From: a virus
Strand: one strand, 5' to 3'
Length of the DNA stretch: 64,000 nucleotides
Virus record (IMG/VR): IMGVR_UViG_3300031669_000016
Location: 11,175-75,174 of that record
In this document: positions 1 through 64,000 of the stretch, one piece after another
How positions within the stretch are numbered: position 1 is the stretch's first letter
How the letters are laid out: each line of letters begins with the position of its first letter
The notes under the pieces: generated by a model
The model's database searches: none
What the model was told of the DNA's origin: nothing
Seen by the model: only the letters and a program-made list of their open reading frames with translations
Translations under genes and position numbers: made by a program

Positions 1-2
1 TA

Positions 3-203
3 CGACTGAGTGATGCGGCTGGTCAGATTGATACGACATCACGCGCCTCGCGGCTCGGGGAGGTCGTAAAGGCACTCGATACCCAACTCTTTATCTTGGC
101 CCAAGACGCTGGCTATACCTTGCCGGTGCTACCGGCGAGTACTGACGGTTCACTCTATCAGGGCCAGGCCTGGTCAGTCGAACGGTATGGAGATATTCCA
201 TAA
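3..203 (+). CDS. Partial (5'-truncated) ORF, probable head/neck-region protein
   Basis: Open frame from the window edge to TAA at 201-203, overlapping the next ATG; function inferred from position only. Confidence 0.45.
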   Translation, partial: RLSDAAGQIDTTSRASRLGEVVKALDTQLFILAQDAGYTLPVLPASTDGSLYQGQAWSVERYGDIP

Positions 204-631
204 TGCTGGGTACTACTACGCGACAACATATCTTAGCAGAACGCCAAGGCGAGATCGCGGGAGCCGAGTATGGCTACTTCGAGCTGGAGACCGTGATTGC
301 AACCGGTTCGTACTCGGATGCGGATCCGGCTGGTCGTGGCATCACAGCTGCTAAGGCATACCAAGCCATTCCGGGACGGGTGGTTTGGCGTGGGACAACT
401 CGCAGAATCTTCGCTGGTGGTGTCTACGAGTACCATCGCGCCGATGTCGCAATCATGGGTATAGCCCCTCTCTACGCATCGGTCCTAGAGTCGGGACGAC
501 ACCTTCGAGTGCCTAAGTCAAGTGCGGTTGGGGATGCACTCGAAACCTGCCGTATCCTCGAAACTGTCGTTGATCCCACCTCCGGCAGCGTTACCATCTA
601 CGCCATTCATGTCAAGTCGTCACAGCAATAA
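203..631 (+). CDS. Hypothetical virion protein (possible head closure)
   Basis: 142-aa ORF coupled to its neighbours, upstream of neck and tail genes. Confidence 0.5.
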   Translation: MLGTTTRQHILAERQGEIAGAEYGYFELETVIATGSYSDADPAGRGITAAKAYQAIPGRVVWRGTTRRIFAGGVYEYHRADVAIMGIAPLYASVLESGRHLRVPKSSAVGDALETCRILETVVDPTSGSVTIYAIHVKSSQQ

Positions 632-633
632 GG

Positions 634-1116
634 GTGAGTCAGATGCCAGAAGCGCGTGTGGAGCAACTTTGCGTCGCTGTAGATCAGCACTTGTCGGATT
701 TCATGCGCAACTACCAAGAGTCGGTTGAGAATCTGCTCAGTGCGGATCGTTTAGGTGCCATTCTTGTCAACGATCGCTTTATCAACGGACTACAGGCCGA
801 CATCGAAGCTTTCTTACGTAAGCATCCGCGTCTCTCCCGCAAGCTCTCGCCGACTGCTATGAGGGTAGTGGCCTCCGCGCTTACCGAGGGCGAACGCACC
901 GAGCTTTGGAACTATCTGGCCCCCCTGATCAAGCGGCGGCTGGATCGAGCGGACTGGCGGCGTAGTGCTGATGCCTCCCGCGCCGCGGTAAGAGAACTGA
1001 TCGAGAAGCATCTTCGAGCCGATCTGAGACGGCACGTCGCCATGCTGAATGATAGGTTGAAGACGCTGGGCCATCTACTCATACTACTGCAAGAAAGGGA
1101 TCGTGGTGGGAGTTGA
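634..1116 (+). CDS. Hypothetical protein
   Basis: 160-aa ORF tightly packed in the operon. Confidence 0.55.
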   Translation: MSQMPEARVEQLCVAVDQHLSDFMRNYQESVENLLSADRLGAILVNDRFINGLQADIEAFLRKHPRLSRKLSPTAMRVVASALTEGERTELWNYLAPLIKRRLDRADWRRSADASRAAVRELIEKHLRADLRRHVAMLNDRLKTLGHLLILLQERDRGGS

Positions 1117-1834
1117 GATTAGACTAACACCGTATGGGTCGAGCCGCACCCGGCGGTTCGTCCAAGCCGTTGACTACGCCTGTCGCGCCACCGCGATGGA
1201 GGCGCTGCGGCGTTATCGACTGCGCGTCCTGGCACGGATGCCTGGGCAGACAACGGCTGGGGCTATCCAGCGCGCGCCGCGTGACGTCTTCGTCGGCCAC
1301 CCAACCGAGGCGGAGCGTCCACACGTCTATGATGTTGTCGCACGGCCCGACATGGGCCAGGCCGTGATACTGCAGAACACGCAATCCTGGGCCTATTTCG
1401 GCAACCGTCACATCCTTGATGCCGACACCGCACCGATGTACTGGCGCGGTGAGTGGACGGGTGGTGAGCGCGGACAAGGCGAATTGGTCCGTCAGGACGA
1501 GCCACCTATTTGGGCCATCATCGAGTACGGCGCGGGCGAACACCCTATCTCTCCTCGTGGTGGTCGGACCCTGCTCCGTTTCCGTGATCAGCGTAGTGGT
1601 GAGATCGTGTACCGTCCCCGAGTTGAGCGACATCCCGGCGCATTCCGCAAAGAAGGTGTACGTTTGGGCCACTTCGGCTCATTGGTGAGTTTCCGTCAGC
1701 TCCAAGGTGTGGCCCAAGAACTCAATGCCGAGCCGTTCGGACGCGCCCCATTCCGTGTGGCGCATTGGCAGACCGTTGCCGAGGTGCAGACAATGTTTCG
1801 AGGCGCTTTGATCGCTTATACGAGGGGGATCTGA
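1103..1834 (+). CDS. HK97 gp10-like neck/tail-completion protein
   Basis: Motif IIEYGAGEHPISP...LRF...VERHPG resembles the EyGT...HPG signature of this family; position fits. Confidence 0.55.
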   Translation: MVGVEIRLTPYGSSRTRRFVQAVDYACRATAMEALRRYRLRVLARMPGQTTAGAIQRAPRDVFVGHPTEAERPHVYDVVARPDMGQAVILQNTQSWAYFGNRHILDADTAPMYWRGEWTGGERGQGELVRQDEPPIWAIIEYGAGEHPISPRGGRTLLRFRDQRSGEIVYRPRVERHPGAFRKEGVRLGHFGSLVSFRQLQGVAQELNAEPFGRAPFRVAHWQTVAEVQTMFRGALIAYTRGI

Positions 1835-2412
1835 TGACACAACCAGCATACCGCGAAGCCTCGATTACAGAGCATGTGCGACAAAGCCTGGGCTTCCACA
1901 TCCGCACCGGGACCGTGGAGACCTATGACCTAGCGACTGGTGTATATGCCGAGCGGAAACTTACTGACATCGTACCCGGCATCATCATTCGACCTGCCTC
2001 ACGCACCTACCGCGGCATGCCGACGATTGATCTGCGGGACAACGAAGATCTCAAGCCCTATGTCACCTGGACGAAACGCGCCGACGGGCCGATTCAAGAC
2101 GCGCTCTATGGCGGCGGACACAAAGACGTCTCGTACTGGGAGATTGATGTGCGGCTCGGTGAGCAGACCGTGTTTCAACGTGACGCCGTCGAGGACTGGC
2201 TGACCGCGTTTTTGGGTGCCAAGGAAACCAAGGACGTCTACTTCTACCATTACGATTCCGAGGCGGCACCCTCGGTGAGCCGAGGCGATGTGATCGCGAC
2301 CATGCTGATTCAAGACGTGGTTAGCCAAGACCATCTTGACGTCGCCATGGCACGTGGCGAGGATAGCTGGTTGGTTCTCAACTTCACGGTCAAAGTACCA
2401 AAACTGGGGTGA
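1834..2412 (+). CDS. Putative tail terminator-like protein
   Basis: ATG at 1834 overlaps the previous stop and follows a GAGGGGG RBS; size and synteny fit. Confidence 0.4.
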   Translation: MTQPAYREASITEHVRQSLGFHIRTGTVETYDLATGVYAERKLTDIVPGIIIRPASRTYRGMPTIDLRDNEDLKPYVTWTKRADGPIQDALYGGGHKDVSYWEIDVRLGEQTVFQRDAVEDWLTAFLGAKETKDVYFYHYDSEAAPSVSRGDVIATMLIQDVVSQDHLDVAMARGEDSWLVLNFTVKVPKLG

Positions 2413-3923
2413 TTCGGTTGGGCAAACCTATTAGGATAGGATGGTTCTCGGATTGGGCCTACGCACCCACCGGATTCGGGACTGTCGCACGTAATGTACT
2501 CACACGGCTCAACGCCATGCCCGAGTTCGAGGTCCGGCAACTTGCCATAGGCTATGATCCGTGGCAGGCCTTAGGAGCAGTCAAAGATCCGGTTCAGTAT
2601 CGAGAAGCCGTTGATCGTTTCCGAGACACGCGCGTCGACGGGTGGTCTCGTGATCTGCCAAGTCCGGTCGGCTTTCCATGCGATTCACCCCTTGATGCCA
2701 ACGACTACGGACAGTCATCTCTGCAGCTCTGGATCGACCGCTTCGCCATAGACGTGCTGGTCTGCAACTTCGATCCGTGGATGACGGCGTGGATGCCGTG
2801 TCAGGGTACGCAGCAAAACCTTCGTTGTCCAGTCATCTACTACCAGCCCATTGACGGCGAGGTCTGGGGCCATCATCTCCCGATCCATCTCTTCAAGTTG
2901 CCGAAGCGGAGACTCGCCCGTATCGCCTGGCGTGACTTCATGCTGGCCCAAGAATACACCGTTCTCTACGGTGACTGGGCACGGCAACTATTCCTCGACG
3001 AACTCGATGAAGGTGAGCGCGCCAAACTCGACGGCCGATTAGATGTCATCCCCCACGGCGTAGACCTCAAGACATTCGTGCCAGGATCGAAGATAGCGGC
3101 AAGGCAGACTCTTGGACTTCCAGAGAACGCCTACATCATCGGAATGGTGGCGACAAATCAAGCGCGCAAGAACTGGCCCGATTTCCTGAAAGCGGTCGGC
3201 GCGTTCCTACACAGCCACCCCAATGCTTATCTTGTTCCCTGGACCGAATGGTTACCCTCTATGCCGGGTGGATGGGATCTGACACGTCTGATTCCACTGA
3301 CCTGTCCGACAAAGCGGGTGGTACGGATCGATCTCGCAATGGTAGATGAGACACCACCCGTCGAACTCCTCGCCACGCTGTATCAAGCCTTAGATGTCCA
3401 CGTCTTATGGTCAATGGGTGAAGGCTGCGGACTTCCACACCTAGAGGCCCAGGCCTGTGGACGACCCAGCCTAGCAGTTGACTACGCCGGTGTCACCGAC
3501 TACTTCTCTGATGACTACATGCGTGTGCCCTATACCGAAACGGTTACCGCATCAGGTAACTGCATCGAACGGGCGCGCGGCGATACCGGCATCTTACTGC
3601 AAAAACTGGCCCAGCTCTGTCACGACCATGACTTGCGGGATCGTTTAGGGACCAATGCTGCGCACTATGCGCGTGCGCATTGGAACTGGGATCATATCGT
3701 GTTGCAATGGCGCGAACTGATCATGCGTGCGTACAAGGAGGGTCGTCGGTCATGCGATTCAGATGCATCGTCTGCGGCCGAATCGAATCCGGACAGTCCG
3801 ATGGCTACACCTGCCTTGACTGTGAGCGTGGAGAGCGGAGACGTCTCCACTGCCGACGAGGAGGTGGGAAGAGGTGGAGAAGCCATGGCGCGGATCGGCC
3901 CCGTCTCGTCGCGCGCCAATTGA
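2409..3923 (+). CDS. Glycosyltransferase, GT4 (GT-B fold)
   Basis: PTGFGTV N-terminus, IPHGVD, NQARKN and EGCGLPHLEAQACG (EX7E) motifs. Confidence 0.9.
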   Translation: MIRLGKPIRIGWFSDWAYAPTGFGTVARNVLTRLNAMPEFEVRQLAIGYDPWQALGAVKDPVQYREAVDRFRDTRVDGWSRDLPSPVGFPCDSPLDANDYGQSSLQLWIDRFAIDVLVCNFDPWMTAWMPCQGTQQNLRCPVIYYQPIDGEVWGHHLPIHLFKLPKRRLARIAWRDFMLAQEYTVLYGDWARQLFLDELDEGERAKLDGRLDVIPHGVDLKTFVPGSKIAARQTLGLPENAYIIGMVATNQARKNWPDFLKAVGAFLHSHPNAYLVPWTEWLPSMPGGWDLTRLIPLTCPTKRVVRIDLAMVDETPPVELLATLYQALDVHVLWSMGEGCGLPHLEAQACGRPSLAVDYAGVTDYFSDDYMRVPYTETVTASGNCIERARGDTGILLQKLAQLCHDHDLRDRLGTNAAHYARAHWNWDHIVLQWRELIMRAYKEGRRSCDSDASSAAESNPDSPMATPALTVSVESGDVSTADEEVGRGGEAMARIGPVSSRAN

Positions 3924-4611
3924 AGGAAGGGTCGTTGTTTTCCCCATCAAGAACGAGCGATACAGCGATGTCATCGCTTATCTCCAATCCTGGGACGGAC
4001 GGGCGCGAGAGCTAGTCGTCGTCGCCGACTGCAAGCCTCTCGTCAAGCAGGCCTTGGAGGGGTGCCGGTTTCCCGGTGGGCTTCGTATCTGGTACGTCGA
4101 ACAGGACCACTTCCGCTACCGCGGCCTCTCCGGTGCTTATGAGCAAGGCGTTGTATTCGCGTTGACCCTGCCCATGGCAGAATGGGTCATAACCGTGGAT
4201 TGTGGGACCTGGCAGCCATCCCAGATCACTGCCGCACTTGATGCAACCGTATCGGAGCGTGCTTGGTTTGGTGTGCGTCCACTAACCGGTGGACGTTCCC
4301 GCCTCAAACTCTTTCTCACCCAATTCGGTGGCGCGCTGATCCGCCGTCGCACCGGTGTTGGCATAATCGATCCGACCTGCGGCTATCGGGCCTATGCGGC
4401 CGAGACACTACGCGAAATCGACTTCGCCGCCAACGGCGTCCCTAATCGGCTTTACCACGCCAAGCTCGCAGTACAAGTCCAGTGTGTTGTTGCCCTGGCC
4501 TACATCGGCGAGTTTCTCTGTACCCACCGCCCGACTCCATCGAAGATGCGGCTGCGCGACGCAGTTACCGCGCTCTGGTACGTACTCCGAGGAGGGTTGG
4601 GTCATGTTTGA
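3874..4611 (+). CDS. GT2 / polyprenol-phosphate-mannose synthase-like glycosyltransferase (divergent)
   Basis: VVVFPIKNE start, ITVDC and DPTCGYRAY motifs. Confidence 0.7.
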   Translation: MEKPWRGSAPSRRAPIEGRVVVFPIKNERYSDVIAYLQSWDGRARELVVVADCKPLVKQALEGCRFPGGLRIWYVEQDHFRYRGLSGAYEQGVVFALTLPMAEWVITVDCGTWQPSQITAALDATVSERAWFGVRPLTGGRSRLKLFLTQFGGALIRRRTGVGIIDPTCGYRAYAAETLREIDFAANGVPNRLYHAKLAVQVQCVVALAYIGEFLCTHRPTPSKMRLRDAVTALWYVLRGGLGHV

Positions 4612-5386
4612 TGGACTCGTCAGCGTTATTGTCACGAGTTGGAACCGTGAAGAGGTGGTTGACTGCCTTGTCTCGATCTCTCGCCACACCGACGAGACTA
4701 CCTACGAAGTGATTGTGACCGACAACGGGTCGGATGAGGGCTTGCAGCGAGAACTCCAAAAATGCCAGCACTGTGGTCTTATCAATAGGTTGCTGTTGCG
4801 ATCGCCGGGAGACTGCCAGTCCTGGGCGGCATCAATGAACGAGGCTGTTCTGGCCAGTCAAGGCATGTGGCTGGTCGTTCCGAGCCTTGCCAACGACTTC
4901 ATCGTCACCCCTAACTGGCTCGGCGCGATGGGGCAAGTTGCGCGGCGTGACGATGCTAGACGTGTCCACTGGGCATTCGCTGTGACTCAAGATGGACAGC
5001 AGATGCAGGCCGAGGGCTTCGGTGGCTATGTCTTAGAACCGGCGCGCTACGCCCACGATCCAAACGACGATCCCGACTACACCGGACACGCCTTGCTGCA
5101 CCGCGGTCTGTGGGATGCGGTCGGTCCCTATGATACCCAGTTCGAGCCGATCTATATGGAGGATGTGGACTGGGGTATTCGACTCCACATGTACTTGTCC
5201 AGTGAGATCGATCCTGTAGCGGCCTTGCAGTACCGGCCCGCCATTCAACTCGTGCCCGACGCTGTTTTGATCCACACCAAGATCCATACCGTTCGAGGTC
5301 ATGGTGCCGCGATGTGGGGTCGGAACCGCGACCGACTCTTAGCGAAGTATCCAGCAATCAAACAAGCACTGGAGGCGCAGCGATGA
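4604..5386 (+). CDS. Glycosyltransferase, GT2
   Basis: VSVIVTSWN, VIVTDNGS and YMEDVDWGIR motifs; ATG 4604 follows GGAGGG. Confidence 0.88.
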   Translation: MFDGLVSVIVTSWNREEVVDCLVSISRHTDETTYEVIVTDNGSDEGLQRELQKCQHCGLINRLLLRSPGDCQSWAASMNEAVLASQGMWLVVPSLANDFIVTPNWLGAMGQVARRDDARRVHWAFAVTQDGQQMQAEGFGGYVLEPARYAHDPNDDPDYTGHALLHRGLWDAVGPYDTQFEPIYMEDVDWGIRLHMYLSSEIDPVAALQYRPAIQLVPDAVLIHTKIHTVRGHGAAMWGRNRDRLLAKYPAIKQALEAQR

Positions 5387-5766
5387 CAGATGTGAAGCTT
5401 CGAGTCTGGGTTTCTGGCTTCGAGGAGACCTCTCTCATAGAGGCGGCGTTGAGTGATGTCGGTTTCATCCCAGTAGTCAATCGACCGCAGCGTGTAGTCG
5501 GTGGACACGGCCACGCCGGCGTCGAGCTCTGGAAAGAGGGGATCCGCCGCGCCGATATCGTTCTGATCAATGCGGAATGCCGCGGCATCGAGACCGGTAT
5601 GGAGTTGATGTATGCCGTTGTCCTCAACAAGATGTGTATCGTCGTCGGCGACACTGCCGCTGCAATGCCATGGCTGACCGTGCACTGCACCGCAACCTTC
5701 CCGACATGGCCGAGTGCCGTCGCCTTTTTGGGTGAGTACCAAAAGATCGGAGTTGAGCCATGCTAG
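5383..5766 (+). CDS. Nucleoside 2-deoxyribosyltransferase-like protein
   Basis: IRRADIVL...TGMELMYA...NK..IVV pattern; ATG 5383 follows GGAGG. Confidence 0.55.
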   Translation: MTDVKLRVWVSGFEETSLIEAALSDVGFIPVVNRPQRVVGGHGHAGVELWKEGIRRADIVLINAECRGIETGMELMYAVVLNKMCIVVGDTAAAMPWLTVHCTATFPTWPSAVAFLGEYQKIGVEPC

Positions 5767-6437
5767 TCGGTATGACCATACCGGTTCTCGTCAACTTCTC
5801 AGGCCTCATCGAACTGCTCAATACCGTCCGCACCGCACACAGCATCCGTTACCATATCGTTGATAATTCCACAGCCAATCACTCCGTGGCGGAGTCGTGG
5901 AATCTGGGTTGCCGCACCCTCTTCGATGCGGGTTGCGATGTTGTCATCGTCGCCAACGACGACATCGTGTTGTGTCCACACAGCATCGACAACCTCGTTG
6001 ACTGCTGGCGCGAAACCGATGCGTGGATAGTGACAGCCGCCAACCTCCGCGGTGGACCCAGCTCAGAGCAGGTCAAGATAATGGTGCCCAAACCTCCCTA
6101 TCGGGTCCATGCCCACCCTGACTTCAGCTTCTTTCTGTTGCCGCGCCACACATGGGACAGAGTCGGCGAGTTCGATGAGAACTTTCTACGCGCCTACTTC
6201 GAGGACAACGACTACCACGCCCGCGTCGTCCTCGCCGGTGGCACAGCTGTTTCAACCAGTGCCGCACCGATGTACCACTATGGTGGAGGCACCCAGAACC
6301 ACGGTGTCACGCCTGTCGTGTCTGGAAACGAGTTCTCTGCAAACGCGGCCTATTTCCAGCGCAAATGGGGCCATGCCGTCGTCACCGAGGAGAGTTTGAT
6401 GCGGCAGCATTACTATCCCACCCCGTTCAAACCATAG
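5760..6437 (+). CDS. Glycosyltransferase, GT2
   Basis: IVDNS, SWNLG, NDD and GEFDENFLRAYFEDNDY motifs. Confidence 0.88.
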   Translation: MLVGMTIPVLVNFSGLIELLNTVRTAHSIRYHIVDNSTANHSVAESWNLGCRTLFDAGCDVVIVANDDIVLCPHSIDNLVDCWRETDAWIVTAANLRGGPSSEQVKIMVPKPPYRVHAHPDFSFFLLPRHTWDRVGEFDENFLRAYFEDNDYHARVVLAGGTAVSTSAAPMYHYGGGTQNHGVTPVVSGNEFSANAAYFQRKWGHAVVTEESLMRQHYYPTPFKP

Positions 6438-6521
6438 TCTGGTACAACCCCAACTCACCATTCAGGGGCAACGACTGCGTTAGGTCGCCATATCTCTATA
6501 GAGAGGAGGTGGACTTGAAGG

Positions 6522-7322
6522 ATGCCTATTGAGAGCAGAATGACTGCTATGGTGATGAAGCGGAAGCGTCTGATCGTTGACGGTATGCCCGTCGGCGCGC
6601 TTTCCGGCCTCGACTTCGACCCCAACGTCATCGAGGTGAGCCGTGACGTCTACGGCGACGTCGACGGCATTAGCATGGCGACGTATGGTTCGGGTCCGCA
6701 AAGCGTGGATATCATCGAAGATCCGAACAGCCCGCTCGTCAACGAAATGTTCGCCGGTATCCCTGATCGGGACCCGACGACCCCGGTGCTGGCGCGTGCA
6801 GGCAGTGGGGTGACCCCGCGCTTCGCCATAGTCGAAACGCTGAATGAGGACCACAACGGCTACGCGAACGGCAGCACCTATTTGGGCAGCTGGGCGGCCG
6901 TGTTCGGAACTGCCCGGAACGATCCGGCAGGGGAGGCGGTGCGCACCATTCGCGGCAACGCCGGTGTGCCTCTGGAGTGCCTTGAGGGTGGCCAGTTCCT
7001 TTCCCGCCGCGTCACACTGTCGAGTGGTGGTGGCGGCTGGACCGGTACGTGGACCAGTCCGGTCCCGCTCCTGATCCCGCAGAAGAGTGACCACTACGCG
7101 GTTTACTTGGAGATCCAGCACGGCGATGGCTACGACCGTGTGGCCCAGGAGATCGCTGTCGACGACACCAATGTCGACGTGGCCAAGACGATCACGATTC
7201 CGCATACCGACGTGATCGATGCCGGATTTGGCGGTGCGACGGGTACGGAGGTCTCGGCGTGGGTCATCTTCCTCCACAGCGAATCCGCTCTGCAGACCCA
7301 CGAGTACCGTTGGGGCGCGTAA
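6522..7322 (+). CDS. Putative major tail (tube) protein
   Basis: 266 aa, strong GGAGGT RBS, beta-rich composition, immediately upstream of the chaperone and TMP. Confidence 0.55.
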   Translation: MPIESRMTAMVMKRKRLIVDGMPVGALSGLDFDPNVIEVSRDVYGDVDGISMATYGSGPQSVDIIEDPNSPLVNEMFAGIPDRDPTTPVLARAGSGVTPRFAIVETLNEDHNGYANGSTYLGSWAAVFGTARNDPAGEAVRTIRGNAGVPLECLEGGQFLSRRVTLSSGGGGWTGTWTSPVPLLIPQKSDHYAVYLEIQHGDGYDRVAQEIAVDDTNVDVAKTITIPHTDVIDAGFGGATGTEVSAWVIFLHSESALQTHEYRWGA

Positions 7323-7340
7323 CATAGACCAAGACAATGT

Positions 7341-7375
7341 GGTGGGGGAGAGGGCAAACAACCCTCTCCCCCACC
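7341..7375 (+). terminator. 14-bp GC-rich hairpin after the major tail gene (attenuator or mRNA stabiliser)
   Basis: GGTGGGGGAGAGGG-caaacaa-CCCTCTCCCCCACC; no U-tract. Confidence 0.55.
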
Positions 7376-7390
7376 TACTAGGAGGGCGTC

Positions 7391-8590
7391 GTGCAAGACC
7401 ATGATCCCAAGGAAGTAATCCTCACCACGATGGAAGCGTTCGACCCGGCCCGCCAAGATCCCATTGAGCAGATCTCGTTGGGGCGGGACAGTATCGAGAT
7501 GCGTATCGTCCGCATCTCCGAGATAGTACGCCAAGCCGTCGAGGCTACACAGCAGCGCTTCGCGCGCGACTTACGAGACCGCTTCATGGGCGAGGTCGAA
7601 CGCGGCGAACGCTTACTACCCCTAATCGAGCGCATCGAAGTCATCAAGGACGAGTTAGGCCTATGGGGCGTTGAAGAGTTGGGCGCGGCGTGGCTATCTG
7701 TCTGGACAGCGCGCCAGCCCGAGGATGAGGAGCGCAAGCTACCGGAACCGGATCGCTCCGCTTGGGATGAAGCGCAGTACCGCACCGACCTGCTCCGACT
7801 CTTCGTCATCGAGACACTCGCCCAGATCGAGATGGTGCGCATACCCGCCGTGCTTCCAAAAGCGCTGCTCGATATCGGTCAGCTCAAGTCGTCAGACGAG
7901 CTGGACGAGGATGAACAGACCAAGCGGCTGCTCGAAGTCATAGATCGGGAAACGACGGAGCGGATCCGCCATCTCCGCCAACTGCCCGGCGAACGGGTCT
8001 GGAAGCGACTGTATCACGCCGCCGCGGTCGAACCCGCCTTTGAACAGGCTCAGCAATACACGCGCGTTTTGATGTTGTATGCCTGCGCACGCAAGCTGGA
8101 TGATCGTAACGCTCCCTTCTTTGATCTGTCAGCCGTTGGCATCACGTCGATAGCCCAGGCGCTGCGTAGCCCGCAACAGGCATACGACGCCATGCTTGCC
8201 GAGTTCAAGGGCGATGAGCGGGTACTCAACGAAGTGGCCCAACGGGTCGTGATTGTGGGCGGTGCACTCTCACCCGAAATGGCGGCGCGTCTCGAAGAGG
8301 CGGCCAAAGAGCCCTTTCGTTCAGGCCCTTTGCGACATAGCACGGAAACAGGGGCAGGTGCCAGGGTGGGAGGGGACATCGTTGCTGCAAATCCCAGCGA
8401 ACACGATGTACCTGGCGCGTCGAGCGTGGTTCTGGGTGGACGCGAAGGAGGCGCTTCGGCAGACCACAAGCCTGGGGCATCCGCGCCCGCCCAAGTGGAT
8501 CATATCAGATTATCTGACGCAGTTTTTGGATCTGGTGCAACGGTTGCCTCATCCAGAGGAGGTGGGGGAGTACAAGACGTCGGCGCGTGA
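7391..8590 (+). CDS. Tail assembly chaperone (gpG-like)
   Basis: Lies between the tail tube gene and TMP; sequence becomes low-complexity after EPF at about 8317. Confidence 0.55.
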   Translation: MQDHDPKEVILTTMEAFDPARQDPIEQISLGRDSIEMRIVRISEIVRQAVEATQQRFARDLRDRFMGEVERGERLLPLIERIEVIKDELGLWGVEELGAAWLSVWTARQPEDEERKLPEPDRSAWDEAQYRTDLLRLFVIETLAQIEMVRIPAVLPKALLDIGQLKSSDELDEDEQTKRLLEVIDRETTERIRHLRQLPGERVWKRLYHAAAVEPAFEQAQQYTRVLMLYACARKLDDRNAPFFDLSAVGITSIAQALRSPQQAYDAMLAEFKGDERVLNEVAQRVVIVGGALSPEMAARLEEAAKEPFRSGPLRHSTETGAGARVGGDIVAANPSEHDVPGASSVVLGGREGGASADHKPGASAPAQVDHIRLSDAVFGSGATVASSRGGGGVQDVGA

Positions 8591-8750
8591 AATAGACTGG
8601 GTGTCTTTGTTTGGGGGCCATGTGATACCGCGCTACGATCTCTGGCAGGCTTTGGAGGAAATGGTCTACGGTCATTGCATCGCGGTTGAAGACAACCCAG
8701 CAATCGCTGATTATCTGAAGCGACACCGCGCCAGACTCCGAGACATTTGA
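8312..8750 (+). CDS. Frameshifted tail chaperone extension (gpGT-like, +1 frame)
   Basis: The overlapping +1-frame ORF reads as a globular protein from PF onward; CCC_TTT_CGT at 8312-8320. Confidence 0.55.
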
Positions 8751-9517
8751 TGACTAAAAGAGATCCGGCCAAAAAGAAAGAGTATGATCAGCAATACTGC
8801 CTCCAGAATCAGGAGGCCATCCGTGCGAGGCATAAGGCATACTATGAAGCAAATCGAGATGCCATCGTCGTGAGACAGAAGGCATACTACGAGACAAACC
8901 GGGAGAATCTTCTGATACAAAGTCGGCAGTATCGTGAAGAGCACCGCGCTGAGTTGGGGATACAAGAGGCCATCTACCGTGAGAAGAATCGAGAAGCACT
9001 CCGTATAACAGCAAAAGCTTATCGGAGGGCGAATCCAGAAAAGGTGAAGGCGAAGAATGCTGCTTATTATCAGAAGAATCGAGATGCCCTTCGCGCGAAG
9101 CGGAAGATATATCGGGAGGCGAATCGGGAGGAACGCTGTATCGCGGCGAAGCGGTGGCAAGAGAACAACCCCGACAAATACGCAGCGATTCACCAAAGAA
9201 GCGAGCACCGCCGACGCGCCCGGCTTGCCAATGTTTCGGGTGAGTACACCCAAGAGCAGTGGTATCAAATACTTACTCGGTATGGTATGGCCTGTGCCAA
9301 GTGTGGGCGGTCTCTTACGCGACGCTCTGCAACTGTAGATCACTTCGTTCCAATTGTTGCTGGTGGTCCGAACTGCGCCGAGAACTTGCAACCGTTATGT
9401 AAATCATGTAACAGTCGTAAGCATACTCGAATACCCACGTTTGAGGAACAGTTAGCATTCATCGCACGTCGCAAGGCACTAGGCCTTCCAGCCGCCTTGA
9501 TCGCGGAGGTGCTCTAA
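8747..9517 (+). CDS. HNH endonuclease with R/K-rich repeat N-terminus
   Basis: CAKC...DHFVP...GG...NLQPLCKSCNSRK. Confidence 0.9.
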   Translation: MMTKRDPAKKKEYDQQYCLQNQEAIRARHKAYYEANRDAIVVRQKAYYETNRENLLIQSRQYREEHRAELGIQEAIYREKNREALRITAKAYRRANPEKVKAKNAAYYQKNRDALRAKRKIYREANREERCIAAKRWQENNPDKYAAIHQRSEHRRRARLANVSGEYTQEQWYQILTRYGMACAKCGRSLTRRSATVDHFVPIVAGGPNCAENLQPLCKSCNSRKHTRIPTFEEQLAFIARRKALGLPAALIAEVL

Positions 9518-9518
9518 G

Positions 9519-10004
9519 ATGCCACTCAAAGATCCTGTCAAGCGAAAGGAATATCGACGGCAATGGCGCCTCCAGACCCGGGATGCCCGTCACGCGACAG
9601 AGAAAGTATGGCGGGAAGCGAACCGGGATGCCTGTCGCGCGAAAAAGAAAGTGTGGCAGGCAGCGAACCGGGATGCCCGTCGAAGGGGTGCACAGCGGAG
9701 GCGCGCTTGTATTACCAATGTTCCGGGTGAATACACCAAAGATGAATGGCAGGATGTGCTTGTCCGATACGGCATGACTTGTGCTATATGCGGACATCCC
9801 TTTACAGCGCGGTCCGCGACAGTAGACCACTTTGTTCCTCTGAGTGCGGGTGGTCCTGCCTTTATTAGTAATATTCAACCCCTGTGTAAATCATGCAACA
9901 GTCGCAAGGGTAGTCGGATACCTACGTTTGAGGAACAACTCGCATTCATCGCTCATCGAAAGACGCTAGGCCTTCCAGCCGCTTTGGTCGCGGAGGTGCT
10001 CTAA
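9519..10004 (+). CDS. HNH endonuclease, paralog of the upstream gene
   Basis: CAIC...DHFVP...NIQPLCKSCNSRK; near-identical C-terminus. Confidence 0.9.
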   Translation: MPLKDPVKRKEYRRQWRLQTRDARHATEKVWREANRDACRAKKKVWQAANRDARRRGAQRRRACITNVPGEYTKDEWQDVLVRYGMTCAICGHPFTARSATVDHFVPLSAGGPAFISNIQPLCKSCNSRKGSRIPTFEEQLAFIAHRKTLGLPAALVAEVL

Positions 10005-10005
10005 G

Positions 10006-13000
10006 CTGCCAAGCGCTCAATATTCCTATTTGCTCGGAATAGGCTTGGACCCGGTCACCGTCCAAAGGCTGCAGGCACAGCTAATCCAGCTCGCCCAGCA
10101 GGCCTCGAAAGTCGGTACGGCCCAGGCGCGTACCACTGTGGGTGTCACCCCACAGCAAACCACCGCAACCCAACGCGCCACACGTCAGGCCGCGGCTGGC
10201 TTTGCTACTACAAGTAAGCAGGCTACGCAGGCAACCCAAGCAGTCAAAGGCTTCGGTGGCGCGATGCAAGAGGCGGGTCGCGGAATCTCTCATGCCGCGG
10301 GCAAGGTCCTTCTGTGGAGCGTGGCAACAGGTGCGATCTACGGTTCACTGCAAGCCCTCCGCGGTGCTGTCGAGACCATCAACGACGTGGACTTCGCGTT
10401 GACTGGTTTGAGGAAGGTATACGCCGGAAACATCGCTGATCTCGGTCAGATGAAGAGGGCCGCGGTCGATATGGCGATGGCTTATGGTTCTGGAATCTCC
10501 GACGTCCTGAATGGTATGCGCGACTGGGCTCGGCAGGGCTACCGTGCTCGTGATGTAATCGAGTTGACAAGGGTTAGCTTGCTTGCCCAGAACATCGCCG
10601 AGATGGATGCTGTACAAGCAACCCGCTACTTGACGGCGGCCCTGAATCAGTTTGATCTTGAGGCCACTCAAGCAATTACTGTCCTCGACACGTGGAACGA
10701 ACTAAGCAACCGCTATGCCGCAACGACGCAGGACATCGCGGAAGGCACTGCCCGCCTCGGCCGCACCGCCCACGATGCTGGCCTCTCGATCCAAGAAGCC
10801 AGCGCGATGGTCGCCGTTCTAGTCGAGCAGACGAAGCGATCGGGCCAAGAAATCGGAACGGCGATGCGTACCGTTCTGACCTACGCCTATCGCGAGCGCA
10901 ACGTCAAAGAGCTTGAGAAGATCGGCATTTATGTTCGCCGTGAGCGGGGCGAACTGCTGGCTATGATGGACGTTTTGACGCAGCTATCTGTCAAGTGGGA
11001 GGTACTTAGCGATACCCAGCGTCAGGCCATTGCTGAAGCCTTCGGCGTGCGGCGGGTCACCGAGTTCCGGACCCTAATCCAGGGCATGCCCGCCATCCTT
11101 GAGGCGACGCGCATCGCGTATGACAGCCAAGGCTCCGCGTTGCGGGAGAACATCATCTTTCTGGATTCCCTGCAGGTCCGTTATGGGCGGTTGAAGGCCG
11201 CGCTTCAAGCACTCGCGGTCGGAACGGAAACGCAGGATACGTTGAAGAGCATTGTCAGCGTACTCACCAGCCTCGTTACCGTTGTCGATAAGGTTGGCAT
11301 CAAGACCATCTTCGCTGCGGGCGCTCTGGTTCTGATCACGCGCTACACCCAAGCCTACTCGGCCGCGCTGATTACGTTCCATACCCAAATGGTTTTGGGC
11401 ACACAAGCAGTAGCGGCAGGTACGGTGACAATGGCGGCATGGCAACTCCAGGTCAATGCTGCAACACTTGCCCTGCAGCGATTCTGGGTCACACTTGGTC
11501 CTGTTGGTTGGGCCGTGGCCGCTGTTGGTGTTGCTTTCGGGACTTGGAAGGCCATTGATGCTTATGTTTATCGCCATGAGCGTGCGGCACGTGGACTGGA
11601 GCGACAGGCCGAGGACATTGAGCAAACAACCCTGGAGGCGCTTCGCCGCGAAGAAGCTGGCTACCGCGCCCAGGTCGACGCGTTGACGCGGCGTGCCGAA
11701 CTGATCCAATCCTTACGTGATCAGTACGAAGCGGTTGGAAAGAGTACTGATAAGGCCGCGGACAAGCAAAAGCAGATGGCGAAGATCCTCGAACTGCTTC
11801 AAGCCGCAACGGGTGATGCCAGCTTAGCTTTACGCGACGGCTTAGCTCCCGCATTTGGCATCGTCGAGCGCGCCGCACAGAGCGCTCTTATCGGCATTAC
11901 CGATGCGATGGACAAGATGCGGGCCAGTATTGCCCAAACACTGCGGGGACAAATCCAGGGTATTAGGGGCGATATCGAACTGCGCAGAGATGCCGTCGAT
12001 AACTTTGCGAAGGCCGCGGAGAGAGAACGCAAGACGGTCCTTGGCATGTTCGACACTATTGCTAAGGGGCAGAAGCTGTATGTTGACCCCTTTGCCGGTG
12101 TGGATCGAAAAGATGCCGAGGCTGTGTTGTCTCGGACACATGAGATGAAGGATCTGTCCGGCCTGCAGACCGGTGTTACCAACAGGCTCAGCAATGCGGT
12201 GGGTGAGTACAACGTTGCGGCGGGTCGTCGAATCGAGTTGGAGGGTACACTCAAGACCACTGAACAAGCCCTACTCGAACTCGAAATGGAACGCGCCGAT
12301 CTTCCCAAAAGGATCGTATCGGATCCGGATCCGCTCGGCACTAAGAAAGCTGGTAAGAGCCTCCGCAGTTATCAGAATCAGGTCCGATCCGTTATCAATC
12401 TGGTACGCGAACTCCAACAGGCGATGCGGCGTATGGGCGCGGAAGGTCTCGGGCCGTGGTATCAAGAAATCCAACGCTTCGACCAGACTTGGGAGGATAT
12501 GCAGGACCGCGCGCTGATGGCGTTGGACCAGATCAATGAAACCTTGTCCGAAGATATCCCGGCACAGGCGCGCAAAGCCCTGCTTGGGGCACGTGACGAA
12601 CTGGTCGGCGTGCTCAACACCTTCGCTACTCAATATCCCCTAGAGTTCCAGCGCGCATGGGAACGTGCACTGCATATCATCCGCGGCGGTGCTGAGGCAT
12701 TACAGTTCCAGCTCCGTGAGTACCGCGAAGAGTTGGAGAAGACCCTAGCCGATTGGGTTCGGCGCGGTAAGATCACGCCCGACCAGGCAACGGAGATGCA
12801 ACGGCTCGCCACGCTGACCAAGCAATTCGAGGTCATCTCTAAGAGTGCCGATCTGCTGGAACGGCAGTACCAGTTCGAACGACAAATCACAGAACTCGAA
12901 ATGGGGAAGGGTTGGGAGTTCTCGCGTGAACGCGCCGAGATGTTGCGGCGTGATGTGGAGCAGGCCGCCGGCGCGTTGACCGCGTTACTACTGGCTGCTC

Positions 13001-14730
13001 GGGCCGAGGGCGCTGTCGGTGAGACCATCGGGGAGATTATAACGGAAATGCGCGCAAAGGCGTCTGATCTCGCCGATGCCTTACTTACCGCCGAACAGAA
13101 GCTCGTTGGTGCAAATGCAGCGGTGCTGGACTTCCGAGACGGCATTGTTGGGCTTGGTCAAGACCTCGAACTCTTCCTACTCGACCGACTCGGCGATGTT
13201 ACCGGGAAGATCAAGTACCTACAAGACATCTTCCAGCGCGCCCTAGACCTCAAAGATGTCAACGCTCAGATCGCGGCGTTCCGTAGCTTAGTCGAGCTGC
13301 ACCAAGAGCTTGTGGAGGTACAGTACGACTACTTGAAATTGCAGGCCGACACGGACACGTTCCAGCAGTTCGCGTTGTTACAGCAGCGTTACGGCGCGAT
13401 GACCGACCCGCGCGAGCGCATCCGGCTCTGGAAAGAGATGCAGGACATCCAACGCGACTACGCTGACTGGCAACGCGAGGTTGCCGCGGGTATGGAGGAC
13501 TACGGCCTTGACCCCGTGGCGAGGACGACGCGTGAGATCGAGCGGCTGTGGGAGTTACTCGAAGAGTTTCCCCTAACAACAGAAGAGGGGCGGGGGTATT
13601 TCGACGAACTCCTCAGCCGCGCCACGCAGTTTGGTGATGCCTGGCGCGCCGAGGTGAAGCAGCTCAGTAGTAGCTTTAGCGATGCGATGGCCGATGCTAT
13701 CCAAGGCACTGGCGATCTAACCGAAGCAATTGCTGGCATTTTCGAGGACATCGGACGGGAATGGCTGAGGACCTACATTAGCCGTCAGATGGAGGGCGTG
13801 TTCGAGGAGTTGAACCGCGCCGCTTACCGCGCCCGTGGGGAACCTGTTGATAGAGCGACTGACATTATGGGCCGCCTCCGCGAGATCAAACTACCCGAGA
13901 AGCCAGAGCTTCCTGCTCTGGAAGGCCTCGACCTGCAATTGAGTAGCCTTGGTCAGACCTGTTTAGACGCGGCGACAAAAATGGAGCAGTCATTGGTCGC
14001 CATAGATGCGGACACTGCCGCTATCATCGAGCACACCCGCGCACTGGTCGAGTCGGCGCAGCAGATCGGTGCTACGGGTGGTGGTGGGGCCGACTTCAAT
14101 AGCTTGCTCCTTCAAGCAGCGGCTGGAGGCGGGGGTGAGGGTGGAGGCATTCCAGGAGGTGGGGATTACGGAGTGAAGCCGTGGCAAAAGTCGGTGATCG
14201 GAGCCGCTGGACTTTACAGTGCATACGAAACTGGATCACCAATGGCAGGTATGGTTGGTGGTGCCTTAGCATTTGGCCCCTGGGGCGCTGTGGCCGGCCT
14301 TGGTCTTGGAATACTGGGCAAGCGTAAGAAGAAAAAGGAGGCGGATGCCCAGCAGGCCGCGTTCGCACAGAAATTGATGGCGAAATACGGCGCTTTCTGG
14401 TCCCCGCCTGATGTGATGTGGAGTACTACTCCATTCCTTTCCGCAATGGACTATCCTGCCTACGCCTCTTACCGCGGCTACGCCGCACCGAAACCGTCCG
14501 CGGCATATCCTACCGTATCTGCGGCATGGACCGCGCCGACGCGCTACCCCACTGTGACGGCTCCACAATTCGATCTGCGCGAACTGGCACGACGCATCCA
14601 GCCAATCACGGTGAACCTACACGGCACGGGCTATACGGCGCGTGATGCGCGCCAGATCGCCGTTTCGATCCAACGCGAGCAGGCCCGGCTCTACGAGCGC
14701 GAACAAAAAGCCGGGGTTAGGGTGAGGTGA
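10006..14730 (+). CDS. Tape measure protein (TP901-type core); start may be CTG 10006 or TTG 10030
   Basis: About 1570 aa, Ala-rich and helical; LDTWNELSNRYA and RSGQEIGTAMRT motifs; hydrophobic segments. Confidence 0.92.
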   Translation: MPSAQYSYLLGIGLDPVTVQRLQAQLIQLAQQASKVGTAQARTTVGVTPQQTTATQRATRQAAAGFATTSKQATQATQAVKGFGGAMQEAGRGISHAAGKVLLWSVATGAIYGSLQALRGAVETINDVDFALTGLRKVYAGNIADLGQMKRAAVDMAMAYGSGISDVLNGMRDWARQGYRARDVIELTRVSLLAQNIAEMDAVQATRYLTAALNQFDLEATQAITVLDTWNELSNRYAATTQDIAEGTARLGRTAHDAGLSIQEASAMVAVLVEQTKRSGQEIGTAMRTVLTYAYRERNVKELEKIGIYVRRERGELLAMMDVLTQLSVKWEVLSDTQRQAIAEAFGVRRVTEFRTLIQGMPAILEATRIAYDSQGSALRENIIFLDSLQVRYGRLKAALQALAVGTETQDTLKSIVSVLTSLVTVVDKVGIKTIFAAGALVLITRYTQAYSAALITFHTQMVLGTQAVAAGTVTMAAWQLQVNAATLALQRFWVTLGPVGWAVAAVGVAFGTWKAIDAYVYRHERAARGLERQAEDIEQTTLEALRREEAGYRAQVDALTRRAELIQSLRDQYEAVGKSTDKAADKQKQMAKILELLQAATGDASLALRDGLAPAFGIVERAAQSALIGITDAMDKMRASIAQTLRGQIQGIRGDIELRRDAVDNFAKAAERERKTVLGMFDTIAKGQKLYVDPFAGVDRKDAEAVLSRTHEMKDLSGLQTGVTNRLSNAVGEYNVAAGRRIELEGTLKTTEQALLELEMERADLPKRIVSDPDPLGTKKAGKSLRSYQNQVRSVINLVRELQQAMRRMGAEGLGPWYQEIQRFDQTWEDMQDRALMALDQINETLSEDIPAQARKALLGARDELVGVLNTFATQYPLEFQRAWERALHIIRGGAEALQFQLREYREELEKTLADWVRRGKITPDQATEMQRLATLTKQFEVISKSADLLERQYQFERQITELEMGKGWEFSRERAEMLRRDVEQAAGALTALLLAARAEGAVGETIGEIITEMRAKASDLADALLTAEQKLVGANAAVLDFRDGIVGLGQDLELFLLDRLGDVTGKIKYLQDIFQRALDLKDVNAQIAAFRSLVELHQELVEVQYDYLKLQADTDTFQQFALLQQRYGAMTDPRERIRLWKEMQDIQRDYADWQREVAAGMEDYGLDPVARTTREIERLWELLEEFPLTTEEGRGYFDELLSRATQFGDAWRAEVKQLSSSFSDAMADAIQGTGDLTEAIAGIFEDIGREWLRTYISRQMEGVFEELNRAAYRARGEPVDRATDIMGRLREIKLPEKPELPALEGLDLQLSSLGQTCLDAATKMEQSLVAIDADTAAIIEHTRALVESAQQIGATGGGGADFNSLLLQAAAGGGGEGGGIPGGGDYGVKPWQKSVIGAAGLYSAYETGSPMAGMVGGALAFGPWGAVAGLGLGILGKRKKKKEADAQQAAFAQKLMAKYGAFWSPPDVMWSTTPFLSAMDYPAYASYRGYAAPKPSAAYPTVSAAWTAPTRYPTVTAPQFDLRELARRIQPITVNLHGTGYTARDARQIAVSIQREQARLYEREQKAGVRVR

Positions 14731-14734
14731 TGAG

Positions 14735-16111
14735 ATGCTGCGGCGATCCAATGTTGGACGTGTGACACATACACCATTTGCCGACTTTCCGGCGTTGACA
14801 CGAGAACGCTACGTTCTGCCCGCGAATCCGACACGCATCACGGCCGCGGAGGAATCGGCTGCGGAACACATGCGCCTCGCCGGTGGGCACGAGAAGGTTG
14901 TGACACCGTCTCGACATCTCTATCCGGGTGCTGGTAGTGCGCGGCGTGTGTGGTGGCCACTCGTCGAGGTTGAGTTCCCTGATGTCATGCCTGCCGAGTT
15001 TATCCGTCAGCTCCGCGAAATGCAGCATCGCGGTCAGCGCGTCGCGTTCTGGATCCCCGGCCTTGATGAACCTCGGGGTGGGCTTCCCATTCACCGCCGC
15101 TTCCTCGACAAGATGTGGACCGAGGAGGGCACTTACTACTACACAAACGCGCTGCCTTGGAGTGAGAAAGGTCTGCGGCTGTACGACGCCGCTGGCAACC
15201 TGATCTATGAGAACACCGGTTCTGGTAATGATGGAAATGCTTACGGAATTGCATTAGATGGTGGCCATGGACGCATTTCCCGGGGCTCCACAGGTCCGCA
15301 GGACTACTACGCCTCCTATGACCGCCTCGTCTACGGGCACATCGTCTCGATTTCGGTTGACCCCGTACCTGCGGGGCAGTACGCACGGTTCGGACCATCC
15401 GTGGCGATACAAGAAATCGACTTCCCTGTGGTTACGCGCACAAACAAACTGTACTTCACGAAAACGGCGGCTGCAGTTGATGGATTGGCGGCTGAAACAG
15501 CGTCGAGTCAGACACCATCGGGCTGGATGGGTAGCGTCGGCCTCTACGACATGGATCCGCAGTTTGTGTTAGCACCGCAGTCTGTGGGGCAGTTCAAGGT
15601 CGGGAAGGACTTGGATTATCAGTACGATCTCTTCGGTGTCTTCGTCAGTCCGCCACTAGCTGATCAGATCATCGCGGCCGGTACGAAGTGTTCACTCGGC
15701 CTTTGCTACGCCAATGGCTATCCCGAAACCGATCACCTCTGGCCACACGGCTTCGTTTATTTGTGGCGGCCCGGCATCGGAATCGTGGCGGTGTTATCGA
15801 ACACGTCTTATGATCTCAGCATACGTGGCGGCGCGCCCGGCCGCATCCACCACATCGCGGATTGGTATACAACCGGTGCTGTGATCGGTCCCCCCATTGG
15901 TGATTGCGTCGACGTCTTCGATGGCGACCGCATCGTCGCCGAGGTCTGGGGCTATTTCAACCTGCCCATGGAGTCGCCCGATAAAAACACGGTCGCATAT
16001 GGCTTCGGCGGTACCGGTCTGAGCCTCCCACCAGCTCAAAACGTAGTGCTTGATGATACAGTCGGTTTCGTCGAGTTCTCGAATACGCTGTACGTGTTGG
16101 AGCAGGGATAG
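14735..16111 (+). CDS. Distal tail / baseplate protein
   Basis: 458-aa ORF immediately after TMP; synteny. Confidence 0.55.
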   Translation: MLRRSNVGRVTHTPFADFPALTRERYVLPANPTRITAAEESAAEHMRLAGGHEKVVTPSRHLYPGAGSARRVWWPLVEVEFPDVMPAEFIRQLREMQHRGQRVAFWIPGLDEPRGGLPIHRRFLDKMWTEEGTYYYTNALPWSEKGLRLYDAAGNLIYENTGSGNDGNAYGIALDGGHGRISRGSTGPQDYYASYDRLVYGHIVSISVDPVPAGQYARFGPSVAIQEIDFPVVTRTNKLYFTKTAAAVDGLAAETASSQTPSGWMGSVGLYDMDPQFVLAPQSVGQFKVGKDLDYQYDLFGVFVSPPLADQIIAAGTKCSLGLCYANGYPETDHLWPHGFVYLWRPGIGIVAVLSNTSYDLSIRGGAPGRIHHIADWYTTGAVIGPPIGDCVDVFDGDRIVAEVWGYFNLPMESPDKNTVAYGFGGTGLSLPPAQNVVLDDTVGFVEFSNTLYVLEQG

Positions 16112-19100
16112 TGCCTAGTGCTGTGCAGCAAAAACTGGGGCGTATCCTCAAGCGCGCATCGGTAGAATATCAAGCCCGGTTCGTCTGGACCGCGTTGACC
16201 TGGGATACCGATACGCCCTATGATCCTGCGTACACACCACCGATTCGTGCCGCGTCCAGCATAGATCTGGCACCTCACGTTGCGTCGTGGGAGGCGACGC
16301 GCCGGGTGCGTCAGCTCGCCGCAAACCTTACCCTAACTCTCAAAGCCAGCCTCGACGACGCTACGCTTCGTCAGATTGACTACAATGATCTGATCGAGGT
16401 CAGTCTGATAGTCAGTGCTGGAGGCGAGGCAGTAACGGTGAATCTTGGTGCCTACTTCGTAGACCGGATCCCCGAACCAGCAGAAGAGGTGGGGCAGGCC
16501 GGTGAATGGGTTATCGAGGCGCGGGATGCCGCGAAGTTGTTACAACGCCGTCGCTACTACGGCAGGTTGGAGCCGAGCCGCATTCGCGTACCCGCTTCAG
16601 GCTTTGTGGCGCTGTCAAAGCAGGATAAGCCTGGACTTGACTACATCGAGTTCTTCCACGACCCCACTGGACTTGACGCGGTCTTGAGCCGCACCATCAA
16701 TTGGTGCTCATTACCCAAGCCTGTATTTCGTGTCCTAGAAACGAGCGAGTCGGTTGTACCTGATGATGAGAACGTACGCGTCCTCTTCGGCGACGGATTA
16801 GTGCGGATCGGGAGAGAATGGTTCGCCGACAATATCGGTACCAACAACACCCTTCAGGTCGCGTACTATCGCTATGCGCAGTGGGAGGATACGTTCGGGG
16901 CCGCATATGACTTGAACTCGCCAATGGACATCGTTCTGGACATGGCGCTGTGGGCCGGTTTCCAGGACACTGATCCTAACGCACTGCTCTACATCGAACG
17001 GATCGATGATGTGACCTTCCCCATGCCGTTCGATAAGGTCTTCGGACACGACGGCACTGACCACACCGATGATGCCGCCACAGGCGGGGACATCGCTGGG
17101 GCCAATCTCTATTTAGGGGTGTTGTCTCGACGCTTCCCAGCCGTGCATTGGTCGCTCAAGACCGCGGCGACGCATTCGGATACGACTCCACAGTTCTGCT
17201 ACGACTACTGGGATGGTGCTCAATGGGTCGAGATCACACCAGATCAGGACACGACCGATGATCTGCGGCAATCCGGCTTCGTCTCCTGGTTCGGGCAGGA
17301 TCTGAGTGCCTGGGTGGTTTGCCAACCCCTGGCGGTGATGCCAGAGGGTTACTATATACGTGTACGCCAGCTCAACGGCATTGGTGTCGTCTCAACCCTT
17401 ATCATGGCGGGGCATCCGATTCAATGCCAGGACAGTCGTCTCACAACCGATGATGACCTCGTCCCCGAAGATGTATTGGAGCGCCTTGTACGCCCATCCG
17501 TTCCGCCGAACTATCGTTGGGAAGGCACGCGCACCGGCGGCTTTGCTGCCGTGCTTGACGTAGCCAACATTGCAGATCCCGACTTCGAGTTGGTAGATGA
17601 GACACGCGTCAGCATCAGCCCGGAGCGGCCCCATGAGGACGACCTCAAAACCGTTGTGACCTACCGCGGCCAGGCGCGGGAACGTTTGAACGCGGCGTTG
17701 GCCCAGAACGGCGGGGCGTGTTGGAACTTAGTGGCTGATCCTGACGAGGCCACGACGTTCTATCGGCTCATAGACGGCAACACACGAATGGCCATCAACT
17801 TCGCCGGTGCTCTGGGCACCCTACCTGCAGCCGAGACCGTGGTATTCCGCATCGATTTGGGGTGCGTTCGCGGCGAGATTGATCTGCGCGAGATTCGGCC
17901 CTACACACAAAACGCGGACACACCCATTACGATCACGCCCGGAACGGGTGGTGTGACCTGGGCCGACAACGCCTTTGGCACCGCGGTCACGGACGATAGT
18001 GATGCGACCTGGAAGTTGCTGATCGTAAATCTCGGCTGGATCACCTATGCAGACGATCATCAACGCGTCAACTTTGCAACTCCGAAGTCCATCAACCGCG
18101 TTGATTTGAGACTGTCGAATACGGATATCCGTAGGTCTGTACGTGTCGAGATCAAGCTTTCGGGTGAGACGAACTGGCGGCTCGTCGCCGCGGTATCGAA
18201 GCAGATCGGGGCCGCGCCAGAGACCGTTAGTCTGACCAATCTACGGCTCCATAATGTTGTGGGTCTGCGGATCAACGGCCCGATAATGAGTTCGATATGG
18301 GACGGAATCGGAAAACTATACGAACTCGATCTGTTTGGCCCGGACAGTTCCGAACTGATCGGTACGTGGTCGGCTATTGGTGGTGTCGGCGATGTCGACG
18401 ATCTGCACGACGGCAACACCGTTACTGGTATGGTCTTCGCTGCGCGTGGTGAGGGCTTCCAAGTAGACTTTACGACTCCGGGCCTTCTCGACTACTTAGA
18501 GGTCTTTGGTATCATCCACGGCAATATGCTGGTGGAGTATCAGGTAGATGGCGGATCTGTCTGGGAACCCGGAATCTTTCTAACACCAATGCCTGAGTGT
18601 TTGGCAAGCTACACCGCCCTCGGCTGGGCCAATGTCGCCAAGGTACGGTTCCGGGTATTAGGAACCACGCCTGTTCAGGAGCTTTCTGCCATCGAGGTGT
18701 ACACGCCCGCGTATGTGAGCGAGGAGACGACATCGGGCCGCATGGTCGTGCCGGCGAAGTGGCGGATCGAGTACCAAGACGCATCTGACTTCTTATGGTA
18801 CACGCTCTGTTCTGAGGCTGATGGTGCCGCATTCGAGATTCCGAAAAGCGTAATTGACCGCGGTATGTTCGGACCCGAGATCTTTGCGCGCGCGTTACGG
18901 TTCACGATCCTCGCCTGGGGCAAGGATGAGAACGGTAATAGCAATGCCTGGATCGGTGAGATCAAGGTCTGGATCGGGGATACGTTGTATGGCAAAGCGG
19001 TGTTGGGTCTAACAGCACCATTCGATTCTGCGGCTGATCTCGCGCTACAGGGCCGCCTGGGTTGGAAAACCAAGACATACCCGATTGATGTGACGGCGAC

Positions 19101-19341
19101 AACACAGGAAACGGTGGACTACCGCGCCCTCCAGCTGCTTCGGGAGCAGTTACGGATGCCCTACACGCTCTACGCAGTAGATCTACGCTACGATGTCGGG
19201 CTGGGGCAGACCGCACGGCTGCCCGAGCATGTACGGCTCGCCTATGATCTTCCCTACGTATTCTATCTGGTCACCGAAGCGGTTATTGGGGCCGAGGGTG
19301 CCACAACTGCGCCGCTAGTGGAGTGTCTACTATTGCCATAA
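16111..19341 (+). CDS. Baseplate hub / tail tip protein with discoidin-like (carbohydrate-binding) domains
   Basis: 1076 aa; repeated L(I/H)DGNT, RIDLG and 'lsei.v' patterns. Confidence 0.65.
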   Translation: MPSAVQQKLGRILKRASVEYQARFVWTALTWDTDTPYDPAYTPPIRAASSIDLAPHVASWEATRRVRQLAANLTLTLKASLDDATLRQIDYNDLIEVSLIVSAGGEAVTVNLGAYFVDRIPEPAEEVGQAGEWVIEARDAAKLLQRRRYYGRLEPSRIRVPASGFVALSKQDKPGLDYIEFFHDPTGLDAVLSRTINWCSLPKPVFRVLETSESVVPDDENVRVLFGDGLVRIGREWFADNIGTNNTLQVAYYRYAQWEDTFGAAYDLNSPMDIVLDMALWAGFQDTDPNALLYIERIDDVTFPMPFDKVFGHDGTDHTDDAATGGDIAGANLYLGVLSRRFPAVHWSLKTAATHSDTTPQFCYDYWDGAQWVEITPDQDTTDDLRQSGFVSWFGQDLSAWVVCQPLAVMPEGYYIRVRQLNGIGVVSTLIMAGHPIQCQDSRLTTDDDLVPEDVLERLVRPSVPPNYRWEGTRTGGFAAVLDVANIADPDFELVDETRVSISPERPHEDDLKTVVTYRGQARERLNAALAQNGGACWNLVADPDEATTFYRLIDGNTRMAINFAGALGTLPAAETVVFRIDLGCVRGEIDLREIRPYTQNADTPITITPGTGGVTWADNAFGTAVTDDSDATWKLLIVNLGWITYADDHQRVNFATPKSINRVDLRLSNTDIRRSVRVEIKLSGETNWRLVAAVSKQIGAAPETVSLTNLRLHNVVGLRINGPIMSSIWDGIGKLYELDLFGPDSSELIGTWSAIGGVGDVDDLHDGNTVTGMVFAARGEGFQVDFTTPGLLDYLEVFGIIHGNMLVEYQVDGGSVWEPGIFLTPMPECLASYTALGWANVAKVRFRVLGTTPVQELSAIEVYTPAYVSEETTSGRMVVPAKWRIEYQDASDFLWYTLCSEADGAAFEIPKSVIDRGMFGPEIFARALRFTILAWGKDENGNSNAWIGEIKVWIGDTLYGKAVLGLTAPFDSAADLALQGRLGWKTKTYPIDVTATTQETVDYRALQLLREQLRMPYTLYAVDLRYDVGLGQTARLPEHVRLAYDLPYVFYLVTEAVIGAEGATTAPLVECLLLP

Positions 19342-20897
19342 GGATACGTTCTCTCCAATCGCCTAGTGTCCGCGACCTCTGGCTCCGCGATTTGACGCGT
19401 CAGGGCTATGGCGTTCAGGGCATCGGTGCCTTCGGGCCAATGGTTCCGACCCCGATGAGCGGTAGTGCAATGATCCAGCACAACACCTTGCCGGATCTTC
19501 AGGGTGGCAACCCCACAGAAATGGAGTTCTACCATGTCCCGAAGTTGACCCAAGGCTCTGTTCCTTTTGCCGATGCAAACGGTGTACTCGCCGAGGACAA
19601 CCCGAATCTGTTCTGGGATGATGCGGCTAATCGGCTGGGGATCAGGACGGACGCGCCAGGATATCCACTCCATGTGGCGGGCGACATCGCCGCGGGAGTG
19701 GACGGTGTGACTGCGGGTACCTTCTACGCGTTCTCCGTCACCGCCGGGCAGTTTGCCACTCTCAGCTGGAATATGTTGACCTTCAGGCGGCCTAGCAACA
19801 ACTACATCCAGGTAATTCCTGCTGCAGGGCTGGCTGGCAACGTAGAGTTCCGCCTCAAGGACGTGTGGGACGTAGTGCAAAGGGCCTTGCTCTTGACCAG
19901 CACGCCGCAGGCACTCTTCGCGGATGGCGTAGTCGGCGCGCCGGCGGCCTCCTTCATCACCGAAACGACCATGGGCATGTACCGCATCGCCCTGAACCAG
20001 CTCGGACTCGCGGCGGGCGGGGTGCTTGCGCTCACCCTGACGAACACGCCGCAGGCGCTCCTGCGAGATGGAACCGCTGCACTCCCTGGTTTGGCATTCG
20101 GGAGCGAGACTGCCCTGGGCATCGGGCGCGCGGGGGCAGGCACGGGTGGTCTCGCGGTAGGCGGGGCATATGCGGCCTATTGGACGGCTACCGCGTTCCG
20201 GCCGGTCCTCGACAATGTGCTGACGCTCGGCATCGTGGACGTGGGCTTCCAGGCCCTTCACCTCACAAATGCCGCGCATTCACCCGCGGCCGAAGGCGAG
20301 GCGCGCATCAATACCGGGAGCAACGCCTTTGAGCACCGGATCGGGACCGTCGTGCACCGGAACGGTCTCTGCATCTACAGCGGGTCGCCAGTAACCGATA
20401 CCGTCGTGAGCGCCGTTGACCGCACGTTGGATTCCTTCACAATTCCCGCAGCCTACTGGAAGGTGGGGAAGCGAATTACGATAGTCGCACCCATCCTACT
20501 GGAGAGGGAGACCCCAGCGAACTGGGTTCAGGCGAAGTTGTACATCGGGACCACGCAGGTTCTCTACAAGAGAATCACGGTGCCGGGCGCTCCGGGCTGG
20601 ATTTCCGCACACGTTGACTTGGAGATGAGCTTCGTGGTCGGCGCGATTGCTGGGGCTGGCATCACACTCTATCCCACCCGCAACATCCGTTCCTATAACT
20701 GTCAATCTCACGCCGTCTACGATGACATAAACAATCCTGTGACGCCGATACTGGAGATGATCCCGATGGAGCCGGACACACCGGGCATCGCGATTGCTAC
20801 GAATGCTGCCAAGGCTATCGTTGTCAAGTATGCCTGCAATGACGCGACCTCTGTCGTACACGTCTATCTACAGGGGCTCACCATTTATGCGACCTGA
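19323..20897 (+). CDS. Tail fibre / receptor-binding protein
   Basis: GSVPFA...LFWDDAANRLGI..P...LHV.G and duplicated DG....P...F..ET..G fibre motifs. Confidence 0.75.
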   Translation: MSTIAIRIRSLQSPSVRDLWLRDLTRQGYGVQGIGAFGPMVPTPMSGSAMIQHNTLPDLQGGNPTEMEFYHVPKLTQGSVPFADANGVLAEDNPNLFWDDAANRLGIRTDAPGYPLHVAGDIAAGVDGVTAGTFYAFSVTAGQFATLSWNMLTFRRPSNNYIQVIPAAGLAGNVEFRLKDVWDVVQRALLLTSTPQALFADGVVGAPAASFITETTMGMYRIALNQLGLAAGGVLALTLTNTPQALLRDGTAALPGLAFGSETALGIGRAGAGTGGLAVGGAYAAYWTATAFRPVLDNVLTLGIVDVGFQALHLTNAAHSPAAEGEARINTGSNAFEHRIGTVVHRNGLCIYSGSPVTDTVVSAVDRTLDSFTIPAAYWKVGKRITIVAPILLERETPANWVQAKLYIGTTQVLYKRITVPGAPGWISAHVDLEMSFVVGAIAGAGITLYPTRNIRSYNCQSHAVYDDINNPVTPILEMIPMEPDTPGIAIATNAAKAIVVKYACNDATSVVHVYLQGLTIYAT

Positions 20898-21203
20898 TCG
20901 GAGTTCGGCCTGTCTGCGCTCCCAGGGGATTGTGTCGGGTCCGCCCCGGACGCCGTATGATTTACGGAGGGAGGCCCGCATACCCCTCGGGTCCGCGGCG
21001 GGAGGCCCGCCATGCAGGGGTTGTGGGGGGTCCTGTGGAGGCGCATACATGGCGAAGGTTTCGAGGCCCGCGGCCGTGAGGACCTGTTCAGGTTCGGCCG
21101 GCGGGTCGTTCCGGGCGTGCATGTACCCCGTGGTGGAAACGACGAGGAAGATCATGCCGACGAGGAAGGTCGCGAGCAGGAGCAAGGCCAGAATGGGTTT
21201 CAT
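20868..21203 (-). CDS. Small membrane or secreted protein (moron-like)
   Basis: MKPILALLLLATFLVGMIFLVV hydrophobic N-terminus; AGGAGG RBS; own promoter; opposite strand to the tail operon. Confidence 0.6.
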   Translation of the reverse strand: MKPILALLLLATFLVGMIFLVVSTTGYMHARNDPPAEPEQVLTAAGLETFAMYAPPQDPPQPLHGGPPAADPRGMRASLRKSYGVRGGPDTIPWERRQAELRSGRINGEPL

Positions 21204-21222
21204 GGTGTCCCCTCCTGAGTTC

Positions 21223-21233
21223 ATTATATCACA
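21223..21233 (-). promoter_or_regulatory. Extended -10 promoter for the moron gene
   Basis: TGTGA-TATAAT on the minus strand upstream of the RBS. Confidence 0.6.
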
Positions 21234-21245
21234 AAGGAGTCCGAG

Positions 21246-21488
21246 ATGATACTGCCGTACCGTTCAAAACGCGAATTGGTGTATGACTGGCTGAACAATC
21301 TACGGGTGCATAAACCCGACGAACTCGAAGCGGCCTTGAGGCTCGCCATGGGTGTCCGATTCGATGCCTTTGTCACCTGGATCGTCCAGGAGGCTAAGAA
21401 CTACTACACTGCACAGCGTGATACAGCACAGGCCGCACACGACGCCATAGACGCGCTCCCAGACAAGCCAACAGAACCGGTCGAGTAG
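21246..21488 (+). CDS. Hypothetical protein
   Basis: 80 aa with AAGGAG RBS. Confidence 0.6.
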   Translation: MILPYRSKRELVYDWLNNLRVHKPDELEAALRLAMGVRFDAFVTWIVQEAKNYYTAQRDTAQAAHDAIDALPDKPTEPVE

Positions 21489-21517
21489 CCATATCACAAT
21501 GGAAGGAAGTGGGGTAA

Positions 21518-21712
21518 ATGCCGCGGACAAAAGAGATGCGGGTCGCCGAAGCGTTGCGCTACATGGAGCAGGAGTGCGGTGTGTCCATGCAGCCCAAACT
21601 ACGCACCACATCGGATGGTCAGCAATCACTAACAACGCTCATCATCGACTGGGTAGATCTGGGTGACCCGATCCCTGATGCCGAGCCGACAGATGGTGCC
21701 GAAGGTGGCTAG
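21518..21712 (+). CDS. Hypothetical protein
   Basis: 64 aa with purine-rich RBS. Confidence 0.5.
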   Translation: MPRTKEMRVAEALRYMEQECGVSMQPKLRTTSDGQQSLTTLIIDWVDLGDPIPDAEPTDGAEGG

Positions 21713-22199
21713 ATGGACTCCGCAGGATATCCTCGACGTACTTGGCAAGCTCTTCCATTGGACGAGTTGGCGGTGGGGAATAGCCGCGGTAATTGCGTGT
21801 CTAGCCAACTTCGTGGCAGAAGCACCGACAGTCTGGCGCGGACTACTCGTCATGTTCATCGTCTTCTTCGTACTCGACATCGTGACCGGTATAGTAGCGT
21901 CAGTACGGGTCCGGCAGATCAAGGTGTCGAGCCGCCTCTTCGGGCGCTCACTCGTCAAGATGCTGTGCTACTCGACCGTACTGCTTATCGCCACTATGCT
22001 TGATTACTACGCCAACTGCCGCTATGCCGTTTCGCTGTTCGTGCTGGCCCTGGCCGCGAGCGTGGAGGGGCTGTCCGTGCTAGAGAACACACGCGCGCTA
22101 TGGGAAGGGCTGGGCCTGAAATGGCCCTTCAAGTTCCTGTCCGACAAGATCGAGCGGTTGGCGCAAGTCCCAGAGCAGGATGGGGACGAGCCGCGCTAG
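21693..22199 (+). CDS. Holin (phage holin family 4-like); start uncertain
   Basis: Transmembrane segments with LDIVTG...SSR...K and EGLSVLEN...LG..P motifs. Confidence 0.85.
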   Translation: MVPKVARWTPQDILDVLGKLFHWTSWRWGIAAVIACLANFVAEAPTVWRGLLVMFIVFFVLDIVTGIVASVRVRQIKVSSRLFGRSLVKMLCYSTVLLIATMLDYYANCRYAVSLFVLALAASVEGLSVLENTRALWEGLGLKWPFKFLSDKIERLAQVPEQDGDEPR

Positions 22200-22684
22200 G
22201 GACTCGTCCTGATATCTCCTCGTCCATCTCCCGCCCCAGACATGCCCGCGCCATAACGCTCAGTTGTGGGCGGCCTCGTCGCCTCCTGGCCACGGGGTCG
22301 CGGTGGATGCGAGGGACCTCTTGCAGATAGGACACCTCCCGCCCAGGTGACCCTCGACGAGCGGGGTGCTACAGGCACTACACATATAGGGGGCTCCGGC
22401 GTGCTCCGGCCTCTCCCACACAGCAACCCACTTCGGGGAGTCGGGGAGGCGGTCAACGACATAGTGCCCCGCCCTCGTCACTCCCATTAGCGCGGCGAGT
22501 TCGCCTGGCGTCTCGGGGTCATGGGGGAAGAATGTCATGCCCCACTCCTCCGCACCGCATTGCCGTATCTGCAACGCTGGACGGTGGCTAGCGCGTACCT
22601 CCCTCACCTCCACCTCTGACACCCGCAGGCCCTCCTCGGGCGGATACTTACTCTCTTCACACAACATATCAGTCTTGTCATCCA

Positions 22685-23029
22685 TCACTTCACCTCCGAT
22701 CCCAAGAATCGCAGCGCATTCACCACTCGCCAGTGAACGAGGCTCTGCATCTCCTTCGCCAGCAAGTCAGGATGCTCTCGTGCTAGACGCTCCCAGTCCA
22801 TGCCATTCAGTGCGGTTTCGAGAATCAGGAGTTCTCCCTTTGCTTGTTCGACATCAACGAGCTTCGCTTCCCGTAACACCTCAACGTCTATGAGTGCGAG
22901 TGCGGTCTCACATCCCAGCATCTCGCCGCAGTCCTCGCAGTTCATCTCCCGCTTGCTTTCACAGTCTGCTCGGTCGATGATCAGGACGCGATGTACACGA
23001 TCCAATCGGTCATACACCACTTCACCCAT
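22685..23029 (-). CDS. Hypothetical protein
   Basis: 114 aa with RBS and a Cys cluster. Confidence 0.5.
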   Translation of the reverse strand: MGEVVYDRLDRVHRVLIIDRADCESKREMNCEDCGEMLGCETALALIDVEVLREAKLVDVEQAKGELLILETALNGMDWERLAREHPDLLAKEMQSLVHWRVVNALRFLGSEVK

Positions 23030-23071
23030 TCCATCACCATCCTATATGATGTGATAACGCGTGTCCGTAGA

Positions 23072-24406
23072 CTACTTCTCCACCCGCAACGCTTCGGGCA
23101 AGGTTTGCTGGATGAGCTGGTCGAAGGTTTCTGTCACCGGTGTGTGTACCGTGAACTCGCGCACATCTACACGATCATACTTCGGTTTTGGTGAGAGGTA
23201 GAGGGGCCACCTGGATGTGAAGCCAATCTTCGGGTTGTGGAAGAGTAGGCCTTGTGTGGCCTGACTAGCCGCACGCATCTTCCCAATCGAGTACTTCGAA
23301 CCGGGTACCCAAGTCCCGTTCATAATCCATCCCGGTGTTTCGGCATAGCGGTGGTGGTGCCCCACGATCACTGAGTCGTACACCAATCCGGTAAGATCGA
23401 TCCATTCGGCACGCGCCCTATCCAATCCGTAGTAAGGGATGCGGTTCCATGCTCGAATGTCTTGGCCATGGCTGACCAGATAGTTCCACGGCTCGTCGCG
23501 ATCTACAGAGGGTTCGGAGAAGGCCACGAATGGGGACCGGCTGAGATGCAAGCGGATGTGGGGTTGATCACGTAGCAGGAGCTGTACCATCATGTAGACC
23601 ATACGATCCGCATTGAACGTGGTCGTCTGTGTTCGGCCATGGTTGCCATCGCAGGCAATGATCTCGATCTCCTCGAACAAGGTCCCGCAATGCAGCGCCA
23701 TGTCGGCAAGAATGTAGGCGGCGAGGGAGATCTGCTCCATGAAGAGATCGTCGAGTTCGGCGAACTGCTTGGGATAGATATCTTCACCTGTCGGGAAGTC
23801 ACCGATCCACGGCATGATGCAGCGCCGAACGTCCACCGCGCTACGTACTACGGCGAGGCAGTCGGCAAGATTGGTCTTCCAACGTCTGATCTCGTCGAAT
23901 AGGATGCTTTTGTTGAACGCGGTGAGTCCTGCTGTTTCCTCTCGGGTATGGAACGCGCCGACATGCATGTCCGAAACGATGGGCATGGCAAACTCGGGCA
24001 GGCGTTGCTTCGCGTCTTTGACCGGTTTGATGTGGGGGATCTTGATCGGCTCGAAGCTTTGCAGGCAGGACTGTATGGTATCGACGAAGATCTCTTCCCA
24101 TGCCGCGGCGCGCCGCGCCTTACGCTCCGCAGCCACTAACTTGCCTTTGAGTTCTTGTATCGATGGCGGTACGGGAGCTGGTGGCGGTACCGAATCGGCA
24201 CTCACCAACTCAATTGATGCATCGATCTCCCCAGCCTCGATCATTCGGGCAAGACGGAACCGTAATGCCGAAACGGTCTTGCATCCCAACACTTTGTAGT
24301 AGCGGCGTGCCCACTCCTCGCGTGTGATGTCCTCAGCTACCGGAGGATTGGCTTTGTAGGCGCGCCGGATGATCTCGTTCAGAACGGCGTTTGGCTTACC
24401 TGACAC
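23072..24406 (-). CDS. Calcineurin-like metallophosphoesterase
   Basis: SDMHVG, GDF, GNHGR, SHG and GHHH motifs. Confidence 0.85.
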   Translation of the reverse strand: MSGKPNAVLNEIIRRAYKANPPVAEDITREEWARRYYKVLGCKTVSALRFRLARMIEAGEIDASIELVSADSVPPPAPVPPSIQELKGKLVAAERKARRAAAWEEIFVDTIQSCLQSFEPIKIPHIKPVKDAKQRLPEFAMPIVSDMHVGAFHTREETAGLTAFNKSILFDEIRRWKTNLADCLAVVRSAVDVRRCIMPWIGDFPTGEDIYPKQFAELDDLFMEQISLAAYILADMALHCGTLFEEIEIIACDGNHGRTQTTTFNADRMVYMMVQLLLRDQPHIRLHLSRSPFVAFSEPSVDRDEPWNYLVSHGQDIRAWNRIPYYGLDRARAEWIDLTGLVYDSVIVGHHHRYAETPGWIMNGTWVPGSKYSIGKMRAASQATQGLLFHNPKIGFTSRWPLYLSPKPKYDRVDVREFTVHTPVTETFDQLIQQTLPEALRVEK

Positions 24407-24420
24407 ATCTCACCACTCCT

Positions 24421-25407
24421 TCATAACGCTTTCTGATAGGCATCGTACAGCAGTTTCCCGGCTCGCTTCCATGTAAAGTTATCTCGGATATGCCGCGCCA
24501 GCGACTCGTTGCGACGGGGCCATCGCGACATCGCCACTTCCCAAGCTGTGCGCGTCGCAACTACATGAGTCTCGGGGTAACCGGCACGTCCGTAGTGGGC
24601 GTAGTCGCCGAGGTATTCTTGTATCGCTGGAATGTCTGTGGTCACGACCTCACAACCAGTGATGCCAGCTTCGAGGTTGGTCAGACCGGGATTATCGTAG
24701 TGTGTGGGTAGGACGCTTACTGCCGCACCGGCGAACCAGTGCATTATCTCGCTGTGAGGACGCGCGCCCATAAGATGGATCCAGGGTCGCCCCTCCGCGA
24801 TCTGTTCACAACGCGCATAGACCGGATGGCGGCAATCGCCGATGCAGTAGATTGGGAACTTCAGATCTGCGTCAACCATGGCCTGAAGGAACTTATCCTG
24901 TGCCTTCCTGTCCTCGTAGCGCGCGGCGAGGATGACATAGGGTTCGTGTGGTACGACCCCATAGTCGGGTTGTGCTAAGTACCAATCCGCGGGCGCGCCT
25001 GTCGGAATCCAGATGCTCTTCGCCTCTAACACATCGGCAGGCAGGCCGAGATCATAGGCGAGTTCGAATGGTTCGCGATGGATGTTGATGAAGAGGAAAC
25101 GGGCCTGCAACGCGATCTCGGCACAGCGTTCACGTGAAATGAAAAAGATGCCAGGACTGTGGATGGTCTGGATGACCAGCGGTACACCGCGTTCCTTAGC
25201 GATCTGAGCGGCTTGATCCGCTTCTTGTAGGATGATGTTGAAGGCGTGAACCAACTGGAACTGTTCTCGCCGCCAATCGACGTCGTGACAATGGATCACT
25301 TCAACATCGGGTGGGAGATGTTGCCGTAACATCTTCCGCTGCGTCTCATCGCCGCCCTGATGCGCCCCCTTCTCGTATGGAGTGCGGTTGACGGTCAGTA
25401 CCCTCAT
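24421..25407 (-). CDS. Glycosyltransferase, GT4
   Basis: GGDE, ARYEDRKAQ and DNPGLTNLEAG motifs. Confidence 0.85.
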   Translation of the reverse strand: MRVLTVNRTPYEKGAHQGGDETQRKMLRQHLPPDVEVIHCHDVDWRREQFQLVHAFNIILQEADQAAQIAKERGVPLVIQTIHSPGIFFISRERCAEIALQARFLFINIHREPFELAYDLGLPADVLEAKSIWIPTGAPADWYLAQPDYGVVPHEPYVILAARYEDRKAQDKFLQAMVDADLKFPIYCIGDCRHPVYARCEQIAEGRPWIHLMGARPHSEIMHWFAGAAVSVLPTHYDNPGLTNLEAGITGCEVVTTDIPAIQEYLGDYAHYGRAGYPETHVVATRTAWEVAMSRWPRRNESLARHIRDNFTWKRAGKLLYDAYQKAL

Positions 25408-26198
25408 ACCATTTCATCTGGCTGATCAAAGAATAGCTCAACAGTGCCCGTTCTTGGGTTCCTACATCCAACAGTCATACCGCGCCTATCCCCAGTCGCC
25501 AGAACTACGCGCTGATACTCCATTGGATCATTGGGTTGTCCGAATTGGCTCCGCCAATCCCAATATCGGAAGGCCACTTTTCCCGCGTCATTCAGATTTG
25601 CGTAGCTATAATCCGCTGGGACATTGCCCTCGTATAGTAGGTAGCGACTACTTTCTTTGGCCGAACACCCCGAATCGTTCATCCAGGAGGCTTTTAGACA
25701 GCCCCCCAACTTCCGACAATAACGGCGACGGGGTACCAGTACACCGCTGAGATACGCATCGATTGAACATGTGTAGCAACGCGGAAGTTTGTCCTTGCCG
25801 ATGGTGGCGGCAATCTGATATTCAATGCCCTTCCCATAGCCAAGACACCGCAGCACAGCATATGCAAGGGATGGTGAACGTGCCCTACCAGCCATGCAAT
25901 GAATCAGCAGTTTGTGTGTCTGTCCGCTCAGGGCACCCAATGCAAAGTCCAATGCCGACTCTAAGAGTTGGGGGGTCCATGGCATTCTATCATCTTCCAA
26001 GTTGATACGATGCAATCGAACGTTGTGTGTCCGCGCCCAAGAGACTTCGGCGTCTGGCCCATTCTCGTGGCATCTGTCATTGTCATGGAAGAACGCGATG
26101 ATATAGGTGAATCCTTCATGGACGAGGCGTTCCATATCGCTTTGGTGGCCGATACAGCCAGAGATCGCAAGTTGCTTTGTGAGTCGGATGATGTTCAT
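25404..26198 (-). CDS. Dual-specificity / PTP-like phosphatase with C-terminal extension
   Basis: HCMAGRARS (CX5R) motif. Confidence 0.85.
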   Translation of the reverse strand: MNIIRLTKQLAISGCIGHQSDMERLVHEGFTYIIAFFHDNDRCHENGPDAEVSWARTHNVRLHRINLEDDRMPWTPQLLESALDFALGALSGQTHKLLIHCMAGRARSPSLAYAVLRCLGYGKGIEYQIAATIGKDKLPRCYTCSIDAYLSGVLVPRRRYCRKLGGCLKASWMNDSGCSAKESSRYLLYEGNVPADYSYANLNDAGKVAFRYWDWRSQFGQPNDPMEYQRVVLATGDRRGMTVGCRNPRTGTVELFFDQPDEMV

Positions 26199-26251
26199 CT
26201 AGCCTCGGTGCGCGCCTTTCTCGAATGGTGGACGATTGATAGTCAGGACTT

Positions 26252-26836
26252 TCATGGCTGAAGACGCTCCCTTACACGTTGGAGTCGACGCCGCGTCTTA
26301 CGCAGCACACGGTACAAGGCGGGATCCTTGGTTATTTCCTCGCCTGCCAACAAGCGCCCCAACGCATCCAATTCGATGTCTGTGAGATGTGCCTTGATGA
26401 AGATCTCCTCCAAAGCTATCCTGTCCAGAACTACCCGTTCTGGATCTGCCGAGCCATCAACACACAAGGTTTCGCGCTGGTTCTCATCAAAGTCTTCTAG
26501 CGCCACGATCTGCGGGATGCGATCGGTGCGGCTGTCTCGAAAAACTGAGCTGGGTATTCGTATCAGGAAGGAGTGGCGGAGCCGCCATTTCTGTATCGCT
26601 CGTGTTGCAGTCTTTTTCAGATAGGCCCCTTGCTGTGCCATCGGTCGTGTTGTGTCCAGTCGGTTGCGCACCGCATCCATAATTGCTACGCGGCCCACCT
26701 GCGCGAGGTCTTCCTGTTTGTCCCGATCAGTTGTGAGTCTGCGTGCCTCGCGCTGCAATACCTTGTCGAAGCATGCCAGCCAGTAGTCCAGTACGGCGGG
26801 ATCGTTGGTGCCGCGCTGTTTCGACTGACCAGCCAA
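26252..26836 (-). CDS. Phage sigma70-family sigma factor
   Basis: EDLAQVGRVAIMDAV (region 2), IRIP, and C-terminal LTDIE...HTH-like region 4. Confidence 0.75.
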   Translation of the reverse strand: MAGQSKQRGTNDPAVLDYWLACFDKVLQREARRLTTDRDKQEDLAQVGRVAIMDAVRNRLDTTRPMAQQGAYLKKTATRAIQKWRLRHSFLIRIPSSVFRDSRTDRIPQIVALEDFDENQRETLCVDGSADPERVVLDRIALEEIFIKAHLTDIELDALGRLLAGEEITKDPALYRVLRKTRRRLQRVRERLQP

Positions 26837-27727
26837 TCAGAACTCACCGCCATCCTTCCACTTCGTGGTGTAGTCAGCACCTACGGTAACTGGCAGTCGG
26901 GCCTGCCAACGCCCCCGCCAACGGTTGTAGTTGAGCGTATACATCAACTGATCGTAGTTCAGAAGGCCGGCCGGGAGCTCTCTGATGCCCAACCCTTCGG
27001 CGACTGCACGCGCCTGATCACCATAGGCAGGTTGGGAACCGGCCGCACCTCCACCATGGTCGGCTCGAATCGGTAAGGTGCGGATGTGCCATCCCGCTGC
27101 CAACCACGCACAGCAGACCTCGCGGTCGTACCAGTGATGGAGGCCGGGATAGTCCTGATCGAGAAGAGTTGGGATTGTGTCGGTACGATAGAAGATGCCG
27201 CAGCCGTCAAGAGTAGCCGAAGCCATTCCGTCATCAGGTGTCCACGCGCCATGGATGCGCCATATCTCACCGGTTCCGTTGCCCCCCCATTGCTTACCAA
27301 TCAGACGGGAGTGGGTACCGATACGCCCCCCATCCGGTGCCAGTCCGAACGCACCGACTAAACCGGCAAGGCCCAGCTTCGCATCTTCCTCGAAGGCGTG
27401 TGCGATACAAAGATCCCATCCGACATCCCAGATCAAGACATCGTAATGGATGAAGGCGAGGATGTCGGCATCGGTGTAGTCGGCGGCGTATCGGATCGAC
27501 TCGAAAACGCCCAAGCTTTGATCCGGCACGAAGTAGCGGGTGTGTCCCCGGTCTTTCGTGATGGTGCCGCAAAGTCCGGCATGCGTTGTAATCACGTCGA
27601 GATCAGGGGTGTTGTCGACAACAATGATCTCGGTGCCCGAATCGGAAACTGTCCGCACGACCTGAGCAAGACATGCCTCAAGTAGGTCTGTTCGACCAAG
27701 TACTGGAATCGCGACTGCGACCCTCAT
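26837..27727 (-). CDS. Glycosyltransferase, GT2
   Basis: VAIPV, IIVVDN, FIHYDV, LDG and HWYD motifs. Confidence 0.85.
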   Translation of the reverse strand: MRVAVAIPVLGRTDLLEACLAQVVRTVSDSGTEIIVVDNTPDLDVITTHAGLCGTITKDRGHTRYFVPDQSLGVFESIRYAADYTDADILAFIHYDVLIWDVGWDLCIAHAFEEDAKLGLAGLVGAFGLAPDGGRIGTHSRLIGKQWGGNGTGEIWRIHGAWTPDDGMASATLDGCGIFYRTDTIPTLLDQDYPGLHHWYDREVCCAWLAAGWHIRTLPIRADHGGGAAGSQPAYGDQARAVAEGLGIRELPAGLLNYDQLMYTLNYNRWRGRWQARLPVTVGADYTTKWKDGGEF

Positions 27728-27766
27728 CTAGTCTCACCCCGATGTATCCCACCAACAATCTACTAT

Positions 27767-27795
27767 AGTATACCACAGTACCTACGGGTTGTCAT
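27767..27795 (-). promoter_or_regulatory. Sigma70 promoter for the GT2-sigma-phosphatase operon
   Basis: ATGACA-17bp-TATACT with an extended TG. Confidence 0.7.
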
Positions 27796-27848
27796 CTTTG
27801 CATGCCTAGATCCTACCCATAATCGAAGATTTGAGGCGAAAGCTTCGA

Positions 27849-28226
27849 CCAGCATCCTCGCGCGCGTAGGAGTGACTGTGTGGTATACCATAGTAATCGT
27901 GCCCTCGCGCGCGTGGAAGTAACCAACAGTAAGGCGGCAACGGAACCGGCGAGGTCGTCGTGCCCTCGCGCGCGTGGAGGTAACGTGTGGCGCGTTGGGT
28001 TTCTGTGGTTTGCTGGTCGTGCCCTCGCGCGCGTGGGAGTAACGGCCAATATCCTACCCATCTTAGGCAACACATCGTCGTGCCCTCGCGTGCGTGGAAA
28101 TAACCGCCCTTGTTTCGTCACTGAAGGCGGTCCAACCGTCGTGCCCTCGCGCGCGAGGGAGTAACCCGGAGGCCGCCAGGAAGAGGGGGAATCCAGAGGT
28201 CGTGCCCTCGCGCGCGAGGGAGTAAC
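27849..28226 (-). CRISPR. CRISPR array: 6 full and 1 degenerate 28-bp repeats (GTTACTCCCTCGCGCGCGAGGGCACGAC) with 6 spacers
   Basis: Repeats at 28199-28226, 28138-28165, 28077-28104, 28016-28043, 27957-27984, 27896-27923 and degenerate 27849-27876. Spacers are 33, 33, 33, 31, 33 and 19 bp. Repeat stem CCCTCG/CGAGGG. Degeneracy increases leftward, placing the leader next to the effector. Confidence 0.96.
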
Positions 28227-28361
28227 ACTGCCATACCTATCGTCCAAACATGTTTCATCACAATCTCTACCCTCCCTGCGCGCGCCCCGGCGAGGCCGGG
28301 GATTAGGATTTGATCCGCGACCAGCCTTCTCCGGGCTGGTGGCAGGTCGGGGACCCACGAC
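28227..28361 (-). ncRNA. Candidate tracrRNA / leader
   Basis: Anti-repeat segments at 28356-28361 and 28272-28285; hairpins at 28320-28340 and 28285-28301. Confidence 0.5.
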
Positions 28362-29725
28362 TATTTAGCCCCCACTCTCAACGCTCCAAAGGAGCGGTGG
28401 AACCCTCGATAGCCTCCTGATGTATTCCACTCCGCCTTGCGATAAAACGCCCGCCGAGCGATGTTCACAGCAGCTGCCTCGTCGGCGTCGAAATTGACAT
28501 CACAAGCCGGACAGTAGAGATCTTCACCTTCCCGTTTGGCATCCTCCCCACACCGAGGACAAATCAACGATGAGTAAGCAGCGAAGACCTCGCGTGGTGG
28601 TAACATACCAGCCATCCGCAACTTGTAGCTGAGGATATGACCCATCTTGGCATACTGGGAACGTATAAATGCGCCGCTTGTCTGTAGGTTGAGATCTTCC
28701 ATCACTACCAACGAGTGGTGCTCAACGGCCAACGCAACCAACGCATTGGCGATTGTGTGGAGCATCTGCTCTTGGTGTCGACGCTGCCAGGCTTGACGAC
28801 GCACATGCCGACCACGCCTCTGTGCGGCCTGGCGCTTCCGTCCCAATAGGATCTGTAGAGGACGCACGTCCCGACCAAGGCTCCCAACTCTGAGTGGTCG
28901 ACCCTCTTTGTCTATGATTGCGTATGCCGCCTGTTTGATGATGCCGCGATCAACTCCAAGATAGGTTTCCTCTTCACCCCGCTCCATACTCTCGACTTGG
29001 AACTCGAAGCTTATATGTAGGAAGTACTCGCCATCGCGCCGACAAAGGCAGGCACAGCGCGCCTTCCCTTTCGTGAGATATTCCTCTTCGTGCCATATCC
29101 CAAACGCGAGTGGGAAACGCAACCTTGTAGGCTTCTGTGGCTTCGGCTGCACCGGTAGTGATACCACCCACTTCTCGTTGTCGAGTCGTTCGAGAGCAAA
29201 ATCTCGGGCGCGTACATAGAGAAGCGGCCTGACAATCTCGCGCTCCTCACGTAGCAGACGGGATTGCCACGCTTGGTGGTCGAATGGATCACCAACCCAC
29301 TCAGCGGCCTCTGCAAGGGCCTTCTGGTACCCATCAGACTGATATCCGTACAGTGGTGAGGGGTACTGGGGTTCATCAGTTGCGTCCTCATGGTTCTTCC
29401 TATCTTCCCAGGCCTGTCGTAGTTTGCAGTACGAAACAAGGTTCGTTAGGATATCTGATACTAAGCCGTCATATAGAGCGCTTGGCAAATCCGTTGCTGA
29501 TAGCAAAGGACGGATTTCCTTCATTGCATTGAAGGGGCTGGGGAGTCTCTTACCATCGTGGAGATCACGAATCCACAGATCAGCCATGGGGCGGCAGCGC
29601 TCCAATGTATCTATATAGGCCTTGCTGTAACGGGCGAATACCTGGTCTAGGAGGGCACGTTTTCCAGTACCGGGATTGTATAGTTTGAGGATGGCTGTTT
29701 TCTGTACGATGACTGTGCACCTCAT
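28361..29725 (-). CDS. Compact type V CRISPR effector (TnpB/Cas12f-like RuvC nuclease)
   Basis: 454 aa; RuvC-I YLGVDRG, RuvC-II VVMEDL, Zn finger CPRC...CPAC, RuvC-III DADEAAAVNIA; adjacent to the array. Confidence 0.88.
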   Translation of the reverse strand: MRCTVIVQKTAILKLYNPGTGKRALLDQVFARYSKAYIDTLERCRPMADLWIRDLHDGKRLPSPFNAMKEIRPLLSATDLPSALYDGLVSDILTNLVSYCKLRQAWEDRKNHEDATDEPQYPSPLYGYQSDGYQKALAEAAEWVGDPFDHQAWQSRLLREEREIVRPLLYVRARDFALERLDNEKWVVSLPVQPKPQKPTRLRFPLAFGIWHEEEYLTKGKARCACLCRRDGEYFLHISFEFQVESMERGEEETYLGVDRGIIKQAAYAIIDKEGRPLRVGSLGRDVRPLQILLGRKRQAAQRRGRHVRRQAWQRRHQEQMLHTIANALVALAVEHHSLVVMEDLNLQTSGAFIRSQYAKMGHILSYKLRMAGMLPPREVFAAYSSLICPRCGEDAKREGEDLYCPACDVNFDADEAAAVNIARRAFYRKAEWNTSGGYRGFHRSFGALRVGAK

Positions 29726-30037
29726 CTATTTCTTCATCAACCCTCGCTCTTCAAACAGTTTCTTGAGCTGGGTCCGCCACCAGCCCAACAGGCCATCCCG
29801 CAACAGCAGGGTGATGAGGCGGGCGACAACATAGGGGTGATGCGCCGCGATCCAGATCTGGTGCTGTAAGATCGGATAGGGTTCGGTGTCGTTGCTATGG
29901 GTTGCATCGACCTGGGCGGGGATGCAAACGCAGGCGTTGCAGACCATCGATTGCTTCGACCCATCAGGCCACGTTATCATAACGGTTACATAGCCTTCTT
30001 CTTCGAGTTGAACCGCTTTGAACTGGGACTCTGTCAT
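29726..30037 (-). CDS. Hypothetical protein, translationally coupled to the effector
   Basis: TAG-ATG junction with the effector gene. Confidence 0.6.
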   Translation of the reverse strand: MTESQFKAVQLEEEGYVTVMITWPDGSKQSMVCNACVCIPAQVDATHSNDTEPYPILQHQIWIAAHHPYVVARLITLLLRDGLLGWWRTQLKKLFEERGLMKK

Positions 30038-30693
30038 GCCTCATCTCCCACTACACATCGGCTCGCACCATCCACCTTACTAACCCCGATGATCTGAGCG
30101 CTTGACGGTGCGGAGTGATCCTCGTTTCCGGTGACGACAACGACCTGCATGCCGAGGTCTCTGGAGACACCTTCCAAGAAGTCTTCGATGACGGCGAGCG
30201 CACGCGCGCCGTGCACGTTGCGATAGGGTTCATCCAAGATGAGGACGCGGGGCAGGCGCAGGCGCAACACGAAGACGAGGCGCAACAGCACGGATTCGAC
30301 ATCGAGGACACCACCGCCATGGACCTCGGTGCCCCTACCCTCGATCCCATCGGCATCGACCGTTTCTAGATGGGCCTGGACCATGTTTCTGGATTGGTCG
30401 TACCGAAGTCGGAACTGCGCACCGGGACCGAGCAGGATACATAGTGCCTGGGTCAGGAGCGGCTCGATAATGTTCTTCAACCTATCCTGACTCAACGCGG
30501 CGGCTTGTTGAAGCAATGTTTGCGCCTTCAAGTACCAATCTGCTAGTGCTGTTTGCTCTGTGCGTGCGATTTGGTGCTGGCTTTCGGTCTGCTCAAGTAA
30601 GGCGCGGCGGCCTCGTGCCTGCTCGACCTGGCTGCGGCACCGACTCGCCCGTTGGATCAGGGTATTGAGGTCAACGACCGACAACGGTTTCAA
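30034..30693 (-). CDS. SbcC/Rad50-like ATPase, C-terminal half
   Basis: Coiled coil, HGGG signature, Walker B LILDEP, VVVVT. Confidence 0.8.
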   Translation of the reverse strand: MKPLSVVDLNTLIQRASRCRSQVEQARGRRALLEQTESQHQIARTEQTALADWYLKAQTLLQQAAALSQDRLKNIIEPLLTQALCILLGPGAQFRLRYDQSRNMVQAHLETVDADGIEGRGTEVHGGGVLDVESVLLRLVFVLRLRLPRVLILDEPYRNVHGARALAVIEDFLEGVSRDLGMQVVVVTGNEDHSAPSSAQIIGVSKVDGASRCVVGDEA

Positions 30694-30922
30694 CCTCCAA
30701 GAGTTGGCGTTGGAGTTCGGCCATTTGCGTGTCGAGCACGTTCTGGGCTTGGTCGCGATGCTCTGGCAACTTGTCGAGTGCGATACCGAGGCTCTGCTGA
30801 CACTCCGCGGCCTTGACGTGGTATTCAGCGTCGAGTCCTTGGATTTGAGCGGCGTACTGCGTCTGCTGAGTCTTCGCCCGCTCCAGAGCGGCTTTCTTTG
30901 CGCGATACGTGTCTACGTCCAC
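30671..30922 (-). CDS. Small coiled-coil protein
   Basis: GTG start after GGGGTGA; helical, Q/L/A-rich. Confidence 0.55.
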   Translation of the reverse strand: MDVDTYRAKKAALERAKTQQTQYAAQIQGLDAEYHVKAAECQQSLGIALDKLPEHRDQAQNVLDTQMAELQRQLLEVETVVGR

Positions 30923-30965
30923 GGAATCACCCCGTTTGCAGCGCTTGTAATGTGAGATTCTTGAC

Positions 30966-31193
30966 CTAGAACCCAAACCAGAGGGTAACAATCCTGTAGG
31001 CTCTGATTGGATCAACAGGAGAACATAGAACCAAACAATCATCTTTCCAGTTGATCCGAACACTGTTGAAACACCCAACCCAACCGCGTCCTTCAACTTT
31101 GATTGGGTGGTCCAAATCATCTTCTGACTTGGAGAACCTCAGATGCTCCGGATTACCATCCATATCCTGTACTTCTGCTGCTGTAAGGATCAT
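30966..31193 (-). CDS. Hypothetical protein
   Basis: 75 aa with RBS; lower GC than its flanks. Confidence 0.45.
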   Translation of the reverse strand: MILTAAEVQDMDGNPEHLRFSKSEDDLDHPIKVEGRGWVGCFNSVRINWKDDCLVLCSPVDPIRAYRIVTLWFGF

Positions 31194-31197
31194 CTTT

Positions 31198-32136
31198 TCA
31201 CCCCATTTGTAGTGTCTGCAATGCGAGATCGACGACTTCGCGTTCGACTTTGGCCTGCGCGGCCACGGTCTCTACGACTTGGACCACATCCATAGCAATG
31301 GTCTCGTCGGCCTCGATGGCTGCGAAATGATGGAGTAAGTCGCTGAACTGATCTGCTGTATAGCCAAGTGCTTCTGTTTCGTCGACCCAAACATCCGTTT
31401 TGAACGGGGGACACATCCACTCAACCGCAAGCGTTTCTAGATCAACGACGAGAAAAGTCGGTTTCCGCGTCATATCGCTTGGCGTGCGCGTCAGCCGTGC
31501 CAACGCACCGGGATTGATCGCCTGTCCCGTTTCGGTACGCTTATAAACGCCAGGATGGTAGTCGCCCAGCAGGAGGAGGGGAATATCGGGGAGATCCTGA
31601 ACGAGAACGTGGCCAAACGGTTTCGGCTTATCCACCACCATTTGGTGCGCGATCACGATGTCGGCCCGTCGTTGCCAGCCCTGAAGGGCTTCGGCGAGCT
31701 GTTCCTCGCCGCGATGACGGTAGTGCAGCGCGATAACACTACGACCCTCCAAATCGGTACGGTCCCTACCATTCCAACCGTTAGGAAGGACCCGGAAGAG
31801 GTCTCCCATCGCCTCGGCCAGAAGTCCGAGCATGCCTTCCCGGTATGTAGCGGCATTATGCCCGATGATGTCGTGTTGGCCCGGAATGACCCACCATGGA
31901 ATCGCGTACTTACGGATCAAAGCGGCGAGGCGCGTCCCCACGAGCGGTGGGGTTCGGCGTGGCGTATGGGTCAGATCACCACCACAGATCACAAGCCCAA
32001 TTCCATTCTGTTGACCCCAGGTTAGAATAGCTTCGACCTTGCGGAGCACTGCGTATAAGAAGCTGTCGTTACGGCCCACAGGCGATTCGGCCTGGAGGTG
32101 GAGGTCGGTGAGGTAGATGAAGCGCTGGATGCTCAT
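31198..32136 (-). CDS. SbcD/Mre11-like nuclease
   Basis: TDLHL, GGDL, PGQHD, AHQ, GDYH and NPGAL motifs. Confidence 0.88.
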   Translation of the reverse strand: MSIQRFIYLTDLHLQAESPVGRNDSFLYAVLRKVEAILTWGQQNGIGLVICGGDLTHTPRRTPPLVGTRLAALIRKYAIPWWVIPGQHDIIGHNAATYREGMLGLLAEAMGDLFRVLPNGWNGRDRTDLEGRSVIALHYRHRGEEQLAEALQGWQRRADIVIAHQMVVDKPKPFGHVLVQDLPDIPLLLLGDYHPGVYKRTETGQAINPGALARLTRTPSDMTRKPTFLVVDLETLAVEWMCPPFKTDVWVDETEALGYTADQFSDLLHHFAAIEADETIAMDVVQVVETVAAQAKVEREVVDLALQTLQMG

Positions 32137-33113
32137 TGTAAGGCCTCAAATGGGCGGCCACAGAGCGGACAGGCATCTACCGCGGCAAGTTCCTGGTCTA
32201 GTGCTTGAACCTCTGCCTCAGCGCTTTGTAGCGCGTGGTGGAGCCTTGTACGACGTTGCTGCCAGCCCAGATACCATTGCAGTGTCGTTCCCATCGCTTC
32301 GAGCCGCTGCGCAGTTATTCTGACACCCTCTAACCGTTGCGTAGTATCGTCTAGATCCAGGGCCAGTAGACGCTGGCCCACAGCCATGATTTGCTGTTTC
32401 CGCCGAGACCAGTCTGTGTACCAGTTCGTGAACTGCTCTACGGCTTGGAGCTGGCGTGTCGTATGGTTGATGAGCTGGAGCACGGCGTCAATAGACCCCA
32501 TGGTGTTATCAGCGAACGAGAGCCAGTTCAGCGCTGTAAGCTGCTCTCTGGTCGCTAAGAGTTGCTTATCCAACTCCTCGACTTGATGGCGTGCCCGTAA
32601 CGATTCGGTGTGGCATGTCCTGCCAGCCGCTTCCAAACGTTCCGCCTGGGTCAATATGCCGAGCTTGCGTTGGACCGCGGAGGGTGCATCGGCGAGTAGG
32701 AAGAGGGGGTCGTGCTGGAGCAGTAGGTTCACCGATTCGGGTTTGCCATCAAGTTCGACTTTGCGGAAACCGGTGGCGAGTTGGATCTCGTCAGGTACGT
32801 CCTTACCTATAGAGTCGAAGATGACGGGTTCACCTTCGGGACGTGTCAGTGTGTACCGATTCGTCTTGGTATCGCGCTCGCGGCAGACTGTGATGCCGTC
32901 TGCAAATGTGATGGTGACGGCGACATGACTAGTGCCGTTGCGGCAGAGAGATTGCCAGTTACCATCGCCGTAGAGACACCAACGTATGGCGCGGACAACA
33001 GCAGTCTTCCCACAGTTGGTCGGACCCCTCACGATGTTGAGGCCGGGCGCGAGTGTTAGGGCCGTGTCGGCGTGGGACTGGAAGTTCTTTAGTTCGATGC
33101 TGTGGATGGGTAT
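32133..33113 (-). CDS. SbcC/Rad50-like ATPase, N-terminal half (probable ATA start)
   Basis: In-frame extension IHSIELKNFQSH; Walker A GPTNCGKT; Q-loop QHDP; terminal zinc hook CPLCG. Confidence 0.85.
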   Translation of the reverse strand: MPIHSIELKNFQSHADTALTLAPGLNIVRGPTNCGKTAVVRAIRWCLYGDGNWQSLCRNGTSHVAVTITFADGITVCRERDTKTNRYTLTRPEGEPVIFDSIGKDVPDEIQLATGFRKVELDGKPESVNLLLQHDPLFLLADAPSAVQRKLGILTQAERLEAAGRTCHTESLRARHQVEELDKQLLATREQLTALNWLSFADNTMGSIDAVLQLINHTTRQLQAVEQFTNWYTDWSRRKQQIMAVGQRLLALDLDDTTQRLEGVRITAQRLEAMGTTLQWYLGWQQRRTRLHHALQSAEAEVQALDQELAAVDACPLCGRPFEALQ

Positions 33114-33704
33114 CTACTTCACCACCTGGATCAGACCTAATCCTCTCGATATTGGACCATGCGGAGTCGGCCCACAACCGCCGAGAAGTCGAACGGCATG
33201 GGGGAAGTGCAATGCTAACCACTCACTCTCTGCACAGACCGGAGAGTAGTTGGTGTCGTGAAGGCACATCAAACCTTTGTCACGCGTCCGCAACCACGCC
33301 GCACGGAAGATGCGCTCCAATCCGTCATAGCTGTGGTCCGCGTCGAGATAGGTGAAGTCGAAACGCTCCTTGCGCTGCTGGAACGCAGCGACAGCATCGC
33401 CCTGAACCAATTCGACACTGCCCAAAAGGCCAGCCGCTTCTAGGCGCGCACGTGTCTTATCGAGATAATCAGCGTTGTGGTCGATAGCGACGAGAACCCC
33501 ACCAGTCTGCTGGGCCGCCAGGGCAAGCCAGATCGTGGTGTGACCCAAATAGACACCGACTGCACAGATATGCCTGCTTTCCGTGGCGCGGGCCAACGCA
33601 TAGAGGGCTTGACCCATCCACGGCTCGGTGGCACTGAAACCGGTCAGCGCCTCCTCCGCGGCTTGTTTGAAGTGATTACTCGGATAGTTGAGTTCGGGGA
33701 TCAT
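33114..33704 (-). CDS. Class I SAM-dependent O-methyltransferase (Methyltransf_24-like)
   Basis: VGVYLGHTT, AIDH, YLDADHSY and HD motifs. Confidence 0.8.
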   Translation of the reverse strand: MIPELNYPSNHFKQAAEEALTGFSATEPWMGQALYALARATESRHICAVGVYLGHTTIWLALAAQQTGGVLVAIDHNADYLDKTRARLEAAGLLGSVELVQGDAVAAFQQRKERFDFTYLDADHSYDGLERIFRAAWLRTRDKGLMCLHDTNYSPVCAESEWLALHFPHAVRLLGGCGPTPHGPISRGLGLIQVVK

Positions 33705-34468
33705 GTCTTTCTCCCCAACTGCGATTCCAGTAGCTGTGCCGGCGAGTACTCGAACCGCGCCGATGTGATCTGTTGCGTCAACCACCGCACCGATACGTCG
33801 CGTTCGGCAGCGTAGTAGTCGGCGAAGTCTTTGTATGCTGGACAAGCCACATAGCTCGCCGCGATACCCACCGCTTCGAGCGGGTCGACAACCTTCCGCA
33901 CCGAATCGATATCGAGCTTGTCGTTATGCGCGATGTAAACAACCCGATCGGCGTAACGGACCAGTAGTGCGGCCTGCTCTTTGTGCAGTACTGATCCCAT
34001 CATGGCCACACCAAAGGGTGCACCCGCATCGGCGAGGGCGAGTACGTCGAAGTAGCTTTCGACAAGGATGATCGGACAGCGCCCGAAAGTGTGTGGCCGG
34101 TGCAGATTGTTGAGCAGGGCATTCCCATTCTCGCATAGCCCCCACAACACGAAGCGCTTGTCGAAGGGGAGATGCCAGAACTTCGGTTCTGATTCATCAA
34201 GCGCCCTGCCGGCCAATCCGACGAGTTGCCCTGATACATCGCGAATCGGGATGATCAACCGTTCAGCCAGCATGCGCCCCTCGGAGTGAAGGTTGGGTGG
34301 CATGGTTTGGGGACCAAGGCCGAACCCCCACTGCTGCCACGTCTCAAGCTGGAGTCCGCGACGGTCCAAGAACTGTCGTAGCTTAGAAGAACCGGCCGCT
34401 AGGTATGTGCAGAAGCGGCTACGGGACTGGTGCCAGAAGTCTTGCCACGGTTCAGACAGCGGCATCAT
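33701..34468 (-). CDS. DnaG-type primase catalytic/TOPRIM part, lacking the zinc-binding domain
   Basis: RLIIPIRD..G.LVGLAGR, PKF and LVESYFDV motifs. Confidence 0.85.
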   Translation of the reverse strand: MMPLSEPWQDFWHQSRSRFCTYLAAGSSKLRQFLDRRGLQLETWQQWGFGLGPQTMPPNLHSEGRMLAERLIIPIRDVSGQLVGLAGRALDESEPKFWHLPFDKRFVLWGLCENGNALLNNLHRPHTFGRCPIILVESYFDVLALADAGAPFGVAMMGSVLHKEQAALLVRYADRVVYIAHNDKLDIDSVRKVVDPLEAVGIAASYVACPAYKDFADYYAAERDVSVRWLTQQITSARFEYSPAQLLESQLGRKT

Positions 34469-35565
34469 AGCTTTACACCCTCCTCTGCAGCGGCGGCATA
34501 CATCGCCGTGGAAGGATCGCTTTTGACACGCCCCATTACCTCGTTGCGTATCCAATCAAGGAATGCTGGCTCGGCATCGCATCGGTCGTGGAGTGCCTGC
34601 TTCCCAACCGCTAACAACTGATCACCGCAGTAGTAGCGACCACCCGGTTTCATCTCGACGAAGTGATGCGACAGCGCCCAGTCGAATAGACTCGAACTCT
34701 CGTCCTGAATCCTGCCGTCAAAGTAGAATCGGATCTCGGGCGCGTCCTCACCGGTGCGGCGTAACGGTGGTGAAACCTTGCTCTTTACCAGTAACGCTTC
34801 AGCAACGGTACCGACGAGTATGTCGTTTTCTTGTATAGCGTCGACGCGTTGGAACATGAGTCGGACGCTTACGGCATGCCGCCATGCCCGCCCACCCGGA
34901 GTCCGTTCCAGGCCCTGTGCGGCACGCTTCAACTTTCCTGTGCGGGCTATCAATGGATTCGTATCGATCAGCTCGCGGACCTGATTGGTGACGATAACAG
35001 TCGCATTCGAGTAGTACGCCGCTTCTTGTAACGCCGGGATCTGGCGGGTCAGCACACCGGCAAGGCCGGCCACAATGCCGATATGACCCGGCAACTTGTC
35101 CGCGGTCGCATCCTCGAACTGGTGGCGCGGCTGTAAGAAGGCGAGGCTATCGATGGCGACGACATCGTACTTCTCAGCATTGAGGTCCTTCGTGATGGCC
35201 CAGAGCACATCCTCGGCTGGTCCGTTGGTCGGCCAGAGATCAAGCGCGGCACGATCCACACCGATACGGTCCATCCAGGCCTTTCCGAACTTGTCCATCA
35301 ACGTGTATTCCGTGTCGATATAGGCGCAGCGCAGACCGGCGTGCTGCGCGTTCGCCACGGTATGGAGCACAACCGCGCTCTTCCCACTTGACTCGCGCCC
35401 GAAGATCTCGGTGATGCGGCCGCGGCAGATACCTCCAACCGTCAGGATGCGGTAGTCCAAGTCGAAGTTGCCGGTCGGAATGACGGCCGGTCCCTTCAAC
35501 GGCTTCGGCTCGCGTTGGCGGGCGGGTGGGCCAAACGTCGTCGCTAGTTGTCCCGATTTGGTCAT
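34465..35565 (-). CDS. recA: RecA-like recombinase
   Basis: GRITEIFGRESSGKS, YIDTE, IDSL, NQVR, PGGRA and KSKVSPP motifs. Confidence 0.93.
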   Translation of the reverse strand: MTKSGQLATTFGPPARQREPKPLKGPAVIPTGNFDLDYRILTVGGICRGRITEIFGRESSGKSAVVLHTVANAQHAGLRCAYIDTEYTLMDKFGKAWMDRIGVDRAALDLWPTNGPAEDVLWAITKDLNAEKYDVVAIDSLAFLQPRHQFEDATADKLPGHIGIVAGLAGVLTRQIPALQEAAYYSNATVIVTNQVRELIDTNPLIARTGKLKRAAQGLERTPGGRAWRHAVSVRLMFQRVDAIQENDILVGTVAEALLVKSKVSPPLRRTGEDAPEIRFYFDGRIQDESSSLFDWALSHHFVEMKPGGRYYCGDQLLAVGKQALHDRCDAEPAFLDWIRNEVMGRVKSDPSTAMYAAAAEEGVKL

Positions 35566-35577
35566 ATGACCCCTAGA

Positions 35578-36540
35578 CTACTGGTCGCCCCATATTGCAG
35601 CTGGCGGCGGGGGCGGGATCGGCGCGCCTGTGGGTTGCGGTACCGCTGCCTGACCCGGCACGGGTGGTATCGGCGGTGTTGGCAACGGATTTGTTGGGGC
35701 CGCGCCTGGAGCCTCCATGGTGGGTACAACCTGTGGTGTCGCAACAGGCGGTGCCGACACCACGGGCTGTGCTAGAGGCGGTGTCGCAGTATTCGGTACA
35801 TCCACAGGTGGTGCAAACGTGGTCGGCAGGGTTGTGGGTGGTGCAAACGTTGCTGGGATCTGTTCTCCTACCGGAGGAAACAGACTGGTGGGAGGTGCAG
35901 ATGTGGTCGGATAGGCCGCCTCTGGCACGATCTCACCACCCAAATATTCGGCGACATCATCTGGACTAACCTGGGGCCAGAGATGTGCCGTAACCTCGGC
36001 CCACTGGCGCGTGATGATTTGTTGAAGCTCGGCGGGCAGTTGCGGATTCGGTACGGTTAGCGGTGTCAACTGCCGCTCGACCGGGAACTGCGCATTGGAG
36101 CCCTCAACCGCGCTGAGCAGGTAGTTGTAGCCGCGAGGATCACCTAGTTGAGGCGTCGCCATGTGCTGCAGTATCTGCTTGCACATACGGTCGTTGAGGT
36201 CGAAGATCATCAGCTCGTGGCGGTCGAAACACCACACAGCAACCACGCCGGTGATACCTCGATTCTTGCTGTGCAAGCTCTCACCATCGGGCAGGCGGAC
36301 GCGGCTGCACATACCGGGATAGTGCACCTCCAAGCAGGGCACGCGGTCGCCGCGCTTGCGTTCCCCCATCGGCGCGATGTAGTGGACCTCATAGGCCGGA
36401 ATGCCTTGTGTTGGCCCACCCGGCGTGCAATCGGATAGGATGCGGAGTTGAAGCCGTTCACCAAGCTGGAGACGCGGTATACGGAACTGGCCGGTGGGCC
36501 GCCGCATCCGCGGTTTCCATCCCTTCAGAGGCATTGTCAT
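35578..36540 (-). CDS. Putative ssDNA-binding protein with Pro/Thr-rich tail
   Basis: LRIL...HY...CL...DPRGYNY pattern; adjacent to RecA. Confidence 0.45.
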   Translation of the reverse strand: MTMPLKGWKPRMRRPTGQFRIPRLQLGERLQLRILSDCTPGGPTQGIPAYEVHYIAPMGERKRGDRVPCLEVHYPGMCSRVRLPDGESLHSKNRGITGVVAVWCFDRHELMIFDLNDRMCKQILQHMATPQLGDPRGYNYLLSAVEGSNAQFPVERQLTPLTVPNPQLPAELQQIITRQWAEVTAHLWPQVSPDDVAEYLGGEIVPEAAYPTTSAPPTSLFPPVGEQIPATFAPPTTLPTTFAPPVDVPNTATPPLAQPVVSAPPVATPQVVPTMEAPGAAPTNPLPTPPIPPVPGQAAVPQPTGAPIPPPPPAAIWGDQ

Positions 36541-36551
36541 CTTACTTCCTC

Positions 36552-37160
36552 CTACTCTGAATTGAGTGTGATTGATATGTCGCCGATGCGCAGCTCCATA
36601 TCCATGAAGGTGCCGCACCGCGACACCGTTTCCCACTGCCCCACGAGGCGTTCGAATCTACTCCGAACCAGGCGCTTGAACATCTCGGCGCGATCCCGCG
36701 CTTCGACAAGATCGGGATGGAGTGCTAAGGCTTCGGCCTTGGCCTGCCATTCCGTTGCCGTCATCGCTCGGCATTGCCAATCCACGACGATACGATTGCA
36801 CACACTATCTAAGACACGGTGGTGACGTATGGCAATATCGGCGAACTGCCCTAACCAATCCTTCCAGGCCTGAACGTGCCACAGCGTTTTGCGCAGAATG
36901 GATAGAGGTGCGTGGCCCGCGGGCAATCTAATGCTGCATTGCTGGATTTCGATTAGTGCTTGCTTGTAGTTGTAGCCTAAGGCCTGGTCCACGTCCGGGT
37001 CGGCGAGGGTCTTGGCGACGAAGGCATCGTGGGCCTCGTGCTCCTCGACCAAGTACTGGACCTGGAGTTGCAGCAGCTCGTCAACGGCGTTTGCATCGTC
37101 GAGCTGCTTCGGTGTGAGGCGTCGCAGGTATTGGAGCCTGGTTTTGTGTTCAGGAGTCAT
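36552..37160 (-). CDS. Hypothetical helical protein
   Basis: 202-aa ORF in the operon. Confidence 0.55.
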   Translation of the reverse strand: MTPEHKTRLQYLRRLTPKQLDDANAVDELLQLQVQYLVEEHEAHDAFVAKTLADPDVDQALGYNYKQALIEIQQCSIRLPAGHAPLSILRKTLWHVQAWKDWLGQFADIAIRHHRVLDSVCNRIVVDWQCRAMTATEWQAKAEALALHPDLVEARDRAEMFKRLVRSRFERLVGQWETVSRCGTFMDMELRIGDISITLNSE

Positions 37161-37170
37161 GTTGTATGTC

Positions 37171-37389
37171 TTACGCCTCTACTGTCGGCGGTACGAATAT
37201 GCCAGCCTCTTCGACCTCGACGTAGGACTCACCATCTGGATCGCAGAGACGGACAACAACCCCTATGGTTGGGAACATAACGACGTCTAGATGCTCCTTC
37301 TTCACCGCGTCGATAAGGGCGCGTTCGGCGAGATAGAACTCTGCCTGCGCCTTCAGATAACAGTCAACCAGTTCATCCATGCTTCTCAC
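37171..37389 (-). CDS. Hypothetical protein
   Basis: Small ORF with GAGGTGA RBS. Confidence 0.5.
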   Translation of the reverse strand: MRSMDELVDCYLKAQAEFYLAERALIDAVKKEHLDVVMFPTIGVVVRLCDPDGESYVEVEEAGIFVPPTVEA

Positions 37390-37392
37390 CTC

Positions 37393-39942
37393 TCAATTCA
37401 GTGCCGTTTCTTTGGCCAAATACTCACCCAGCGCTTTCAAATCCGGTTCGCCCTTCCAACGCTTCGAAACCTTGATCTCGGCAGGGAAGGGAACGCTGCG
37501 GCCGCTTGCGGTTGCATAGTCCTGGTGGAGTATAGCGGGCAGCTCCGCGGCGATGCCCTCGGCGTGCTCTTCGGCAACCTCTAGCAAAATCGAATCGTGA
37601 ACGGTGTTTACGATGAAGACTTTGCCACCCAACGTGAGCTGTCGGTCAGCCAACCAATCCGCTAACTGAAGCATACCGGTGTAGCAGACGTCGGCTCCGC
37701 CAGCTTGAACCGGTGCGTTGACACCTTGCCGTTCCGCTTCTTGTCGTATCCCCGCCACGGCATGTTTGATGGCGGGGAGTCGTCGTCGCCGACCGGTATA
37801 GCTACGCACATAACCATGCTTCCGACAGAACTCGACGGTGCCGTGGATCCACTTCATACCAACAACGAAACGGCCCTCTATGGCTTGAATGAACTCGATC
37901 GCTGCCTGCTCCGAGACACCTAGCCGCGCCGCAACCGTTGCTGGACTCGCCCTATAGATCGCGGCAAACGTAGAGTGCTTCGCCTTTGTCCGTTCATTTG
38001 GATAGTCCGCCTTGATCTGCTCATCACTAAGCGATGCCAGATCAGGGCGAGTCTCCCGCAGCATCATGCAATGCACATCATCGGCCTGGACCACACGCAC
38101 CAGCACGTCATCATCACTTAGGAGCGCCCACATCCGCACCTCGGTCTGGGAGAAATCGGCTTCGATGAAAACAAAGCCTGGTCTAGCAATGAAGATGGGG
38201 CACATTATGGCGGGTATGTTCTGTAGGGCGGGCCGTGTGCTCGACAATCTACCCGTAACGGTACCGCCCTCTTCTTTCTCCATCTCATCAATCGCGGGAC
38301 ACTGCAAGAAGTGGGTATGGACCGTGTTCTCCGCGTCCATCTCGCTTAGGGTGCCGTCGATGTTGGTACCGCGGAACTTGCGCACTTTGCGGACGTAAAG
38401 AATGGCCTGCAACCAGCCCACCAGAGCGGTATCACTGGTTTGGCTCGCGATGACACGAAGGTTGGGTTCACCCACAGAAACCTTACCTGTCGGGGTCGTG
38501 TCCAATCCGTGATAGGCCGGAATCGCCCATGTCTCAAATAGGAGTTCTCGAATCTGGGCCGTTGAGTGCGGATTGAAGTCGGCACCGAACCGCTCACGAA
38601 ACGTGTCGACATAACGGTCTTCGGCCCGGACCAGTGCGGCACGGTACTCATTGGCGAGGACTACATCAATCAGCATGCCGCGCATCTCGGCCGCGGCCAG
38701 ATGCGGAATGAGTCGAATGCTGATGTCTCGATACACCGACTCTAAGCCTTGCTCTACAAGTTCGGGGGTGAAACGCTCATGGAGCCGTAAGGTGGCCTCG
38801 GCGTCGTGCGCGGCGTACTGGGCCAGATCAGTTGTTGGGATCCAGCGCAGTGCCTTATCGACTGGAATCGGAGACCAATGCTTCGTTTCCAATTCACCAC
38901 GCGGTACCTTTTCGAACGCTTTGGCCTGCATCTCCGCTTCCCAATCAGGCGCGTTCAAGTACTGACCCGCTAATGGTTTGAGGCCATGACCACTATTCTC
39001 ATCCAGTAGGTAGTGCTGGATCATGGTATCGTCGGACCATGTCAGCACTTCGTCGCGGCGGAAGGTGGTGTAGAGGAACTCGGCATCGAACTTGGCGTTG
39101 TGCCCGATCATACCGGCGCGACTGAACAGTCGGGCCAACGCATCACCCATCTGATCCAGACAGGCCTGTGCTTCTCCTCGCTCCCAATAGGCTCGATAGA
39201 TACGTGCCCAATCGATGATGACGGGATGATGCTTAGAGTTGACCGCGATGAGCGTGATCTGGTTCTGGCGCGGATCCAAACCCGTGGTTTCGACGTCGAG
39301 TACACAGGGACCGGCCCCGATGTTATCAAGTGCGGCAACAGCCCCTTCTAAGCTGTCAAGCAACTCGAAGTCGGTATCCATTGTGGGTACGTTGCCATCA
39401 AGCAAAGCGCGGAAGCGTCGGAACGCCGCCTTCATCGGCTCTAACGTGTTGATGTCGTGCAGGGTCGCCGCGGGATGGTAGGTAACGCCAGCCCAGCAAT
39501 CAAGATCGGGGTGGCGTAGAACAGCGCCGTTGAGTGATTTGATGCCCCGCGACTTCTGTGTCGTCTGGGCCAACGGTCGGATCGCCGCCCAGGCCACGTT
39601 ACCTAATGCTACGACCAGCTTTCGTGGATGCTGGTGGAGCAGGGGTATGAGCCGTAGCGACGAACAGGTTCCTGCCTCGGCACGGCTCGGCGCGCGGTTG
39701 TTGGGTGGGCGGCAGCACACCACGTTGCAGTATAAGATGTCGGGCCGGTCAGTGCCGAACACTTCTTGGACTACATGCTCTAACTGCGCGCCGGCTGGTC
39801 CTACAAAGGGGATGCCGCTCTTATCCTCTTCCCCGCCCGGTGCCATACCGACCAGAACGAGGGGGGCGGCGGGGTTACCCTTCGAGCCGACGATGCAGCT
39901 GGCGTCTTCGTGGAGAGAACATGCGGTACATTCCGTCTGCAT
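37393..39942 (-). CDS. polA: Family A DNA polymerase with N-terminal family-4 uracil-DNA glycosylase domain and 3'-5' exonuclease
   Basis: UDG: CTAC, GMAPG.EED, CRPP.NR, YHPAA. Exonuclease: DVETTGL, HNAKFD, YAAHDA. Polymerase: TGRLSS, DFSQTEVR, RTKAKHSTF, VHDS. Confidence 0.95.
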   Translation of the reverse strand: MQTECTACSLHEDASCIVGSKGNPAAPLVLVGMAPGGEEDKSGIPFVGPAGAQLEHVVQEVFGTDRPDILYCNVVCCRPPNNRAPSRAEAGTCSSLRLIPLLHQHPRKLVVALGNVAWAAIRPLAQTTQKSRGIKSLNGAVLRHPDLDCWAGVTYHPAATLHDINTLEPMKAAFRRFRALLDGNVPTMDTDFELLDSLEGAVAALDNIGAGPCVLDVETTGLDPRQNQITLIAVNSKHHPVIIDWARIYRAYWERGEAQACLDQMGDALARLFSRAGMIGHNAKFDAEFLYTTFRRDEVLTWSDDTMIQHYLLDENSGHGLKPLAGQYLNAPDWEAEMQAKAFEKVPRGELETKHWSPIPVDKALRWIPTTDLAQYAAHDAEATLRLHERFTPELVEQGLESVYRDISIRLIPHLAAAEMRGMLIDVVLANEYRAALVRAEDRYVDTFRERFGADFNPHSTAQIRELLFETWAIPAYHGLDTTPTGKVSVGEPNLRVIASQTSDTALVGWLQAILYVRKVRKFRGTNIDGTLSEMDAENTVHTHFLQCPAIDEMEKEEGGTVTGRLSSTRPALQNIPAIMCPIFIARPGFVFIEADFSQTEVRMWALLSDDDVLVRVVQADDVHCMMLRETRPDLASLSDEQIKADYPNERTKAKHSTFAAIYRASPATVAARLGVSEQAAIEFIQAIEGRFVVGMKWIHGTVEFCRKHGYVRSYTGRRRRLPAIKHAVAGIRQEAERQGVNAPVQAGGADVCYTGMLQLADWLADRQLTLGGKVFIVNTVHDSILLEVAEEHAEGIAAELPAILHQDYATASGRSVPFPAEIKVSKRWKGEPDLKALGEYLAKETALN

Positions 39943-40022
39943 TATGATACGGGGTCGGGCCTTAGCGAGTCAGTCCATGCCTCTATTGAGGCGTCGCCGC
40001 GGCTATGCCCGACCCCGCGTGT

Positions 40023-41006
40023 TCAACCCTCCCCGACCAACGATTCGATACGGGATATGCGTTCGTGCAGTTCGGCCAGGATCTGTCCGAATCCGCTGCT
40101 GATTTCGAGACAGTTCACCTCCCGCTCCGTACCAGTAATGTCATGGACCGCGGCGGTGTAGCCGGTTGTACCGGCCCGAGCGGCCTGTCCGTCATCAGGC
40201 GAGGGGGGTATCGCCTGAGATGTGGCCGCTGGCGGCGGTGTCACAGGAGCTGGCGGGAGCGGCTCCACTGCCTCTGGGGCTGACACTGCCTCTGGCACTA
40301 CCGACTGAGCTGCTGACGCAGCCTCCGGGTCCACCGACTCTGGTGTAGGAATCGGAGCGGGAGGTGGCGGTTGCGACGCGCCGGGAGGCGCTTGTGACAC
40401 GCAGGGATGCGCTTGCGACGCGCCGGGAGGCGCTTGCGGCTCGATAGGAGCAGACGGCGGCGCTTCCGATGCAACAACGGTTGGAGCTGGGGCAGCAGGC
40501 TTCTCGATCCCACTTACTACGCGATAGAGATCCCAGCAGCCCTTGCAGTCCCTGCGTGGCTTGCGCAAGCCGCGATAGCGCGGATGCTTCTCACACTTAG
40601 CGGGTCCGGCAGGCACCGCTTCTTCTGGTTCAGATGCCTCAACCACAGGTCCCGCTGTCGGTGCGAGCGGTGCGTCCGGTGCGTCATCACGCACGATGAG
40701 TTCGCTGTGCGGATCCTTGGCAGGATCGAACCAGGCGGGTGGATCCAGTAGCGTGATCTGGTACTCGCCTCCGTCCCGCGACTGGCGCGGGATCGAAGTG
40801 ATAAAGTGGATCTTACCCACATCCCCCTCGGTCGGGTCCGAATCGTAGACCGCGATCTTGGGCTGCCACCTGTCAACATCGGGCGCGGTCTTGGGAACGC
40901 TGGGATTGAGGACATATTCGAGCATGCGGCAAATCATCCCGGTGGGCAGTTCGAACCAGACACCCGGCGGGCAGTCCCTGCGAGTCCACGTCCTTACAAT
41001 CTTCAT
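40023..41006 (-). CDS. Pro/Ala-rich hypothetical protein with its own start, in frame with the methylase
   Basis: ATG 41006 follows GGGGTGA; promoter at 41032-41060. Confidence 0.6.
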   Translation of the reverse strand: MKIVRTWTRRDCPPGVWFELPTGMICRMLEYVLNPSVPKTAPDVDRWQPKIAVYDSDPTEGDVGKIHFITSIPRQSRDGGEYQITLLDPPAWFDPAKDPHSELIVRDDAPDAPLAPTAGPVVEASEPEEAVPAGPAKCEKHPRYRGLRKPRRDCKGCWDLYRVVSGIEKPAAPAPTVVASEAPPSAPIEPQAPPGASQAHPCVSQAPPGASQPPPPAPIPTPESVDPEAASAAQSVVPEAVSAPEAVEPLPPAPVTPPPAATSQAIPPSPDDGQAARAGTTGYTAAVHDITGTEREVNCLEISSGFGQILAELHERISRIESLVGEG

Positions 41007-42617
41007 CTCGGAATCACCCCGTTCTATGAGTAGTTTACCACAACCTACGGTAGGTGTCAAGACCTTGTGGTTAGCGATGTAGAGTCCTACGGTTGTGCCG
41101 AGCCGTTCCTCGATCATGCCGACATACTTCTCTGACAGTTCGATGCCTATAAACGAGCGGTGGAGGTTGCGTGCCGTCTGCATCGTCGTACCCGAACCGG
41201 CGAAGGGATCGAGAACCACACCTGGGATCGTCTCAGCATTGCAGTGGCAGGTCGGCCGCATCGGAAGGGAACGGTACAGATTCTGCAAGCTCTGCTGAGT
41301 ATTGTACGGCGAGCCGTCAGCGTTGGTTTTGGACCAACGCCGCTGGAACCGCCCGACGAGTTCGCGTTGTCGAAGCCAGGGCGCGCCGCATTGAGCACAC
41401 ACCTTCTCGGACGAACCGGCGAGGATTGGGGGTGTGATAAGCTCGGGGGGAAATACTGCGAAATGAGCGCCTTTATAAGGCCTCGTTGCGATGTGCCAGA
41501 CCGAACGTTTGTTGCGACCACCAGGGGCCGACCTAGCAAAGTTCTCCAGGGCCTTCCGCGCCGAACGGTTTGGATTCGTGCCGTGAGCGTAATCCTTGGG
41601 GCCGCCGGTCTGCTGATCAAAGGTTGGCTGTTGGATACATCCGATGCTTGACTCTGCAAGTGGCTCTTTGATCGCGTCGTAATCGTAGTAGTAGTCATGC
41701 GCTTGATACAGGTTCTTTCGACGCCACAACTTCTTTGCTAAGGTCTCCGATACGGGACAGTACGAGCAGACCTCACCGGTCAAGCGGTGGACCCAGACAT
41801 AGTCTGGTTCGGGGCGGGTTCGAGAGCCGCGCTTACGTGGATGGCTCCAAAACGTCGTCGATCCCGACTTCGCGAGCTGAAAAACGAACTCGTGAGATCG
41901 GGTAGTGCGATCAGTGGTGCTGTCGGGCATCGGATTTTTTTTGTCCCACACATTGTCTTGGCGCAGCCACCAACCATCGTCGCGTAGTGCAAACGCAACC
42001 ATGTGGGGCAGACCGATCAGATCCTTGGGTTTGTAGCGAGTAGTACTGGTCGGCTGCATAGCTGGCACACCATTCCGCGCCGCCGACTTCGAGAGTCCGG
42101 GGTTGCGGTGATGCGGCTTATGTGCACCGCCGCTTGCCCAGTAAGCATCGCCCATGTTGATCCAAACCGTGCCGTCGGGCCGTAGCACCCGCCAGACTTC
42201 ACGGAAGATCTCGACGAGATGGGCAACATACAACTCTGGTGTGGGTTCCAATCCCAACGACCCCAGCCAGGCTCCGCAGTTGGCACAGAACGCGCTTCCA
42301 GTCTGGCGGTCGTGGTAGTCCACACTGAACGAGCCGGGGTGTGTCAACTGCTTCGCCGAGGGTCCTCCTGACTGGTTGGGTCGTGCCGTCCGTTCCGTTA
42401 TCCATTGATGATCGCACAGTTCTCCGTCGTGCTGGGATGGATCATCCTCATCCCACACAATGGGTGGCAAGCCGTAGTCGCGGTGGGGCCAGTACGGTGG
42501 TGAGGTCATAACCATATGGACCGATTCGGGCGGCATGAGCCACAGCGCGTCGATGACGTGTCCACAGCAAACCTTGTCAACCCACAAACGAATCAGTTCG
42601 GCATACATCGAGAACAC
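40023..42617 (-). CDS. Beta-class N4-C/N6-A DNA methyltransferase, reading through into the downstream ORF
   Basis: TSPPY, RVLRPDG, HFAVFP, DPFAGSGTT and GIEL motifs. Confidence 0.88.
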   Translation of the reverse strand: MFSMYAELIRLWVDKVCCGHVIDALWLMPPESVHMVMTSPPYWPHRDYGLPPIVWDEDDPSQHDGELCDHQWITERTARPNQSGGPSAKQLTHPGSFSVDYHDRQTGSAFCANCGAWLGSLGLEPTPELYVAHLVEIFREVWRVLRPDGTVWINMGDAYWASGGAHKPHHRNPGLSKSAARNGVPAMQPTSTTRYKPKDLIGLPHMVAFALRDDGWWLRQDNVWDKKNPMPDSTTDRTTRSHEFVFQLAKSGSTTFWSHPRKRGSRTRPEPDYVWVHRLTGEVCSYCPVSETLAKKLWRRKNLYQAHDYYYDYDAIKEPLAESSIGCIQQPTFDQQTGGPKDYAHGTNPNRSARKALENFARSAPGGRNKRSVWHIATRPYKGAHFAVFPPELITPPILAGSSEKVCAQCGAPWLRQRELVGRFQRRWSKTNADGSPYNTQQSLQNLYRSLPMRPTCHCNAETIPGVVLDPFAGSGTTMQTARNLHRSFIGIELSEKYVGMIEERLGTTVGLYIANHKVLTPTVGCGKLLIERGDSEMKIVRTWTRRDCPPGVWFELPTGMICRMLEYVLNPSVPKTAPDVDRWQPKIAVYDSDPTEGDVGKIHFITSIPRQSRDGGEYQITLLDPPAWFDPAKDPHSELIVRDDAPDAPLAPTAGPVVEASEPEEAVPAGPAKCEKHPRYRGLRKPRRDCKGCWDLYRVVSGIEKPAAPAPTVVASEAPPSAPIEPQAPPGASQAHPCVSQAPPGASQPPPPAPIPTPESVDPEAASAAQSVVPEAVSAPEAVEPLPPAPVTPPPAATSQAIPPSPDDGQAARAGTTGYTAAVHDITGTEREVNCLEISSGFGQILAELHERISRIESLVGEG
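41032..41060 (-). promoter_or_regulatory. Sigma70 promoter inside the ORF
   Basis: TTGACA-17bp-TAAACT with extended TG. Confidence 0.75.
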
Positions 42618-43129
42618 AAGGCTTCGAAGAGCCCTGCCAACCCTCCTATGTCGCCACGATGCAAGCAGTCATCGGCACGTGCACCCATATCCCGCCATGT
42701 CTCCCACACCATCGATGTGCCTACCCGACGCAACTGCGCGTTGACTCGACCGTAGAGCAGTAAGAGCTTATCGCTATCACTCTCCGTCGTTCTGGGATCA
42801 CCCAGACGCGCCAACGCAACCTCGGTTGCGGAGCGCCCATCAAGCAATGCGATCTCGGCCTCTAATAGCGGAATGCTCCGTGCCTTCGAGAGCAGATAGG
42901 CCGCGCTTCCGCCCTCGTTGCATCCGTAACAGTAGAAGCCGCGCTCGACGCCGTTGCGCACAAAGACGAAGAAGCTGGGGTGGGTATCGACGTGAAGGGG
43001 ACACAGACCGCACCAGCCTTGTGGAACGCGATCTAGGTCTATCCCCAACCAGCGCGCAACCGAGTAGGTTGGATAGCGTTGATCCAACGGCTGGACCCGA
43101 ATCGTCGAAGTCGTCGCGATCCCTCTCAT
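42593..43129 (-). CDS. CHC2 zinc-finger protein (primase zinc-binding domain)
   Basis: CPLHVDTHPSF...FYCYGCNEGG. Confidence 0.85.
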   Translation of the reverse strand: MRGIATTSTIRVQPLDQRYPTYSVARWLGIDLDRVPQGWCGLCPLHVDTHPSFFVFVRNGVERGFYCYGCNEGGSAAYLLSKARSIPLLEAEIALLDGRSATEVALARLGDPRTTESDSDKLLLLYGRVNAQLRRVGTSMVWETWRDMGARADDCLHRGDIGGLAGLFEALCSRCMPN

Positions 43130-44520
43130 TGCCCCACATCTCCCCGCTTGCGTTGGCTCCCCTCGAAGTGGTTATCCCAGACCCCACCAAGCAAGGGAAT
43201 GGTCCAATCGCATTCCGTACTAAAGCTCCAGCCCGACTCACCCGCGTTACGGTTCTTCATCACATCAAAGACAAGCCGCCGCCGATTGGTCTTGTCTCGA
43301 CGGATCCGCAGAAAGACATCACACACATTGGCGATCCCCTCGGACTGTGCCGACAACTCACCGGCGTCGGCATCGTCGCCGCGCTGCAATCCGTAGCGGC
43401 TCATTTGTGTGGCCGAAACAACGGGACACTCCAGCTCTTGGCCGAGCCGTTGCATCTCTAACACAACTTCGTGTTTGTCGATCCAGGTCTCGCGCCGCCC
43501 CGCCGTGATCTCGTTGATATAATCCACAACGATGAGTCCGACCTGCCCACGCTGCGCCAAGGTCCGGCACTCGCTTTTCAGACGCGCCACCGTTTCGCAC
43601 CGCATCGGTGGGATAACATAGAGATTGCCTGGTAACTGGGAGAAGTAGTCGAACCATAAGCGAAGATTCTGTAAGTGCCGCGGATCGAAGTCGCCCCACC
43701 GGAGTTGGGAGGCTTTATAGAAACCGGTAAGCATCGCCTCCATTCGATCCATGATTGGATTGAAGTCGGCGGACCAGCCCATCTCAGCACTGGCATAGAT
43801 CACATTGCAGCCGCGCACAAACGCGGTCTTGGCAACATGTTGCATCGCCACGCTCTTGCCCACCGAGGTTCGACCGGCAAAGACCAGCAACTCGCCGGGC
43901 AGGAGTCCACGGGTCTGCTGATCAAGAGGTACCAGGCCGGTGTAGTGACCCGTTATGCTCGAACCTAGCGCGGTGAAGCGTTCGTGTCTGCGAAGCCGTT
44001 CGCTGGCCTGCGCGCGGAAGTCCCAGACCGCCTGGGCCGACTGGGTCTGTTCGGCCAGATCGGTGAGTTCCATCGCGATTTTACGTACCGCTTCGCGCGG
44101 CTCACGCTCGATCTCGTCGCGCCGTCGCAGAATCGAATCGATGGAACGCCACGTCAACTGGAAGTCGCGGAGCTGCTCGATAAGATAGCGGAGGTGGGCT
44201 TCACTGCGAGGACTGACCGAACGGGCACGGTCGGAGGCTTGGAGATACTGGATTTGTTGCTGGCCCGTTACCCCGCGCTTCGCCAGTTCAGAGGCGAGGA
44301 TGTCGGGGGTGGCGTAGCGTCCGGTGCGGATGAAGTGGTTGAGGCAGATGTCGAAGACGAGGCCCACCCAAGTCGCGGTGAACCCGGTGCTGTGGTCATA
44401 ATCTTCGAGCAGGCGCGGCGTCACCCGTTCCGTGACCAGCACGGAGGCGAATGAGGGTAAGAGCGCGCCGTCGAAGTCTAGGATGTAGGCAAGGACCTGC
44501 CAACGTGCCGCCAGCTCCAC
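43126..44520 (-). CDS. dnaB: DnaB-like replicative helicase
   Basis: AGRTSVGKS, SAEM, VDYI, ATQMSR and KNRNA motifs. Confidence 0.9.
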   Translation of the reverse strand: MELAARWQVLAYILDFDGALLPSFASVLVTERVTPRLLEDYDHSTGFTATWVGLVFDICLNHFIRTGRYATPDILASELAKRGVTGQQQIQYLQASDRARSVSPRSEAHLRYLIEQLRDFQLTWRSIDSILRRRDEIEREPREAVRKIAMELTDLAEQTQSAQAVWDFRAQASERLRRHERFTALGSSITGHYTGLVPLDQQTRGLLPGELLVFAGRTSVGKSVAMQHVAKTAFVRGCNVIYASAEMGWSADFNPIMDRMEAMLTGFYKASQLRWGDFDPRHLQNLRLWFDYFSQLPGNLYVIPPMRCETVARLKSECRTLAQRGQVGLIVVDYINEITAGRRETWIDKHEVVLEMQRLGQELECPVVSATQMSRYGLQRGDDADAGELSAQSEGIANVCDVFLRIRRDKTNRRRLVFDVMKNRNAGESGWSFSTECDWTIPLLGGVWDNHFEGSQRKRGDVGQ

Positions 44521-44583
44521 CTAGATAATACACCACCCCTGATGAGATCACGGAAACAAGATGTTGTAGACCTTATCCACCAA

Positions 44584-45147
44584 TTACTGCGGTGCAGCCG
44601 ACCAGTCATAACCCCGGACCTGATGCCTCCGCTGCTCCGCCGCGGGTCCGAGGAATGCTTTGACTTTGGCGAGATCATCCAGGCCCTTTCGAGGGGACAG
44701 TACACCCGTATACGTCGGAGGACTGGTCTCTTCGTTGATACGCACGAGGAAGTATTCCATTGATTCCACCAAATCCCACGCCACCCTCCGCAGTTCGCTG
44801 TAGTCTTCCGCAAGGGAACTGGCATCATCGAGGGTAGCGGGGACCCCACTATCCCCACTATCAGCCGTCTCTCGGGGCGTAGCGGTGGGATAGGCCTTCT
44901 CGGTGTAGTAGACCTTGCCATCCGCACCGATGTGGGCGTCGTAGTGCTCCAGCATGGGGTCACTACAAGCTTCCGCTATGCCGCTACCAGCTTTGTGGGC
45001 CTGCAAGCACCAGAAGTCACGACAGAGGCGGAGAGTCGAATCCAACCACTCATTGTATGGCATGTCGGGCGGACGTTTTCCGACATCATGTTCGTGGCAG
45101 TGTGGGCATTGCATCAGAACACCATCCTTTGCAAGGTCTATACCCAT
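44584..45147 (-). CDS. Hypothetical protein
   Basis: ORF with a CPHC motif. Confidence 0.5.
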   Translation of the reverse strand: MGIDLAKDGVLMQCPHCHEHDVGKRPPDMPYNEWLDSTLRLCRDFWCLQAHKAGSGIAEACSDPMLEHYDAHIGADGKVYYTEKAYPTATPRETADSGDSGVPATLDDASSLAEDYSELRRVAWDLVESMEYFLVRINEETSPPTYTGVLSPRKGLDDLAKVKAFLGPAAEQRRHQVRGYDWSAAPQ

Positions 45148-45159
45148 TCTACACCAAAG

Positions 45160-46242
45160 CTACGGTTGTGTCCAGCCCGTTTCGTAGCGTAGGTGGTAGC
45201 GCGGCACGGACAGGACGGCGTGGAGTATGGTCCGCTCCATGGGATCACGCACCAAGTACTCGCCCTGATCGGGATCGAAGTCGAGCAAAAACCAGGGGAT
45301 GCCACCCTCGGCCAGGAACTGCTCGATGGCGGCGAGTACCATCCGCAAGGTGACCACACTTTTCACATCGGTACCGTAGTGCGGTAGGACGAGGGCGTGA
45401 ACCGCGTCGATGTGTTCGAGTGCTGTTGCCAGTGGTGAGTCGTCCCAGTCCTGGTGGGGCCGGCCGACAAGAGCCGGCATGTTCACCATCCCAACCGAGA
45501 AGCCTGATGCCCGAATCAAGATGCCCAGCCAGTGTGCCAATTCGATCGGGTTGATGATTGAGGTAGTGATCTCGTTACCGTCTAACCTCCAGCACCAGGC
45601 CTCGCGTGCGCGCGCGTGCGCGCTAGGTTCCTCCTCCCCAGTAATACTATCTAGATAAGAATCAGTGATGGACCCCCGTAGGGGGTCCAGCGTTGTCGGG
45701 TCCAAAACAGGGTCTAAAGAGGGGGTTTCGTCAAGGCCAGTCTTGACATTCACGGCCACGTTAGCGATAAGGCACCCTCCACTAACGCGTTGCGGTGCGG
45801 GTAGTACTATGGCTCCACCCTGTCTTATCCTATCCGCATCGAACCCCGCGTCGAGGATACTTGACAAATCTCTGGATCGTACTCCTGTCGTTATCTGCTC
45901 GTAATACGGGCCGGACAGGAGGCGGTCAACAATAGTGTGCGAGAAACCCGTATTTGTCAAGTCGAGCAGTTGGCTTTCGAGTGTCTGGGCCTGTGGACAT
46001 ACCTCAGTACCGAGAGTGATGTTACCGTATGTTAGTGATGCGTATTTGTCAAGTACCATACGGACACCGTTACAGTCCTTAGTGTCCCCCTTTTCTGTCT
46101 CACACCGCTGGCATCGCAGTGCTTGGGCCTGTAACTGCTCGACCAGTATCTCACCCCTGCCGTAAACGGCGGGACTGGTCAGTGCTGTGTCCTGCAAGTC
46201 CGGGTATTGCGCGTAGAACCATGCGTAGAGCGACTCCTGCAT
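45160..46242 (-). CDS. Possible degenerate DnaC/IstB-like loader or replication protein
   Basis: N-terminal CxxC...C...C; located next to DnaB; no recognisable Walker A. Confidence 0.35.
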   Translation of the reverse strand: MQESLYAWFYAQYPDLQDTALTSPAVYGRGEILVEQLQAQALRCQRCETEKGDTKDCNGVRMVLDKYASLTYGNITLGTEVCPQAQTLESQLLDLTNTGFSHTIVDRLLSGPYYEQITTGVRSRDLSSILDAGFDADRIRQGGAIVLPAPQRVSGGCLIANVAVNVKTGLDETPSLDPVLDPTTLDPLRGSITDSYLDSITGEEEPSAHARAREAWCWRLDGNEITTSIINPIELAHWLGILIRASGFSVGMVNMPALVGRPHQDWDDSPLATALEHIDAVHALVLPHYGTDVKSVVTLRMVLAAIEQFLAEGGIPWFLLDFDPDQGEYLVRDPMERTILHAVLSVPRYHLRYETGWTQP

Positions 46243-46257
46243 TACCTTTCGCCTCTT

Positions 46258-46674
46258 TCATTCCGCTTCCCATGGTGCGGGGAAGCTGCTGGTGTGTGGA
46301 TGGAACTGTGCAGAGATCTCGACGATACTGGCGTGTCCTAGGACATAACTGAAGCGTTGCCGCCAACCCAAATACTGCGGCACTGCCCGATGCAACACGG
46401 CGAGGTGGACGGTTTCCTGTTCTGTTACCTCCCATGAGTACCAGGACCAGAACCACTCGATGTAGCCGCGTACCCAGTCATTGTCGACTCGATGGGCGTC
46501 GCGCAGGCGCTGAACCGCTCGTGCCGCCGCGATGAACCAGGCACGCTCGCCCTGCGCCTTCTTCGCCGTTGGGTGCTGTGTGGGATGGAGTCGTTGCCAG
46601 CGCCAGCCGTAGCAACGTCGCCAGTACCCGGCGAGGCTGGACTGACCGCGGCGTTGTGGTCGGTAGGTAAGCAC
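46258..46674 (-). CDS. Hypothetical Trp-rich protein
   Basis: GTG start after AAGGAG. Confidence 0.5.
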   Translation of the reverse strand: MLTYRPQRRGQSSLAGYWRRCYGWRWQRLHPTQHPTAKKAQGERAWFIAAARAVQRLRDAHRVDNDWVRGYIEWFWSWYSWEVTEQETVHLAVLHRAVPQYLGWRQRFSYVLGHASIVEISAQFHPHTSSFPAPWEAE

Positions 46675-46676
46675 AT

Positions 46677-48299
46677 CTATCCACTCCTTGTACTCAGCGC
46701 TGCGATATGCAAACCGGGCTGTTGAAGCTCTTCGCGCAACCGCTCCTTGGACCGGAGCCATTTGACCAGCTCGGGATCGGTGGTTGTGACTTCGGATGTG
46801 ACGTGGTGGATGTGGAAGACTCCGGCGGGGTGGGACGTATACATGGCAAGCCGTGCCGCGGCATGTTCGGTGAAATAGCGGCCGCGATCCGCAAAGTCGA
46901 GGATGAGGCAGTGCGCCTTGCCGGGCCAGGCCGTCATCGCCCGGAATCGCTGCATGCATTTCACTGAACTCTTCCCACCCGCCGCGATGACGACGGCGTC
47001 GAGACTTGGGATATCGAGTCCTTCCTGGCCCAGGGTTGTGACCAAACAGAGGATCCGCTTCTCCTGCAAATCATCCCATACGGTCTGACGTAGACGCGGC
47101 TCCACGGAATAGTTGCCCGACGCGGTCATGCAGCGGTGTGGGACCTCGGCTGTTTTCAACCAGTTGTCTAAGATGCGGAGCTGGCTGATCTGGTCAGTCA
47201 TTACCATAACGCTGAGGTTGCGGTTGACACAGTAGGAGCAGAAGCGTGTGATCGCGGCGTTACGCACCGGATTGCGTAAGATGTAGTCGACTTCACGCTC
47301 CTTGTAACTCGTGGTGCGCCGATAGCTCTTAGTCGGCATGTGGACCCAATAGATGTGAGCCGGAACGAGCCGGTGCTGTGTGATCATGGCGTGGTAGCTG
47401 ATCTCGTAGATCACGGGGCCGACCGCGCCTTCCATTACGAGATCGCGCTCGTCATCTCGCCAGGGTGTGCCAGAGAGCGCGATTGTCCAGACCCGCGATT
47501 TGCACTGTTTGAGCACTTCGAGGTAGCTCGGTGCCGCGGCGTGGTGTGCCTCGTCCACTACAACAACCTTTGTGGTGCGGAGCAGTTCGGCGACGCGTTC
47601 GCGTTGCTCTGTTGGCAGCTCGCCTTCTACGATGTCATCGGCTGGGGGTTTGTAGTCCTGGCCCAGCGCAGCACACGCGGTCTGAATCGTCATCACAACG
47701 ATGTTGCCGGGCTCGAACTCGCCATCATAGGCGTGGCCGATAGGGAAATCTGTGCCGAAGTACTGCTCGAACTTCGTTACCGTACCGCGCGGCGGCTGTG
47801 CGATATCGAGTCGGTCGTTGAGGAATACAACAGGCCAGACATTGATCTGGCGGATTGCCTCGGCCGCGATAATGGTCTTCCCCGATCGAGGCGGCGCGCT
47901 GATCATGCCGCGGGGCAGTTGTGGACGTTGCTCTCGCAACGCGAGGATGTGCTGCACAGCCTCGACCTGTTCGGGGATAAGAGGATGTGGGAAGTAGGAT
48001 TGTGGGGGTGTAGCCGCAACGATGAGTGTGGGCAACTTGCTGATGAGTTCGACGATGTAGCCGCGTTCTTCTAGGATGTGTCGGACCCGTGCGGTCAGTC
48101 CGGTTGGGTAGGTGCCGCGTTCGGTGAGGAGACGGGCACGGCCATCCCAACGGCCTTCCGAGGCGGCATGGGTATAGAACGCGCCGGGTACATCGTAGGA
48201 CAGCGCCTCGATCAGTTGGGTTTGTGTATCCGAATCGAGCGATCCGAAGTTCTCGATTTTGGAGCGGACCGCGTCAGTTGTGATCTGGGCAGTGGCCAC
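46677..48299 (-). CDS. Superfamily 2 helicase (UvsW/Rad25-like)
   Basis: PPRSGKT, DEAHH, SGTP, EGLDIP and QR motifs. Confidence 0.92.
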   Translation of the reverse strand: MATAQITTDAVRSKIENFGSLDSDTQTQLIEALSYDVPGAFYTHAASEGRWDGRARLLTERGTYPTGLTARVRHILEERGYIVELISKLPTLIVAATPPQSYFPHPLIPEQVEAVQHILALREQRPQLPRGMISAPPRSGKTIIAAEAIRQINVWPVVFLNDRLDIAQPPRGTVTKFEQYFGTDFPIGHAYDGEFEPGNIVVMTIQTACAALGQDYKPPADDIVEGELPTEQRERVAELLRTTKVVVVDEAHHAAAPSYLEVLKQCKSRVWTIALSGTPWRDDERDLVMEGAVGPVIYEISYHAMITQHRLVPAHIYWVHMPTKSYRRTTSYKEREVDYILRNPVRNAAITRFCSYCVNRNLSVMVMTDQISQLRILDNWLKTAEVPHRCMTASGNYSVEPRLRQTVWDDLQEKRILCLVTTLGQEGLDIPSLDAVVIAAGGKSSVKCMQRFRAMTAWPGKAHCLILDFADRGRYFTEHAAARLAMYTSHPAGVFHIHHVTSEVTTTDPELVKWLRSKERLREELQQPGLHIAALSTRSG

Positions 48300-49029
48300 T
48301 GTTACCCCGAACTCGCTTCAGGTCTCCACACAGACCATTGCGGTTGTGTATGCAGCCATAATAGGTACATCTATCGGGTGATGTGTCAGTTGGATCACCT
48401 ACGAGGATTGGGGCGTCTTTTACACCGCTCGTGAAGCATGTGGGGGCACCTAGTATGGTATTGAGACTGTCCCCATCGGCGTTGTGACCTTCCAGCTTCT
48501 TTCGTAGCTCCGCGTGCCTGTCGAGGATTTCGCGTTGGGCCTTTACTGCATCCGCAAACGGACAGATCCAATCGCGCTCACAGTCTGGGCAATTCTGTGA
48601 TTGGGATTGCGTCTGACACCTAAGTCGATTCTGATCTATCTCATAGGCAAGTTGGCCCTTCACAAAACCCGCCAATCTCTCCGCGTTTTCCCATGTCAGC
48701 GTCGCCTGCTCCTCCGCCGCCTCGGCCTTCTCGACTTGCTTCTCCCACAGGCCAATCCAAACGCGTAGAACATAATGGGGCACCATCGCCGCGGCCGCAG
48801 ATCGTACCCGCTGGAGTTCAGCCTCTGCCGCCTCGGCGCGCGCTGCCAGTTCGAGTAGGTCTGGGAGGGGCATGGCCCCGAGTGACTGCATATATTTGGG
48901 GAATCTGTTTTCCCTCTGAGCGCGGAATCCATCTTGAGCGTTATATAACGCTGTTGGGGGCAGTACCCATACACCGTATCCGTCGATATACAAAGACGAC
49001 CAATCCTTTGAGATCGGACACTTACTCAC
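48274..49029 (-). CDS. Hypothetical protein
   Basis: 251-aa ORF with GGAGG RBS. Confidence 0.5.
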   Translation of the reverse strand: MSKCPISKDWSSLYIDGYGVWVLPPTALYNAQDGFRAQRENRFPKYMQSLGAMPLPDLLELAARAEAAEAELQRVRSAAAAMVPHYVLRVWIGLWEKQVEKAEAAEEQATLTWENAERLAGFVKGQLAYEIDQNRLRCQTQSQSQNCPDCERDWICPFADAVKAQREILDRHAELRKKLEGHNADGDSLNTILGAPTCFTSGVKDAPILVGDPTDTSPDRCTYYGCIHNRNGLCGDLKRVRGNSGHCPDHN

Positions 49030-49486
49030 TACCCACCTCCTGTCTTAGGACTTCAAGGCCTTTGGATGCAAAGGTGAGTGATGCCACAGCCTCACCATAT
49101 GAACACCAAGCGCAAGGTCTGCCGACTAGATGATCAAGCGCGTAACTGACATGCCTCGCCAACTCGAACTGGCGATCCTCCTGGCGTCCGTGCCAGTTGC
49201 GTTGCGTCACATACCAGGCGTGTGCGAGATGGTCCACCACCTTCCCCACATCCACCCCACGCTCCGCCGCGTCGACGCGGGCGCGTAAAGCTTGCAGGTT
49301 ACGGCTACGGCGCGCTCGGTTGCGCTGTCGGTTCTTCTCGGCGTGTATAGCGACATGACACCTTCGGCAAAGGCAAACCCCGTTTTCCGCCCTATTATCC
49401 TGAGCATTTCCATTCCGGTGGTGGTACTCCAGTTCGCGCCGTCGCCCGCAGACCACACAAGCCCGCATGTCAACCTCACTCATCAC
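49022..49486 (-). CDS. HNH-domain protein
   Basis: CVVC...HH..GN..DN...N...LCRRCH. Confidence 0.8.
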   Translation of the reverse strand: MMSEVDMRACVVCGRRRELEYHHRNGNAQDNRAENGVCLCRRCHVAIHAEKNRQRNRARRSRNLQALRARVDAAERGVDVGKVVDHLAHAWYVTQRNWHGRQEDRQFELARHVSYALDHLVGRPCAWCSYGEAVASLTFASKGLEVLRQEVGSE

Positions 49487-49983
49487 TCGCTCCTCCCCGC
49501 CACGGGCACCAGCTCGGCATAGGCGTAGTCCAGTAGGAGTAGGGCATCGGCGTGATCATGGTTGATGATCTCGATTTCGGGGTGTCGGCGCTGCGCCTCA
49601 GCCACCATCTCGGGTTTGCCTGCATTACCCCGCCCAGTCGCCCACTTCTTTAGCGTAGCGATCGGTACGGGCACGCACTCACCGCCGTACTCGGCGACAA
49701 ACTCCTGGACCTTACCTGACAAATTGAACGCGATGTTGGCGGCATCCGATGATCGCTGCTGGCCCACAATGGGCTGTTCGTAGACGATTATATCGAAGCA
49801 GTTACCTTGCCCGAGCAGTCGGTCCTGACACAGCTCTTGGATCCACTTGCGGAATCGTATCCAGCGCATGCCGGGCGACTCGCCGTGTCTCAGCTCGAAC
49901 TTCTGGACCCCTGACTCGCTCCCCCACGGGGCCTTACAGGCATATCCCGTAGTGATTGCTAGATCAAGTGCGAGGATGTACAT
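49483..49983 (-). CDS. RuvC-like Holliday junction resolvase
   Basis: ILALDLA...TG, IVYE, LKKWATG.GNA.K and HADA motifs. Confidence 0.85.
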   Translation of the reverse strand: MYILALDLAITTGYACKAPWGSESGVQKFELRHGESPGMRWIRFRKWIQELCQDRLLGQGNCFDIIVYEQPIVGQQRSSDAANIAFNLSGKVQEFVAEYGGECVPVPIATLKKWATGRGNAGKPEMVAEAQRRHPEIEIINHDHADALLLLDYAYAELVPVAGRSE

Positions 49984-49987
49984 ATCT

Positions 49988-50209
49988 CTAGCCACCGCCC
50001 ACCTCGGGCTTGTCACAATGGTAGACGATGTGCCTTGACACCTCGAACTCCTTCTCGCATTCCCCACACTCATGTGTCTGTGGCTCCTCGGTCAGGTCCA
50101 CCGGGTAGTCGCAGGTGTCCATGTTCACATACCCGCAGTGCGGGCAGGTGATGTAGTCCAGCCCGAGCGTCTTACCATCCAGTAGCTTCACCAGATCATC
50201 AAAGGTCAT
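49988..50209 (-). CDS. Zinc-ribbon protein
   Basis: CPHC...CGEC. Confidence 0.65.
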   Translation of the reverse strand: MTFDDLVKLLDGKTLGLDYITCPHCGYVNMDTCDYPVDLTEEPQTHECGECEKEFEVSRHIVYHCDKPEVGGG

Positions 50210-50240
50210 TACTCACCTCTTCACGGCCCGGAATCCACGC

Positions 50241-50320
50241 TTGAGCCGGGCGTTCTCTCGTTTGAGGTCTTGAATCTTGAGCTGGGCGTTCTCTTGTTTG
50301 AGGTCTTGAATCTTGAGCTG
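50241..50320. repeat. 36-bp in-frame tandem duplication (about 2.2 copies) in the small ORF 50213-50467
   Basis: TTGAGCYGGGCGTTCTCTYGTTTGAGGTCTTGAATC twice; encodes QLKIQDLK twice. Confidence 0.85.
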
Positions 50321-50470
50321 ATCGCGGATCTGGCAGGCTCGTAGGCGCTCACACTCCTCGCGCCAGTATGTGGTGTATCGCCACGGAGCCATCTTCCAAC
50401 CCCACCAACAGACGATTTTACGTCCCCATCTGAAGCCGAGTAGGAATCGTTCAATCCGTCGGGCCATTGC

Positions 50471-50782
50471 TCACCCTTCTCGCTCGGACTTGAACCGTGG
50501 GCATGTGTGCGGGCACTGTTCGTAGGACCAAGCAACACATGTCCATTGCGCATCATCGCAGTTCTCGATGACTACTGGCTCGATCACATCGTTTGGGACT
50601 GCAACACAGCGCTCAAGCTGGACCCAACACTTCAGATATTCAGGTATGTCGGCTGGATTCGTGTACCGCAACACAGGCCACCCCAACCGTTTAGCTTCCT
50701 TCGCGCTGTGTGCCACGACGAGAATCTGCCAGTCCGCGTTTTGGTGGGGCAGCATCCGATAGAGGTGCAAGCTGTTACTCAT
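50471..50782 (-). CDS. Hypothetical protein
   Basis: Coupled ORF with RBS. Confidence 0.5.
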   Translation of the reverse strand: MSNSLHLYRMLPHQNADWQILVVAHSAKEAKRLGWPVLRYTNPADIPEYLKCWVQLERCVAVPNDVIEPVVIENCDDAQWTCVAWSYEQCPHTCPRFKSEREG

Positions 50783-51128
50783 CGCTCACCCCTCGCTCCG
50801 TCTGGTATGGATGGCCCGCCCAATCTCGCCTACCACTCCACTTCGGGTTGAAGCTCCCGTCCGGCATCCGTATCAAGACCTGGGCGAACCTAGACCAGGA
50901 ATGCCAGTAGAACTGAATCTCACAAGCATTTTCGTCGTCGTAGAACTCCATGCAGACAGACCAGAGCAAGTCTAGATCCTTGGCATCGCAGGCGATCTGC
51001 ACCAACATTTCGTGTTCGCATGAACAGGTCGTGTTGAATCCGCGGTTGCGTAGGTGGCGCACAAAGCCACGAACCCCAGGCTCAATCTGCTCGTACCAAG
51101 TATTTTCTGCCGCAGTCAACTTACCCAT
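50775..51128 (-). CDS. Hypothetical protein (TT.SC.H motif)
   Basis: IEPGVR..VR.LRN.GF.T..SC pattern. Confidence 0.55.
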   Translation of the reverse strand: MGKLTAAENTWYEQIEPGVRGFVRHLRNRGFNTTCSCEHEMLVQIACDAKDLDLLWSVCMEFYDDENACEIQFYWHSWSRFAQVLIRMPDGSFNPKWSGRRDWAGHPYQTERGVSDE

Positions 51129-51129
51129 A

Positions 51130-51798
51130 TCACACCTGCTGCTCTAAGCGTCGGAACGCACGCCACGCCCACTCATCGCTTTGTTCCGGGCCTTGGTGTC
51201 CGAGCTTGACCATCTGGATCGGAACTGGGGTTACGCGCTGCCGCCACCACTGGTAGCGGATGTTGTAGAGCTGCCGGATGCGACCCTGGAACTCTTCGGT
51301 GTCGTAACGGTTGCGTTTCTCTTCCCGACCAGGCAGGCAGAAGTCGCGCGTAACGATCAGTACGCAGTCGGGAACGACGAACCAGCGATTGTGCTGGAGT
51401 AAGAAGTCTAGGGGCAGTCCGATGGCTTCGCCGTAGACAATAGGACTGAGCCACCACCGATCAACCACGATGTCTTGGCCGCTTTGCAGCGTGTCGACCA
51501 GCCGTTGCTGTGTTTCTCGATACGCAATAGCCATGGCGTACTGTATGATTGCGGGTTCGCGTAGGCACGTGTCAGATCGGAGCAGGGCATCAATGAACGT
51601 CTTTGTCTCGTCGCGTGCACCCTGATCGTAGCGCCAGTATGGTATGCCGAGGCGTGTGGCGAGGTGTGATGCAATTGTGGACTTACCGACGCGATCCGGT
51701 CCCTCAATGGCGAAGAGGCGACCAGGACCGGGCGCGCGCTCGAACGGAATACCCTCGATCCCGATGATGTTCTCGATGCCTTGGCGTATCGGTTTCAT
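51130..51798 (-). CDS. tmk: Thymidylate kinase
   Basis: IEGPDRVGKST and DRW..S.IVY motifs. Confidence 0.88.
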   Translation of the reverse strand: MKPIRQGIENIIGIEGIPFERAPGPGRLFAIEGPDRVGKSTIASHLATRLGIPYWRYDQGARDETKTFIDALLRSDTCLREPAIIQYAMAIAYRETQQRLVDTLQSGQDIVVDRWWLSPIVYGEAIGLPLDFLLQHNRWFVVPDCVLIVTRDFCLPGREEKRNRYDTEEFQGRIRQLYNIRYQWWRQRVTPVPIQMVKLGHQGPEQSDEWAWRAFRRLEQQV

Positions 51799-52228
51799 CG
51801 TTACCTCTTGGAGTCGGCCATGGCTGCTTCGGCCTGTTCCAATACAATCAGGGCAGAGTCCAGCTTGCCCCGGACGTATGCCAAGCGCCGCCGTGCCTTG
51901 GCATGGTTTCCGACAGCTAGTGTGTGGTCGGTAAGGATAGTTGAGAGGGTACTCGACGCGCTCTCAACGACTGTTCTTGTTGCCGATATCAACGGCCATG
52001 CTTCCTTGGTTAGGGACATCTTGTCCTCCAGTGTTTATGATAGCGGCTCCGGGATGGCCCAACACCTCTTGCGCCAGTGCCGAGGCTTCTGCACTGTCAC
52101 CTCTTTGCCACGCCGCCGCGATTGCACGCTTCAGTTTGAGGAAGCGCTCGTCATAGGCCACGGCAACGCCCGGCCCGAGATACACCGTTTCGCCGGCATC
52201 CAGCTTCTGCCAAGCCTGCGCGCCGATC

Positions 52229-53179
52229 CTATAGATCTTGCCCATCATCCATCCCCGGTACTTGTGTTTCACCCAACCTGTTCAGCTCTTCATCGTCGGG
52301 GGCGTAGTAGTGCAGCGTTGTCGTCGCGCTGCTGTGCCCCAGCCCTTTCTGAACCGTGCCCAACGGGATGCCGTTACTGATCTGCTGCGTCGCCCAGTAG
52401 CGGCGGAACATATGGGGCGTGAGCACGTCCATGCCGAGACTGTCGCGCAGCCGCTCAATGGCGCGGCGCACATAGCCGGGGGTCAGGGCATGGAGGCGGG
52501 GCTTGTATCGTATCGTTTCCGGCGCGATGTGTGCCCGACTTAGCGCGTGGTAGTAGCCGAGCAGGGGTGCTTCGCGCTCCGAATCCCAGCGCTTCTCTAA
52601 GTAGCGCAGCAGTGCATCGGCTAAGCCCTGCGGCACGGGAACATGCCGCTCCTTATCACCCTTACCGATGATGCTTAGATACCAACGCGCATCCTCGGCC
52701 TGATAGAAGTCGCGGCGTTCCAGCTTACAGACCTCGTCGATACGCGGCCCACAGCCAGCGAGTACACCTATTACTAAGGGCCAGGGATCGCCGAGGTGGT
52801 AGGCGGCTTGTAAGATGGCTTGGACTTGTCGGCGTCGAAGCGGCGGACTGGGTTCACGGTGTGAGGTCCGTCGTGCCAGCACCCTACTAATAGGCGAGTG
52901 GAGGCACCGCCCCAGCGCGATCTGGTGGTCGTAGTAGCCACGCAGCACCGCCAGTAAATGGTTCCAAGTCTTCGGCGAGATCTCGTCCTGGGTTTCCTGG
53001 CTCCATGCCGTAAGGTCGGCATAGGTAACGTCGTGGGGGTGCTTGGCGACACGGCCTAACCACTCGTCGAAGCGGCGCATCTGGGAGCGGTAGATCGTGA
53101 GGGTGTTGTCGGAGAGATTCCGAGCAACTAGGGCTTGTAGGTATTCCTCGATTGTGCGTTCCAGCATCGCTCTTCTCAC
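52229..53179 (-). CDS. Tyrosine recombinase (XerC/D-like)
   Basis: GPRIDE, GKGDKER, HMFRR and LGHS...TT..Y motifs. Confidence 0.92.
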   Translation of the reverse strand: MRRAMLERTIEEYLQALVARNLSDNTLTIYRSQMRRFDEWLGRVAKHPHDVTYADLTAWSQETQDEISPKTWNHLLAVLRGYYDHQIALGRCLHSPISRVLARRTSHREPSPPLRRRQVQAILQAAYHLGDPWPLVIGVLAGCGPRIDEVCKLERRDFYQAEDARWYLSIIGKGDKERHVPVPQGLADALLRYLEKRWDSEREAPLLGYYHALSRAHIAPETIRYKPRLHALTPGYVRRAIERLRDSLGMDVLTPHMFRRYWATQQISNGIPLGTVQKGLGHSSATTTLHYYAPDDEELNRLGETQVPGMDDGQDL

Positions 53180-53222
53180 CGACCAGGCGGCAAGCCGCGG
53201 GGTCGAGGCATTGGCTACTACT

Positions 53223-53251
53223 ATAGTAGCACGGCCCGCCTACTTTGTCAA
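53223..53251 (-). promoter_or_regulatory. Sigma70 promoter for the Xer-like recombinase operon
   Basis: TTGACA-17bp-TACTAT. Confidence 0.65.
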
Positions 53252-53740
53252 GTCGTAGATATAGCCGTAGACGTGAACATCCCACCATTTACCGTCATGT
53301 TGGACCGCGGAGCGAAGGGTGCCCTCGTGGACCGCGCCGGGGGTGTGGCGCTGGACGATGCGTAGGAAGTCGGTGTGGAACGCGGCGACCTCGAATGTGA
53401 AGCGGTGCGCGCCGAGTCGGTGGCCAGCGTCGACAATGTTTGTCCAGAGATCAGAGGTGACGCGGCCCTTAGCGTTGGTGCCGAGATAGAGTTTGAGGCT
53501 GTAGACGTAGGGCTGGTCCTCTTCGAACTCGGCGATGCCAACGCTTCGTATACCGAGCCGACTCCGCGATTCCACAATGAACCATGTCGTCGTTGGAAAC
53601 TGTCGTTCGAGCTGACGGACCAGCGCCGCTCCGGTCAACGGGCTGGTAGCTGGATCTCGCCAGCCATACATCGCACGTATCGTGTCGAGCAGATAGTACG
53701 CATCACGTGATTCAACTGGACGTAGCGTTGTCTCTCGCAT
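53240..53740 (-). CDS. GNAT (RimJ-like) acetyltransferase
   Basis: TLRPVE..D start and HEGTLR....DGKWWD..YG end. Confidence 0.7.
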   Translation of the reverse strand: MRETTLRPVESRDAYYLLDTIRAMYGWRDPATSPLTGAALVRQLERQFPTTTWFIVESRSRLGIRSVGIAEFEEDQPYVYSLKLYLGTNAKGRVTSDLWTNIVDAGHRLGAHRFTFEVAAFHTDFLRIVQRHTPGAVHEGTLRSAVQHDGKWWDVHVYGYIYDLTK

Positions 53741-53901
53741 AGTGATCTTCTCCCTTTACGATACCATGCTTAGATAGGCGCTAACACGCACTCCATAGTC
53801 GTGAAATGCTACACTGCCTAGACAATTTCGGATCAATGCTATAACGTAGGATGGTTCGTAGTGCCAGTATACGCTAAGTGCTTCTGTAATCTATGGTACG
53901 A

Positions 53902-53947
53902 CCTTCTAAGCAGCGGGTCGCAGGTTCGAATCCTGCCGGGCGTGCCA
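53902..53947 (+). mobile_element. attP core: 3' half of tRNA-Arg(TCT)
   Basis: CTTCTAA anticodon loop, GCAGG-TTCGAAT-CCTGC T-arm and CGGGCGTGCCA end; the 5' half is absent; adjacent to the integrase. Confidence 0.85.
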
Positions 53948-53990
53948 GAATCGCTCACATAGCTTCTCAGAGGCTCTGTGGGCGATTCTG
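53946..53990 (+). terminator. Hairpin following the tRNA fragment
   Basis: CAGAATCGCTCACA...TGTGGGCGATTCTG inverted repeat. Confidence 0.6.
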
Positions 53991-54020
53991 CTGTTACCGC
54001 ACAATCTGTTACAGCAGGTC

Positions 54021-54049
54021 TTGACTTCGATTTGTAACAGTGCTATGAT
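54021..54049 (+). promoter_or_regulatory. Integrase promoter with GTAACAG in its spacer
   Basis: TTGACT-17bp-TATGAT. Confidence 0.7.
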
Positions 54050-54073
54050 TTGCTACGCTGCCTAGGAGGATGT

Positions 54074-55222
54074 ATGCGAGCCGAACCGCGGCGCACCGCC
54101 GTTACGCTTGATGATCTCACCGCTTCGGTTGTGCCAGAACTGGTTGTCGAAACCACACCAAGTTGGGACCTGATGCTGGACCGTTACCTTCAGTGGCGAC
54201 AAGTCCAGGGCTTGTCGGCGGGGACGCGTCGGATCGATCAGCTCCAGTTGCAGCGGCTGGCTACATGGTGCGCCGCGCATGGCGTCACGACCGCTGTTAC
54301 ACGACAAGCTGTTGGTGACTACATCGTCGAACTTGATGGCAGGCTGTCCGCACGCGGCGTAAACATGGCGCTGCAGACCGCGCAGAGCTTTGGCGACTGG
54401 ATGATAGCGGAGGCGGTATGGACGACAAATCCGTTCCGTTCGATTCGGAAGCGACGCGAGCCGCGGCGCGGAGCGCCGGCAGGACTCAAACCACACGAAC
54501 TGTCCCAGCTGTTGGCCGCGCCAAACCGGGATAGGCCCGGTGGGCTGCGCGACTACCTCATGCTCTACATCGCCGCGTTCTGTGGACTGCGCATCGGCGA
54601 ACTTTGTTACCTCCGCGCCTCTGATCTGAATATGGCGGAGTGCTGGCTGCGTGTAGCCGCGGAAACCGCGAAGACCCGGACGGAGCGGCGGGTCTGGCTG
54701 CCACACAAAGAAGATAGACGCGGCCGCCACCTCCTTCCCGAGTTCGCCGAGCCGCTCGACCTCTGGCTTGCCTACCGTGCCCAGTATGATATCGACGATG
54801 ATGCTCCTCTCTTCGTCAACTGCTCTCGGCATCCGAACCACGCCGCGCCTGGTAGTGCGGTCGATACGGACGTGCTACGCATGAACCTGCGCCGCTATGC
54901 CACAAAGGCTGGACTCCCGCCGACGCGCTGCTCGCCCCACAAACTGAGACATACCGCGGGTTACCTGATGGGACGTGGCGGACTGACCGGACAGGTCATG
55001 CCACCGCAAGATATTATGCGTCAGCTCGGACATTGCACCCTCACCATGGCTATGCACTACGCTAAGGGCGACGAAGACGATGTACGCCGCAGCTTTGCCG
55101 CCGCTGCTGTTACCGGTACGGTCGACGTGCCGACGCGTCATCGGGTGCGTGTCGACTCGCCGCGTGGGATCCTGGCTCGACTTGAGCGCGCCGAGGAGCG
55201 CGTCGCCGAGCTGGAGCGGTAG
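54074..55222 (+). CDS. int: Tyrosine integrase
   Basis: GLRIGEL, AKT, HKLRH, LGH and HYA motifs; AGGAGG RBS; next to attP. Confidence 0.92.
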   Translation: MRAEPRRTAVTLDDLTASVVPELVVETTPSWDLMLDRYLQWRQVQGLSAGTRRIDQLQLQRLATWCAAHGVTTAVTRQAVGDYIVELDGRLSARGVNMALQTAQSFGDWMIAEAVWTTNPFRSIRKRREPRRGAPAGLKPHELSQLLAAPNRDRPGGLRDYLMLYIAAFCGLRIGELCYLRASDLNMAECWLRVAAETAKTRTERRVWLPHKEDRRGRHLLPEFAEPLDLWLAYRAQYDIDDDAPLFVNCSRHPNHAAPGSAVDTDVLRMNLRRYATKAGLPPTRCSPHKLRHTAGYLMGRGGLTGQVMPPQDIMRQLGHCTLTMAMHYAKGDEDDVRRSFAAAAVTGTVDVPTRHRVRVDSPRGILARLERAEERVAELER

Positions 55223-56112
55223 GGTGAGAACTCACCAATCATCGCCCCCCACGGAGCTTCACACCTGTTTCTCTCGCGTGATGCTGCCGACACCACTCTG
55301 ACGACCGGACTGTCTCACCAAGTATGGCGTAGTCGCCGCCGTACCAATACGTGCAGACACCCCACCCCGTTCGCTTCCCATGCCTAGATAAGCGAACCTT
55401 GAAGAAGTGGCAATCCCGACATGCCTGGGTTCTCACCTATCTGTTACCCTCCGCCGCCACACACTTGGGGCATCTACGGCGCGGCCAGCGTGTGATGCGC
55501 CACGCAGGCCGCCGCTTCCAGTTGTACGCCATTGACCTACCACAAGCCAGATGGAAGCGTTTGTCTCGATAAGTGGCTTTGTGCCAGATCCGCCCGCCAG
55601 TGAATGCCACATATAACTCCTGCCCCTCATAGGGTACGCAACGGTAGCATGTTACCACATCACTGAGGGCCGAGTTGACACCTCTGGGTATCCGTTTGCT
55701 CATCTGTTACCCCTGTGTTGCATACGTGAAAGACAAACCCTGTTGTGTTACGCCCCGCCTCACCAGGGGATTACAGCTCGCGGCAACCGATCAGAACGGC
55801 GGTGTCTCTGCGCGCCTTTCGCACAGCATCCAGGGTAGAAAACCGGGTTGAACCTGGCGCTCGCCGCGTCTGCTTGCCTGCTCTGAGCTGCACGATGAGG
55901 TGATAATCACCCTCCGCGCGCTGGTTGATCGCGATTCCCTGTACTTCTCGAAATGGTCTCTTTGCCATGGTTCCTCTCTCCTCTCGGGCTCTCGCCCTGT
56001 TACTCATTTCGCCCTCGTCTGTTACCCCCCGCGCTGCCCCCGACCCTGCCCGCTTGATTGGAGGGTAACACAAGGAGGTGGGGGCCAGGAGCAGCGCGCG
56101 GGGTAACTAATT

Positions 56113-56391
56113 CTACAGATCCTTGATAGGTGGTGGCATGGCTGGTTGGCGTGGTCGTCGGGTCCGGTAGAGCACACACCTCTGCGATAGGGGTTTCTCG
56201 CTGGCCACGGTAACGACATGCCGTTCGCCGGTTTCCTTGGTGCGCCTTAGTGCAGAGGCCTTGGCCTGGTCCCAGCTATTCGACACGCAACGCCAGCCAA
56301 GATCGCCGCGCCCTTCTTGGTGAACCTCATACCACGCCTCTCCGTATTCTCGTGATATCGTACCCGCAAGCACCTTCCTCTCTTCTCTCAT
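56113..56391 (-). CDS. Hypothetical protein
   Basis: Small accessory ORF with RBS. Confidence 0.45.
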   Translation of the reverse strand: MREERKVLAGTISREYGEAWYEVHQEGRGDLGWRCVSNSWDQAKASALRRTKETGERHVVTVASEKPLSQRCVLYRTRRPRQPAMPPPIKDL

Positions 56392-56427
56392 CTATCCTAT
56401 CCTATCCCCCACCCCACCACGGGAGAG

Positions 56428-56709
56428 CTACGCTGCAAACCGCGGCAGGAACCCGCCAGCAATACGGCCCGTTGTCCGGTCGATGTGCCGCTGGATGCCC
56501 TCGATATCGTGGTTGAAGTCGAACGGTTCCGATGCTAGCAGGGCGCTCAACTTCAGAGGGCAGCCGTTCCGGTGCGCGGCTGTAACGTCCATCGCGAATT
56601 GTGTGCGGTCGAACGGCGCGTCGTGTCTCGCGAAGATGGCCGCGGCCCGGTCCGTGATCTTAGCGATTAGCTTTGCGTCCTTCTTACTCACATCCCATCG
56701 GATCTCCAT
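56428..56709 (-). CDS. Conserved phage hypothetical protein
   Basis: MD..A.H...PLKL..LL....DF.HDI.GI.RH.DR.TG....F.PRFA pattern; GAGGAG RBS. Confidence 0.7.
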   Translation of the reverse strand: MEIRWDVSKKDAKLIAKITDRAAAIFARHDAPFDRTQFAMDVTAAHRNGCPLKLSALLASEPFDFNHDIEGIQRHIDRTTGRIAGGFLPRFAA

Positions 56710-56730
56710 GTCTCTCCTCGTTCTGTGTGT

Positions 56731-57000
56731 CAGTATAGCAGCTCGTCTGTTACATCCTTTTCGTCTGCATTCGAGGCGAGCGCGTTCTTGATTCTATCTA
56801 GGAGAACAGAGTTTGGTACTAGATAGGCGCATGCCCTACAGACAACATACATCTTAGAGGGCTCGATGGGATCAGGGATACCCACCATCGCAATCCGTAT
56901 TTTATCCTGTTTGCATAGACTGCAGATCATCAGTCCGCTCCTCAGGTTCTCGTCCTGTTACCCCTCTTCGGCGCGACCAGTATAGCAGCTCGTCTGTTAC
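56731..57000 (-). repeat. 23-bp direct repeat (56731-56753 and 56978-57000) containing GTAACAG and an extended -10 (TGCTATACT)
   Basis: CAGTATAGCAGCTCGTCTGTTAC occurs twice. Confidence 0.8.
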
Positions 57001-57178
57001 CTATCACGCAGGCTTTGAGAACAGGCGCGTAAAGTCTGCCCACTTCCCGCTTCCACGCGTGTTAGCGTAGACCCCTAGCCCCTCCCTTGCAAGTGTTGGG
57101 CACTGCGCAATCAACTCCCGCACCTGATCGGCGGTTAGGTCTGATACCTCCCCTCTATGGGGACCATCTGTTACCCTC

Positions 57179-57655
57179 CTAAGTCACGGTGTACCCGTTA
57201 CCGCGGACGTACTCGGCCACGCCTTCCATTGCATCCTCGCCCGTTACGTCCGCACTAACCGTTTCGAGCAGCGCGCTTACCGGCAGCGTATCGGCAGATG
57301 CTGTCTCCAGGGCCGCGAAGAGTATAGCTCTGTCTACCATATGCCAGGCGTCAACGCTGTGGCAGTGGTAGTAGTGGCCACCCGAGGAGTCCTGCATATC
57401 CTGGCCGAGGATGCTCACCAGCTCTTCCTGTGTTGCATCGTCGATCTCGCGCTCGACGTAGTAGCCGACCAGTTCGAGCCAGTACGACGGCGTTACCTCG
57501 CAGCAGTGCGTGGCCTCCTTGCGGTTGTAGAGGTAGACGCCCCACCAGCGACCGGTGCGCGCCAGCAGCTCCGGGTCTGTGATGTGTTCGCTCTCGTCGA
57601 TGTAGGCGATGCAGATTTCCGGTGCGATCACTTCGCGTTCTGTCTGTGTTGTCAT
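57179..57655 (-). CDS. Hypothetical protein
   Basis: GGGAGGGTAACAG-ATG start. Confidence 0.65.
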   Translation of the reverse strand: MTTQTEREVIAPEICIAYIDESEHITDPELLARTGRWWGVYLYNRKEATHCCEVTPSYWLELVGYYVEREIDDATQEELVSILGQDMQDSSGGHYYHCHSVDAWHMVDRAILFAALETASADTLPVSALLETVSADVTGEDAMEGVAEYVRGNGYTVT

Positions 57656-57658
57656 CTG

Positions 57659-57967
57659 TTACCCTCCCCGCGTCTTCCCTGAACGTACCCGCGCCATTCC
57701 CCGCTCCCGACCGGTCAGTCCATACTCTCGGAATGCCTCTCGCCACTCTGGCGGCAGTTCCTCCCAGGTTGCACGCGTAGCCCACGGTAGGGGCAGGCGC
57801 ACAGCTGTGAGGCATAGGCTTGGGCGCGTACCGTAGTAGACGTTGGCGAGTGCTTCCTGGTAGCCGCTTACGGTTCGGTGTTCTGCACCCATAAGTACGG
57901 CGACATAGCTACCTTTCGACTCACGATACAGCCGGATCTCTTCGTTTTTGCGTGGCCATCCTGTCAT
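57659..57967 (-). CDS. Hypothetical protein
   Basis: GGGAGGGTAAC start motif. Confidence 0.6.
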   Translation of the reverse strand: MTGWPRKNEEIRLYRESKGSYVAVLMGAEHRTVSGYQEALANVYYGTRPSLCLTAVRLPLPWATRATWEELPPEWREAFREYGLTGRERGMARVRSGKTRGG

Positions 57968-58021
57968 TGTGTTACCCTCCCCGCAGGCCCCGACAAGGAA
58001 CTGCGGGGAGGGCGCGGACTG

Positions 58022-58312
58022 TCAGTCCGCGCTTGGATAGCGCCCAGTTTCTGTGTCATGTTCGGCCGTTTTCCAGCACACCTCTAGCCTTTGCAGGGCG
58101 TTAGTGGCGGCACGATACCGACAAGAGGCGCGCGCTACCAGAGCCCTTGCCCAACATTGCGCTTGGGACAGGGTTTCTGCACACGTCACCACCGTGCTTA
58201 CCAGTCGAAGCGCCTCGGCCTCGTCTGGCGGCCTGCCTGTATCACACGCTCTTTGGTGTAGTTCGTCGGCGATATCGTACCGGGCTTGTTGGCAGAGTCT
58301 GGTTGTATCCAT
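58022..58312 (-). CDS. Hypothetical protein
   Basis: GGGAGGGTAAC start motif. Confidence 0.55.
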   Translation of the reverse strand: MDTTRLCQQARYDIADELHQRACDTGRPPDEAEALRLVSTVVTCAETLSQAQCWARALVARASCRYRAATNALQRLEVCWKTAEHDTETGRYPSAD

Positions 58313-58633
58313 TCCTGTTACCCTCCCACCAGACCCCGAAGGGACCTCGCGGGAGGGGGCGGCCCGGCCCCAATGTCACTGCTTCTAGTTCCTCACAGTC
58401 TAGGTCGCTGAAAGGCGGTGGCTTACCAGGCCACTCCGGGCCACCCCGATCTGTCCGCTACATCGCTTCCGGCTCTGAGACCTCAACCTCCACGTACTCC
58501 GTCTCGTTCGGGCCGTTACCTCCTTTCCGTTACCCTCCCACCAAACTCCGAAGGAGCCTCGCGGGAGGGGGCAGGACGCTCCCCCCGGCCCCAATTATGC
58601 GGAGGATGCTCGGGGGGAGGTGGCCCTGCCGCT

Positions 58634-58843
58634 CTAGTCGTCGCGAAACGCGTCGTTGTCGAGTTCGGTTATGGTGAGGCGGAAGCTGCGCATACCACCA
58701 TCCGTCCGGCCCTGCCAGAAGCCGTACTCGCCGACGCTGTTCCCGTTCACATCCATAAGCTTGCCCTCGGTCTGCCCCGCCGCGATCTTATCGGCTGCCT
58801 TCCTCAGTATCCTTGCCAGCTCTGCGGTGTTGACGTTTGCCAC
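58634..58843 (-). CDS. Small phage hypothetical protein
   Basis: ELARILR..AD.I......G.L.D.NGN.VG pattern; start motif present. Confidence 0.6.
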   Translation of the reverse strand: MANVNTAELARILRKAADKIAAGQTEGKLMDVNGNSVGEYGFWQGRTDGGMRSFRLTITELDNDAFRDD

Positions 58844-58929
58844 TGTGTTACCCTCCCACCAGGCCCCGGAGGGAGCCTCGCGGGAGGGGGCAGGGGGGAG
58901 GCCACCGCCCTGCCCCAGGAGGCGAGGGG

Positions 58930-59481
58930 TCAGGCAGTTTTCTCGGTGTTGAGGTGCTTGCCCCAGTCGGGCGCGTTGGCATAGGTCACTACCAACGCGC
59001 CTGCCAAGAACTCGCCGACGTAGACGCTGCAGCTCTTGTCGGGATCATTGACCCGCACGGCATAAGACCAGGCCTTGCCCTCGGGGCGTGCGTCCGATAT
59101 GTGGCCCTTCTGCCCGTCAGGGAGCTGAATGCTAGAGGAACTCCATATCGGAAGCTGCATCGTACCCGCGCCGAGGTCGCGCGCGACGCGCAGGGCAACG
59201 CTTCGCGTCAGCTCGTTGAATACGCCAACACTGTCAACCTGCGCGGTTGGCGTATGGAAAAGGCGGACGCTGTAGGCCCGCGCTCCTCCCCCGACCTTGT
59301 CGCGCTCGCTTGTCACGAAGAAGCAGCATTCCCCACCTTCCTGCCGGTACAGATCACACAACACCCGCCACCCGAAGAAGCACATTGTATCCGCGTCGAA
59401 GAAGCGGCTTCCTCTTGCCTGTACCCGGCTTACTACTTCGTCGACGCTGTCAGGATGCTTGAGCTTTGCTTTTCTGGTCAT
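58930..59481 (-). CDS. Phage hypothetical protein
   Basis: G..FFD.DTM.FF...V...FVTSE pattern; start motif present. Confidence 0.65.
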   Translation of the reverse strand: MTRKAKLKHPDSVDEVVSRVQARGSRFFDADTMCFFGWRVLCDLYRQEGGECCFFVTSERDKVGGGARAYSVRLFHTPTAQVDSVGVFNELTRSVALRVARDLGAGTMQLPIWSSSSIQLPDGQKGHISDARPEGKAWSYAVRVNDPDKSCSVYVGEFLAGALVVTYANAPDWGKHLNTEKTA

Positions 59482-59567
59482 GTTACCCTCCCCGCAGATG
59501 TCTCCGACACCTCCGGGGAGGGGGCCGGGGTTCCTAGGCCCGGCCCAGTTCCCTGCACATCTACTGT

Positions 59568-59596
59568 AGTATACACGGTAAGCCCGGCATTGTCAA
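59568..59596 (-). promoter_or_regulatory. Strong sigma70 promoter
   Basis: TTGACA-17bp-TATACT. Confidence 0.8.
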
Positions 59597-60507
59597 TACC
59601 TAGAACCTACGCTTCGCCTTGTTACCTCCCCGCACGCGCCGCGCAACCTTCTTATTGTATATGCTCTTATGCGCGGCTTTCTCCTCGGCCCTGCGCCGCT
59701 CCGCACAGGTCTGCTCCCAATGCCTCAGCTCTTCCCGTAGACTTGTCATGTCGCCTCCCTAGCCTACGCGCCTGCCAAGCACGCGTCCATCTATATACAG
59801 CGCGCGCAACACCGCGTCTGTTACCCGCTTCTGCAAATCCTCCCAGGCATCTGTTACCTCCTGGTCTTCCCAGGGATCGCCGCTCGCCGTTACCTCTGTT
59901 ACGTCTGGTATTTCGGAGTCGGCCGTTACCTGTGGTATTTCGGGCCCGGCCGTTACCCGCGTCGCAGTCCCCATAAGGGTACCCTCCCTGATGCTAGGTG
60001 GCAGGCCTGCCTTGCCCTTGCAGGCAAGTAGTGGCTTGCTTACTTCTCGCCGCAGTCCAAATCCAACCAGTCCACTTCGGTGCTACCTCCGCCGCGTCGG
60101 CGCGCCGCGATCTCCTTTGAGGTCACGTAGTGGCCGTCTGGCGCAAACCATTCCGGAGGCCAGGCCTCTCGGGTATGTGTCATGTAAGCGCAGTGCGCGG
60201 CGTACCCTTCCGCAGTCCAGAGCGGGGCGCGCACGTCAAGCAGGCGCGTCGCCTCCTCGCAGTGCGCGTCAAAGTCGGGATTTCCTGTGTCTGGCCGGAA
60301 GGTGTACTCGCAGCCTCCACATCTACAGGTCGGTATCGCATTCACCTCCTCGCGGGAATCCTGCGGCCAGTAGCAGCTCTTCACCTGTCTGACATTCCAG
60401 CTCCCAGACGAAGAGGAGGAGGGGCCGACAGCATAGATGCTCGGCCGCCTCCCGCGCATGCACTAAGACGCGCCAGTGTGCGAATAGCCAGAACACGCGC
60501 AGGCGTC

Positions 60508-60915
60508 TCACGTCAACGCCTCCACTGTCGGGGCGAAGTAGGCTAGCACGCGCCGCACCTGTGCCCTATCGGCCCGGATCTGTCGACGGTGCGGAGGGAG
60601 CTCGCGCCAGACTAGCACCGCGGTGGTCAACGCGACGTGCACGCGCAGCTTGCCCTCCAGTCCTTGCGCGTCGAAACGGTCGGCCTTTTCGATACGACAC
60701 GTCTCGATAGCGCTCTGGATTCCCCAGGCCCAGACAAAGCCTGCTATGTCGGGATTGGTGATCTCCCCCAACGGGGCCTCTAGCACACAGGGAATCTTCT
60801 CGATTGCGGCATGCCAACGTTGATATGCCGGCGCGTCGCCTGGTACTGCGAGCGCGGAGAATTGGTCACTGAGTGATGTGATCTCCGCCTCTGTCAAACG
60901 TGGTAACTGCTTCAT
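60508..60915 (-). CDS. Hypothetical protein
   Basis: AGGAGG RBS. Confidence 0.6.
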   Translation of the reverse strand: MKQLPRLTEAEITSLSDQFSALAVPGDAPAYQRWHAAIEKIPCVLEAPLGEITNPDIAGFVWAWGIQSAIETCRIEKADRFDAQGLEGKLRVHVALTTAVLVWRELPPHRRQIRADRAQVRRVLAYFAPTVEALT

Positions 60916-61011
60916 GGTCCCTACCTCCTATATTGTGCTACCCTCCCGTAGGCCTCCATCGGGGGCCTACGGGAAGGCCAGGCCCGAAGGCCTGGCCCTG
61001 TGTCTACTGCG

Positions 61012-61401
61012 CTATTCCGCGCGCTTGATTCTGACCACGGATCTGCTCTGTCCCTTTGGACTGTAGGCACTCCCCTCCACCTTCACAACAGACACCCAGT
61101 CCCGTTGATACCACCAGGCCGAATCATGGGAGATATCTTTGTTCTTGAAGCAGTAGATATCTCCCACTGGGAGGTGCGTGCCCTCCGCGTTGACGGCCGC
61201 GTCGTGGTACATGGGCAGGGCCTTGCAGGTCTGGTACTGCTCGCAAAGCCAGTCCGATACCTCCTTCTCCGTGCCGAAGTGTTTCTGGGATTCGTCGAAG
61301 ATGTTGAATCCATCCTCGTTCCCCTGCTGGCCCATGCTCCTACCTGTGTGCGTCACGTTCACCTCATAAGAAGTCATCTTCCCTGCCTCCTCCTTTGTCA
61401 T
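61012..61401 (-). CDS. Hypothetical protein
   Basis: GGGAGGGTAGA RBS. Confidence 0.6.
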   Translation of the reverse strand: MTKEEAGKMTSYEVNVTHTGRSMGQQGNEDGFNIFDESQKHFGTEKEVSDWLCEQYQTCKALPMYHDAAVNAEGTHLPVGDIYCFKNKDISHDSAWWYQRDWVSVVKVEGSAYSPKGQSRSVVRIKRAE

Positions 61402-61482
61402 GTCTCTACCCTCCCGTAGACCTCCATAAGAGGCCTACGGGAAGGGCCAGGCCCGAAGGCCTGGCCCCACAGGAGAACGCGG

Positions 61483-61941
61483 CTATACGATTGCCCACAC
61501 CTCCTCCAGCTCCATGCTCACCTTCACCCGGTAGAGCGAGACATTCCCGCGTTCGTTGACTTCGCAGACAAGCTGGCCTACGCTGGGCCTGTCCAGCTTG
61601 TCGAAGTCTAGCACCTCCCCGTCGCGCACGGCCTCCTGCAAGGCCTCCACGTCGGGCCAACAACCGAAGCTCGCCCCGTCGCCTTCGGAGGCCCCGAAGT
61701 CACAGTACTCAGGACAGTACTCGCCGAGAACGTCGAACAGGTCAGTCGTTAGCTGGGAGGCCGCTTCCGGGTCTTTGTCGACGAAGTCTTCCCAGCTCTC
61801 CTCGTCAGTCGTTCCGGATTCCGCTTCCAGCTTGTCCGCGCGCTCCTTGTCCACATCCTCTAGCGCATCGAGGAATGTTGGGATCAGGTCAGCATCCCTC
61901 ATTGTCCCTTCCGAGTAGCTTCCGATTCGCAGCGTCTCCAT
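61483..61941 (-). CDS. Acidic hypothetical protein
   Basis: GGGAGG RBS; SEGT.R..DLIP.F and FGA.EGDGA.FG.W patterns. Confidence 0.65.
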   Translation of the reverse strand: METLRIGSYSEGTMRDADLIPTFLDALEDVDKERADKLEAESGTTDEESWEDFVDKDPEAASQLTTDLFDVLGEYCPEYCDFGASEGDGASFGCWPDVEALQEAVRDGEVLDFDKLDRPSVGQLVCEVNERGNVSLYRVKVSMELEEVWAIV

Positions 61942-62379
61942 CTTCCCTACCTCCCTATGGTATCGGTGCTAGAATCACGGCCTGCCTGGAGACCAAGACT
62001 TCTAATCCACGACAGGCCACGACAAATCCCCACATCACTAACGCGCACAGGCCTAAGGTCACAATCACCTTGGCCACCCAGTCAGTCATTCCGATTCCTT
62101 CGTCTCTGTCGGCGCGTCCACGGCCTGAAGGTAAAGCTGGCCACAACCTGCACACCAAAACAGGTTTGCAGGCTCTGTGGACGTCTCGCGATTGGCACGG
62201 CCAACCTCCCGTACCATAGCACCGCAAACGTCGCACTCCCCTGTGCTATCAACATACGGCCACTTTACAATCTGCATAACGCCTCCTCTCGTATAGCTGA
62301 ACACTTACCGCAGGTCCACACGTCCTTGACGTAGTAGTGACGTCGGTTCGTCTCGCAGTATGGACAGTATGCGATAGCA

Positions 62380-62775
62380 CTAAGCCGGTCTCTCGACTAC
62401 CTCCGCCGACCTCTCAGTCCAACGCATGCCCAGTCCAGTCAACGCCTCGCAGTAGACACCTCTCTGCTTGCGCGTCAACGTGATACCCCACGCGGCCAGT
62501 CCACGCTCTTCTGCCTCTCGGAATCTTTGGTCGTGCTTGCTTTTGGTCGCGATATGGGCCACTTCGTGTACGATATAGTAGGTAGTGAAGAGCTCGCCCT
62601 CGTCGATTGCCCACTGCGGAATGCGAATGGTGTGGGTACGGTAGCAGGCGCGTCCATGTAGTGAGGTAGTGACTAGCAGGCGCAGGGGCCGATGCACACC
62701 TAAGACCTCAGAGGTCAGGTCACAGACGGCCTGCAGATCCGCTACTACTGGACTGTTCGGAATCACCTTGCCCAT
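62380..62775 (-). CDS. SprT/M48-like zinc metallopeptidase domain protein
   Basis: HEVAH...HD..F motif. Confidence 0.7.
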   Translation of the reverse strand: MGKVIPNSPVVADLQAVCDLTSEVLGVHRPLRLLVTTSLHGRACYRTHTIRIPQWAIDEGELFTTYYIVHEVAHIATKSKHDQRFREAEERGLAAWGITLTRKQRGVYCEALTGLGMRWTERSAEVVERPA

Positions 62776-62777
62776 GG

Positions 62778-62996
62778 CTAGCAGAACGCGAGGAAGTTGC
62801 CGCGCACGCCGCGCAATACAATGCTAGTGCCCTGTTCGGTAGCACAGTCCAACAGGCGGCCGTCTCTGTCTCGCCGAATGCTACCCCACCGAAGGGCCGT
62901 AGCTATGGCCGCCTCTTCTAGTCCACAACCTTCTACCTGTGCGAGCGCGCGTGTTTGCGCGTTGAGCCTATCCGCAACCTTCTCCCGTCTCGTCAT
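62778..62996 (-). CDS. Hypothetical protein
   Basis: GGAGGGTAGA RBS; downstream of a promoter. Confidence 0.5.
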   Translation of the reverse strand: MTRREKVADRLNAQTRALAQVEGCGLEEAAIATALRWGSIRRDRDGRLLDCATEQGTSIVLRGVRGNFLAFC

Positions 62997-63038
62997 CTGT
63001 CTACCCTCCGGTTAGCCTATTCCATATTATGCGGTAAC

Positions 63039-63067
63039 AGTCTAAGGCTCCTGCCGTAGATTGTCAA
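63039..63067 (-). promoter_or_regulatory. Sigma70 promoter heading the accessory region
   Basis: TTGACA-17bp-TAGACT, overlapped by the CTGTTAC motif. Confidence 0.75.
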
Positions 63068-63902
63068 GAGCCTACAGCAACAATCTTCGGCAGGCATACT
63101 ATAAGGTAGACGCGGGGGCCTGCCTGGGGGAGTCAGGAGCTGGGGGTGTACAGGCCCGAGACGACGCGACAGGCTGGCCTGGGGAGAGACAGACCTGACA
63201 GGGGCAGGAGCTGAGAAGGGTCAAAACAAGGGGGATCCTGCGGAACAGGCTAGAAACGGGGCATTAGGTTGGCCCAGGTGGGGCGTTCGGTAGTGGAGGA
63301 GTGTAAGAGGGGCCTGCCCTTTGACACTACCGACAGGCAGGGAGGTGGGGGCCTGACAGAGGTAAGGCAGAGGGGAGGCCGCGGCAGGTGCAGGCTATCG
63401 CAGTAACAGATACCAGGTAGGGATTATAGACCAACACTTCGGGCGGCCGCTCCCCACGTTACCTCAAAATGTAACATAATAAATGCAAAGTATACTTTGC
63501 ATTTTTGACACTTTCGAAGGAGCTCGCCGACGCCCGGCGGAAAACGGTATAACGTCTATTATGCTCCCATTGTCCCACAGACCCCCTGGGATTCCAGCAG
63601 ACAGATGTTTGCATCCGCCGCCGCGCCCCCCCAATTAGTGTCTCCCCCCGCGGTAAGAGCTGCGAAAACCAAGCAACCAAGCAATAGCAGTAACCCCCTA
63701 CCATTATCCCCTACGGGTCCCATCTGGCACACCACCCTATTGACAGACCCACTACGGTATGAGATGATACAGTACGAGGACTGTTTCGAATTGAGTAGTA
63801 TGGTGGCTTGGGCACCAATATACGACACGCCTCGCCATCGACCGCACAGTCCGTAGTATAGGCCCCGTTGCGTGCCTGTGTCTAATCAATAAGGAGGACG
63901 TG

Positions 63903-64000
63903 ATGACTGCGAATGGACAGGACTGGGTACGTATCTCCGTAGCGGCTGAAATGTTGGACATGACGGTAACCACGTTTAGAGAGAAGGATAACAAAGGTGA
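63903..64000 (+). CDS. Partial HTH DNA-binding protein (MerR/excisionase-like)
   Basis: AAGGAGG RBS; MTANGQDWVRISVAAEMLDMTVTTFRE; truncated by the window end. Confidence 0.55.
   Translation, partial: MTANGQDWVRISVAAEMLDMTVTTFREKDNKG

Follow-up and report, generated by a model that had tools for sequence, protein, structure and literature searches.

A candidate stand-alone Cas12f-like CRISPR cassette with a putative tracrRNA in a soil phage genome

The cassette and its surroundings

The window analysed here is the whole stretch of 64,000 nt that covers positions 11,175-75,174 of the IMG/VR record IMGVR_UViG_3300031669_000016, itself 75,174 bp long. One strand of this virus carries a gene for a miniature Cas12f-like effector followed by a short intergenic RNA candidate and a CRISPR array. 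The features relevant to the argument are listed in window coordinates:

28361..29725, minus strand: cas12f-like effector gene (454-aa open reading frame; WED/REC N-terminal half, split RuvC and C4 zinc-ribbon TNB domain)
28260..28363, minus strand: candidate tracrRNA, based on conservation and covariation (3' end approximate)
28227..28259, minus strand: leader-like, A+T-richer stretch between the anti-repeat and repeat 1
27849..28226, minus strand: CRISPR array (7 repeats of 28 nt and 6 spacers)
27795..29731, minus strand: the cassette as an insertion/deletion unit, missing from a sibling phage
29726..30037, minus strand: upstream 103-aa open reading frame, whose TAG abuts the effector ATG
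26252-26836: sigma-70 region-2-like gene, two genes downstream of the cassette
27260..27295, plus strand: second and weaker near-self protospacer, in the neighbouring GT2 gene (spacer 27924-27956 at 22/33)
10150..10183, plus strand: near-self protospacer in a tape-measure-like gene of 1566 aa (spacer 27985-28015 at 29/31)

The effector stop codon lies 134 nt from the first repeat. As an initial annotation of this DNA had described, the array is co-oriented with the gene. The same annotation had placed the gene in a replication operon. The TAG-ATG coupling to the upstream frame holds, but the genes around the cassette are DNA-metabolism genes of SbcCD-like and exonuclease type, not replication genes in the strict sense. 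No promoter-like site of the cassette's own was seen upstream of the effector, which is present as a single copy in the 75-kb record. Searches in which positive controls were detected found no Cas1, Cas2, Cas4, Y1 transposase (PF01797) or resolvase (PF00239) anywhere in the 75,174 bp, so that the absence of tnpA, cas1, cas2 and cas4 first noted for the window extends to the whole record. In addition, Rfam returned no family within 27600-28500, and the first open reading frame of the record (683 aa) has no match among GenBank phages.

The boundaries of the cassette are given by a sibling phage with a flank identity of about 87%, whose contigs from four soil metagenomes lack exactly 27795-29731. 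In all four soil runs, coded X1, X3, X4 and X5, the sibling contig joins 27794 to 29732, with 31 other bases in place of the cassette, and the upstream 103-aa frame has a different end. In two of the runs, contigs that bear the cassette have a word depth some 11-fold that of the sibling without it, although depth is only a rough guide. Taken as a whole, our best explanation, which we hold with good confidence, is a temperate-looking soil phage that carries the CRISPR cassette as an accessory module.

The effector, its array and the candidate tracrRNA

The effector combines an intact nuclease centre with a fold that is better conserved than its sequence. The RuvC triad (D259 in GVDRG, E343 in MEDL and D415 in DADE) and the zinc-finger cysteines C389/C392/C405/C408, a triad and a C4 zinc finger that the initial annotation had seen, are invariant in a family alignment of 27 relatives at 31-61% identity. 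An AlphaFold model (pLDDT 84) matches AsCas12f with Z 22.1 and rmsd 5.0 over 363 aligned residues spanning residues 7-441; together, AsCas12f, SpCas12f1 and OsCas12f give full-length fold matches (Z 21-22; 360-369 residues aligned; Foldseek E 2e-18). The N-terminal half, which had been called unusual, is therefore unusual in sequence but not in fold. The family profile meets the Cas12f group at E 1e-18 across the C-terminal 60% only.

Sequence models place the protein less readily. The sole curated model passed is a generic domain, Pfam Cas12f1-like_TNB (E 3.7e-10), and no curated Cas12 or TnpB model attains its cut-off: NCBIfam CRISPR_Cas12f2 gives 68 bits against 450 (62-104 bits for relatives), guided_TnpB 70.8 against 100, and NCBIfam Cas12e 88.9 against 200, with the RuvC/TNB part alone aligning. 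The comparison with transposon TnpBs, proposed at the outset as a check, yields 31.9 bits against a cut-off of 350 for IS607_TnpB and 30.6 against 425 for IS200_TnpB.

The array holds seven copies of a 28-nt repeat spaced 47-61 nt apart. Next to the gene stand two identical, perfectly palindromic copies; a further four have 1-5 changes each, confined to the 5' half, and the last (distal) copy is degenerate. Five copies lie within 3 mismatches of the repeat, as against 0 expected from shuffles. Spacer lengths are 33, 33, 33, 31, 33 and 19 nt. Tandem Repeats Finder reported nothing for the array, which is expected because unique spacers separate the repeats. Because the far-end repeats decay and the 3' half of the repeat, ending in GAC, is invariant across the family, the orientation of the array is fixed. 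In cellular homologues the motif GCAAAC..GTT stands ahead of the first repeat; it is missing from the leader-like stretch, which has deletions in a variant contig of run X5. With mutations in five of its seven repeats and without this motif, the array may be old and static.

A covarying tracrRNA candidate, left out of the earlier effector-plus-array reading, lies between the gene and the array. The predicted RNA starts at the effector stop codon with 5' GUCGUG, continues through a long stem and the conserved hairpin CCCGGC-CUC-GCCGGG, and ends with the anti-repeat GCGCGCAGGGAGGG. The gap RNA is conserved in 12 loci, and RNAalifold scores 8 of 21 scaffold pairs as compensatory. In the close clade, base-pairing of the 5' hexamer with the 3' terminus of the repeat holds in 60/60 cells, with compensatory changes at 3/6 pairs, and none of 500 shuffles reached this 100% value. 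The combinations found are GUCACA/UGUGAC, GUCGUA/UACGAC, GUCGUG/CACGAC, GUCUCA/UGAGAC and GCCUCA/UGAGGC. Hexamers pair with their own repeats at 13/21 loci, as against 6/168 in cross combinations, and bipartite cofolding of tracrRNA and repeat gives the same architecture in five loci. Few independent haplotypes contribute to the covariation, in scaffold and hexamer alike. A search of sequencing runs listed no RNA run with the locus.

The linkage of gene and array recurs among homologues. Close homologues (56-64% identity) have a co-oriented array 170-300 nt downstream in 9/9 loci, counting those whose downstream flank measures 300 nt or more. In the 29-34% clade a co-oriented array is present in 11 loci, of which two have shorter flanks. 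The array keeps its distance from the gene and its orientation in cellular as well as viral contexts, two of the close homologue loci being cellular-looking. Within clades the spacers are of uniform length, and no spacer is common to different loci. Further out, Armatimonadota relatives of about 500 aa (L125-L129) have arrays, and cultured Salinibacter ruber M8 phages (182 genomes) carry an unannotated full-length relative at 28% identity with an array. By a strict test no array is present at L051, L063, L069, L070 and L002; L069 and L070, together with L078, have one repeat and one guide only, and L051 and L063 have no array. Shorter, TnpB-sized weaker matches (L130-L134; open frames of 373-451 aa) are also without arrays.

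Altogether, a single effector whose one RuvC is split and whose D-E-D triad is complete, stably linked to an array across homologues, fits type V. Of the crRNA-guided, PAM-dependent DNA cleavage expected of that type, the near-self protospacers with their 5'-CCA flank (see below) are an indirect sign only. A 454-aa protein in the miniature range (~400-700 aa) with a WED-REC-RuvC-TNB fold, beside an array with an anti-repeat-bearing tracrRNA (comparative rather than RNA-level evidence), points to V-F, although curated Cas12f sequence models do not recognize it. The other assignments fit poorly: IS200/IS605 or IS607 TnpB by model score, lack of TnpA/serine recombinase and single copy; V-E (Cas12e/CasX) by its equivalog cut-off and ~900-aa architecture; and dCas12f-sigmaE, defined by a nuclease-dead effector linked to sigmaE, by the intact triad and by a sigma-like gene that is beside no homologue. 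Judged from comparative sequence data, the locus is most likely a genuine type V system that depends on a tracrRNA. Array linkage, covarying tracrRNA, invariant residues and low TnpB scores all favour the RNA-guided nuclease first proposed over an IS-borne TnpB that lies beside a repeat by chance.

Targets, mechanism and competing readings

Spacer matches point to close relatives of the carrier. Spacer 27985-28015 agrees at 29/31 positions with the tape-measure gene of the carrier itself (0 expected by chance) and departs from it at guide positions 12 and 14. Spacer 27924-27956 matches the carrier's own GT2 gene at 22/33 with a 14-nt exact core. Both near-self protospacers are preceded by 5'-CCA, suggesting a C-rich PAM, provisionally CCA, from two near-self sites of which one is weak (22/33). 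C-rich PAMs exist in the Cas12f group (e.g. CnCas12f1). An exact target was found for none of the spacers. In IMG/VR there was no match for the tape-measure spacer with N at both mismatches or for the newest spacer cut to its first 22 nt, and no relative of the tape-measure N-terminus. The spacer of a 33%-identity relative (L062) matches its own contig at 34/35. Two further matches were discarded: a 16-nt match of an L059 spacer beside the tape-measure protospacer is compatible with chance, and an L066 spacer match at window 53918-53937 is a tRNA T-arm-like motif with little bearing on targeting.

The reading that we consider probable is a type V cassette of the Cas12f kind that stands alone, depends on a tracrRNA and serves the phage as an accessory module. 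The effector gene would be transcribed by read-through from the upstream DNA-metabolism operon, and the same transcript would run on through a tracrRNA of about 100 nt starting at the stop codon, the short leader and the array. The 5' GUCGUG of the tracrRNA would pair with CACGAC, the spacer-adjacent 3' end of the repeat, in a pseudoknot-like contact (cf. TnpB omega-RNA and Cas12f sgRNA), while its 3' anti-repeat would pair with the 5' half of the repeat. The 454-aa protein would bind this dual RNA and cut, via RuvC, spacer-complementary DNA with a 5' C-rich PAM. Closely related phages are the likely targets, leading to superinfection exclusion or inter-phage competition; the cassette is probably aimed at co-occurring sibling phages. 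The carrier genome would be spared through seed mismatches, and new spacers, if still acquired, would depend on host adaptation machinery in trans.

The same parts could instead serve chiefly for RNA-guided binding of DNA or for regulation (CRISPRi-like or dCas12f-sigmaE-like) and not as a nuclease weapon, for example by tuning the promoter from which the downstream glycosyltransferase/sigma-factor operon is read. The terminal spacer, truncated to 19 nt (27877-27895), agrees with 27761-27777 at 16/17, a site covering the -10 of a promoter-like ATGACA-17-TATACT that heads the next operon; the sigma-70 region-2-like gene lies nearby, and exapted Cas12f homologues drive transcription with sigmaE (PMC13472631). 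We regard this as unlikely, given that the RuvC triad is intact and invariant while the published systems are nuclease-dead. Moreover, the promoter match is flanked 5' by ATC and not CCA, it sits beside the decayed end of the array, and neither the sigma gene nor any other neighbour in the window recurs next to a homologue.

The array also resembles those of type I-E in its 28-nt stem-loop repeat with a palindromic core and in its 28+33 period (61 nt), and virus-borne mini-arrays are known. With no adaptation genes in the record, the array could be a phage mimic of a host type I-E-like array, read by host Cas proteins, and the TnpB-like gene an unrelated neighbour with its own omega-RNA. Several observations make this highly improbable: the intergenic RNA is complementary to the repeat at both ends and its 5' hexamer changes from locus to locus together with the repeat, the array keeps its distance from the gene and its orientation whether the context is cellular or viral, repeat decay puts the leader on the gene side (opposite to the I-E reading), and the sibling phage lacks gene and array together. 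That the cassette is a decaying relic, captured from a bacterial chromosome and non-functional in the phage, would suit the mutated distal repeats, truncated last spacer, lost leader motif and cellular-looking homologue loci, yet it is very doubtful in view of the intact frame with every invariant family residue, tracrRNA helices maintained by compensatory changes, two perfect leader-proximal repeats and, as a rough guide, the higher depth of cassette-bearing contigs.

Relation to known systems and significance

The tracrRNA-dependent Cas12f-kind cassette that we favour belongs to a diverse neighbourhood, to which Tordoff et al. reportedly added twelve new type V variants in 2025. The AsCas12f/OsCas12f/SpCas12f1 group (PDB 7wju, 8dzj, 8j12, 9nzq, 9i8y) shares its size class (~420-460 aa), full-length fold, split RuvC and zinc-ribbon TNB, a tracrRNA between gene and array with two repeat:anti-repeat contacts, and many loci without adaptation genes. 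It differs in sequence (15-17% identity to the phage effector) and in repeats of ~36-37 nt rather than 28 nt, and the tracrRNA here starts at the stop codon. Cas12e (CasX, V-E) is also tracrRNA-dependent and gives the best sequence-profile match of the RuvC/TNB half (88.9 bits; PDB E 1e-20), but is ~880-990 aa long with extra domains and cas1/2/4, and matches the effector less well in structure (Z 15-17). IS200/IS605 TnpB (ISDra2; PDB 8h1j, 8exa) resembles the phage system in fold (Z 17.5-19), in a guide scaffold that starts at the 3' end of the gene and in the pseudoknot-type contact by the guide; unlike it, the phage locus is single copy, lacks TnpA, and has a multi-spacer array and a split guide RNA.

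Other phage type V systems (CasPhi/Cas12j, Cas-lambda and Cas12p) are likewise virus-borne, compact, without adaptation genes and thought to target competing elements, whereas their effectors have 700-800 aa against 454. CasPhi and Cas-lambda are not known to use a tracrRNA. For CasPhi (Z 14) and Cas12p (Foldseek TM 0.38), structural similarity to the effector is lower. Cas-delta was ruled out as an identity, being tracrRNA-free and 867-936 aa long (PMC12721324). Transposon-CRISPR intermediates (TranC) and the V-U* variants of Altae-Tran et al. 2023 are alike in their TnpB-sized effectors, short arrays and tracrRNA from split omega-RNA, and LaTranC is a weak match to the effector (E 1e-4). V-F itself is heterogeneous and multi-branch, and about 50 independent TnpB-to-type-V events and many TranC clades have been catalogued (PMC10691335, PMC12669027, bioRxiv 10.64898/2026.03.27.714800). 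The kind of system is known, and the protein clade falls outside every curated family, a distinction drawn against curated models.

It is possible, if rather doubtful, that the clade represents a separate, uncatalogued domestication of a TnpB-like protein into a CRISPR effector, in the form of a 1.9-kb cassette that moves between chromosomes and phages and serves as a weapon against unarmed, co-occurring soil siblings. The hallmarks of such a domestication would be effectors of ~450-500 aa, a tracrRNA starting at the stop codon, a range from solo repeat-plus-guide to full arrays and, in one subclade, I-E-sized 28+33 units, suggesting that host adaptation machinery is borrowed.

The locus would offer a very small, well-delimited Cas12f-like system (1.9 kb with its guide RNAs) that is apparently cleavage-competent and has a probable non-T-rich PAM. 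Armed and unarmed sibling phages in the same soils form a natural pair for testing the role of virus-borne CRISPR in phage-phage competition, and the Salinibacter ruber M8 phages provide a culturable system for experiments. Finally, the solo-guide, mini-array and full-array forms of the wider family are material on how an omega-RNA may have been split into tracrRNA and crRNA.

Layout of the cassette and fold of the effector

The virus record has 75,174 bp in IMG/VR and is about 81% complete by CheckV; the window covers its bases 11175-75174. A structural module on the plus strand, which includes a 1566-aa tape-measure-like ORF, is followed by a long minus-strand block of SbcCD-like, exonuclease, glycosyltransferase, phosphatase-like and sigma-like genes. 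The SbcC-like ATPase is apparently split: its N-terminal part (AAA_23) lies at 32133-33032 and its C-terminal ATPase part at 30034-30693, on either side of an SbcD-like phosphoesterase and a 149-aa ORF (window 30034-30693, 31198-32136 and 32133-33032). The two central features of the cassette are:

28361-29725, minus strand: effector ORF, 454 aa
27849-28226, minus strand: CRISPR array, co-oriented with the effector gene and 134 nt downstream of it

The effector's ATG abuts the TAG of an upstream 103-aa ORF; ORF and repeat analysis confirmed this coupling and the co-oriented palindromic-repeat array, both described in the initial annotation, and puts the gap before the array at 134 nt. The gene is single copy in the record. 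The array consists of seven repeats of 28 nt, separated by spacers of 33, 33, 33, 31, 33 and 19 nt. Its repeat pattern occurs five times with at most three mismatches, where chance alone would give none. The two gene-proximal repeats are palindromic and do not differ from each other; in the older ones changes are confined to the 5' half, and the last repeat has degenerated. This pattern of decay places the leader on the gene side. Profile searches for Cas1, Cas2, Cas4, Y1 transposase and resolvase gave no match in the whole 75,174-bp record (control genomes were positive), bearing out the lack of tnpA, cas1, cas2 and cas4 first seen in the window.

In the effector, Pfam recovers a Cas12f1-like TNB domain at E 3.7e-10, along with a weak RuvC match. 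No NCBIfam Cas12 or TnpB cut-off is reached (bits/cut-off: Cas12e 88.9/200, generic guided TnpB 70.8/100, Cas12f2 68/450, IS607 TnpB 31.9/350, IS200 TnpB 30.6/425), and the relatives likewise stay below the cut-offs, except that a few reach that of the generic TnpB-superfamily model. The RuvC acidic residues and C4 zinc finger first reported are present: an alignment of 27 family members, which share 31-61% identity with the query, shows no change at D259, E343, D415 or the four zinc cysteines, and the N-terminal half of the protein is conserved in it too. An AlphaFold2 model (pLDDT 84) gives full-length alignments to several experimental structures.

Structural matches to the effector model
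AsCas12f: Z 22.1, 363 residues aligned, model 7-441
SpCas12f1: Z 21.6
OsCas12f: Z 21.2
ISDra2 TnpB: Z 19.1
Cas12e: Z 15-17

Given this full-length alignment, the N-terminal half is predicted to be an ordinary Cas12f/TnpB-type WED/REC unit, diverged in sequence. The half once called unusual is therefore so in sequence, and not in its modelled fold, which aligns full length to AsCas12f.

A candidate tracrRNA and arrays across the family

The stretch between gene and array is conserved among close loci (56-64% identity). Its RNA would fold into a long stem plus a hairpin whose loop is invariant; 8 of 21 pairs are compensatory in RNAalifold. Most loci have CCGUGC-CUC-GCACGG as the hairpin sequence; the window has CCCGGC-CUC-GCCGGG, and the homologue locus L068 has CGCGC-CUC-GCGCG. 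At the 3' end lies an anti-repeat that varies along with the repeat's 5' half; at the 5' end, at the stop codon, a hexamer is complementary to the repeat's 3' end. In the close clade all 60 of 60 hexamer-repeat cells pair, with double changes in three of six pairs, and none of 500 shuffles reached the score. In the distant clade (29-34%) the hexamer lies within the loop of a hairpin, where it still tracks the repeat (GUCACA/UGUGAC, GUCUCA/UGAGAC, GCCUCA/UGAGGC). A strict match to the locus's own repeat occurs in 13 of 21 loci, against 6 of 168 cross-pairings, and cofolding yields one and the same bipartite design for five loci that represent three repeat types. All of this covariation draws on a few haplotypes and on DNA sequence only. 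Cas12f sgRNAs and TnpB omega-RNAs share this bipartite design. For TranC systems, a route by which omega-RNA is split into tracrRNA and crRNA has been discussed (bioRxiv 10.64898/2026.03.27.714800), and the candidate design is consistent with it.

Unitig 28271-28382, which spans the tracrRNA 5' half and the gene's last 22 nt, has a loose end at 28382 and about four times its neighbours' depth (326 vs 82; 554 vs 161), so this segment probably also lies within other, more abundant DNA of the same soils.

Sequence searches turned up about 35 strong full-length relatives; the loci compared come from IMG/VR, JGI metagenomes and genomes in GTDB. A co-oriented array starts 170-300 nt past the gene in all nine close-clade loci with at least 300 nt of downstream sequence, and 11 distant-clade loci have an array. 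Three distant members have one repeat and one guide-like stretch with no second repeat (L069:1230-1275, L070:2150-2190, L078:445-480), and two more, L051 and L063, have no array. L051 has a tracr-like scaffold (7420-7560) and no repeat at all. The solo-repeat loci and repeat-less L051 may represent omega-RNA-like or mini-array stages. Among 401 Armatimonadota genomes, all five best matches (L125-L129; about 500 aa; E 1e-37 to 1e-53) adjoin arrays, and five of the lower-scoring TnpB-like matches, most of them shorter (L130-L134; E about 1e-22; open frames 373-451 aa), have no array beside them.

Cultured Salinibacter ruber M8 phages also encode a full-length homologue (28% identity), present in 182 of their genomes in GenBank. 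In OR896293.1 (L123, 33604-36100; 181 sister records), the one record in which array and annotation were checked, it has 500 aa, keeps D-E-D, is labelled 'hypothetical protein' and is followed about 550 nt downstream by 6-7 repeats of about 30 nt with period 66. Homologue and array go unmentioned in PMC11631230, apparently the M8 virus isolation paper, where the word 'CRISPR' occurs once, for protospacers, and the OR896 prefix does not appear in the text. Arrays adjoin close, distant, Armatimonadota and Salinibacter-phage homologues. The effector does not appear to nest among array-less IS TnpBs, the placement that would have told against the first reading. The cellular homologues L042, L043, L045-L049 and L066 have in common a leader-end motif, GCAAAC/GCGAAC ... 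GTT, in the last 18 nt or so before the first repeat; the phage copy is without it.

Spacers, possible targets and mobility

The tape-measure gene of the phage itself holds a near-match to spacer 27985-28015, at 29 of 31 positions, with none expected by chance; the guide is mismatched at positions 12 and 14, where one change is synonymous and the other Ala/Glu. Spacer 27924-27956 has a weaker similarity to the adjacent GT2 gene (22/33 with a 14-nt core), and CCA lies directly 5' of both sites. In L062, a 33% relative, a spacer matches its own contig at 34/35 (5' flank GCC). IMG/VR searches with the tape-measure spacer and the first 22 nt of the newest spacer recovered no exact target. The simplest reading would be that spacers derive from close relatives and that the mismatches protect the carrier; so read, the near-self spacers suggest inter-phage competition. 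Spacer length is uniform per subclade (33 nt where the repeats have 28 nt, about 30 nt where they have 36 nt) and no two loci compared have a spacer in common, which together indicate probable ruler-type acquisition by machinery not encoded at the loci. The first spacer of the L066 array matches window 53918-53937 at 19/20; this stretch, just upstream of a 390-aa ORF (54050-55222), resembles a tRNA T-arm (GGTTCGAGTCC) and is possibly an attP core.

There is some support for an effector that acts by binding only, in a regulatory role. The truncated 19-nt terminal spacer (27877-27895) matches 27761-27777 at 16/17, in the -10/start region of a promoter-like site (minus strand, 27795-27767, ATGACA-17-TATACT) at the head of the GT2/sigma-like operon, which lies just outside the cassette, and a sigma-like gene is nearby. 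However, the catalytic site is intact, the neighbourhood is not conserved, and the 5' flank of this match is ATC, not CCA.

Contigs from four soil-metagenome runs were compared over window 27400-30100. In all four, a sibling-phage contig runs from 27794 into 31 unrelated bases and resumes at 29732, thereby lacking exactly the effector, candidate tracrRNA and array. It differs from the carrier flank by 47 differences and 6 gaps over 355 bases, and keeps the upstream ORF (with another C-terminal tail) and the next operon's promoter-like site. Word depth, only a rough guide, is 7 for sibling versus 82-89 for cassette-bearing contigs in one run, 14 versus 161-175 in another, and about equal in two. 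None of the window's neighbour genes recurs next to any homologue and two close loci have ordinary cellular surroundings, so the cassette appears to be self-contained and mobile between contexts. That it is a decaying relic is possible but unlikely, as both the ORF and the RNA helices are intact. Mimicry of a host type I-E-like array is contradicted by a repeat complementary to the candidate tracrRNA, the contrary array orientation and the joint loss of gene and array.

Classification and significance

Compact type V systems are established in phages. By predicted function and fold the locus is a Cas12f-type system, and its effector sequence is a member of no curated family. V-F is heterogeneous and spread over several tree branches, and some 50 independent TnpB-to-type-V events have been reported, with more expected (PMC10691335, PMC12669027). 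What is distinctive here is a cassette present or absent between co-occurring siblings, near-self spacers with a C-rich flank, a candidate tracrRNA that begins at the stop codon, relatives in cultured Salinibacter phages, and a family that spans solo guides to arrays.

Follow-up and report, generated by a model that had tools for sequence, protein, structure and literature searches.

A spacer in the CRISPR array of a temperate soil phage matches the tape-measure gene of the same phage at 29 of 31 positions, and this match is far beyond chance. The reading that we favour, with moderate confidence, is that the phage carries a functional Cas12f-like system whose older spacers come from its own kin, and that this spacer, S2, has the nuclease cut those relatives that bear the exact allele while the phage itself is spared. 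In this reading, S2 would guide a tracrRNA-dependent, Cas12f-like system borne by the phage, and its source would have been the tape-measure gene either of a relative very close to this phage or of the phage's own ancestral lineage. Loaded with S2, the nuclease would cleave those incoming relatives whose allele matches all 31 nt, which would amount to heterotypic superinfection exclusion. The phage's own copy would be spared by the mismatches at positions 12 and 14, which lie mid-guide, and not by the loss of the flank on the PAM side.

The phage and the analysed window

The window, that is the whole stretch of 64,000 nucleotides that was analysed, covers bases 11175-75174 of one linear IMG/VR virus record of 75,174 bp, about 81% complete, and this provenance bears out the label of phage that the first-pass annotation had given to the DNA. 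The record carries genes for a family A polymerase, DnaB, RecA, a primase, an integrase and the tape-measure protein, and the carrier is a mid-sized (75 kb) temperate soil phage. When 25 kb were compared with the phage collection by megablast, there was no match.

The 3' end of a tRNA, comprising the T-arm and the acceptor end, can be recognized at 53913-53947, upstream of the integrase gene (54050-55222, PHROG integrase), and no whole tRNA was found in the window by ARAGORN. This fragment, next to the integrase, is a likely attP core, and the phage therefore probably integrates into a tRNA gene. In one of the homologous arrays described below (locus L020), the first spacer, at 718-750, is also similar to a tRNA 3' end, with 19 of 20 positions identical to 53918-53937 of the window. 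This may recall the spacers of the Cas12r systems, discussed at the end of this text, that are directed against tRNA-integrating elements, and it may equally be a chance similarity between tRNA fragments.

The near-self spacer and its target

S2 is a 31-nt spacer on the minus strand, at 27985..28015, between the repeats at 27957-27984 and 28016-28043. The reverse complement of this interval is identical at 29/31 positions to 10153-10183 on the plus strand, a protospacer-like site that spans codons 42-52 of the tape-measure gene. At 10164 and 10166, which are positions 12 and 14 of the guide, S2 has an A in place of the C of the genome; these are the only two mismatches. When the ORF at 10030-14730 is read in frame, the first of them affects a third codon position and is synonymous (Thr), and the second affects a second codon position and exchanges Ala (genome) for Glu (S2) in a low-complexity stretch, so that the two differences between S2 and self look like allelic differences. 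The 5' flank of the self site on the plus strand reads ...ACCCCA, its last three bases, CCA, occupying 10150-10152. All of these elements, namely the match with both of its sequences, the position and coding effect of the mismatches and the flank, had been proposed beforehand, and they were recovered here without change. None of 100 dinucleotide shuffles of the window gave a match with three mismatches or fewer, and none of 400 shuffled S2 spacers rose above 24/31 anywhere in the 75-kb genome, so no shuffle equals the observed match. The similarity also extends by 2 nt (GT) into the next repeat, and the S2 unit measures 59 nt instead of 61; the original spacer may therefore have been 33 nt long, with a later slippage of GT.

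The target gene (10030..14730, plus strand) encodes a protein of 1566 aa with a PhageMin_Tail domain (E 8e-31), which confirms its earlier designation as a tape measure. The protospacer, which encodes residues 42-51, lies upstream of this conserved domain, within an N-terminal segment of some 80 aa that is rich in Q, T and A. Among 5.8 billion protein clusters, the nearest tape-measure homologs, with 55% and 62% identity, do not have this segment in common with it. The perfect sequence is therefore possible only in very close kin, and S2 can discriminate only among near kin. The self allele (Ala) is present in all six of the contigs on record that encode this tape-measure protein.

The perfect target was sought in several ways. 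The exact 31-mer of S2 has 0 matches in IMG/VR, and a degenerate codon pattern that admits either allele has 0 matches in IMG/VR and the GTDB genomes. The protein search of the 5.8 billion clusters did not find the perfect protospacer either; residues 1-160 of the tape-measure protein retrieved nothing among shorter proteins, and its N-terminus, searched as a single protein in IMG/VR, has no relatives there. These negative results carry little weight because soil phages are sparsely sampled and because nearly identical records may be missing from what was searched.

The phage was found in the contigs of six soil metagenome runs (X1-X6), and the contigs of four of the six were aligned to it. 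Runs X4-X6 contain many pieces at 90-99% identity and below. In X2, a minor variant at about 12x depth accompanies the main one at about 100x, and its tape-measure pieces differ at about 15-17% of positions; one contig among the aligned soil runs diverges from the reference at 10011, immediately ahead of the tape-measure gene. Overall, the relatives in X4-X6 and the minor variant of X2 are about 83-99% identical to the phage and have diverged tape-measure segments, so close but distinct relatives share its habitat. Among the contigs listed, those that come nearest to the protospacer start at about 10266 (X2 minor variant) and at 10198 (X6), both just short of it; these contigs, and the best-supported variants listed, which include neither 10164 nor 10166, thus say nothing about the allele there.

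Two other differences were seen in the contigs of X4-X6. At 22214-22683, 468 nt are replaced by 152 other letters, and at 25408-26257, 848 nt are absent, about the extent of a phosphatase-like gene (25404-26198). Judging from the alignments, both are variable cassettes between co-occurring relatives.

The nuclease and its candidate tracrRNA

The nuclease gene lies on the minus strand at 28361..29725, directly upstream of the array, and encodes a protein of 454 aa that we identified as Cas12f-like through Pfam (Cas12f1-like_TNB, RuvC_1) and Foldseek. The TNB domain (PF07282) scores 40.3 bits against a cut-off of 26.3, and the RuvC_1 match is below its cut-off. The RuvC residues D259, E343 and D413/D415 are all present, as are the four cysteines of a C4 zinc finger (C389, C392, C405 and C408), and all are invariant in 24 homologs. 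In a Foldseek search with the AlphaFold model of the protein (pLDDT 81), ranks 1-10 were AsCas12f, CnCas12f1 and OsCas12f (E 5e-18 to 1e-14, TM about 0.5), and the identity to the solved Cas12f enzymes is 13-17%. None of the curated family models passed, the protein reaching 68 bits for a cut-off of 450 with NCBIfam Cas12f2, 89 for 200 with Cas12e and 71 for 100 with TnpB. From the sequence and the model, the CRISPR system of the phage looks intact and functional.

The region between the gene and the array (28227..28363, minus strand) contains a candidate tracrRNA together with the leader. A first anti-repeat (28361-28356) overlaps the stop codon of the nuclease and is the complement of the final 6 nt of the repeat. 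A conserved hairpin follows at about 28285-28301, which has a conserved loop and also covaries, and a second anti-repeat, at about 28265-28288, has its complement in the 5' half of the repeat. The evidence for this RNA comes from the comparison of 10 loci, in which the anti-repeat at the stop codon (6-7 nt) changes in step with the tail of the repeat, through three compensatory types. The repeats differ between loci, and they always end in ...GAC beside the spacer, with the most degenerate copy farthest from the gene. This covariation implies that both the RNA partner and the orientation of the guide are under selection. It fixes the orientation, with the crRNA on the minus strand and the repeat 5' of the spacer, so that the mismatches of S2 correspond to guide positions 12 and 14 and the flank on the PAM side is CCA. 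The crRNA orientation that the first-pass annotation had adopted is thus upheld by the order from gene to array, by the decay of the distal repeat and by the covarying anti-repeat. The predicted architecture is that of a tracrRNA-dependent Cas12f-type guide. We also compared the duplex energy of the intergenic RNA and the repeat (-34.9) with that obtained for shuffled repeats (mean -29.6, sd 3.2); as this difference is not significant in a GC-rich RNA, covariation is the only evidence that we used.

Anatomy of the array

The array (27849..28226, minus strand) comprises six repeats of 28 nt and a degenerate terminal copy, which delimit five full spacers of 31-33 nt and a 19-nt stub. The two repeats proximal to the gene, R5 and R6, are identical, and R1-R4 all differ from them. 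Almost all of these changes fall in the 5' ten bases, the 3' 18 bases being constant, and the last copy is badly degenerate. The repeat R3 (28016..28043, minus strand), which would supply the crRNA handle for S2, has one change from the consensus, at position 10, and keeps the consensus sequence throughout its 3' 18 nt. At this same position 10 on the minus strand, R5 and R6 have a T, which gives a perfect 16-nt palindrome, and R1-R4 (27896-28226 for the set of repeats) have an A. The existence of two repeat subtypes may indicate that the array arose by recombination between two others.

Similarity to the phage's own genome above chance is confined to the spacers on the trailer side, that is S0 (16/19), S1 (24/33) and S2 (29/31). 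S1 (27924..27956, minus strand) is an older spacer that matches 27263-27295, in the adjacent glycosyltransferase gene, with a CCA flank; two of 400 shuffles reach its score of 24, six of its nine mismatches fall at third codon positions, and it contains an in-frame stop. The stub S0 (27877..27895, minus strand) matches 27761-27779, at a level attained by none of 400 shuffles. The three spacers on the leader side have no match in the phage genome, in the phage collection or in IMG/VR, where the first 22 nt of S3, S4 and S5 gave 0 matches each, and the whole array gave only chance-level matches (E at least 2) against 50,697 phage records.

The site that resembles S0 overlaps the -10 element of a promoter-like match (27761-27795), and its flank is ATC, not CCA. 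This is the only sigma-70-like match in 27600-28500, and from its position it would drive the glycosyltransferase and sigma-factor genes downstream of the array.

The anatomy of the array bears on the first alternative, one that the first-pass annotation had not considered, according to which S2 is a relic, an old spacer in the decaying part of the array, whose differences from the target arose by neutral drift or by escape after acquisition and which has no present function. We regard this as the most serious competitor of the favoured reading, possible and clearly less probable than it. The units that resemble the phage's own genome are precisely those of the trailer side, where R1-R4 depart from the leader-side repeats and the last copy is badly degraded; the S2 unit is 2 nt short, the in-frame stop of S1 is what one expects of a drifting spacer, and the perfect target was found neither in IMG/VR nor in the GTDB genomes. 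Moreover, the two changes of S2 in 31 nt could be simple drift, since the neighbouring repeats in the trailer half, where S2 sits, are off consensus at 1-3 of 10 positions in their unconstrained 5' halves. However, the repeat ahead of S2 shows no change in its 3' 18 nt, the part that matters for function, several of the changes in the 5' halves are C-to-T and would keep G-U pairing with the second anti-repeat, and S2, at 29/31, is far better preserved than S1.

Distribution and origin of the module

In metagenomes, homologs that are 55-61% identical to the nuclease are each followed by an array of their own in the same orientation, and so far the family is found mainly on short metagenome contigs. 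Searched as a single protein in IMG/VR, the nuclease has no relatives there. A tblastn against 50,697 phage records retrieved only phages of Salinibacter and Pseudoalteromonas, at 27% identity. In the former group, a full-length homolog that has escaped annotation (27% identity, 97% coverage) is present in 182 Salinibacter ruber phage genomes. One homolog stands apart by its context: at 3201-5160 of contig L006, a nuclease that is 57% identical, a tracr-like region and an array of seven repeats are found together, with no cas1 or cas2 within about 5 kb, and the neighbours are ordinary cellular genes (a TIM-barrel enzyme, a hydrolase, an AAA ATPase and an oxidoreductase). The nuclease family is therefore not restricted to phages.

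This cellular homolog lends some substance to a second alternative, in which the module was captured from a cell or an element that had been immunised against this phage lineage, so that only mismatching spacers could be retained. The two repeat subtypes, which suggest a composite history, would also agree with such a capture, as would the lack of any match to Cas1 or Cas2 anywhere in the 75-kb record. Nevertheless, no homolog above 35% identity was found in 185,579 species genomes, and this scenario concerns only the origin of the module and is compatible with its present use against relatives. As an account of S2, we consider it unlikely.

Proposed protection of the self copy

The trinucleotide CCA, whose frequency in the genome is 0.02, precedes both the S2 and the S1 sites, and this is suggestive of a PAM, with two sites of which one is weak. 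A BLAST comparison of the roughly 90 spacers of 14 homologous arrays with this genome and with all the retrieved homologous loci showed no cross-targeting, so that no PAM can be derived from them. CCN and CCD PAMs occur among Cas12f1 enzymes (PMC10090079). The loss of the PAM, which the first-pass annotation had offered as one means of self-protection, thus finds no support, given that the self site keeps CCA, that the S1 near-match shares it and that PAMs of this type exist. The mismatches at positions 12 and 14 are plausibly protective, by analogy with other enzymes. In an engineered Cas12f1, activity falls strongly when two neighbouring mismatches occur anywhere in positions 1-16 (PMC10090079), and the Cas12r of the Thermus 'Lalka' phages uses only the first 18 nt of the spacer (10.64898/2026.04.20.719267).

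A third alternative, raised by the first-pass annotation as a non-cutting silencing of the late operon, is that the mismatched S2 lets the nuclease bind its own tape-measure gene without cutting it, and so damps transcription of the late operon. In its favour, one can note that the self site still has CCA, a candidate PAM, on its flank and that the 11 bases nearest to it match without exception, that the S2 guide would pair with the template strand, that the truncated S0 resembles a nearby promoter-like site and that no perfect external target was found. However, the site lies some 120 nt into an ORF of 4.7 kb, amid the genes of the structural operon and not at a promoter. Known natural CRISPR regulators have a short-seed design, which a match of 29/31 with two internal mismatches does not resemble. 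The nuclease also keeps all of its catalytic residues. Furthermore, no near-match to self was seen in the homologous arrays, on contigs that are mostly 2-3 kb long and thus too short to test the conservation of self-matching. Nothing speaks positively for silencing by a nuclease that is catalytically intact, and we hold it to be improbable. Slightly less credible still is a guide whose two mismatches are no historical accident, with a catalytically competent nuclease parked on the tape-measure gene and, through the truncated S0, on the promoter-like site nearby, as an RNA-guided brake on transcription of the late and neighbouring genes; this guide would also kill nearly identical competitors in which the perfect allele is present.

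We come back to the reading in which S2 would be directed at close relatives. The origin of the spacer in a related phage, and its part in competition between phages, had been put forward from the beginning. This proposal gains from a system that looks intact, from relatives that co-occur in the same soils, from a target that is specific to the lineage and from the precedent of other viruses (PMC6858448); what it lacks is a phage that carries the perfect protospacer. The absence of such a phage had been named in advance as the outcome that would tell against competition. None was found, which weakens the proposal; with soil phages so thinly sampled, it does so only to a small extent.

Related systems and significance

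The near-match of S2 fits, by analogy, a published pattern in which virus-borne arrays are aimed at close relatives. The mini-CRISPR arrays of the Sulfolobus portogloboviruses SPV1 and SPV2 contain spacers against close relatives, and the orthologous locus of the virus itself has point mutations that prevent self-targeting (PMC6858448); some of these spacers correspond to genes that are adjacent to the array in the relatives (PMC6858448, Medvedeva et al. 2019). The resemblance to the phage described here is manifold: a viral array without adaptation genes, a point-mutated self locus, variants that coexist and spacers against array-adjacent genes, as is the case of S1. The differences are also clear. 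SPV1 and SPV2 have one or two spacers and no effector gene, they rely on the type I machinery of the host, and their reciprocal perfect targeting has been shown (PMC6858448), whereas this phage has its own Cas12f-like effector and a candidate tracrRNA, and its perfect target was not found.

The closest analogue of the whole system is the Cas12r-CRISPR of the temperate Thermus 'Lalka' phages (bioRxiv 10.64898/2026.04.20.719267). Both are found in temperate phages of about 70-75 kb with a tRNA-type attachment site, a likely one in the present phage, and both associate a compact type V effector, without cas1 or cas2, with a short array of degenerate repeats of about 29 nt and spacers of 31-33 nt, in which new spacers stand beside the gene. 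A role in conflicts between mobile elements has been proposed for Cas12r as well. However, Cas12r has 564 aa, no tracrRNA and an ARG PAM, and its spacers are directed against integrative elements and not against its own kin, while the nuclease described here has 454 aa and a covarying anti-repeat that argues for a tracrRNA. No Thermus phage was matched in the tblastn of the 50,697 phage records, a release that may lack the Lalka genomes.

At the level of the enzyme, the comparison is with the type V-F Cas12f1 nucleases (AsCas12f, CnCas12f1, OsCas12f1 and RhCas12f1), which are alike in size and in fold, in the combination of RuvC with a zinc-finger TNB and in the use, predicted here, of a tracrRNA with anti-repeat segments; C-rich 5' PAMs are possible among them, to be compared with the CCA flank. 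This nuclease differs from them by its low identity (13-17%), by a score of 68 bits for a cut-off of 450 and by being borne by a phage without cas1, cas2 or cas4. The CRISPR systems of huge phages also lack acquisition genes, have compact arrays (median of six repeats) and include new V-F variants (10.1101/572362), and some of their spacers target structural genes of other phages (10.1101/572362, Al-Shayeb et al.). The present system is like them in its lack of acquisition genes, its compact array and its V-F-like effector; it differs in that the carrier is a mid-sized phage of 75 kb and that the only identifiable target is a near-match to the phage itself.

The biological surprise is moderate, because viral arrays directed against kin, in which point mutations spare the virus itself, have already been described. 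With this locus, the short list of viruses equipped with a complete CRISPR interference module would nonetheless gain a temperate soil phage of medium size, together with a clade, unnamed until now, of tracrRNA-dependent, Cas12f-like nucleases of about 450 aa, a clade that may in itself merit its own report. Finally, a natural pair of self and non-self sequences, one with two mismatches and one perfect, behind the same flank would make both the mismatch tolerance and the PAM of these nucleases directly testable.

Follow-up and report, generated by a model that had tools for sequence, protein, structure and literature searches.

A predicted tracrRNA with two anti-repeats between the effector gene and the array of a phage-borne miniature type V CRISPR system

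The window that we analysed, a stretch of 64,000 nucleotides from a 75-kb virus contig, carries on its minus strand a gene for a miniature nuclease of the TnpB/Cas12f-like type and, 134 nt beyond the end of that open reading frame, the start of a CRISPR array (Table 1). The locus raises the question of whether the short stretch between gene and array encodes an RNA that pairs with the repeats and forms part of the guide of the nuclease. An initial annotation of the sequence had proposed that a tracrRNA lies at this position and carries two anti-repeats, one short and one long. The comparison of related loci described below leads us to propose that positions 28382 to 28272 of the minus strand encode the tracrRNA that serves this miniature type V CRISPR system of a phage, an RNA predicted to pair with each repeat at two sites; we assign this reading a probability of roughly 0.85.

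The effector gene and its array

The effector is a type V nuclease by its split RuvC triad and by a C-terminal zinc ribbon that is inserted in the RuvC domain. The D-E-D triad (D259, E343 and D415) is intact in the window, and both the triad and the zinc ligands (C389, C392, C405 and C408) are invariant across 24 homologs. The protein matches PF07282, the Cas12f1-like TNB zinc ribbon family, above the cut-off (E 3.7e-10). Among the NCBIfam models, those for Cas12e, TnpB and Cas12f2 partially match the RuvC half, all of them far under their cut-offs; the Cas12f2 model NF049972, for example, reaches 68 bits where its cut-off is 450, and its match covers the C-terminal half only.

A phmmer search of the PDB gave the RuvC domain of Cas12e as the best sequence match (E 4e-9), and CnCas12f1 was the only Cas12f protein to match (E 1.2e-4), Un1Cas12f1 and AsCas12f not being found by this search. 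When an AF2 model of the effector (pLDDT 81) was submitted to Foldseek, the closest structures were AsCas12f, CnCas12f1 and OsCas12f (E 5e-18, approximately 15% identity), and Cas12e and TnpB structures were matched as well. By these sequence searches, the effector is outside type V-F (Cas12f) in the narrow sense, the resemblance at approximately 15% identity being one of fold only. The protein may belong to a named or unnamed V-U/TranC clade, and its family is one without a characterised member or a close solved relative. About 40 to 44 relatives are present in 5.8 billion protein clusters, and some 20 of these are 50–61% identical to the effector.

The neighbours of the effector gene are phage replication and recombination genes. 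Family searches found no cas1, cas2 or cas4 among the neighbouring genes, and neither tnpA nor transposon ends were seen in the seven neighbouring ORFs examined.

The repeat of the array is a GC-rich palindrome, and the spacers measure 33, 33, 33, 31, 33 and 19 nt, a geometry (28 + 33 nt) that resembles that of class 1 arrays. In repeats 1 and 2, a palindrome of 16 nt is perfect and gives these repeats a hairpin of their own. In four of the six repeats (3–6), a T-to-A change places an A·A mismatch both in this hairpin and in the long duplex with the scaffold that is described below. A scan of viral contigs with the repeat 16-mer found no second array of the repeat class of the window; all 62 matches were single, non-arrayed and attributable to chance. 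Spacer 4 (27985–28015) matches the phage's own genome at 10153–10183 on the plus strand in 29 of 31 bases, and CCA stands directly 5′ of the match, in keeping with a 5′ PAM and with guides read off the minus strand. The sole sigma-70-like promoter match in the interval 27700–28700 lies at 27795–27767 on the minus strand, just beyond the array and beside the truncated last spacer.

Table 1. Positions of the features of the locus in the window.
Feature	Positions	Strand	Details
Effector gene, miniature type V, TnpB/Cas12f-like	28361-29725	minus	454 aa; RuvC D259/E343/D415 and C4 zinc ribbon
Predicted tracrRNA scaffold	28272-28382	minus	approximately 102-111 nt; P1, P2, P3 and 3′ anti-repeat; consensus fold of 12 loci
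P1 hairpin	28349-28373	minus	7 bp; arms 28373-28367 and 28355-28349; 11-nt loop 28366-28356
Short anti-repeat GUCGUG, in P1 loop	28356-28361	minus	predicted to pair with the last six repeat bases, CACGAC, adjoining the spacer
P2 long helix	28312-28348	minus	15 bp; 28348-28334 with 28326-28312; loop CGGAGAA
P3 hairpin	28285-28301	minus	7 bp; CUC loop; consensus fold
Long anti-repeat GCGCGCG-C-AGGGAG	28272-28285	minus	13 bp with repeat positions 5-17; bulge C28278 (RNAduplex)
Linker, anti-repeat to first repeat	28227-28271	minus	45 nt; apparently unconstrained; hypervariable in soil samples
CRISPR array	27849-28226	minus	six 28-nt repeats and one degenerate terminal (seventh) repeat

A three-helix RNA conserved among related loci

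On the window alone, the two complementarities between the intergenic region and the repeat are only modestly unusual. The best intergenic:repeat duplex was matched by 14 of 1000 dinucleotide shuffles (p about 0.014) and was reached by 13 of 799 windows across the 64 kb, with those in the array included, and the hexamer GTCGTG was present in 136 of 2000 shuffles (6.8%). Moreover, the repeat is rich in G and C and palindromic, and a sequence that can pair with its 5′ half will therefore also resemble its 3′ half. The folding energy of the single sequence equals that of its shuffles (z −0.14), a measure that is uninformative in GC-rich DNA, and Rfam gave no match up to E 10 on either strand between 27000 and 30000. 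It is the covariation in related loci that raises the observation above chance.

Relatives were gathered by metagenome and viral scans, which yielded 11 close loci and more than 15 distant homologs. A consensus fold was derived from 12 loci, namely the window and 11 relatives, with effectors that are 55–61% identical. In all 11 close loci the same three-helix RNA follows the effector gene, and 94.9% of the cells in the 12-sequence alignment are paired. Compensatory changes, in which both sides of a pair are altered, were observed in 14 of 28 pairs, as compared with 3–5 in slid controls, and none of 500 shuffles reached this number. Helix by helix, P1 is 98.8% paired with two compensatory pairs, P3 is 100% paired with three, and P2 shows compensatory changes in 9 of 14 pairs together with an invariant U·G pair; the P2 helices of the relatives have extra stems of variable form inserted apically. 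The invariant or frequent U·G and G·U pairs (for example columns 42–109 in 12 of 12 loci and columns 19–31 in 11 of 12) would be A·C mismatches on the opposite strand, and we therefore conclude that the scaffold RNA runs on the strand of the effector gene. As for the two hairpins that the initial annotation had placed between the anti-repeats, the one at 28340–28320 proved to be the top of the 15-bp helix P2, and the one at 28301–28285 is P3 itself, with 7 bp and a CUC loop.

Across the loci, identity amounts to 86% in P1 and 90% in P3, to 70% in the adjacent 450 nt of coding DNA and to 66% in the anti-repeat, where it follows the repeats. In the window, the 5′ arm of P1 falls within the final codons of the effector ORF and the stop codon lies in the P1 loop, the first G of GTCGTG being the last base of the stop TAG (28363–28361). 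The stop codon also falls inside the P1 loop in L015 and L019 and precedes P1 in most relatives, and the nucleotide sequence of P1 is kept while the position of the stop shifts. Because P1 is conserved whatever the reading frame or the position of the stop, it is under constraint at the level of RNA and not of coding. The overlap with the stop codon, which had been read as an omegaRNA-like trait, is thus incidental. The scaffold is present in a single copy in its own genome, and the exact P1 core had no match in the scan of viral contigs.

The boundaries of the element can also be followed in soil populations. In the soil run that is probably the source of the record, a 112-nt contig corresponds exactly to 28271–28382 and has a depth of 326 as compared with 82–86 for the flanks, an excess of approximately fourfold. 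Two other soil samples gave contigs covering 28199–28382 with five substitutions and 22 gapped bases, all inside 28228–28270, and without differences in the tracr block or in the first repeat. Branch points of the assembly graphs coincide with the ends of the scaffold, at 28382/28383 and 28270/28271, in three soil samples. One identical tracrRNA thus appears to be common to several strains or effector variants. One variant in the soil data diverges upstream of 28382, and its 30 visible bases, a short consensus, are only suggestive of a diverged effector C-terminus with a stop before P1. The functional unit appears to consist of 28382–28272 and the repeats, the 45-nt linker being free to vary.

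A motif of the form GCAAAC-N4-GUUU(U) stands 2–6 nt before the first repeat in L016, L017, L020, L022 and L023, and the window carries GAAACAUGUUUGG at 28258–28246, 19 nt before its first repeat. The motif may mark the end of a leader or act as a weak terminator.

Pairing with the repeats and alternative readings

The hexamer GTCGTG at 28361–28356 overlaps the stop codon and is the exact complement of CACGAC at the 3′ end of the repeat, as the initial annotation had stated. When the 3′ half of each P1 loop was compared with the last six bases of the repeat at the same locus, all six positions could pair in 20 of 20 loci. Five haplotype pairs were found: GUCGUG/CACGAC (the window), GUCACA/UGUGAC, GUCGUA/UACGAC, GUCGUA/UAUGAC (with one G·U pair) and GUUACA/UGUAAC. 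Compensatory changes affect four of the six positions, and full pairing was retained in only 2 of 120 permutations of the haplotypes. Within the window, the short pairing site is intact in all six functional repeats.

The long anti-repeat was likewise present as described, RNAduplex giving 13 bp and one bulge between GCGCGCG-C-AGGGAG (28285–28272) and the repeat. With the two leader-proximal repeats this duplex has no mismatch, and with the remaining ones it contains the A·A mismatch. At each locus, the tail directly 3′ of P3 can pair over 12–17 bp with the cognate repeat, either in its 5′ part or in its middle, and such a match was seen in four unrelated repeat families, two with repeats of 28 nt, one of 36 nt and one of 35 nt. 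In a 10 × 10 matrix of duplex energies, the cognate tail:repeat blocks were the strongest; the L036 tail, for example, reached −35.6 kcal/mol with the repeat of its own locus, and the best value with a foreign repeat was −19.0. Private changes in the repeats of L021 and L022 are mirrored by their tails. The repeat class of the window is represented by this one independent locus, and its long anti-repeat rests on positional homology and strain variants. The segment 28272–28285 could also be taken for a degenerate half-repeat, the repeat being palindromic; this reading was set aside, as relatives with repeats that are non-palindromic there carry true anti-repeats. The proposal that effector and array are separated by a tracrRNA with two anti-repeats, a short one and a long one, is thus strongly supported by the covariation of the fold and of both duplexes, by the conservation of 28271–28382, and, across homologous loci, by the compensatory pairs of the fold, the five short haplotype pairs and the four repeat families.

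The mechanism that best explains these results is that the RNA folds into P1, P2 and P3, and that GUCGUG in the P1 loop would pair with CACGAC of every repeat, directly 5′ of the spacer, to give a duplex of the pseudoknot type by which the guide is positioned. The tail that follows P3 at the 3′ end would pair with repeat positions 5–17 and form the long repeat:anti-repeat duplex, which may also direct the processing of pre-crRNA. Both duplexes together would make a dual guide of the guide-pseudoknot-stem plan, and the 454-aa RuvC nuclease would bind this guide and cut DNA. The scaffold RNA is expected to be expressed and stable and would be needed for interference. No sigma-70-like promoter or intrinsic terminator was predicted on the minus strand between gene and array, and the only terminator-like minus-strand site in the scan lies inside the effector gene (28460–28448). 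Because no such signal separates gene, scaffold and array, the likeliest source of the scaffold would be a read-through transcript of the effector operon, from which it would be freed and then processed.

Co-folding, which had been suggested as a check on the proposal, gave, for the scaffold joined in cis through the linker to the first repeat, a predicted centroid fold that contains both duplexes. Such a fold would allow, on thermodynamic grounds, a transient single guide for spacer 1. The scope of a single guide is limited by the hypervariable linker and by the array itself, in which all of the six spacers but the first depend on a scaffold in trans.

These considerations bear on one alternative, namely that the RNA is an obligately cis, omegaRNA-like natural single guide, in which the scaffold remains attached to repeat 1 and its spacer and acts chiefly for that one guide. 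Scaffold and array do share one orientation, no promoter or terminator is predicted in the interval, both duplexes form in the cis fold, and distant relatives include loci fused by a loop of 4–9 nt and loci (L040, L004 and L039) with a single repeat only. However, six spacers are kept in the window, and all their repeats retain the short pairing site. The 45-nt linker, moreover, is hypervariable with indels, which is not what one would see in a maintained loop, and the linkers of close relatives measure anything between about 30 and 150 nt. We consider an obligate single guide improbable. The possibility that the complementarities arose by chance in GC-rich DNA, or that GGGAGG is the ribosome-binding site of a small downstream ORF, as the initial annotation had itself raised, would fit the weak statistics of the window alone and the GTG and ATG codons that follow the motif. 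Nevertheless, any ORF from there runs into the CRISPR array, and relatives that have neither GGGAGG nor a start codon at this place carry instead a sequence complementary to their own repeat. With structure and covariation far exceeding the controls, chance or a ribosome-binding site is the most improbable of the readings, and we have discarded the latter.

A further alternative is a system that uses crRNA only, in which the palindromic 28-nt repeat would form its own hairpin handle, as in Cas12a, Cas12j and Cas12r, and the intergenic RNA would be a stabiliser of the mRNA 3′ end, a leader or a regulator. The perfect 16-nt palindrome of repeats 1 and 2 would be in keeping with such a handle, and the 28 + 33 nt geometry is like that of class 1 arrays. 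A precedent is Cas12r of the Thermus Lalka phages, an effector of 564 aa with a 15-bp gap to its array that does not need a tracrRNA (bioRxiv 10.64898/2026.04.20.719267). Like the system described here, it combines a small type V effector carried by a phage with I-E-like repeats of 28–29 bp (29 bp in the Thermus phage) and spacers of 31–33 bp, in the absence of adaptation genes; Cas12r was not among the protein matches of the effector in the phage collection. What a crRNA-only system leaves unexplained is why two separate RNA segments vary together with the repeats across four unrelated families. In addition, the gap of 15 bp in Cas12r is to be set against a 112-nt invariant structured block here, and the fold of the effector is closest to Cas12f proteins, which are tracrRNA-dependent. 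We regard this alternative as quite improbable. The predicted presence of a conserved, covarying anti-repeat RNA places the system outside the tracrRNA-independent class (Cas12a/j/r-like), and we retain the tracrRNA reading in what follows.

Relation to known guides and to the wider family

[quoted passage not shown] The scaffold of the window has both elements of the Cas12f/TnpB type, a short anti-repeat in a loop, seen by covariation, and a long anti-repeat at the 3′ terminus, seen in the duplex matrix. As in the window, the Cas12f systems (Un1Cas12f1, AsCas12f, CnCas12f1 and OsCas12f) have a miniature effector, an array downstream and no adaptation genes, and their tracrRNA lies between gene and array, its loop pairing with guide-proximal repeat bases and its 3′ end forming the longer duplex. 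The two differ in that the Cas12f scaffold is 140 nt long as compared with about 102–111 nt here, and in that the loop-bearing hairpin is the third element in Cas12f, whereas it is the first here. Furthermore, Cas12f repeats are about 36–37 nt long, whereas those of the window are 28 nt and palindromic, and the system described here is phage-carried, unlike the Cas12f systems used for comparison. The guide architecture of Cas12p agrees with that of the window.

The omegaRNA of ISDra2 TnpB is likewise a scaffold of approximately 110 nt that begins at the 3′ end of the nuclease gene and has its pseudoknot partner near the 5′ end. TnpB omegaRNAs also lie on the same strand as the gene and downstream of it, and fused guides are found in distant relatives of the present family. 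In contrast to the omegaRNA, the RNA described here is split from a multi-spacer array and, in most relatives, does not overlap the ORF. The guide design is already known from Cas12f and TnpB and is no new principle.

According to papers that cite Jin et al. (Cell 2025), TranC systems are transposon-CRISPR intermediates with a TnpB-like nuclease of 300–600 aa and a guide derived from a split omegaRNA. The V-U groups, and the splitting and re-fusion of omegaRNAs, have been published as well (Altae-Tran et al. 2023, PMC10691335). In these accounts, TranC and V-U systems are like the present one in that a TnpB-like nuclease is linked only to an array, in that some examples are phage-borne, and in that fused and split forms occur in one family; the tested TranC clades described there have repeats of 32–38 nt as compared with 28 nt here. 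The window agrees with the general TranC/Cas12-U definition, being array-linked without cas1, cas2 or cas4 and having a split scaffold, with fused forms in distant relatives. The description of the RNA as an intermediate between omegaRNA and tracrRNA, made in the initial annotation, holds insofar as the scaffold is split here and fused forms are confined to distant relatives, but the term is a published evolutionary label (TranC) and not a new one.

A covariance model built from the close set found the scaffold, on the effector strand, beside homologs of 29–35% identity outside the training set. The matches were L039 (47 bits), L038 (39 bits) and also L027/L001, L026, L031, L040 and L002. The organisation of these loci varies. 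In L027, L035 and L040, the anti-repeat is joined to the first repeat via a loop of 4–9 nt. In L027/L001 (4410–4590) and L035 (about 4330–4500), the repeat so joined is the first of a real array, and the junction in this group reads, for example, CACUGCAAC-UGGG-GUUGCAGUG. Because the anti-repeat is fused to the first repeat in these loci, the first guide would be made in cis, and later ones would need a freed scaffold. In L040 (318–470), L004 (about 300–440) and L039 (1902–2090), the scaffold is followed by a single repeat-like segment and then by unique sequence; to judge from their sequences, these loci without an array look like natural single guides of the omegaRNA type. A third arrangement is seen in L002 (4434–4760), L031 (4425–4904) and L032/L033/L037, where the effector gene is followed directly by the array and the array by the scaffold, all on one strand. 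The P1 loop of this subgroup carries AUAGUCACAC.

A full-length homolog of the effector with 27% identity, annotated as hypothetical, is present in 182 records of cultured phages of Salinibacter ruber M8. In the sole record inspected (L117; OR896284.1, Salinibacter phage 4_20), the gene lies at 2339–3841 and a six-repeat array at 4441–4811, approximately 550 nt downstream, with repeats of roughly 30 nt that end in GCUGAAAG. The covariance model gave no match at this locus, and a manual search found two CTTTCA motifs and no convincing fold. The homolog would offer a culturable phage-host pair in which the effector family could be tested.

The close loci (L016–L036) and the window, with effectors 55–61% identical to that of the window, use four unrelated repeat families (28, 28, 36 and 35 nt), which comprise 28-nt palindromic repeats of class 1 likeness, a 36-nt GUUG...GAC type and a 35-nt type. 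The only part common to all four is the terminal GAC. In stem-loop geometry and in spacer length (33 nt), the 28-nt types resemble class 1 (I-E-like) arrays, and this suggests, at the level of sequence, that the arrays with 28-nt repeats were borrowed from hosts. Only tentatively do we put forward the broader view that this phage effector family keeps one scaffold, of which both anti-repeat modules would have been rewritten at least four times to fit unrelated repeats while the final GAC stayed constant, and that the family spans fused, solo, array-first and split forms.

The base-level bounds of the RNA, from P1 at 28373 to the anti-repeat at 28272, make this family of 454-aa nucleases one that could be tried as a very compact editor. 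The family also provides one protein lineage with split, fused and solo forms, which illustrates the published scenarios of omegaRNA splitting and re-fusion, and a natural series in which a tracrRNA tracks the turnover of repeats, its helices remaining fixed while both anti-repeat modules covary with four repeats. If the repeats were indeed borrowed from class 1 arrays of the host, the tracrRNA would be an adaptor that fits the phage effector to the array and the adaptation machinery of its current host.
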